A DNA stretch of 28,918 bases, taken from Sphaerochaetaceae bacterium. Its GTDB lineage: Bacteria > Spirochaetota > Spirochaetia > Sphaerochaetales > Sphaerochaetaceae. Below the pieces are notes generated by a model. It was given only the letters and a program-made list of their open reading frames with translations, searched no databases and was not told the DNA's origin. This document shows positions 1 through 28,918 of the stretch, piece by piece. The stretch is taken from the NCBI GenBank assembly GCA_028702575.1, contig JAQVOO010000008.1:1757-30674 (forward strand). Reading direction: 5' to 3'. Made by a program: the position numbers and the translations under genes. Each line of letters starts with the position of its first letter. Position 1 is the first letter of the stretch.

Positions 1-200
1 GAAAAATTGTCTTTTTTGGAAAACGGTATGTGGGATGCTGGAGTACGGGTTAAAAAACTCAAAGGACCGACGGATAAGGTTATTTTTGAAGCCCGTATCA
101 GCAAAGGGGACCGACTCATTTTTACCCTCGGAAGAGATGGGGAACGTACTTGCATCTACCTATGGGGAGCGGTCCACCATGATAATATAAGTTCCACGGC
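1..200 (+). other. RelE/ParE-toxin-like segment at the N-terminus of the large ORF
   Basis: VRVKKLKGPTDKVIFEARISKGDRLIFTLGRDGERTCIYLWGAVHHDNI lines up with the conserved C-terminal core of E. coli RelE and ParE (KKLQG...YRLRVGDYRVIYQI.DGK.IIYVLRVGHRKDIY): KKLxG, then xxxxRI, then GDxR[LV]I[FY], then IY[LV]..G..H. The N-terminal helices of the fold would lie upstream of the window. Confidence 0.5.
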
Positions 201-3200
201 TCGGACAATCTTTCCCGACAATGCTCCGTTTTTGCACTTCGAGACTGCGAGTGAAGAGACTTTTGACGACTTGATGATCGACTCCCTATCTGATGATGTT
301 TTTACCCAGGAATCAATTGAGCAAAAGGTGCTTGAGGATTATGGTCCCCAGAAATGGATGGATATCAGTGAGGAACAACTGAAAAGGTTTTTGGGGAGAA
401 ACAATCCTGATTTCTTCGAGCTCTTTCTCTATCTGACTAGAGAGCAACAGGATGTGCTCAAACTGAAGCCTCCTGTACTACTGTCTGGAACGGCAGGTAG
501 TGGTAAAACCACACTTGCGATCTACTACCTAATGAAGGGGAGTCATACTGGCCAGGAAGTGCTGTTCGTCACCTGTAGCCATTTTCTCAGAGATTATTCC
601 GAAAAGCTATATCGGGGCTTGACTGTCCACTCCCCTTTGGAGAATGAAATCGGGGAAGTTCGGTTTGCTATGCTACGCGAACTGGTCTTGGAGATACTCT
701 CTGCAGCAAAAATCCATCCGGACCTGAAACAGGAGGTGGACCTGAAGGGCTTTATTGAGATATTCAGCCGCCATAGTCTTGCCAAGCAGTATGACCCTGA
801 ACTGGTCTGGGAGGAGATTCGCTCCATCATTAAGGGGGCGAACCCCCCTGTAAGCCTCCGCCATTACCGTACCCTTATCTCACTCTATCTGGACAGTTCC
901 CTCACTACTATCCAACTACGTCAACTAAAAGACGCTCTTCTAGCTCTGAAAGCCTATGGTTTTAGCAGAAAATTCGAAAGGATTATTGAAAAGAAGAGTT
1001 CGTGCATCGACTTCACCGACTTTGTGCAGAAACTCTCTTTACCCAATCAGCAGGCGGACTATACTACCTTCGCCTTCATCCTCGGTGAGATTCTCCGCAT
1101 CCTCGTGATGAAAGAGAACCATCTCAGCTCGCCGTTGTTATCGCTAGAGGAGTATACCAATCTGGGCAAGAAAAGAGCTCCCAATTTCCTCTATGACCGT
1201 CAGGAGATCTACAACATTGCCGAATATTATCAGGGGCAGCTAGAGGCGGAAAAACGCTTTGATGAGATTGATCTTTGTAGACGAGCGATAGTCGCTCTAG
1301 AACAACTTGGCAATCAATTCCAATGGGATCTGGTGGTAGGGGATGAAGTGCAAGATTTTTCAGACATTCAGCTCACCCTTCTTTTCAAGCTTTCCAAAAA
1401 GCCAGGAGAGATTGTGTGTGCCGGAGATCCCAAACAGATAATCAACCCCAGTGGATTTCGCTGGGAAGAACTTAAAAACCGTTTCTACGAGCAAGGGTTG
1501 CCAGTACCGACAGTTCAGCATCTGCATCTGAATTTTCGCTGTGTTGGCAGTGTGGTGCGGCTTTCCAATGCCTTGCTCAAGCTAAAGCAGCAACTGGTAG
1601 GTATCAGTGGACACGAACAGATGGAGGAGTGGAAATTCAATGGACGTCCACCGTACCTCATCCATGGTATCTCTGAGGTAGAGATGAGTCGCGAGGTGGC
1701 AACTACAGCAGCCGGACAGGTGATCCTCGTGCGTAGCGATGGTGAGAAACAACGGTTAATGAAAACCCTCAATACTGAGCTTGTCTTCACCATTAATGAA
1801 GCTAAAGGGTTGGAGTTTGATACCGTACTCCTTTGGAAATTCTCATCCGATGCCAAAGCATCCAGTATCTGGCGCAAGATTCATGCGGAAAACTACCTGG
1901 AAACGAGACACTACCCCTTGATTCGGCACGAGATTAACCTGCTGTATGTGGCCGTGACTCGGGCAAGAAACACCCTAATCATCTACGATGGAGCGCGCAC
2001 CTCCCCTGTGTGGCAGGTAGAAGCTCTTGCTCCTCATATCTTCAACACTCAAGAAAAGGATGCTTTGCAACAGATCTGGAAGCGAATATCAACAGCAAAA
2101 GAGTGGAATGAACAGGGCGATTACTTCTTTGAACGACAGCACTACTCAGTTGCCGCTGAATGCTACCGCAATAGTTTAAACGATGAGATGGGTGATGTGT
2201 GTCAAGCATACATCAAGAGAAGTGAGAAGCTCTATCTTGCCTCGGCTGCACTATTTTTGAGCCGAGGTCGAAAGGCTGAGGCTGCCCATGATTACGAGGA
2301 TGGTGGTGCGTATCATAAGGCGCTACCCCTCTGGAAGGATCTGAAACGTAAAGATCGTATCATCCCGTGCGAGATATCTCTATTGGAAACAGAAGGGAAG
2401 TATGCTGAGGCGGCCGATCTTTGGGTCCAACAAAAACGTTTCGACCGAGCTGTGGAGAATTGGAAGAAAGCAAAGGCGTTCTCAAAACTTGGCTCATATT
2501 ATTTCAAACTGCGCTCGTACAGCCTAGCAGGCGAGAATTTTGTTTCGGCAGGTCAGTTTCTGGAGGCGGCTCTCTGCTACAAACGACTGAAGCAACCTAA
2601 AAAAGCTGCTAATTATTATGTTGCTGGGGGCGACTATGAAAAAGCTCTTCCCCTCTATATCCGCCTGAAGGCTTGGGACGATGTAATTATTTGCTATACC
2701 GCCCTTGATAAACACTATCAGTTAGGTCTCTTATATGAGAAACGAAAAGAATACAAGTTAGCAATCGAGAAGTTTACTCTCTATGCCAATGGCTCAAAGG
2801 AACAGAAAACGCAACTTCTCGATGAAGCTAAAAAAATGGAGACGATTTCCCGATCGATGATTAAAGCGGGGATTCGGTACGCTGCTATGTTGCAACATAG
2901 CAAAGCGGCAGATCTATTTTTCTATAAAAATCAATTCGAACTGGCCGTCGTGGAGTATCTTCAGGTGGGTGATTTACACCATGCCGCCATCTGTTATAAC
3001 GCCCTTGGCAAAACAGAGCATGCCATCAAATTGTATGAGGAGATTGGTGATAAAGATTCGTATATAAAAGTGATTGACCTCCTACGCTCACGCATGAGAA
3101 AGGGGCGGCGCTATGATCAAAACCAGATACAGGCTTGTTATGAAACCGCTGAGTTTCATTACAGGACGAAGGAGTACAGTAAAGCTCTCACCCGTTACCT

Positions 3201-4143
3201 TGCTATAAACGAGACCGACGGAATCCTCAAGTCTGCATTGCTTGTCGCAGGGCGTGATGAGGAAGTGCTCGACTTTTTCATGCAAGAGAAAGAATCTGCC
3301 AGCGGAATTGAGTTTATCACTAAAAAAAAGGACCTAACCATCTCAAAAACCTATGTGGAGCAACTTTGCAAAAGTACTGAGTACCGGGTACCGGGGGTGT
3401 TAACCTATCACGTAGGTGAACAATTACTCCTCGAGTTGCTGGCAAAACTCTCCGCAAAGAAGAAATCGCCCTACGATCTTTCAGAAATCATACGAATATA
3501 CCTAGCCTCCTACGGGATGCTCTACCAAGTGGATCAAGTATCCAAAGCCTTCGTCAACCTAATCATCGATACCCAGTATCTCAACCATATATTCCTCATC
3601 GTCACTGAGAGTGTTCCTCTTGAGAAGTCATTTGTTGACCAGTTCAAAAAACAGATTCTTGCACGTGCGGTTTCGAGTAATGATGCTCTTTTGATGGCAC
3701 TTGCCCAAGAGAGTCTTCCTTCTACCCTAGATCCGCTACTAGAAGACCTGCCCATCGATATACACAACTACCTGCTTTTCAGTCTCTCTCCCAAACGATC
3801 AGTTGAGGCGTTTGATTTTCTCAAGCAGAGCCATGTAGATATCTCAAAGATAGAGGATTTTTGCTTCAAAGCCGAATTGCTTAAAGATCTGGCGCTTTTA
3901 CATGAGCAAGCGGAAAATTACAAGCGAGCAGCTGGAATCTATAAGGAAAATGGGGATCTCTTCGATGCGCTTAGGTGCTACACGAGAATTGAAGACTTTC
4001 TGGGTATAGCTAAAACGTTTGAAGCCATGCATCGGTTTGAGGATGCCCTCGTAGTATATACAAAGTTGGAAAAGTCCGCTGCCATAGCCAGAATGAAGAA
4101 GAAGCTGAATAAGTTACAGTATATTCAAAAGGAACTCTTTTAA
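1..4143 (+). CDS. Large multidomain protein, truncated at its 5' end by the window edge: RelE/ParE-like N-terminal module, UvrD/PcrA-like SF1 helicase core, and a long C-terminal TPR-like repeat region
   Basis: Frame 1 is open from nt 1. The ORF track starts at a TTG at 7 only because the window begins there, and the RelE-like fold would need about 40 more residues upstream. Helicase motifs read in order: Walker A LLSGTAGSGKTTLAIYY (nt ~480-530), motif II VVGDEVQDF (1336-1362), motif III AGDPKQIINP, motif IV NFRCVG, motif V TINEAKGLEFDTVLLW, motif VI YVAVTRARNTLIIY (~1945-1990). The UvrD-like LTREQQDVL lies just before Walker A. Stop TAA is at 4141-4143. Confidence 0.8.
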   Translation, partial: EKLSFLENGMWDAGVRVKKLKGPTDKVIFEARISKGDRLIFTLGRDGERTCIYLWGAVHHDNISSTARTIFPDNAPFLHFETASEETFDDLMIDSLSDDVFTQESIEQKVLEDYGPQKWMDISEEQLKRFLGRNNPDFFELFLYLTREQQDVLKLKPPVLLSGTAGSGKTTLAIYYLMKGSHTGQEVLFVTCSHFLRDYSEKLYRGLTVHSPLENEIGEVRFAMLRELVLEILSAAKIHPDLKQEVDLKGFIEIFSRHSLAKQYDPELVWEEIRSIIKGANPPVSLRHYRTLISLYLDSSLTTIQLRQLKDALLALKAYGFSRKFERIIEKKSSCIDFTDFVQKLSLPNQQADYTTFAFILGEILRILVMKENHLSSPLLSLEEYTNLGKKRAPNFLYDRQEIYNIAEYYQGQLEAEKRFDEIDLCRRAIVALEQLGNQFQWDLVVGDEVQDFSDIQLTLLFKLSKKPGEIVCAGDPKQIINPSGFRWEELKNRFYEQGLPVPTVQHLHLNFRCVGSVVRLSNALLKLKQQLVGISGHEQMEEWKFNGRPPYLIHGISEVEMSREVATTAAGQVILVRSDGEKQRLMKTLNTELVFTINEAKGLEFDTVLLWKFSSDAKASSIWRKIHAENYLETRHYPLIRHEINLLYVAVTRARNTLIIYDGARTSPVWQVEALAPHIFNTQEKDALQQIWKRISTAKEWNEQGDYFFERQHYSVAAECYRNSLNDEMGDVCQAYIKRSEKLYLASAALFLSRGRKAEAAHDYEDGGAYHKALPLWKDLKRKDRIIPCEISLLETEGKYAEAADLWVQQKRFDRAVENWKKAKAFSKLGSYYFKLRSYSLAGENFVSAGQFLEAALCYKRLKQPKKAANYYVAGGDYEKALPLYIRLKAWDDVIICYTALDKHYQLGLLYEKRKEYKLAIEKFTLYANGSKEQKTQLLDEAKKMETISRSMIKAGIRYAAMLQHSKAADLFFYKNQFELAVVEYLQVGDLHHAAICYNALGKTEHAIKLYEEIGDKDSYIKVIDLLRSRMRKGRRYDQNQIQACYETAEFHYRTKEYSKALTRYLAINETDGILKSALLVAGRDEEVLDFFMQEKESASGIEFITKKKDLTISKTYVEQLCKSTEYRVPGVLTYHVGEQLLLELLAKLSAKKKSPYDLSEIIRIYLASYGMLYQVDQVSKAFVNLIIDTQYLNHIFLIVTESVPLEKSFVDQFKKQILARAVSSNDALLMALAQESLPSTLDPLLEDLPIDIHNYLLFSLSPKRSVEAFDFLKQSHVDISKIEDFCFKAELLKDLALLHEQAENYKRAAGIYKENGDLFDALRCYTRIEDFLGIAKTFEAMHRFEDALVVYTKLEKSAAIARMKKKLNKLQYIQKELF
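2100..4140 (+). other. TPR-like alpha-helical repeat region (about 680 aa) at the C-terminus of the helicase protein
   Basis: Recurring units of roughly 34-40 aa with spaced Tyr, Ala and Leu. Examples: GAYHKALPLWKDLKRKDRII, GDYEKALPLYIRLKAWDDVI, NGDLFDALRCYTRIEDFLGI, YAEAADLWVQQKRFDRAVENWKKAKAF, AAECYRNSL, EAALCYKRLKQPKKAANYY, AAICYNALGKTEHAIKLYEE. Confidence 0.6.
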
Positions 4144-4707
4144 AAGGATAAATTCCCTCCCTCAGCTAACAATCTAATTCAAAAACAGAATTATCCACTA
4201 CGCAACATTCATTGTGACAATCGAGCTGGCCCTGATCGAAGTACCTTCATGTGGCAACCAGTGATAACTGGTAACCATACCTCTAACTTTTACGAATACA
4301 TGTTTCCCCATTATTTCTAAGATATGTGATACAAGTGTGACAAAGGGTAGGGGGGCCACTTCAAGTTGAAGAGCTTTCCAGCTTTTGCTCAAGTATATGC
4401 CTTGGTTGGTATTTTTGTACGGGAAACACCCTTAGTAAAATAAATATGAAAGGTGATGGATACATTCAGCATATAGTCGGCAAGAGCATTGCTGACATCC
4501 GGTGATAACGGCACAACAAGTGGTTTTTGGGTATTTCTTGTCCTTTCCAGTCGACTTATTTTTAACTTTCATTTGTATTGCAATTCTTGCCACATGCGAC
4601 CACTTGTGGGCATCATCGAATCAAGTCTGTATACATAGCGCAGGGCTAAAATCTTCTCCGCTAAATCAGAGAGGCCCTAAAATTAATTCCTATTACCCCA
4701 CGTTGCC

Positions 4708-5883
4708 TTAAAACCATTTTTTTCGCGTCGGCTTTAACAGGATCCCCTTTAGCCTTGCGTTGATGATATCCTTATCAAATTCCTGTGAAAAGTCTTCGCC
4801 AACCCACTCACAGACCCTGTCGTACTCTTCATCTTCGGGATCTTGAAGAACTGTAGCCTTGTATTCATATCCATATGGTCCTCCAGAATCTTCCCAAGGC
4901 GCGTCCCCCTCTCCTCTGGTACAAATGACTTCAGGTTCTCCATCGCGAAGTTCTCGTTTGCCAACATGAATAATATGTTCCCAGTAATCTCCAAAATCAT
5001 AAATGTAGGTAAATTTTTTGGAAGCCTCACCCAGATTACCAAGTGTTAATTCTTCTTCATCCAGCTCCTCTTCTTCATAAAAGGGGGGAAAACTACCCGT
5101 TCCTTCTGGAACAGGCCCAACTTTATACGGTCCTATTCTGAATTGATGCAGGTGCATATCATCCCAGCTAAAGGCTATCTGAATGATTCTATGGAGTTTT
5201 TCAAACGAGGTAAAGATGGGGACTTCAAAGCTTCTGAAGACTTTAAACTGTGGAGTTAAACGCAAAACAATTTTTAAATTCACCACTACGTGCATCTCTT
5301 TGAGTATTTCTTTGCTATTTGTTGCCAGCACTTCCTTCATCGCCTCAACAGGAACGATACGTTTATCATTGATTTTTACTTTACTATTGGAAAAGGTAGA
5401 AGCAAGTTCAGGTAGAGGTAATTCAGAATCAAGAATTTTCTTTAGCCAACGATTGAGTCGGCTCAAGATAGATTTATCAGATCCAGAAACAACGCGTACG
5501 TCGGCTCCCTCTTTTAGATAGGCTTCTATTTGGTTGGGATCATATTTTTGTAAAACAAACGCATCTCGTATAGCTGCTGTCACTTCATCACCATCAAAGT
5601 GCCAAGGATCGAACTCAAACTTTGTAATAACACAGAACCCAGTTGCCTTATTGGTAAGCACCATACAGGTATCATAATTTTCATCTATGAAGGAGGTGCC
5701 AACCCAACAAAAATGAGGTGCATACAAAGCAGTCGGATCTTGTGAACCTGATCCGATATAACGAAACAAAGCCCGCGAGCATTCAATAAGCATAATCCCT
5801 CCTCCTAATAAAATTAAAGATGATAAAACACAAGCATACACGAGCCAGAATGTTTTTCCAATATTTTTTTCAATTTTGGACAA
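4708..5883 (-). CDS. Membrane-anchored hypothetical protein with a C-terminal plasmid pRiA4b ORF-3-like domain
   Basis: N-terminal hydrophobic segment FWLVYACVLSSLILLGGGIMLI. The C-terminal half carries the family-typical motifs HQFRIG, FTYIYDFGDYWEHIIHV and PWEDSGGPYGYE, plus an acidic EEEELDEEEL stretch. It converges on the helicase ORF. Confidence 0.6.
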   Translation of the reverse strand: MSKIEKNIGKTFWLVYACVLSSLILLGGGIMLIECSRALFRYIGSGSQDPTALYAPHFCWVGTSFIDENYDTCMVLTNKATGFCVITKFEFDPWHFDGDEVTAAIRDAFVLQKYDPNQIEAYLKEGADVRVVSGSDKSILSRLNRWLKKILDSELPLPELASTFSNSKVKINDKRIVPVEAMKEVLATNSKEILKEMHVVVNLKIVLRLTPQFKVFRSFEVPIFTSFEKLHRIIQIAFSWDDMHLHQFRIGPYKVGPVPEGTGSFPPFYEEEELDEEELTLGNLGEASKKFTYIYDFGDYWEHIIHVGKRELRDGEPEVICTRGEGDAPWEDSGGPYGYEYKATVLQDPEDEEYDRVCEWVGEDFSQEFDKDIINARLKGILLKPTRKKWF

Positions 5884-6116
5884 AGAAAATCTAAAATTAC
5901 TTCCTTGACAACGGGGTTTTCATTACCGACAATCTATGTATATCATGTTCATTGATCACAAAAACTAGTTTTTTCATGAACTAAACTAGAGATGTTTTCT
6001 TTAACATATATCCAATGTTTTCTTACATGACGGTACAGTAGGTTTTCTCTAGAAATTTGGAACATGGTTAGGGAAAAAGGAATGGGTGGTGGTTAAGATT
6101 AACCTTGGAGGAAATA

Positions 6117-6476
6117 ATGAAATATTGTTGGACCACAATCAGTGTCAAAGATTTAGATGCTTCGATTGCATTTTATCGTGACATTGTAAAACTACCGGTA
6201 AAACGACGCTTTCCAGTTGGTCCGGGTAGTGAAATAGCTTTCCTTGGAGACGGAGAAACGCAAATTGAATTGATTAAGCATCCACATGAAGCTCCTCCGA
6301 TTGGTGCGGGGATTTCATTAGGTTTTGCAGTTGACTCCTTAGATGAAACTCTTGCTTTTATTGCTAAACAAGGAATTGAAGTAGAAAGTGGTCCATTCCA
6401 ACCTACTGATCAGATCAAGTTTTTTTATGTACTTGATCCTAATGGGGTACGCATCCAATTCGCACAATCAACATAG
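6117..6476 (+). CDS. VOC-family (glyoxalase / bleomycin-resistance / dioxygenase fold) protein
   Basis: Small protein with HPHEAPPIGAGISLGFAVDSLDETLAFIAKQGIEVESGPF and a C-terminal YVLDPNGVRIQF, typical of the glyoxalase-I fold. I place the start at ATG 6117, 6 nt after GGAGG (6106-6110), not at the TTG at 6105 used by the ORF track. Confidence 0.75.
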   Translation: MKYCWTTISVKDLDASIAFYRDIVKLPVKRRFPVGPGSEIAFLGDGETQIELIKHPHEAPPIGAGISLGFAVDSLDETLAFIAKQGIEVESGPFQPTDQIKFFYVLDPNGVRIQFAQST

Positions 6477-6531
6477 AAGCTATGTTTTTCATGGTGCCGT
6501 ATACAGGTAACATTATAATTCTTGCTATCCA

Positions 6532-7704
6532 TTAAGCGGGTCTTTCCTTTGTTATTTTTTGCACAATGGCGCTTAAAACAGCTGCGATAAATAGCATGAG
6601 GCTACTAATCATGAGTGCATAACCGAGGTTATGAGCTTCAGCTATCTGAGAGACGAACAAGGGGAATATCATACGGCCGATAGTTGCGCTTAAAATGCAA
6701 GAGAGGGAGATGAATGCCGTATTTTTGGGGTACCAACTAGCTGTGACCACGATATACATAGGAATAGTTGCACCAGCAAAAAAACCACATAACGCCACTA
6801 AGGCTAAGGCTAAAACAATGTTGGCAGTAAAAGGAAGTGCTACTAAAGTAAAACCGGCTAAAAGTAATCCGCCTAGCATAAAGGAGAAAGGGTTGCCCCC
6901 CTTTTGCATAATGGGCCCCATCAATAACCGTGAAATAGCGGTGCCGATCCAGAAAACAGTGAGAGATGTGGCAGTAATTGCAGCTGGTTGAAAGAGCTCA
7001 GTTTCAACATAGACAGGAATCCACGTAACACAGATAATTTGACTACCTGCATAGAAGATAATTACAAGGTTGAATAATACAAAAGCCAAATCTTTGAGAA
7101 GAGGTAGCACAGGTTCAGCTTGAACCTCTGGTATAATTACAGGACTAACATTATTAAGTTTTTGCTGTTTAGTACGCCTATAACGTTCTAAAAAGCCACC
7201 AATTAGAATTACAGCTAAAATAATACCAAGCGCACCGTAAGCCCAACGCCATGTCGGACCTTTAAATGGAAGAATAAAATAGCCTGTTAGGATTGCTCCA
7301 AGGCTATAGCAGAAGTGGAGTAACGGAATATATAATTTTCGTTTTTCGTAATAATCGCTAGCCAGAATAGCATTCGATCCACTATCTGTCAGAAATGCAC
7401 CAAACCCGATTACAAGATAGGCGATAAAGAGAAGAGTGCTTCCTGTAGAAACTGCAATTGCTAGTAGCCCAATGATTAGGACTCCATAGCCAATACGGGT
7501 AACTGTTGTCTGGCGTACGTGTTTCATGAGGACTAATGAGATTAGCATCGAGGTCAAAGAACCTATTTGTAAAAAACTCACCAACGAACCTGATTGCGAT
7601 AGGCTCATGCCAGTCGCAGCCATAATATTGGTGACTAAAGGTCCGAGAATGTTATTTGCTATGGCAAAGAAGAAGAATCCGGCAAAGAGGAAAACTGGAT
7701 GCAT
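6532..7704 (-). CDS. MFS-type transporter (probable)
   Basis: A 390-aa polytopic protein with 6 hydrophobic helices, a charged central loop (ERYRRTKQQKLNN...) and 6 more helices. This two-halves layout is typical of the major facilitator superfamily. Confidence 0.7.
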   Translation of the reverse strand: MHPVFLFAGFFFFAIANNILGPLVTNIMAATGMSLSQSGSLVSFLQIGSLTSMLISLVLMKHVRQTTVTRIGYGVLIIGLLAIAVSTGSTLLFIAYLVIGFGAFLTDSGSNAILASDYYEKRKLYIPLLHFCYSLGAILTGYFILPFKGPTWRWAYGALGIILAVILIGGFLERYRRTKQQKLNNVSPVIIPEVQAEPVLPLLKDLAFVLFNLVIIFYAGSQIICVTWIPVYVETELFQPAAITATSLTVFWIGTAISRLLMGPIMQKGGNPFSFMLGGLLLAGFTLVALPFTANIVLALALVALCGFFAGATIPMYIVVTASWYPKNTAFISLSCILSATIGRMIFPLFVSQIAEAHNLGYALMISSLMLFIAAVLSAIVQKITKERPA

Positions 7705-7765
7705 GGCACTCTATCCTTCAAGATTTTAGCAAACTGTAACATCAAAGGCTTTGGATTGCAATTGT

Positions 7766-9124
7766 TCATTCTGTGGCTGCTATTACTTGGTTTCGTCCCG
7801 AATCTTTGGCGATGTAGAGGGCATGATCAGCACTATCGATTAAATCAATCTCATTTTCACACCTATTATTAGGGTAGCTAACTACTCCAATAGAAAGAGT
7901 TACTTGAATTGCTTGGTTATTAATAAGAAGGCGAGATTCACTAGTTGCTCTTCTAAGTTGTTCGGCAATCTCTAAAGTATCGGTATGCGAGGCTCCAACA
8001 AGGGTTATTAAAAATTCATCTCCTCCGTAACGGACAAGAATATCACCATCTCTGACTACACTACGGGTAATGTTTGCAATTTGTTTCAAGAGTTTATCGC
8101 CAACAGGGTGGCCGTAGGTGTCATTAACTTGTTTGAAATGATCTATATCGAACATGATAAGTCCTAAGAAACCATCATTACTAACAGCCCGAACAAATTC
8201 TTCTCTAAGTCTAATTAAGCCAAATCTACGGTTATAGAAGGAGGTGAGAGAGTCCAGGGCAGCTAGACGTTGAACTTGGTCATAGGTAATTGCGTTATGG
8301 AGTGCCAGTCCCAGTCCGTTACAAAAGATATCCAACATTGAGATCTTAGATGCCTCAAATTCTTCCGCTTTGCCAAGGAGGAGGATTCCTAACATGATCT
8401 GTTTATATTTGATTGGTTTGATTAGTACCTGGCGCGGTCTATATTTTGTAAGGACTCCCTCTAATTTAATAGCGTCAGGTAGAGTAAGAATGCGATCTTG
8501 CTCATCAATCATAACTTCTTGAATAAGTGCGTTATGAATAAGATTTGATTTCTCACTAATTCCCTTAGCTTCAATCAGCGAGAGGTCTCCCCCCCTTATT
8601 ACAAATATTGCCCCGCTCTCTGATCTAAAATCTACCAGGAAGGTCTCTAAAGCATTACGACAAAGAGCTTCTGTATCTAAGTGTTTACTGAGCATCTGGG
8701 TATAGGCACGTAGATTCATTTCCATTTTTAGACTGGAGGCAATGGTATCTACCAAACGATTAAATGCTATAGCACTATCGCCAATAGCATCTGCAGAATC
8801 GACAGTAATGTGACATGTTAAATTGTCACAATCGATAGGTTCATTTTTGCCCGAAATTTCACCTAAGCGCGATTCGATATCACCCATATGACTAGCTAAG
8901 GTTTTAAGCCGCTTCTCGACAACTCTTTTCGCTAATGTAATATTTACGAGCCCTACCAAAAGCCCTGCGAAGATACACGCAAAACGAAACCACAGGGCAT
9001 GGGTAATTGTGTTTGAAACACCGAGTAAGGACATAAAAAAGGGGAAAATAACTCCCACCAATAAGCCAAAACCCATCATCCAAAGTGCTAAATCATTAAA
9101 TACTTTTTTTGTTATTCTTGCCAA
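7766..9124 (-). CDS. Membrane-anchored sensor diguanylate cyclase (GGDEF domain)
   Basis: Two N-terminal TM helices, a linker/sensor region, and a C-terminal GGDEF domain with intact active site LVRYGGDEFLI and the upstream FDIDHFKQVNDTYGHPVGD. Confidence 0.85.
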   Translation of the reverse strand: MARITKKVFNDLALWMMGFGLLVGVIFPFFMSLLGVSNTITHALWFRFACIFAGLLVGLVNITLAKRVVEKRLKTLASHMGDIESRLGEISGKNEPIDCDNLTCHITVDSADAIGDSAIAFNRLVDTIASSLKMEMNLRAYTQMLSKHLDTEALCRNALETFLVDFRSESGAIFVIRGGDLSLIEAKGISEKSNLIHNALIQEVMIDEQDRILTLPDAIKLEGVLTKYRPRQVLIKPIKYKQIMLGILLLGKAEEFEASKISMLDIFCNGLGLALHNAITYDQVQRLAALDSLTSFYNRRFGLIRLREEFVRAVSNDGFLGLIMFDIDHFKQVNDTYGHPVGDKLLKQIANITRSVVRDGDILVRYGGDEFLITLVGASHTDTLEIAEQLRRATSESRLLINNQAIQVTLSIGVVSYPNNRCENEIDLIDSADHALYIAKDSGRNQVIAATE

Positions 9125-9285
9125 ATCGTTCCCCTGTATTTTACATCTACGGTAAGTTATTATGTTCTATAAGTCAATAAATTGGAGATAGTTATTAACG
9201 AATAAATCTTTGGGTAACCATAAAAAAGTAATTAGAAGCTACCTTTCTTGCCGATCAGAGTAAGATAAGGTACAATTGGCGCACG

Positions 9286-11969
9286 ATGAATCGATTTATT
9301 TGGAATATTACTAAACGATTACTCGCGATAGTGCCAATAGTAGTCCTTTTTTTATTCATGTATAAACAATTAGTCGTACTTGAACGAAACAATGTCCGTG
9401 AAAAAGTTATTTCGGAACATACAGGACACCTCCAACTCATGGACTTTTTTGTCACTGAAAATTTTGCAGAATATTATTCAATGCTACACCTCATCCGTAA
9501 TTCAAACAGTGTTGCTAACTTTTTAGCCGACCCTTCTGATGAAAATAGGGAGGGGATGAAAGCGTTTTTTAAAAGGATGGCCCAAAACCGCCCTTATATT
9601 AATGGTCTGTTACTAGGTACCACTGAAGGAGAACCTTTAGTTGGGTTAACTTCATTTGATGGTAGCATGGAATATGTAGGGTTGATGGTCCCATTTGAAC
9701 CAATTTGGGATCTTCTGGTCTCTAAGGTAAAAATTTAGAAGAAGATGGTTTTTATTTTTCTCCTCTGAATTATGTTATTCCCCTAGCAGGGGAAGAACCT
9801 CTACATCCTGTAATTGGAACTTCTATTCCAATTTATTGTGATGGAGAACAAGTTGGCATTCTTGGAATGTTGGTCAATGGGAACCATATTCTGGCCAAAA
9901 TTACGCAATTTATACAAGAACACCCGAACGAAATAAAGTTTAGTCTGGTCGATAATTACGGCAACCGGATCCTCAGAGATACCGTAGAAGGTATAACCCC
10001 ATATAATCCACTAATTCCCAATTTGTCTCAAAGTAAGCCCTTATTATGGGAAAAAGTTGTCAAAGAAGGGAAGGGTTTGACCGTAATTGATGGTTATAAT
10101 TATTACTTTCATGCTTTTAATCCCTTCAAAGAGCAAAACCCCTTCTATGAGGCACAGCCACATTTTCTGGCCGGTATTGTCTTCTTTGCTGACCAAGATA
10201 CCTCCATTTTAAGTGACTCCTTTTTACTGCGCCATAAATCTCTACGTTGGGTACTTGCTCTATTTATTTTTGTGGTGGGTGGATTTTTAAACATTTTATC
10301 CTATTTTAGACGTAATGACCGAGAATTACTGGCAGTGAGCAATCTAATTTCTGACCAATCACATGATGGTGTTGTTATTAGCGATGCCCTTGGGCATGTA
10401 ACCTATTGTAATCACACATTTCAGTCGATGACTGGTTTTTCCGAAAAAGAAATTAGCGAAGGCCGTCATCGTGTTGTTGATTTGTCAGGAGTAACTTTTA
10501 ATTCGGTCAAGGCCATAACATCTTCAAAACAACGAGATGCTAGAAATAATGCCTGGCAGGGTTTCCTATGGTTAGAGGGGAAGCACCACCTTGCGTTAAC
10601 TCATCTTAGGATCAATTCTATTGTTGATAGGCTGGACCGTATTCTGTATCAGGTTGGTCTTTATTCGAATCCTAGGAACCTTTCACGTGAATCATTTGGC
10701 AAAATGATTATTGCCAACGAAGGCGATGCTATCGCTATTGATCAGTATCCTCTACAGCTTTTAGCGCAAAAATGCGAGGAACCAGTAGATAATCCTTTTG
10801 TGGTGATTTATCTAAAATTGGTTAATATTGATATAATAGAAGCCCAATATACTTTAGATGAACATTATCTATTAGGGGCTCAAATCCGAGAACGAATAGC
10901 CAATGCTCTGAAGAATGATGACCTCATTATCCAATTATCGCCGGATACATTTTTACTGACCGCCTCTACTGACAAATTTTCAGAACGTAAAGGCCTAGGT
11001 CACATCGAAAAAGCTTTTGAGATGCCGGTAAAATTACGAGATCAATTACAAATTATCCGTATTCAGTGTGGGATTTCATCCTCTTCAGCCGATTGTTCTA
11101 ATGTTTCATTGTTGTTGCGGCAGGCTAGAATGGCCTTAGCCGCACAGGACCATTTTGGGCATAGTGGTAGCCTCTTCTACGATGAGACAGTAAATGAGTA
11201 TTTAGTCCGCTACTATGAAATTCTCGAATCTTTCCCAACGGCATTAGAAAAAGGTGAAATTACAGTCTATTTTCAACCAATTGTTGCTACCCAGACCAAT
11301 ACCATAATTGGCGCGGAAGCTCTAGCACGATGGGAACATCCCAAACTAGGTGCTATTCCTCCAAATGAATTTATTCCCATTATAGAACAAAATAATCTGG
11401 AGCGACTATTAGGAAGGTTTGTGGTGGAGCACGCAGTTCTGCTTTTACACGAACTTTCAACTATAAAAGAAAATCAACTGGTAGTATCGATGAATCTTAG
11501 CCCGACTGAATTAGAGGATCCCGATTTGGTACCTCATATGGTGCGCACATTAGATGCCTATAATGTTTCGCACGAATTGTTGATAATTGAACTAACCGAA
11601 CACTCCTTATTGACAGATATCGAAATTGCCAAGAAACAGCTGATAGAGCTCCACCAAGAACATGTCAGTTTTGCAATCGATGATTTTGGTACTGGATTCT
11701 CGTCGTTAAGTTATTTACACGAACTAAATTTTGATATACTAAAAATAGATCGCTCTTTCATCAAAGATTATCCTGAAAATGACGAAGGAGTCATCCTTAA
11801 AGCTATGATTAGGATGGTAAAAGAACTCGGTATTGCAGTTGTTATGGAAGGAGTCGAACTTCCTGAACAGCTGGCTCTACTAAAAGAGTTGAAGGTGCCC
11901 TATTACCAAGGGTTTATCTTTTCTAAAGCAGTTCCCAAAGATCAATTCTTAGAAATGTTGCAAGGTTAA
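9286..11969 (+). pseudogene. Frameshifted (or homopolymer mis-sequenced) sensor phosphodiesterase: TM, Cache-like periplasmic domain, TM, PAS, degenerate GGDEF, EAL
   Basis: ORF 9286-9738 (TM plus the first half of a Cache-like domain) stops at TAG 9736. Frame 0 opens at 9726 and continues the same domain (GFYFSPLNYVIPLAGEEPLHPVIGTSIPIYCDGEQVGILG) well before the ATG at 9867 chosen by the ORF track. Adding one A to the A5 run at 9729-9733 gives ...LLVSKVKNLEEDGFYFS..., fusing the two ORFs. Downstream: a second TM (WVLALFIFVVGGFL), a PAS domain (VVISDALGHVTYCNHTFQSMTGFSEKEI), and an EAL domain with EALARWEHP, ELTEHS, DDFGTGFSSLSYL, KIDRSFI, EGVE and QGFIFSKAVP. Confidence 0.65.
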
Positions 11970-12201
11970 AGCTACGCTAAAGAAAAAATTATCTAGATTA
12001 TAATCTAACTACAAAGTCGGTCATAGCATAACAAAATCCACCTGGAAAATTTTCTTTTTAAAAAGGAACAATCACTTATCTATGTTTAAAACAACTTTTG
12101 GGATTTTGAGTACTGTTTATCATAGAACATGATTATACCACCAATGCTATGGCAATGTTCTCTGTAATCACCAAGAGTGAAAAGTTGTAATGCTGATGCT
12201 A

Positions 12202-13421
12202 TTATTGATGTCTAAGACAAGCAGGAATATCCACCTTTAAGGCCCGTCTAATGGGTAGATAAGCGACGATTATTGCAAGGGTAATACCTGAGACAAAGGT
12301 TATGATAAATGACCTAAGATTCCAGGATCCCCGTACAATGCTCTGAATCCGATAGCCAATATCCGTATCGCGCATGATAAAGCCAAAATCAAGGCCTGTG
12401 TTGACCATATAGAGATTGCCTAGAGCACCCAAGGCGAGGCCGATAAGGGCTCCAACCATTCCAATGCCTCCTGCTTCAAACAAGAAAGAGAGCATGATAT
12501 GGCCCTCTTTCATCCCTAGGGCTCTCATCATCCCCAACTCCCGGGTTCGTTCATACATAGACATAAGCATCGTATTGGAGACCCCCACCGCTGCTATGAG
12601 AAAGACCAAAAAGAGGATGATTGCGGTTCCCCCTCTTTCAGCTTCCATCGCTGCAAGGTAGTCCTTAGCAAGGACTCTCCAGCTTCTTGCCTCCAGTTCC
12701 TGCCCAGATGCAGGTAAGAGTTGTTGTAATCTTTGTACTGCTTTATCCACATCGCTATGTAATGGCAGGCGAATATCTATTTCTGTAACTGATCCCTCCA
12801 TGCCCAAAAGAGAGTCTGCACTAGTCTTGTTCATCATCAAGAGTGTCCGATTCACATTGGGATTCGGGCAGTTGACGATTCCTACTATCTCTAGGTCTGT
12901 TGCCCCAAAGAAGCCCCCTTTGCCCCGATGTCCTGGGCAAACCAGGAACCCATGAGGACCCCTTCCTCATCATCGGCGGTGAGAAACCTCCCATCAATGA
13001 GGGTATCCTCAAAATGGAAGACGTCATGGTCAGTCTCTGGATCAATTGCTGTTATTAGGACACCCATGTTCCCATCTTCACCAAAATCATCGCTGTAGAG
13101 GATCATATCACCGGTGAACATGGTTCGCTCTGTTGCCGTCCAACCTGCACCCCTGATAATCTGTAGAACTTTTTGAGGTTGCTCTATCCCCTGTTCCAGA
13201 GGATAGAGTTGACGATCTGGCCAGTATTCCTTGGTATGAATCCTTACCGAGGATGTCTCGTACCAGAGCAGATTGCGGATCGATTCCTCTTCCATTCCCA
13301 ACAGCAGGGAATCAACAATGAGGAACATCGCAAGTCCTAGAGCAATTGCAATGGCTGTGATGAAAGTGCGCCTCTTGTAGCGAAAGAGATTTTTCATAGC
13401 CAGAAGGAAGGCAAACTTCAC
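12202..13421 (-). pseudogene. Disrupted paralogue of the FtsX-type ABC permease at 16524-17783
   Basis: ORFs 12891-13421 and 12202-12855 together align over the full length of the intact 419-aa permease (MKFAFLLAMKNLFRYKRRT... vs [19 protein letters not shown]...; shared ...CPNPNVNRTL...DIPACLRHQ C-termini). The frames break between DIGAK and RGKGGFF. In the intact copy these are separated by IGYWVTLLT. Nucleotide comparison suggests about 37 nt missing, which is not a multiple of 3. Confidence 0.7.
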
Positions 13422-13436
13422 AGGTATATCTCCTTG

Positions 13437-14534
13437 TTAGAAAACCCAACTACTGCCCACTGTGGCAGAGAAGGAAGCTGGTGTATCTGTCGAACTCCAG
13501 GCAAATAGATCTCCATCATCACCAGTAGCTAAAGAGAGGCTCCCTATGAGGTTGAAAGCTTCAAAGACATTCCAACTCACACCTATGGTGCTCATAGCTG
13601 AAAGGTCCAAGGGTGAAATGATCGAACGGAGAGTGAAGGAGAGGGAAGGAGAGTAGGCCAACACCAACTCTGGATAGAGTAATAATGCTGCACTATCATC
13701 ACTAACTGGGCCTATTTCCCATGAACCAAAAGGCCTAGTGAGAAACTCTAGTCTCAGGGAAAGGGATCTTTCCTGAGGTAAGGTTACCAGGTGGAAGAAT
13801 CCTCCACTTATTATCCAGGACTCACTGCTCTCTTTGGCGATGTCTCCATCTTCAGGGATAGCTAAGGAAGAGGAGAGATACCAGTCAAAGCCTAAGTTTC
13901 CTTGCAAGCTCAGATAGGGTTTGTGTTGACGTGTTGTTGTGATTTTTGGGGTTTTGGTAGCATACCCAATCTCGACTTTAATATCCTTGACGGTTGTATA
14001 ATACCTAGCACCGAACAGTATATCGGCGGGGTTATTTGTCTCAGATGGCATTACAACTGCTTCTGCAAAAGAGAAGAATCCCAGAGGGTAGTTGACTGAA
14101 GCCAGCCAGTTGGTGGTGCTTCGCAGTTCTGCCTTAGTCAGGAATACCGAGGTGGAGTTGCTTCCATACAGCACATCACCCGCATTGAAGAGCATCCCGT
14201 CCCCCCACGAGAGACGTGTTTTTCCTGCTGTAAGACGAAAAGAGGGAAAACGGGCCCTGAAGTAGGCTTTGTAGAGCACATCGTTCAAACTAGTTATAGG
14301 GGTAAGGGTAGTAGCCTTGAGTACTACTTCACCCCGCACATTTCCTTCTCGTTTTGACGAGAGGGCAACGCTGAGATCTCCATTAAAAAAAGCTCCCCAC
14401 GAATCAGAATGTGCTTTGTAGGTTAACGTGGGCAACAAGTCCATAGTTACAATTGGGTTTTCAGTAGCTATTAGAGAACTAAGAGTCATAAGTAATATTA
14501 AAATAAAGATGCAGAGCTTCTTTTTTCCTACCAT
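13437..14534 (-). CDS. Putative outer-membrane beta-barrel protein with signal peptide
   Basis: N-terminal signal peptide MVGKKKLCIFILILLMTLSSLIA. The mature part is rich in alternating-hydrophobic strands (LSLRLEFL, VSWNVF, FSATVGSSWVF). The C-terminal residue is Phe, as in the OMP targeting signature. It overlaps the preceding LolA-like gene by 7 nt. Confidence 0.5.
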   Translation of the reverse strand: MVGKKKLCIFILILLMTLSSLIATENPIVTMDLLPTLTYKAHSDSWGAFFNGDLSVALSSKREGNVRGEVVLKATTLTPITSLNDVLYKAYFRARFPSFRLTAGKTRLSWGDGMLFNAGDVLYGSNSTSVFLTKAELRSTTNWLASVNYPLGFFSFAEAVVMPSETNNPADILFGARYYTTVKDIKVEIGYATKTPKITTTRQHKPYLSLQGNLGFDWYLSSSLAIPEDGDIAKESSESWIISGGFFHLVTLPQERSLSLRLEFLTRPFGSWEIGPVSDDSAALLLYPELVLAYSPSLSFTLRSIISPLDLSAMSTIGVSWNVFEAFNLIGSLSLATGDDGDLFAWSSTDTPASFSATVGSSWVF

Positions 14535-15283
14535 GTGAGATTCTCCAAGGTAAAGATACTCCTGTCTAAATGAGGATTAGCCTCAAAAGAATCGATCGTC
14601 ATGAGGGTTGCAGAGTTCTTCTTCATCTTATCTTCGATCTTGCTTTGCTTTGGAAGGACCCGCTCCCCTGATTTAAAGGTTTCCAAGACCTCCATCACCT
14701 TGAGCAGGCGTCCCTGAGCGGTGGAATACTCTGCTTTCCAGACTAGGAAGGACTGTTTATCGACCCATATTTTCTGGACCGGGTAGGCTACCGACCGACT
14801 CTTTGCAGTGAGGGTCAATACAAAGCATGCGTTCCCTTTGAAGGTCTCTTCCCGTTCTAGTTTGGCAGTATAATTGTCCAAGGTGTTTTTCTCTTCGGTC
14901 ATGTCCTCATAGGAGATGTCTGAGCCCAGCATGGACTGCCTGAGGGCCGCTCCCTGCATCCTGATGAGCTGTTCGGCATCAGGGTAGAAGAGGTAGAGAC
15001 TTCCCTCTGTGCGAAGAATCTTCTGGCCCCGTTCTGCCTTGCTAGTGAACTCGATCAGAGAATCTTTCTCACCTTGCGACCAAGATTTGAATTGGCTGGT
15101 TTTTGTCCCGAAGCGGTCGGTAGTCTGGATCGAGCCAGTGGAGTAGGTGGTCTCGAAGGTAGAGAGCCTATCCATCTCACCTATGATCTCATCAGCACTC
15201 AGGGCAAAGAGTATAGAAGGGATGCAGAAGAGAAGAATTGTTAAAATCATAAGTTTTTGCAGTCTTGATATTTTTTTATACAT
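14528..15283 (-). CDS. Secreted LolA-like / outer-membrane lipoprotein-sorting-like protein
   Basis: The ORF track starts at 15319, but I prefer the ATG at 15283. GGAGG lies 8 nt upstream of it on the minus strand. It gives a classic signal peptide MYKKISRLQKLMILTILLFCIPSILFALSA. Its size and pattern resemble LolA-fold proteins commonly encoded next to FtsX/MacB-type ABC systems. The assignment is by resemblance, not alignment. Confidence 0.5.
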   Translation of the reverse strand: MYKKISRLQKLMILTILLFCIPSILFALSADEIIGEMDRLSTFETTYSTGSIQTTDRFGTKTSQFKSWSQGEKDSLIEFTSKAERGQKILRTEGSLYLFYPDAEQLIRMQGAALRQSMLGSDISYEDMTEEKNTLDNYTAKLEREETFKGNACFVLTLTAKSRSVAYPVQKIWVDKQSFLVWKAEYSTAQGRLLKVMEVLETFKSGERVLPKQSKIEDKMKKNSATLMTIDSFEANPHLDRSIFTLENLTW

Positions 15284-16511
15284 AACGTAGAGCCTCCACA
15301 GGTTGGATTTTTGAAGCATGGCGAGAAGGGATGAAGGTCGAAAGCGTCGATATCACCACAGCATAGGCCCAAACGACAAGAGCAGTCAGTATGCTGGTTT
15401 GAGGGTAGAGGATCGAGGAGATCTCTATATCCATGCCACTGAAAGCTTCGGTGAAGTTGAGCCCTACCTTACCCATATAATAGGTGCCAACATAGCCAAT
15501 AATCACCCCGACAGCCGAACCAATCATGCTGATAAAGAACCCCTCCAGTAAAAAGAGCTTAGTTAGTTCAGATCCATGCATCCCTAGCGCTGAGAGCATC
15601 CCAATCTCACGCATCCTCTCAAAGATGACCATCATCGTCGTGTTGATGATGACCGTGCTGCCTAGGACGAAGAAGAACATGGCGATGAAATAGTAGGCGA
15701 TCTTGGCTATCCTGAGCATCCCGTAAAACATATTCAGTTCTGTCCAAGAACGGGTATCGGTTGCAGTGCCCAACTTACTCTCAATTTCGTTTGCAATTTG
15801 GATTGCAGTTTGTTTCTCATCTGCTCCATCTTCGAGCAACAGCAATATTTCTTGGGTCTGGCCATCCATGCCAAGAAATTTCTGGACTCGGTCGATCGGC
15901 GCCCAAATGGAGTTTGCATTGAGGCCAGCGACAGGAAAACCTGCGATCCCCACGATCTCAAAGGTGAAGGCATTGCTACCTCGAGTTGCTGTAGTGCTTA
16001 AAAGCGTTACCTTGTCTCCAAGGCCCAGTTGCATATCTCTAGCTAGAGCAAAACCCATCAATATCTCGTTCTTTCCTTCCTGGGGAAGTCGTCCTTCCTG
16101 CAGTATTGAAGGAAAATCGATGAAGGCCTCTTCACTGGAGAAATCGGCTCCGACACCCATGACCCCATGCTGTTTTTCGCCTAGGTACATGTTTGCGGGG
16201 AAGTTGATCCTAGCTGTGGCAGCTCGTACTTGGTGGTTGTCTGCGAGGATGGGTTCAATGCTTTTCCAGTCGACCCCAAGGTGGAGGGGATTGTAACGCT
16301 TATACTTTTCAAATTCAGCATGTTGGATACGCACCTCACCGGTATAGTAGGATTGCAGGTTGTTGGCCATATCGGCTTCCATGCCGGCGAGGAGGCCGAA
16401 AAGCATGACTATGCTCATCGCCGAGACTGCAATCGCAACTGCTGATAGGATCGAACGCCTCAGGTTCCTAAATATATTTCTAAACGCTATTTTTGGAAGT
16501 TTTGTCATCAT
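15276..16511 (-). CDS. ABC transporter permease, FtsX/MacB/LolC-E type
   Basis: N-terminal TM, a large extracytoplasmic domain of about 220 aa, and three C-terminal TM helices with the FtsX-typical ...ERMREIGMLSALGM... segment. Confidence 0.85.
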   Translation of the reverse strand: MMTKLPKIAFRNIFRNLRRSILSAVAIAVSAMSIVMLFGLLAGMEADMANNLQSYYTGEVRIQHAEFEKYKRYNPLHLGVDWKSIEPILADNHQVRAATARINFPANMYLGEKQHGVMGVGADFSSEEAFIDFPSILQEGRLPQEGKNEILMGFALARDMQLGLGDKVTLLSTTATRGSNAFTFEIVGIAGFPVAGLNANSIWAPIDRVQKFLGMDGQTQEILLLLEDGADEKQTAIQIANEIESKLGTATDTRSWTELNMFYGMLRIAKIAYYFIAMFFFVLGSTVIINTTMMVIFERMREIGMLSALGMHGSELTKLFLLEGFFISMIGSAVGVIIGYVGTYYMGKVGLNFTEAFSGMDIEISSILYPQTSILTALVVWAYAVVISTLSTFIPSRHASKIQPVEALRYV

Positions 16512-16523
16512 AATAAGGCTCTC

Positions 16524-17783
16524 CTATTGGTGCCTGAGGCACGCTGGTATATCCATCTTAAGTGCTCGCCTGATGGGCAGTAACGATACGATCATGGAAA
16601 GGGCGATGCCTGATACAAAGGTGATGATAAAACTCTTGCTGCTCCATGTCCCCCGCATTATGCTTTGGACCCGGTAGCCGATGTCCATATCACGAAGCAA
16701 GAATCCCACATCGATACCCTGATTGACCAAATAGATGTTGCCCAGTGCTCCCAAAACAATTCCTGCCAGAGCTCCCAGTAAGCCTATGCCTCCAGCCTCA
16801 AACATGAAAGCAAGGCGGATATGGTTATCCTTCATTCCTAAGGCCCTCATCATGCCAAGCTCACGGGTTCGCTCGTACATTGCCATCAGCATGGTGTTGG
16901 AGATGCCCACTGCTGCAATAATGAATACCAAAAAGAGAATGATAGCTGTCCCCCCACGCTTCGTTTCTGCGATAGCAACATAGTCTTTGGCCATCTCTCT
17001 CCAACTTCTAGCTTCAAGCTCGCTTAGGCCTGCCGCATCAAGAGCTGCTTGTATCTTTGTCACCTCAATATCGACATCAGCGCCCCTTGGTAAGAGAATA
17101 TCAAGCTCTGTCACTGCTCCATCCATACCCAATACAGCCCCGGCCGTATTCTCATCCATCATAATGAGGGTGCGATTCACATTGGGGTTGGGGCAGTTGA
17201 CGATGCCCACGACTTGGACGTCTATTGCTTCAAAAAAACCACCGTTTCCCCGTGTAAGCAGAGTGACCCAGTAGCCAATCTTGGCTTTGATGTCCTCGGC
17301 CAGCCATGATCCCAAGAGTATGCCATTTTGTTCCCCTTTATTGAGGAATCTTCCCTCAACCAAGGTATCCTCGAAGTGGAAGACCCTGTTGTCTTGCTCA
17401 GGATCGATGCCTGTCACCATTACTGAGAGGTTCCCGTCTTCACCGAAGTCATCGCTATAAAGGATCATATCGGCTTTGAACATAGTGCGCTTTGTTGCCG
17501 TATAGCCATTTTCTGTTAGCAAGTTGATCACTTGTTGGGGGTTCTCAATTCCCTCTTCTAAAGGGAAGAGCAATCTATCAGGCCAGTACTCCTTCTGGTG
17601 TATTCTCACTGAGGAGGTTTCATACCAGATGAGGTTGCGTTCCGATTCCAGTTCGATGCCTAAAAGCAGTGAGTCCACTATGATGAACATCATCAAACCA
17701 AGAGCAATGGCGATTGCTGTGATGGCAGTGCGTCTTTTATACCGGTTTAAGTTCTTCATCGCAAGGGAGAAGATGAATTTCAT
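16524..17783 (-). CDS. ABC transporter permease, FtsX/MacB/LolC-E type (intact copy)
   Basis: Same architecture, with YERTRELGMMRALGM. Its start overlaps the ATPase stop by 4 nt (translational coupling). Confidence 0.85.
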   Translation of the reverse strand: MKFIFSLAMKNLNRYKRRTAITAIAIALGLMMFIIVDSLLLGIELESERNLIWYETSSVRIHQKEYWPDRLLFPLEEGIENPQQVINLLTENGYTATKRTMFKADMILYSDDFGEDGNLSVMVTGIDPEQDNRVFHFEDTLVEGRFLNKGEQNGILLGSWLAEDIKAKIGYWVTLLTRGNGGFFEAIDVQVVGIVNCPNPNVNRTLIMMDENTAGAVLGMDGAVTELDILLPRGADVDIEVTKIQAALDAAGLSELEARSWREMAKDYVAIAETKRGGTAIILFLVFIIAAVGISNTMLMAMYERTRELGMMRALGMKDNHIRLAFMFEAGGIGLLGALAGIVLGALGNIYLVNQGIDVGFLLRDMDIGYRVQSIMRGTWSSKSFIITFVSGIALSMIVSLLPIRRALKMDIPACLRHQ

Positions 17784-18463
17784 CCTTTCCTCCTCTCATC
17801 GCTGGTGATGGTTCCATCATGTAGAAGTACAAGACGGGAGGCATAGTCCATGACCATCTGATCATGAGTTGAGAAGATGAACGTGGTCTTGTACTTTTCG
17901 TTCATTTTCTGCATAAGCTTAAGAATTTCTTCTCCGGTCTTAGAATCGAGGTTTGCAGTAGGCTCATCTGCTAAAACAATTTGAGGGTTTTTGATCAAAG
18001 CACGGGCTATGGCAACGCGCTGTTGCTGGCCTCCACTGAGTTTGCCTGGGCGACGATCTTCCATTCCCTCCAGACCAACTTCCTTGAGGAGAGCCATGGT
18101 CCGGCTTCTGGTCTCCTCGGCACTCACATTGAGGATGGAGAGGACAAAGGCGACATTCTCATAGGCACTGAGAACCGGGATGAGGTTGTAGGTTTGAAAG
18201 ATGAAACCAAGGTTGTTTCTACGAAACTCAGTCATCCCTTTCTTACCCATCTGAGTCACCTTTTCACCGTTGATGGTGATCTCTCCCTCATCAATGGCAT
18301 CGATACAGCCAATGAGGTTGAGCAACGTTGTCTTGCCTGAACCTGACGGTCCTGCTATAGAGAGGAACTCCCCAGCGGCAATATCCAAGGATACTTTCTT
18401 TAACGCTCTAACAACAGTCTCTCCAGTTTTATAATTGCGTGATACATTCTCTACCTTTATCAT
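17780..18463 (-). CDS. ABC transporter ATP-binding protein, MacB/LolD type
   Basis: Walker [11 protein letters not shown]-loop, signature [15 protein letters not shown], Walker [10 protein letters not shown]-loop STHD. It is 227 aa and lies directly upstream of two FtsX permeases. Confidence 0.9.
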
Positions 18464-18466
18464 AAC

Positions 18467-19570
18467 CTACTCCTCTTCAATGGGTTTGGTGATCTTTACT
18501 TTATTTTTTGCTTCTTCAGTTTTCTGTAATGCTGTAGCTCCTAGCACTCCACCCAGGTCCATGTGATCTAGGATAGAAGCTGGCAAGAGCATCATGGAAT
18601 TATTTTGCCGGATGCCTTCATAGACCATATTCATCGCTCGCAATTGGAGAGCGGTAGGATTTTCACTATACCGTTTGGCGGCAGTTTCAAATTGCTTGGC
18701 GATTTCTACTTCGGCGGCTGCCAAAATAATGCGTGATTGTTTTTCTCGTTCAGCCTGGGCTTGTTTACTTAACGAGTTTTCTAACTCTTTTGGAATAATG
18801 ATGTCGGTAATTTCTATCGATAGAATAGTTACACCCCAGGGATTAGTCTTGGCATCGAGGGCTAATTGAATCTCTTTGCCCAGTTCCTCCCGTTCGGAAA
18901 GCAAGGAAGATAATTCGTGCTTACCAATGGCATCGCGTAGTGCTGTCTGGGCCGAAAGGACGACAGCTTCAACGTAGTTTTCTACTTCCAGTACAGCATG
19001 TTTTGCATCCCAAATCATCCAAAAGGCGAGGGCGTCAACGTGAACAGGGACAGTATCACGAGTTAAAGTTTTCTCAGCACTAAAGTCGGTTACTCTAATG
19101 CGAGTGTCGACAAATTCAGCAATTCGATCGATCAGAGGCCACAAGAAAAGAAGACCAGGCCCACGCACTTTCTTGAACTTTCCCATGCGCAAGATTATTA
19201 CTTTATCCCAATGGGCGATGAGCTGGACCGAAGCTGATAGGAATAGTCCCAACGTTCCTGCCAATGCTAGAGGGTAGAGGGCGCTACCTAACACTCCAAA
19301 TACGATCAGCCAGATGATAATGGTGAATTGAATGATCGAGATCCACATTGGCAAGACGATTAATAGACAGGCGGCTATGAGGATTATCATGGCAAGTATG
19401 ATTACTATTTGGATTGGACTTTCTGGAAATACTACCAATTGTAAAGCAATACCAAGACCTAAGCACAGCGCTAAAACGAAGAACGAGACGGCTTTGTACG
19501 AGAAGTCTCGTGAGAGAGTAAATGGCTTAATGTTTTTTATACGATCATGTTTTCTGGTAAATAATTTCAT
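18467..19570 (-). CDS. SPFH / band-7 (stomatin-like) protein with polytopic N-terminal membrane region
   Basis: Several N-terminal TM helices, then a band-7 core (LTRDTVPVHVDALAFWMIWDAKHAV...AVVLSAQTALRDAIGKHELSSLLSEREEL) and an Ala/Glu-rich coiled-coil tail. Confidence 0.8.
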   Translation of the reverse strand: MKLFTRKHDRIKNIKPFTLSRDFSYKAVSFFVLALCLGLGIALQLVVFPESPIQIVIILAMIILIAACLLIVLPMWISIIQFTIIIWLIVFGVLGSALYPLALAGTLGLFLSASVQLIAHWDKVIILRMGKFKKVRGPGLLFLWPLIDRIAEFVDTRIRVTDFSAEKTLTRDTVPVHVDALAFWMIWDAKHAVLEVENYVEAVVLSAQTALRDAIGKHELSSLLSEREELGKEIQLALDAKTNPWGVTILSIEITDIIIPKELENSLSKQAQAEREKQSRIILAAAEVEIAKQFETAAKRYSENPTALQLRAMNMVYEGIRQNNSMMLLPASILDHMDLGGVLGATALQKTEEAKNKVKITKPIEEE

Positions 19571-19581
19571 ATTTGTCCTCC

Positions 19582-19989
19582 TTATGGGATTATTTCGTTT
19601 CCTAAGTCTTGGATATGGTCTAATAATTCTGGTAATGTGAAGCCGTAGGAAGTTGCCTTAGTTATATATGAACGAGTTATTTCAAAAAGGATCCGTTCCC
19701 GTTCTACCGCATCAATGGTTATCTCTTTGTCGTTTATAAAGGTTCCTGAACCTTGTTGCGTCACTACGATATCACGGATTTCCATTTCGTTATAAGCGCG
19801 GGCAACAGTGTTGGGATTTATGCTCAGATCGACCGCTAGACTTCGTACCGTCGGTAATCGGTCTCCCTTCCCCAGCCTCCCATCGGCAATTGCCATTTGG
19901 ACCTGCAAAATGATTTGTTTGTAATAGGGTACCCCACTTTTAGTGTCAATGGAGAAAGTAATATTGGGGAGAACCGCTTTCTTTTGCAT
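19582..19989 (-). CDS. GntR-family transcriptional regulator, YtrA-like short subfamily
   Basis: A 135-aa protein with an N-terminal winged HTH (RLPTVRSLAVDLSINPNTVARAYNEMEIRDIVVTQQGSGTFI) and a short C-terminal extension. It is the first gene of the ABC operon, as YtrA is in ytrABCDEF-type loci. Confidence 0.85.
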   Translation of the reverse strand: MQKKAVLPNITFSIDTKSGVPYYKQIILQVQMAIADGRLGKGDRLPTVRSLAVDLSINPNTVARAYNEMEIRDIVVTQQGSGTFINDKEITIDAVERERILFEITRSYITKATSYGFTLPELLDHIQDLGNEIIP

Positions 19990-20008
19990 ACCGTAGTTAT
20001 TGTACTAG

Positions 20009-20020
20009 TGTATTAATACA
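20009..20020. promoter_or_regulatory. Perfect 12-bp palindrome TGTATTAATACA in the divergent GntR / ktrB promoter region; candidate GntR operator
   Basis: TGTATT|AATACA lies 20-32 nt upstream of the GntR start codon (19989). It is flanked by ATTGTAC...CAATTGTC repeats. GT-N-AC palindromes are the usual GntR-family operator type. Confidence 0.4.
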
Positions 20021-20051
20021 ATTGTCAATAATTTTATTTTGACGGTATTAA

Positions 20052-21392
20052 TTGATTATGGTGTTCGGTGATGATAGAATCCTGCTTAGAATGAGTGTTA
20101 ATACAAAGAAGGCTATGCAACCAAGCAGATATCTGATGGTTGGATTCTTTATCATAATTATGGCAGGATCTGTGCTACTCGCCTTACCTGTTACCCATCG
20201 ACCGGGTGTTACTCTCTCTTATATAGATGCCCTCTTTACTGCAGTTAGTGCGGTCTGTGTTACTGGTTTGGTAACGGTCGATATTGCCCTGAGTTTTAAC
20301 CTTTTTGGCCGTATTGTCGTAGCCATCTTGATTATGGCCGGCGGTATGGGTTTTGCCGGAATGATTGTCTCTATTGCCCTTTTTATGGGGTGGGAAGTGG
20401 GAATTTCGCAACGCAATATGCTCAGCGAAGCCTATAATCTGGGCACTCTCAGTGGTACACTCCGCATTGTAAAGACAGTTATATTGGCTTCGTTAATCTT
20501 TCAACTACTCGGGACAATTGCCGGATATTGGGTGTTTCGCCCCCATTACCAACCCTTGGCAGCTTGGGGCCATAGTCTCTTTCACTCCATCAGTGCCTTC
20601 AACAATGCGGGATTTGACCTGATGGGAAACTTCCAGAGTATGATGGACTATCGCCATAATATACTGCTCAACGTTGTTACCATGTTTTTGATCGTGAGTG
20701 GGGGAATTGGTTTTTTTGTTTTAGCCGATCTTCTTCGCAAACGTTTTATGTGGAATAAGTTTACCATGCATACTAAGATTGTAGTATCAGTAACACTCTT
20801 TTTGATCTTTTTGGGTACTGTAATCTTCTTATTAGTCGAACGGCTCGATTTTCTTTCAGCATTATTTTTGAGTATTACAGCCCGTACGGCAGGTTTCAAT
20901 ACTGTTAATACGCAAGCATTATCGCAAGGAACCCTATTTTTTGTGATTATTCTTATGTTCATTGGGGCCTCTCCAGGTTCCACCGGTGGTGGTATAAAAA
21001 CGACTACGACGTTTGCTATTCTCCTTAGTCTTTTTAGTTTAGCTTCACGCCGGCAACCAGCAGCTTTTAGGCGTCGAATTTCAGATGAGAGTATTACAAA
21101 AGCATATCAAGTGTTATTATTGGCTCTATTGGTTGTTTTTAGTGGAACTTTCATTATGATAGTTGTAGAAGATTCTCATTTTTCATTTTTGCAGGTTTTG
21201 TTTGAAAGTGTTTCGGCTTTTGCGACGGTAGGATTAAGTACGGGAATAACCCCTCAGCTTACGCTGATTTCGAAAATTGTCTTAATGTTGACAATGTTTA
21301 TTGGCCGTTTAGGTCCCATTACTATCGCCACTAGTTTGTCAGCGAAAGAATCGGTGCTTAAACATATTGAAGAGCGGGTCTTTATTGGATAA
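20052..21392 (+). CDS. ktrB: Potassium uptake protein, KtrB/TrkH family membrane subunit
   Basis: Polytopic protein with repeated pore-loop glycine motifs (VCVTGLVTV, SAFNNAGFDL, TARTAGFNTVN, SPGSTGGGIKTTT, VGLSTGITP). The true start is uncertain: TTG 20052, ATG 20058 or ATG 20115. Confidence 0.8.
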   Translation: MIMVFGDDRILLRMSVNTKKAMQPSRYLMVGFFIIIMAGSVLLALPVTHRPGVTLSYIDALFTAVSAVCVTGLVTVDIALSFNLFGRIVVAILIMAGGMGFAGMIVSIALFMGWEVGISQRNMLSEAYNLGTLSGTLRIVKTVILASLIFQLLGTIAGYWVFRPHYQPLAAWGHSLFHSISAFNNAGFDLMGNFQSMMDYRHNILLNVVTMFLIVSGGIGFFVLADLLRKRFMWNKFTMHTKIVVSVTLFLIFLGTVIFLLVERLDFLSALFLSITARTAGFNTVNTQALSQGTLFFVIILMFIGASPGSTGGGIKTTTTFAILLSLFSLASRRQPAAFRRRISDESITKAYQVLLLALLVVFSGTFIMIVVEDSHFSFLQVLFESVSAFATVGLSTGITPQLTLISKIVLMLTMFIGRLGPITIATSLSAKESVLKHIEERVFIG

Positions 21393-21406
21393 AAAGGGAG
21401 TCAATT

Positions 21407-22078
21407 ATGAAACCAGGGCATAACCCCAATTCCTTCGGGATTATTGGTCTCGGCCGATTTGGAACAGCATTAGCCTTAGAATTGGCACGGGCGGGGAAAG
21501 AAGTAGTAGTTTTGGAGATTGATGAGTCCAAGCTTTCTTTAGTGAAAGATGAGATTGAACATATCCATCCCGTCGATTCAATCACGCGTGAGATTTTGAT
21601 TGAATCTGGACTCTCTCATTGTGGTACCGTGATTGTGTGTATTGGCAAAGATATTGAATCTAACATCCTGGCAACATTGCATGTGATTGAGCTAGAAGTT
21701 CCGCGGGTGATAGCCAAAGCTAACAGTGACGACCATGGGCGAGTTTTAGAGAAAATCGGAGCTGAAGTTATCTATCCTGAAGCCGACAGTGGCGTACGCC
21801 TTGCTAAAGCCCTTATTTCATTGCGAACCCTCGATTTTTTGGAATTAGATGAAAATATTAGCGTAACTGAAATAGAACTCTCCGATCGCTACCATGGAAA
21901 AACCATTGAGGAACTCAATTTTCGCAAGAAATTCCATTTGAATATTATTGCTTTGACCCGTGATGATAAAACATTTGTTGACCTTGACGCTGAAATGCAA
22001 TTGTTGGAACATGACGGACTCGTCGTGATTGGGACGAATGATGATATTGCCGTTTTTGAAAAGGCAAATAACAAATAG
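21407..22078 (+). CDS. ktrA: Potassium uptake protein, KtrA/TrkA-type RCK regulatory subunit
   Basis: N-terminal Rossmann GIIGLGRFGTALALELARAG (TrkA-N) and a C-terminal TrkA-C-like half. It is 223 aa, with GGGAG 7 nt upstream of the ATG. It sits immediately downstream of ktrB. Confidence 0.85.
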   Translation: MKPGHNPNSFGIIGLGRFGTALALELARAGKEVVVLEIDESKLSLVKDEIEHIHPVDSITREILIESGLSHCGTVIVCIGKDIESNILATLHVIELEVPRVIAKANSDDHGRVLEKIGAEVIYPEADSGVRLAKALISLRTLDFLELDENISVTEIELSDRYHGKTIEELNFRKKFHLNIIALTRDDKTFVDLDAEMQLLEHDGLVVIGTNDDIAVFEKANNK

Positions 22079-22127
22079 AGCTTGACTGGAGCTAAGCCTT
22101 TTTACATATTAAAGGCATGGAGATGTT

Positions 22128-22565
22128 ATGATGCGTATAGTGAGTATAATAGTTTCTTTACTAGTGGTTGGAACGCTTTTTATCTCCTGTACAGGTCGAT
22201 CTGTTGGAGATATTCGCCAAGATGCGGCTGCTGTAAAAACAGCAATTACTGCTCAGTATAGAAAGATATCGCCTCAATTAGCCAAAGAGATGATCGATTC
22301 GGAAGAACCTTTAGTTATAGTGGATGTTCGAACTGAAGCTGAGTATGCGCAAGGTCATATTGCTGATGCTCTGCTCCTTCCCAACGAGAAAATAGACAAA
22401 ACAACCCCGCCTCAAGAACTTCCTGATTTGGAAGCCGTAATTTTAGTCTATTGTCGAAGCGGTAATAGGAGCGCGCAAGCTGCCCGCAAATTAGTTTCTT
22501 TAGGTTATGTGAATGTATACGACTTCGGTGGAATAATTGATTGGCCATACGAGATAGTTCGTTGA
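22128..22565 (+). CDS. Rhodanese-like sulfurtransferase, probable lipoprotein
   Basis: Signal peptide with lipobox-like LFISC. Rhodanese motifs VIVDVRTEAEYAQGHIADALLLP and active-site loop YCRSGNRSAQAA. GGAGA lies 4 nt upstream. Confidence 0.75.
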   Translation: MMRIVSIIVSLLVVGTLFISCTGRSVGDIRQDAAAVKTAITAQYRKISPQLAKEMIDSEEPLVIVDVRTEAEYAQGHIADALLLPNEKIDKTTPPQELPDLEAVILVYCRSGNRSAQAARKLVSLGYVNVYDFGGIIDWPYEIVR

Positions 22566-22625
22566 CCAATTGAGCCTGCCATCCAACTTTATGCAGTATC
22601 TAAAAGAGATACGAAGGAGTAGGTT

Positions 22626-22811
22626 ATGAAGCGAGGAACTCGAGACACAATTAGAAGAAAGCCCGATTATGAACGGGACCCCGATTGGGATATTGGAGAA
22701 GTGTTGGATAAACGTCGCAAACGCACTCGCCGGGAAGCTGGACAACGAATTCATACTCCCGATGAGGTGGAACTTGACGAGCAAATTGAAAGAGAACACC
22801 ACTTCGATTGA
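22626..22811 (+). CDS. Small highly charged hypothetical protein (61 aa)
   Basis: Strong RBS AAGGAG 6 nt upstream of the ATG. The protein is Arg/Lys/Asp/Glu-rich (MKRGTRDTIRRKPDYERDPDWD...). I recognise no family. Confidence 0.4.
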   Translation: MKRGTRDTIRRKPDYERDPDWDIGEVLDKRRKRTRREAGQRIHTPDEVELDEQIEREHHFD

Positions 22812-22858
22812 GGTTGACTTACTTGCCATAGAGGATTAAAACGGGCTACTGTTGCCGC

Positions 22859-24721
22859 ATGATACTCCTCTCGGTAGAAAATATATCAAAAACTCTCAAA
22901 GATGGACCACTGTTTCAGGAAGTTACTTTCGGTATGGAACGTGGTGACAGAATTGGTTTGGTTGGACCTAATGGATGTGGGAAAAGTACTTTTCTCCGGC
23001 TTCTCAGTGGCTCTTTAGAAAGTGATACTGGTACCATAGCCAAAGCACGGAATCTGAGCTTAGCCCTATTGGAGCAACAACCACAATTCCTTCCAGGTCA
23101 GACTGTTGGTGATTTTCTTCTTGACGGAGAGCATCCTACTATCCAACTTTTACGTCAATATCATCAACTCTTAAGAGCGAAAGATGTTGATCATGAAGTC
23201 TTACACCAAGTGATGGAGGAGATAGAAGTACAACATGGTTGGGATATCCAAACGCGCTATACTTCCTTTCTTAGTGAATTGCAGGGGCCTCCTTTGGATG
23301 CTTCTATGGAGATCCTTTCGGGGGGTATGTTCAAGAAAGTTGCGATAGCGCGAACTTTTGCAGCGAATCCAGATTTGGTTTTATTAGATGAACCGACCAA
23401 CCATCTCGATATTCCTACGATTCAATGGTTAGAACAATACCTCGTCAATGCAACAATTTCTGTAATATTAGTTACCCATGATCGCTATTTACTCGATCAT
23501 GTATGTACTACCATTCTTGAATTCGACCGAGGTAAAGTCTATTCTCATCCTGGTTCTTATACCCAATTCTTAGAACGTCGTTCAGAACGGTTATCTAGTA
23601 TGCAAGCCGAGCAAGAGCGCTTAAAAACGGTTTTAAGGCGTGAAATGGAGTGGTTGGCACGTGGGCCAAGAGCTCGTACTGGTAAAGATTCAGGGCGCAA
23701 GTCTCGTATTGCGACTATGCAGGAATCTCTAATTAGTAATCAGGCGCAAATGGCCGATTTTACGTCCCTCCAAAGGCGCATGGGAAAGAAGGTTTTGGAA
23801 CTGAAGGCGGTTGGTAAAACGTATGCCAATACAGAAGTATTGCAACCTTTTTCACATAGTTTTGTCCAAGGAGAACGAATCGGTTTGATCGGTCCTAACG
23901 GATCGGGAAAAACCACTCTGCTAGAGATGATCGCCATGCGGACAGAACCTACTGTGGGGATGGTCGAAGTGGGAGTAAATACGGCCTTTGGTTATTATGA
24001 TCAAACCGATTCTCCCATGGATCACAGTCAATCTGTATTAGGGCATATTACTGAAATAGCGGAAGAAGTTACCCTTGGAGTGGGACAAACGCTGAGTGCT
24101 CCCCGTTTCTTAGAGTTGTTTGGGTTTCCCACATCTTTCCACCGCCTGCCAATCGGCACGCTCAGTGGTGGTGAAAGGCGTCGCTTATATTTAGTCAGTG
24201 TGTTGATGCAGGCTCCAAACTTTCTCCTCTTGGATGAACCTACTAACGATTTAGATATCGATACTATCCGTCGTTTAGAAGAATATTTACTGGAGTTTTC
24301 TGGGTGTGTCTTAGTTGTCTCACACGACCGTGCTTTTTTAGATCGTGTCGTCGACACCCTTTTTGTTTTTGCCGATGATGGAACAATCGTTGAATTTGCT
24401 GGTAATTTCAGTGATTACCAAGCAGAGAAGGTCGCAGTTGCGGTAAAAGAAGTCGAAGAGATTGAAAAGCCGAAAAGGGTTATCCAACGCCAGAAAAAAG
24501 TAGGATTAACTTTTAAAGAAGGTAAGGAACTAGAGACAATATTGAGTGAGATTGACCACCTAGAAGAGAAAATTGCAAAATTGGAAAAAAGCTTTAGTGC
24601 TGAAGAGAGTGATCCAAGCACTTTAGCAGAACGAACTCAAGATTATACTACTTTCCGTAAGCTTCTCGAAGATAAAATGGAACGGTGGGAAGAGCTTGCG
24701 AGTAAAGAGATTGAAGAGTAA
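22859..24721 (+). CDS. ABC-F family ATPase (Uup/EttA/YheS-like, two ABC domains, no TM)
   Basis: Two complete ABC cassettes: GPNGCGKST with LSGGMFKKVAIAR with LLDEPTNHLD, and GPNGSGKTT with LSGGERRRLYL with LLDEPTNDLD. They are joined by a charged linker of about 80 aa and followed by a C-terminal coiled-coil tail. Confidence 0.9.
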   Translation: MILLSVENISKTLKDGPLFQEVTFGMERGDRIGLVGPNGCGKSTFLRLLSGSLESDTGTIAKARNLSLALLEQQPQFLPGQTVGDFLLDGEHPTIQLLRQYHQLLRAKDVDHEVLHQVMEEIEVQHGWDIQTRYTSFLSELQGPPLDASMEILSGGMFKKVAIARTFAANPDLVLLDEPTNHLDIPTIQWLEQYLVNATISVILVTHDRYLLDHVCTTILEFDRGKVYSHPGSYTQFLERRSERLSSMQAEQERLKTVLRREMEWLARGPRARTGKDSGRKSRIATMQESLISNQAQMADFTSLQRRMGKKVLELKAVGKTYANTEVLQPFSHSFVQGERIGLIGPNGSGKTTLLEMIAMRTEPTVGMVEVGVNTAFGYYDQTDSPMDHSQSVLGHITEIAEEVTLGVGQTLSAPRFLELFGFPTSFHRLPIGTLSGGERRRLYLVSVLMQAPNFLLLDEPTNDLDIDTIRRLEEYLLEFSGCVLVVSHDRAFLDRVVDTLFVFADDGTIVEFAGNFSDYQAEKVAVAVKEVEEIEKPKRVIQRQKKVGLTFKEGKELETILSEIDHLEEKIAKLEKSFSAEESDPSTLAERTQDYTTFRKLLEDKMERWEELASKEIEE

Positions 24722-24947
24722 ATCCTATAAAGTATTACTTGTGGAGAAGTTGTGCACAACCTGAGAGTACGTAGTGCATAGTAAAGGTATACATGGTACA
24801 ATTAAGATGCCGAGCAGATTGAAAACCCTCTAGAACTAAAACAACTGCACGAAAAAAATAACTAGTAATAGCTGAGTTTCGATACCATTGAAAATATGTG
24901 TATTGGTCAGAGAATTAGTATAATCTTGCAAGGGAACGCCGATAAAA

Positions 24948-26342
24948 TTGAAAAAGTTTGTCAAAAGAATCATAATTGGTAGCATAACACTCTTGCTTGT
25001 CTATATAATTGCCACTTTCGTAGTGTTATTTGCCGTCCAAAGCCCAAAAGAAAGGATAAATTTTGAAAAAAGCGGTAACGTCTACCAAGATCGAGTTGCA
25101 CTCGTAGAGTCTGGTGAAGATGGTGCATTAATCAGGTTACACCTTATTGAAGATGCCCAATCTACTATCGATATCTCTTATTATATTTTTATAGATGGGG
25201 AGTTTACCGATCTGTTCTTGAAGGCTATTCTAGATGCCGCTGATCGCGGTGTGAATGTGCGTATCTTGTTGGACGGGATGCCTCAAATTATCCATTTGAA
25301 AGGTAAATTGAAAGAAGTGTTACAGGGTTTTGAAATACACCCCAACATAGCGTTACGGATATACGAACCTTTTAACCTGCTGGTGCCTTGGGCTTGGAAC
25401 AATCGTTTGCATGATAAGATGATTTTAGTAGATGGTAATTTTGGTTTAATCGGGGGACGAAACATTGGCGATAAGTACTATCTAGAAGAGGTTGGGACCT
25501 CCAGTTTTGTAAAAGATCGCGACGTACTTATTGTTAAGGATAACCCTTTGAGCGTTATCGATGAGATGCAACATTATTTTGTCGCGGTGTGGAATAGTAT
25601 ATATTCTAAACCTTTGGAAAAACGTTTATCAGAAAAAAAAATAGAACAACGTAAGGTGTATATTGAAAATCTGCACCAGCGGTCTACGAATGTAAAAAAG
25701 AAACATGTTGATATTGATTGGCATACGTATACTAGAGCGACACAAAGCATCCAGTTTATGCATAATCCTGTTGGGAGGCTTCATCAAGACCCGTGGTGCT
25801 TAAAAGCACTGCTAGAGTTAGCCTCTCAATCTAAGGACTCAATATTTGTACAAAGCCCCTATATTATACCTTCTAGAAAGATGAAGACAGAGTTTAATCA
25901 ATACGACATAGATTTGGAAAAAATAAGCGTATTAACCAACTCTCTTGCATCTAGCCCCAATCCAGTTGCCAAATCAGCCTATACGAATCATCGAAAAAAG
26001 ATTGTCGATAGCGGAGCAACCGTACATGAGTACCAAGGACCTGATTCAATTCATAGTAAGACCTATATCTTTGACGATGCTATTAGTGTTATTGGAACTT
26101 TTAATGTAGATGCTAGGAGTAGTTTTCTGCATACCGAGTCTCTGGTGATAATTGAAAGTGAAGAGTTCACAAAAGACTTAAAAAGAGAAATTCAACAGGA
26201 TATGGATAATAGTTTACAAGTAGCTCCTGACTACTCTTATATGGAAGATAGTCAAGTAGAAGAGGGGAATGTCTCCACTCTTATGCATATAGGTGTAGCA
26301 TTCCTCTCTACAATTGTTTTCTTTTTTGATTATTTGCTGTAG
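24948..26342 (+). CDS. Phospholipase D-family protein (cardiolipin-synthase-like), membrane anchored
   Basis: Two HKD motifs: HDKMILVDGNFGLIGGRNIGD and HSKTYIFDDAISVIGTFNVD. There is an N-terminal TM (IIIGSITLLLVYIIATFVVLFAV) and a hydrophobic C-terminal tail. The start is a TTG. Confidence 0.8.
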   Translation: MKKFVKRIIIGSITLLLVYIIATFVVLFAVQSPKERINFEKSGNVYQDRVALVESGEDGALIRLHLIEDAQSTIDISYYIFIDGEFTDLFLKAILDAADRGVNVRILLDGMPQIIHLKGKLKEVLQGFEIHPNIALRIYEPFNLLVPWAWNNRLHDKMILVDGNFGLIGGRNIGDKYYLEEVGTSSFVKDRDVLIVKDNPLSVIDEMQHYFVAVWNSIYSKPLEKRLSEKKIEQRKVYIENLHQRSTNVKKKHVDIDWHTYTRATQSIQFMHNPVGRLHQDPWCLKALLELASQSKDSIFVQSPYIIPSRKMKTEFNQYDIDLEKISVLTNSLASSPNPVAKSAYTNHRKKIVDSGATVHEYQGPDSIHSKTYIFDDAISVIGTFNVDARSSFLHTESLVIIESEEFTKDLKREIQQDMDNSLQVAPDYSYMEDSQVEEGNVSTLMHIGVAFLSTIVFFFDYLL

Positions 26343-26762
26343 GTGTATAATAAACGAAAAAGGTGTGTCCGGTATTGTCTTTTCGGTTTCAACTTGCAGC
26401 TTCCAGCATGGGACAATCGCCGGGTTGACTTACAATCACCTAATCTTCACAATCCGAATCAACACCTTTTTACCACGAAAATCGTAAAGATAATCGTACG
26501 GGTTTAAGCTAGTTTGGGAATTGAACCCTCTTGTAGTCACCAGACCTTGCTTTAATTCTTGCTTTGTAATATATCTGTTTCTTAAACAAAGGTCAAGTGG
26601 TTGTCCTAAATTATGACATAAAGGCCTATAATTTAGCGTAAAAGGGTGTTGTACAGTGACCATAAGTGTTGTAATAGATCTCTTTGGGATTCCTTATGGT
26701 CGTAAATCTTGTATATATCAAAGCCCGATGGTACTGTCTTTGTAAATGGAGGAGGTTACACG

Positions 26763-27728
26763 ATGCGAATATTAGTGACTTTGCCGTTACATACAACTCA
26801 AAAATCACAAATGGAAGCGTTAGTACCCCATTGGTCTATAGAATACAGCTCTTATGGTAAAGCGACAGCCCAGATGGTAGCCAACACAGATATCCTTATT
26901 GGAAATGTGCCGGTGGAGCTCCTTTCTGGTGCTAAATCACTGAAATGGATGCAACTTTTTAGTTCAGGTGCTACAGGTTATTCAGATGTTTTACCAGAAG
27001 AAGTCTTGCTGACATGTGCCACCGGCACGTATGGCACCGGGGTGTCTGAGCATATGCTAGCACTGTTGTTAGCGGTCATGAAAAAGCTTCCGACCTATAT
27101 GGAAAATCAGTTAGAAAGTATTTGGACTAATCCAATACCGCCACAGATGATTGCTGGTTCAACTGTTTTGGTAGTTGGAACTGGTGATATCGGGGCGAGT
27201 TTTGCTCGCATAGTGCAAGCTATGGAAGCTCAAGTATTAGGGTGCAAACGGACCCCTGCTGAATCGATTGCTGGTTTTGATGCGCTCTATACCATTGAAG
27301 AATTAGACTCGATTATCCCCCTTGCTGATGTAATTGCATTAGCTCTACCGGGAACTGAGGCCACGCACCATCTTTTTGATGAACGTCGGTTACGCATGAT
27401 GAAAGAGGATGCTGTGTTGATCAATGTTGGAAGGGGTTCTGTGATCGATTCTGAGGCACTATGTGATGTTCTGCACGAGGGGCATTTAGCTGCTGCCGCT
27501 CTAGATGTTTTCGAAGAAGAACCGTTACCAAAAAACCATTGTTTGTGGCAAGCTCCACGCCTTTTCATAACGCCCCATGCTGCAGGTAGCCTAGTAGCCG
27601 GTAACACTATACATCTCTTATTTGATATCGTTATGGAAAATTTACGGCGTTATCGTGATGGAGAACCCTTAATCCATACAGTAGATCGCAAAACAGGATA
27701 TCTTGAGGTAGCTAATGACCGGAATTGA
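26763..27728 (+). CDS. D-isomer-specific 2-hydroxyacid dehydrogenase family protein (NAD-dependent)
   Basis: Rossmann VLVVGTGDIGASFARIV, then NVGRGSVIDSEAL, DVFEEEP, and catalytic His in TPHAAG. I prefer the ATG at 26763, 8 nt after GGAGGAGG, over the ORF-track start at 26709. Confidence 0.85.
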   Translation: MRILVTLPLHTTQKSQMEALVPHWSIEYSSYGKATAQMVANTDILIGNVPVELLSGAKSLKWMQLFSSGATGYSDVLPEEVLLTCATGTYGTGVSEHMLALLLAVMKKLPTYMENQLESIWTNPIPPQMIAGSTVLVVGTGDIGASFARIVQAMEAQVLGCKRTPAESIAGFDALYTIEELDSIIPLADVIALALPGTEATHHLFDERRLRMMKEDAVLINVGRGSVIDSEALCDVLHEGHLAAAALDVFEEEPLPKNHCLWQAPRLFITPHAAGSLVAGNTIHLLFDIVMENLRRYRDGEPLIHTVDRKTGYLEVANDRN

Positions 27729-27819
27729 GAAATTACGACCGATTACATGGGTAGAGAGTTATCCATCAATTTGGCAACATCGTCTTACAGTTAATCGGTA
27801 GAGGGTGGAAGGTTTGAAA

Positions 27820-27840
27820 CCTCCTTTTCTCGTGAGGATA
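27820..27840. terminator. Weak hairpin plus T-tract between the convergent dehydrogenase and XRE genes
   Basis: AGGTT-TGA-AACCT (5-bp stem, 3-nt loop) followed by CCTTTTCT. It lies 90 nt after the dehydrogenase stop and 12 nt before the XRE stop on the other strand. Confidence 0.3.
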
Positions 27841-27851
27841 ACTTAAAATCT

Positions 27852-28145
27852 TTAAAGTGGATTGGCGTTTTCTAATTCGATTAGTGCAATGAATTCAGAG
27901 ACCGACATGCCGAGCGCATCGCTTAATCGTTTTAACGTAGTAAGGGTTGGGCTATGTTCCCCTTTAAGAATTTTATATAATTGCGAGCGTGTCATTCCTG
28001 TATCACGAGCATATTGGGCGATAGGACAATTTCTCGATCTCAAGACGTTCAGCAAAGCTTGTTCAATATGCATGCCAATAGTATACCACAAGAAAAGTGT
28101 AATAAAAAACAAAATAAATGCCGTAATAGAGAGGTAAACAAGCAA
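27852..28145 (-). CDS. XRE-family helix-turn-helix transcriptional regulator
   Basis: C-terminal 70 aa is a typical HTH_XRE domain (CPIAQYARDTGMTRSQLYKILKGEHSPTLTTLKRLSDALGMSVSEFIALIE). As drawn by the ORF track it has a 24-aa hydrophobic N-terminal leader. An alternative start at ATG 28073 gives a 74-aa soluble protein. Confidence 0.65.
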   Translation of the reverse strand: MLVYLSITAFILFFITLFLWYTIGMHIEQALLNVLRSRNCPIAQYARDTGMTRSQLYKILKGEHSPTLTTLKRLSDALGMSVSEFIALIELENANPL

Positions 28146-28423
28146 AAATATTCCTATATAGTAGTATAGCGTTATTTTTTGGAACCTACCTAAAACCTTT
28201 TAAATAGGGATTTGACCTAGCTGGAAAGTGGGCAGATTGTGGTTATTTACTTTATTGAAGACAAATTGAGCTAACTAATACAAGTTTCCTGATACATGAT
28301 ATGAGCCCTTTGTACACCGCTATTCTTGACTCAAAGTTTCTTAAGGTAAAGACTTGGGTTGACTAGTTTCTCCTCAGAGGCTGTTCTAGAAAACCCAAGG
28401 ATTTTATACCAGAATATAATTAT

Positions 28424-28918
28424 TTAGGCAAAATAAGCTTGTGCATTACGAAAGCAAATATCACGTACTACTGTGTCTAATAGATTCAAATCAGCCGGAA
28501 TTTCTCCTGCTTCAGCCCAAGTTCCTAGTAAGTTACAAAGAATTCGACGGAAATATTCATGGCGGGAATAGGAGAGGAAGCTGCGTGAATCGGTGAGCAT
28601 TCCTACAAACCGAGGTAGGGAACTGAGATTGGCCAAGGCCCTCAATTGTTCGACTATACCATCCTTGTGATCACAGAACCACCAGCCTGCACCAAATTGA
28701 ATTTTACCTGGGATACCACCACCTTGGAATGAACCCATTGCGGTTCCAATCACATAATAATCCTTAGGATTTAATGTGTAAATGATGGTTTTAGGTAGAG
28801 CGTGTTTTTGTTCTAACAAATCCATGAATCCCCCAAGCTTTTCGGCTAAGGGTAGATCATGGACGGCATCGAAGCCGGTATCTGGGCCTAATGTTTCGAA
28901 TTTAGGTCCATTTAAATT
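28424..28918 (-). CDS. uxaC: Glucuronate isomerase, 3' portion (gene continues beyond the window end)
   Basis: The frame is open to nt 28918. The translation ...[41 protein letters not shown]...[29 protein letters not shown]...[40 protein letters not shown]...[13 protein letters not shown] is near-collinear with the C-terminus of E. coli UxaC as I recall it ([38 protein letters not shown]...). Confidence 0.85.
   Translation of the reverse strand, partial: [164 protein letters not shown]

Follow-up and report, generated by a model that had tools for sequence, protein, structure and literature searches.

A patchily distributed family of giant proteins joining a RelE-like fold, a UvrD-type helicase and a helical-repeat solenoid

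Introduction

CoCoNuT systems of types II and III-A encode CnuH helicases, in which an 'RNase toxin-like' domain of the RelE/colicin-D fold lies directly N-terminal to an SF1 helicase; this domain was detected by structure only, lacking sequence similarity to known RelE toxins, and active RelE-family toxins commonly diverge in sequence (Bell et al., eLife 2024, PMC11090510). CnuH belongs to a UPF1-like clade, and its operons, which are conserved, include genes for a McrB-like GTPase and a McrC-like nuclease.

Cami1 (CARF-RelE) acts as an ancillary effector in type III CRISPR; it depends on a CRISPR locus, and its sensor, a CARF domain, binds cyclic oligoadenylate. The toxins of the RelBE, YefM-YoeB and HigBA modules are ~90 aa long and have an antitoxin gene adjacent to them, and in the RelE family the active site occupies the exposed face of the sheet and the junction between strand and helix. 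Avs and NLR-like STAND proteins combine an N-terminal effector, a central P-loop NTPase and C-terminal TPR-like sensor repeats in standalone genes of patchy distribution.

Here we describe a protein family in which one chain joins a RelE-fold domain of basic charge, through an acidic linker, to a UvrD-type SF1 ATPase/translocase and an extended TPR-like solenoid, and for which we regard CnuH, Cami1 and Avs proteins as the closest precedents. The family resembles CnuH in uniting a RelE-like domain, detectable by structure only, with an SF1 helicase, and in the OB fold that precedes the RelE-like domain in some relatives, but its helicase is UvrD-type (PF00580; HelD, Rep and UvrD structural matches), it has no conserved neighbour, and it carries a C-terminal solenoid of ~690 aa. 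In contrast to Cami1, it has neither a CARF domain nor a CRISPR association, the regulatory part being helicase plus solenoid. It shares domain order, standalone genes and patchy distribution with Avs, but in place of a STAND module its NTPase part is an SF1 helicase that bears motifs Q and I–VI, and activation of the oligomerisation type is not established for SF1 helicases. A basic surface and a strand-4 arginine (R68) that aligns with RelE R61 recall the RelBE, YefM-YoeB and HigBA toxins; unlike them, the fold is one domain in a chain of 1410 aa, has no antitoxin gene and shows no Pfam-level similarity. Gabija GajB, DRT-associated helicases and HelD share its UvrD-type SF1 core, whereas the GajA and reverse-transcriptase partners of Gabija and DRT are absent.

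Results

The left end of the window, the whole 28,918-nt stretch of Sphaerochaetaceae DNA analysed here, contains a real gene for a 1410-residue protein (Table 1). Frame 1 of the forward strand is free of stops from base 1 to a TAA at 4141–4143, and the other two frames are stop-rich. An identical 1410-aa protein (MDY0371238.1) is encoded in a Sphaerochaetaceae MAG on a contig (L001) of 99.7% identity, with its ATG 90 nt upstream of the point that matches the window edge; the window thus holds residues 31–1410, and only the first 30 codons, upstream, are missing. All nine nucleotide differences between the window and L001 within the ORF are synonymous third-position changes. A TTG start in the ORF listing (7..4143) was rejected as an edge artefact. 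The initial annotation had reported a frame of at least 1378 aa entering from the left edge and had recommended recovering the upstream sequence; the frame is genuine, and that recovery located its true start.

Table 1 Features of the locus, in window coordinates
Feature	Position (nt)	Strand	Basis or invariant residues
CDS, residues 31–1410 of 1410-aa protein, TAA included	1..4143	+	Open frame; identical protein MDY0371238.1
RelE/YoeB/HigB-fold N-terminal domain, in-window part, residues 31–100	1..210	+	
Linker motif P-x-N-A-P-F-L-x-F, residues 102–110	214..240	+	Invariant in homologues
Acidic linker, residues 111–147, net charge −11	241..351	+	
UvrD/Rep/PcrA-type SF1 helicase core, residues ~150–715	358..2055	+	Pfam and structural matches
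Q motif LTREQ	433..447	+	Q179
Motif I (Walker A) GTAGSGKT	487..510	+	G193–T200
All-helical insertion of ~210 aa in RecA domain 1A (1B-like), residues 255–466	673..1308	+	AF2 model
Motif II (Walker B) VVGDEVQD	1333..1356	+	D478, E479, Q481, D482
Motif III GDPKQIINPSGFRWEE	1423..1470	+	G505, D506, Q509, N512, P513, G515, F516, R517, W518, E519
Motif IV LHLNFRCVG	1522..1548	+	N541, F542, R543
Motif V TELVFTINEAKGLEFD	1774..1821	+	T627, A631–F636
Motif VI LLYVAVTRARNTL	1939..1977	+	Y679, V680, T683, R684, R686
C-terminal alpha-solenoid, residues 725–1410	2083..4140	+	Model, Foldseek, sub-threshold Pfam
PRiA4_ORF3 + DUF6933 gene, convergent with the giant ORF	4708–5883	-	Pfam

The three-part architecture is the defining feature of a whole uncharacterised family. 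At least 120 full-length homologues of ~1410 aa were found, with near-constant length and ~40% identity across phyla; more than 100 full-length homologues, from at least eight phyla, share the architecture without exception. Scanning with motif III as the pattern placed relatives in 135 of 185,579 species genomes (species representatives), distributed among Spirochaetota, Marinimicrobia, Desulfobacterota, Acidobacteriota, Ignavibacteriota, Calditrichota, KSB1 and others, a patchy and horizontally scattered spread that resembles horizontal transfer. Plasmids, Shigella pINV among them, carry distant relatives that have this N-domain and helicase, and a search of 50,697 phage records yielded no homologue. 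No described family with a RelE-like domain, a UvrD helicase and a solenoid was found: Pfam, NCBIfam and PADLOC return solely generic UvrD or GajB-type helicase matches, and a helicase fusion is absent from the list of a 2025 survey dedicated to multidomain RelE/ParE toxins. The earlier remark that the architecture could not be placed in a described family needs some qualification, as CnuH is described with a RelE-like domain preceding its SF1 helicase (PMC11090510) and Cami1 with a RelE-sensor fusion.

The full UvrD/PcrA-like SF1 helicase that had been proposed is confirmed: PF00580 scored 47.4 bits (cut-off 23; E = 2.7e-12), UvrD_C and UvrD_C_2 (PF13361, PF13538) also matched, and motifs Q, I, II, III, IV, V and VI all occur in the expected order, without variation across the family. 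Structural matches of the helicase were HelD, AddA, Rep, UvrD and PcrA (E = 6e-11 to 1e-8). For an AF2 model of residues 1–1200, from which secondary structure was also taken, HelD-RNA polymerase complexes matched best (E = 5.9e-11 to 2.2e-10), marginally ahead of other SF1A helicases and with low TM-scores (0.2–0.37). The best PADLOC matches, GajB models (E = 6.7e-13) and a DRT helicase, covered the helicase motifs only, and STAND models gave just weak P-loop matches below their cut-offs. Scores against the PcrA and helicase IV equivalogs fell far short of the cut-offs (36.8 vs 911 bits and 20.6 vs 543 bits, respectively).

Structure prediction returned a RelE fold for the N-terminal segment, of which the window holds the end of helix 2, four beta strands and the C-terminal helix, and Cami1 was among the fold matches. 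The segment is confirmed as RelE-like by fold, not by sequence profile: residues 1–183 had no Pfam match at E ≤ 0.1, including the anticipated ParE_toxin and YoeB models, and the family profile retrieved no RelE entry from PDB sequences. The RelE/ParE resemblance originally proposed accordingly survives as a matter of fold, and no widespread accessory domain of helicases accounts for the segment. Its invariant residues (K48, K49, E60, R62, R68, Y83, W85 and H90) map, to judge by their i/i+2 alternation in the modelled strands, to the exposed sheet face and strand-helix junction; the polar ones, K48, K49, E60, R62, R68 and H90, are invariant across phyla and may form an active site. In a weak hhalign alignment, R68 pairs with catalytic R61 of E. 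coli RelE, and the positions of catalytic K52/K54 are occupied by I58 and E60. Because K52/K54 are not conserved and no profile links the domain to RelE, its RNase activity is putative.

The N-domain is ~56% identical to distant homologues (mean column identity 64%), a conservation comparable to that of the helicase core and far above that of the C-terminal repeats. Its profile retrieved only 200 cluster representatives out of 1.84 billion; in the long proteins matched it lies at or near the N-terminus, and all six long proteins tested also contain a UvrD-helicase domain, which we count as obligate pairing. An OB-fold nucleic-acid-binding domain precedes the RelE-like domain in one relative (P0264). 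The motif that follows the domain has P102, N104, F107 and L108 invariant in 57 homologues and is modelled at pLDDT <50. Across 45 homologues, the acidic linker has a mean net charge of −10.5 (range −13 to −7) and the RelE-like domain averages +8, a charge pattern held throughout.

The C-terminus is confirmed in the model as a helical-repeat solenoid of ~686 aa that is TPR-like rather than canonical TPR. Residues 725–1200 are predicted to be 76% helix, with regular 10-residue helices at a modal spacing of 13, and the units are 13-residue helix-turns with a TPR helix-A-like pattern; Foldseek matched the IFT-A, Ctr9 and APC solenoids. The ~680 aa of TPR-like repeats first described thus retain their extent and residue pattern but have a period of 13/26, not 34, and the expected TPR profiles did match, each below its cut-off (TPR_2, TPR_GEMI5 and also Clathrin). 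The solenoid is the least conserved portion of the protein, 15–37% identical in distant homologues vs 55–70% for the N-terminal half, and 59–62% identical in two in-genome paralogue pairs vs 76–86% for the RelE-like and helicase regions.

The convergent pRiA4b ORF-3-like gene reported beside the giant ORF is present, matching PRiA4_ORF3 and DUF6933, but this neighbour is conserved at no other locus examined and the remainder of the window consists of ordinary chromosomal genes, so that little is left of the region's supposed accessory character. Synteny differs even between Sphaerochaeta species, and no neighbour family appears in more than 6 of 78 loci, the recurring ones being ABC-transporter parts; homologues thus share no housekeeping synteny and, with no conserved neighbouring gene, the antitoxin or co-transcribed partner that had been sought is missing. 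Most copies are chromosomal and outside recognisable mobile elements. Some loci adjoin an integrase, or barnase/barstar and a transposase; one plasmid-borne distant relative adjoins DUF262/DUF3696, and relatives on small plasmids adjoin parA partition genes. As to the suggested test for co-occurrence with defence islands, about one tenth of immediate neighbours match PADLOC defence models (PDC-S01, patatin-type phospholipase effectors, DrmD, Cas8g, ZorD, DpdE, DolB and PsyrT); most are ordinary metabolic or transport genes.

Discussion

We propose, with moderate confidence, that these proteins are standalone, horizontally scattered sensor-motor-effector conflict proteins, most likely anti-phage or anti-mobile-element, a defence role that we infer from architecture and distribution only. 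Counted in favour are the RelE-fold matches, among them the defence effector Cami1 with its RelE-sensor fusion; the invariant helicase motifs and possible active site; the lack of an antitoxin or partner; the patchy spread; the links to mobile elements and defence genes; the divergence of the solenoid; the charge pattern; and the obligate pairing of N-domain and helicase. Counted against are the metabolic and transport neighbours, the normal chromosomal window, the lack of homologues in phage records, a conservation unusually high for an immune sensor (near-constant length, ~40% identity), the lack of conservation of K52/K54 and of any RelE profile link, and the fact that SF1 helicases are not known to act as oligomerising switches in the manner of STAND NTPases.

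That conservation of sequence and length, together with the predominance of housekeeping genes among neighbours, would also suit a cellular RNA or transcription-translation surveillance factor, a non-immune bacterial analogue of Upf1-type quality control. Stalled RNA polymerase or mRNA would be the target of its UvrD/HelD-like motor, and the stalled or trailing ribosome would admit the RelE-like domain to its A site, where the domain would cleave the message. HelD-RNA polymerase complexes rank above Rep and UvrD among the structural matches of the 1–1200 model, and the OB fold of P0264 echoes the OB-RelE-like-helicase order of RNA-targeting CnuH. We consider such a role unlikely, since the HelD lead is marginal at these TM-scores, the gene occurs in just 135 of 185,579 species representatives and without synteny, some relatives are plasmid-borne, and some genomes hold paralogues with diverged solenoids.

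The absent RelE/ParE profile match and the non-basic equivalents of K52/K54 could instead mean that the RelE-fold domain is catalytically dead and only binds nucleic acid, a ribosome or a protein, in which case the protein would serve repair, recombination or mobile-element maintenance as a DNA helicase or translocase equipped with a scaffolding arm; UvrD-family enzymes are DNA motors, and parA genes adjoin the plasmid relatives. This, too, seems improbable to us: few parts of the protein are as well conserved as this domain, its invariant residues, most of them charged or aromatic, are placed where RelE-family active sites sit, and divergent sequence is usual among active RelE-family toxins (PMC11090510). 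More doubtful still is the idea that this one gene acts selfishly in addiction or stabilisation, its fused toxin and antitoxin favouring retention of the carrier DNA. The plasmid-stabilisation heritage of the RelE/ParE fold, the parA-adjoining small-plasmid relatives, the conserved acidic segment after a basic toxin-like domain and the existence of single-gene toxin-antitoxin fusions speak for it, but post-segregational killing requires a labile antitoxin apart from a stable toxin and there is no hint of processing, ~1300 conserved helicase and solenoid residues far exceed the needs of an antitoxin, and most copies are chromosomal.

If the family does function as conflict proteins, the solenoid, which evolves fastest of all the parts and shows divergence between duplicates, would be the specificity or sensor arm that binds a foreign protein or holds the giant protein itself in an off state, while the helicase core would read or track nucleic acid. 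With no antitoxin gene, restraint of the RelE-like domain would have to come in cis, perhaps from the conserved acidic linker, until the helicase core turned binding or ATP hydrolysis into a conformational change that unmasked the domain. The freed domain would then cut mRNA, probably on the ribosome like RelE, YoeB, HigB and Cami1, and the resulting halt in translation would arrest the infected cell or the invader.

The giant gene and its homologues

The giant reading frame that the initial annotation saw entering from the left edge of the window proved genuine. Frame 1 of the forward strand has no stop between base 1 and the TAA at 4141–4143, the other two forward frames contain dozens of stops, and the translation is identical to P0001, a 1410-aa protein of a Sphaerochaetaceae MAG (NCBI MDY0371238.1). 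The P0001 gene is carried on contig L001, which is 99.7% identical to the window and supplied the upstream sequence that the annotation had called for. The true start lies 30 codons beyond the window edge, and the TTG start in the ORF list (7..4143) was rejected as an edge artefact; of the RelE-like N-terminal domain the window itself encodes residues 31–100 only. Within the ORF the window and L001 differ at nine nucleotides, each of them a third codon position, and no amino acid is changed. Because of these silent differences and at least 120 full-length homologues (1388–1521 aa, mostly ~1405–1470 aa; 37–81% identity), we conclude that this is a true gene, maintained by purifying selection.

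When one genome per species was scanned, 135 relatives were recovered among 185,579 species. Spirochaetota account for most of them, and the rest come from Marinimicrobia, Desulfobacterota, Acidobacteriota, Ignavibacteriota, Calditrichota, KSB1, Bacteroidota and Clostridia MAGs. More than 100 full-length members are spread over at least eight phyla. The N-terminal motif is present in every recovered gene that includes the start (81 of 81). In one Sphaerochaeta MAG an 84%-identical orthologue (L012:9992-14229, on a 344-kb contig) is split into an 823-aa ORF and a second ORF, a break explained either by a pseudogene or by a frameshift from long-read sequencing.

A RelE-type fold at the N-terminus

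The N-terminus had been read as RelE/ParE-like, a reading upheld by its predicted fold but not by curated sequence models. A model of residues 1–111, built from a 50-sequence alignment (pLDDT 81.7), shows the order strand, two helices, four strands, helix and adopts a RelE-type fold, in line with the structure prediction that the annotation had recommended as a check. The best 22 Foldseek matches of this model are all RelE, YoeB, YafQ or HP0892/HP0894 toxins, and HigB and ParE are among the later ones (best E 2.3e-4; TM 0.69–0.78 on the target). Profile searches, which had been expected to hit ParE_toxin, YoeB or RelE models, went the other way: no Pfam family matched residues 1–183 at E ≤ 0.1, searching the PDB sequences with the family profile up to E 10 gave no toxin, and hhalign found nothing between the domain and E. 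coli YoeB. The best PDB-sequence match of the family profile, the McrB/LlaJI N-terminal domain (E 0.12), was dismissed as chance because the fold searches return RelE only. The hhalign alignment to E. coli RelE is not significant (0.5% probability) and usable only as a tentative residue map, on which R68 would correspond to the catalytic R61 of RelE and R62 to its R56, with K52 and K54 of RelE opposite I58 and E60. The sole annotation that names RelE is the automatic JGI description of P0001, 'mRNA-degrading endonuclease RelE'.

In the homologue alignments K48, K49, E60, R62, R68, Y83, W85 and H90 are invariant, and conservation of the domain is at the level of the helicase core, among the best in the protein. 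The active site of YoeB consists of Glu, Arg and His, and the invariant Glu, Arg and His of the giant protein would form a plausible active site. The domain represents a new sequence family that current RelE/ParE profile models do not detect. Its profile retrieved only 200 proteins from 1.84 billion cluster representatives: in the long ones (800–1900 aa) the domain is N-terminal or close to the N-terminus, those short ones that were inspected are fragments extending into the same linker, and no standalone relative was found. A UvrD-helicase domain follows in all six divergent members tested; one of the six, the 1860-aa P0264, also has an OB fold for nucleic-acid binding (PF01336, residues 23–92) upstream of its RelE-like domain (265–370). 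Because the profile finds long helicase proteins, with a UvrD-helicase domain in each of those six, the RelE-like domain and the UvrD-type helicase are an obligate evolutionary pair, to which a variable repeat arm is attached.

Helicase core, acidic linker and solenoid

A full UvrD/PcrA-like SF1 helicase, as originally described, occupies the centre of the protein. Residues 148–481 match Pfam UvrD-helicase (PF00580) at 47.4 bits against a cut-off of 23, and UvrD_C (PF13361, 34.4 versus 25.6) and UvrD_C_2 (PF13538, 32.7 versus 27.4) also exceed their gathering scores. The Q motif and motifs I–VI are in order; their invariance was judged on alignments of 45 and 57 homologues, with motif coordinates verified. 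In an AlphaFold model of residues 1–1200 (mean pLDDT 84.7, pTM 0.63), the best structure matches are HelD–RNA polymerase complexes, AddA, Rep, UvrD and PcrA (E 6e-11 to 1e-8). Domain 1A of the model holds a 1B-like helical insertion of ~210 aa, and its second RecA domain (2A) is compact, at only ~215 aa, and would leave no space for a 2B domain of UvrD size. Orthology with PcrA/UvrD (TIGR01073, 36.8 bits versus a cut-off of 911) and with helicase IV (NF008276, 20.6 versus 543) was rejected. Searches of PADLOC and NCBIfam returned generic helicase matches only, with no membership in Gabija, DRT or a named equivalog.

Between the RelE-like domain, with a mean charge of +8, and the helicase lies the invariant motif P-x-N-A-P-F-L-x-F (residues 102–110, window 214–240; pLDDT <50 in the model). 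The linker after this motif has a net charge of −11 (mean −10.5 over 45 homologues). Motif and acidic linker might serve for docking, or mask the domain from within the same chain in the way of an antitoxin.

The C-terminal ~680 residues had been described as TPR-like repeats, which holds for their residue pattern but not for canonical TPRs. Residues 725–1200 of the model are 76% helix, with helices of ~10 residues that start every 13 residues over long stretches and are separated by 3-residue turns, an unusually regular unit. The 13-mers have in common the pattern x-x-x-[YFW]-x-x-[AL]-[AG]-x-x-[YWF]-x-x, which in every helix resembles that of TPR helix A. Canonical TPR was rejected: the hairpin spans 26 residues instead of 34, and TPR_2 reaches 21.7 bits, short of its cut-off of 27, with other TPR models lower. 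Pfam TPR, Clathrin, SNAP and IFT-type TPR models give sub-cut-off matches in P0001 and its homologues, and Foldseek matches the solenoid to those of IFT-A, Ctr9 and APC. Because the helix-A-like pattern is combined with a 26-residue hairpin and sub-cut-off models, we class the solenoid as TPR-like only; it may constitute a repeat class of its own, to which present TPR models give sub-threshold scores. It is the least conserved region across the family. In two Spirochaetia genomes with two paralogues each, solenoid identity is 59–62% in both pairs versus 76–86% for the RelE-like and helicase parts, a roughly twofold greater divergence of the C-terminal repeats.

Features of the giant protein, its window and its relatives (residue numbers follow P0001)
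Feature	Location	Strand	Remark
Q motif	LTxEQ179		invariant
Walker A	G193TAGSGKT200		invariant
Motif II	D478ExQD482		invariant
Motif III	G505DxxQxxNPxGFRWE519		invariant
Motif IV	N541FR543		invariant
Motif V	T627xxxAKGLEF636		invariant
Motif VI	Y679VxxTRxR686		invariant
PxNAPFLxF motif and acidic linker	window 214–351, residues 102–147		between RelE-like domain and helicase
Solenoid	window 2083–4140, residues 725–1410	+	
DUF6933 and PRiA4_ORF3 gene	window 4708–5883	−	convergent; PRiA4_ORF3 E 1.4e-43
L046 and L063	OZ244929.1		paralogue pair, ~22 kb apart
L038 and L080	CBDBOG010000004.1		paralogue pair
1095-aa relative	Crinalium plasmid pCRI9333.06		adjoins parA, DUF262/DUF3696, integrases
1049-aa 'TPR protein' relative	Paraclostridium plasmid		adjoins parA
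970-aa relative	Shigella and E. coli plasmids		RelE-like N-terminus, UvrD helicase, ankyrin-repeat C-terminus
WP_011114777.1 (970-aa relative)	Shigella flexneri plasmid NZ_CP020343.1, L088:4167-7079		

Gene neighbourhoods and mobile relatives

Gene neighbourhoods, and the gaps upstream of the gene, differ between all loci inspected, even among Sphaerochaeta species. When all ORFs within 6 kb were clustered across 78 non-redundant loci, no neighbour, small or otherwise, recurred in more than six of them, the most frequent being ABC-transporter components, and synteny was not conserved. Because no neighbour family recurs, we consider an antitoxin or other partner gene, for which the annotation had proposed to look, absent. 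The majority of the 124 immediate neighbours are metabolic or transport genes. About one in ten matches a defence model, PDC-S01 five times and otherwise a patatin-type phospholipase effector, DrmD/SNF2, Cas8g, ZorD, DpdE, DolB and PsyrT; one of the 124 is a Cas protein. Some homologue loci adjoin an integrase, or barnase/barstar and a transposase. In a Desulfobacterota genome (L005:14558-15486) the homologue is followed downstream by one 92-aa ORF and then, within ~350 bp, by a barnase-type ribonuclease with barstar and a DDE transposase.

A tblastn search of 50,697 phage records found no homologue. Plasmids carry distant relatives, which share the RelE-like N-terminus and the helicase. The 970-aa ankyrin relative was found on plasmids of Shigella (101) and Escherichia (13), with its annotated example on a Shigella flexneri IncFIA plasmid that bears virK and ospG; the gene sits between the shf-capU-virK-lpxM cluster and ospG. 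Our literature search found no description of this Shigella/Escherichia protein.

Other genes of the window

The initial annotation placed the giant gene in a region of accessory character. The remaining window genes instead have ordinary chromosomal functions, comprising c-di-GMP enzymes, MacB-type transporters, Trk potassium uptake, an ABC-F protein and a PLD-type enzyme. The convergent pRiA4b ORF-3-like gene was confirmed, but as a neighbour it is not conserved: it accompanies the helicase gene at none of the other 77 loci. Rfam, tRNA and terminator scans of the window found nothing.

Two further genes are intact on L001 and broken in the window. A sensor/PAS/GGDEF-like/EAL gene (9286-11969, +) forms one 870-aa ORF on L001; in the window an indel near 9729 breaks it into ORFs of 150 aa and 700 aa, which reflects either pseudogenisation by frameshift or a mistake in assembly. 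A MacB_PCD/FtsX permease (12202-13421, −), 418 aa on L001, is split by a ~26-nt indel near 12917-12927 into ORFs of 176 and 217 aa. A small Xre-type HTH protein (27852-28145, −) has a weak match (E 3e-6) to dnstrm_HI1420, a model for an 'addiction module antidote', and is not adjoined by a toxin-like partner ORF.

Comparison with known systems

The initial annotation could not place the architecture in a described family. The literature searched yielded no account of a RelE-UvrD-TPR protein, and returned instead CnuH and a 2025 survey of RelE/ParE toxins. In CoCoNuT systems, however, the CnuH protein has a domain of RelE/colicin-D fold immediately before its SF1 helicase (PMC11090510). That domain was found by structure alone and its activity is uncertain; CnuH is a UPF1-like helicase in McrBC-type operons with the McrB/McrC-like CnuB and CnuC (PMC11090510). 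The giant protein likewise has a RelE-fold domain, detected by structure only, before an SF1 helicase, and the order OB fold, RelE-like domain, SF1 helicase is common to P0264 and CnuH. In contrast to CnuH, the giant protein is UvrD-type by Pfam, and the 1–1200 model matches Upf1 and Ighmbp2 structures more weakly than HelD, Rep and UvrD. No McrBC-type family was found among its neighbours at the 78 loci.

The survey covers mono- and multidomain RelE/ParE toxins and takes 13 Pfam families as its starting set (Gerdes, 2025). Its text contains no helicase, UvrD or TPR fusion, and a term search of the accessible content of three supplementary files gave no helicase/UvrD entry and no TPR fusion. 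Such an absence is expected, because the N-terminal domain matches none of the 13 models. Unlike type II RelE/ParE toxins, the giant protein has no adjacent antitoxin gene at the 78 loci.

Likenesses extend to other defence proteins. Cami1 illustrates that RelE fused to a sensor can serve as a defence effector; the giant protein differs in having neither a CARF match nor a type III CRISPR context. With Avs/STAND proteins it shares the effector–NTPase–repeat order and a standalone gene, but its NTPase is an SF1 helicase and not a STAND NTPase: nSTAND3, NACHT, NB-ARC and AAA_16 give P-loop-only matches of 11–17 bits against cut-offs of 23–33. Gabija was considered and rejected; GajB models match the helicase motifs only, no neighbour recurs, and GajA is absent among the matches listed. 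Apart from the corrections described here, the initial annotation was essentially right. The family is well defined and varies known kinds of protein, namely RelE-fold effectors and helicase-based and NLR-like defence proteins; it is not categorically new.

Proposed function

We infer the biological role of the giant protein and put forward, at roughly even confidence, a model in which it would be a self-contained conflict system. The solenoid would supply specificity, and the helicase core would sense or track nucleic acid and drive a conformational change. The RelE-like domain would be an effector whose activity is blocked in cis, perhaps through the acidic linker, and which on release would cut mRNA, probably on the ribosome. 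The observations behind the model are the architecture, the intact ATPase/translocase motifs, the conserved polar residues of the RelE-like domain and the lack of a partner gene, together with the patchy distribution, variable context and faster divergence of the solenoid. A more tentative proposal, which we hold to be possible though less probable than the conflict system as such, is that the family and its plasmid relatives with ankyrin or TPR arms form an unrecognised class of single-chain immune receptors, in which an SF1 motor in place of STAND links a repeat sensor to a RelE-type RNase that depends on the ribosome and is inhibited in cis, with the acidic linker as a built-in antitoxin.

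The structural matches to HelD, the strong conservation and the housekeeping neighbours would also suit a surveillance factor of the cell for stalled transcription–translation complexes, a role that we judge unlikely and that the patchy distribution and the plasmid relatives speak against. We think it similarly improbable that the protein is a helicase whose RelE-fold domain serves as a binding module only. Least probable of the readings we weighed is a selfish stabilisation gene made of a fused toxin and antitoxin.

The family lends itself to experiment. E60, R62, R68 and H90 of the RelE-like domain are invariant candidate catalytic residues, as are K199 and D478/E479 in the ATPase. Since there are no partner genes, a single cloned ORF would be enough for an experiment, and the distant relative on the Shigella/EIEC virulence plasmid opens a route to a tractable host, with possible relevance to pathogen plasmid biology. 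If the proposed mechanism is true, the family would provide a third setting for RelE-fold RNases, beside two-gene toxin–antitoxin modules and CARF-RelE, and the NLR-like logic of effector, NTPase and repeats could be built on a helicase motor in place of STAND.
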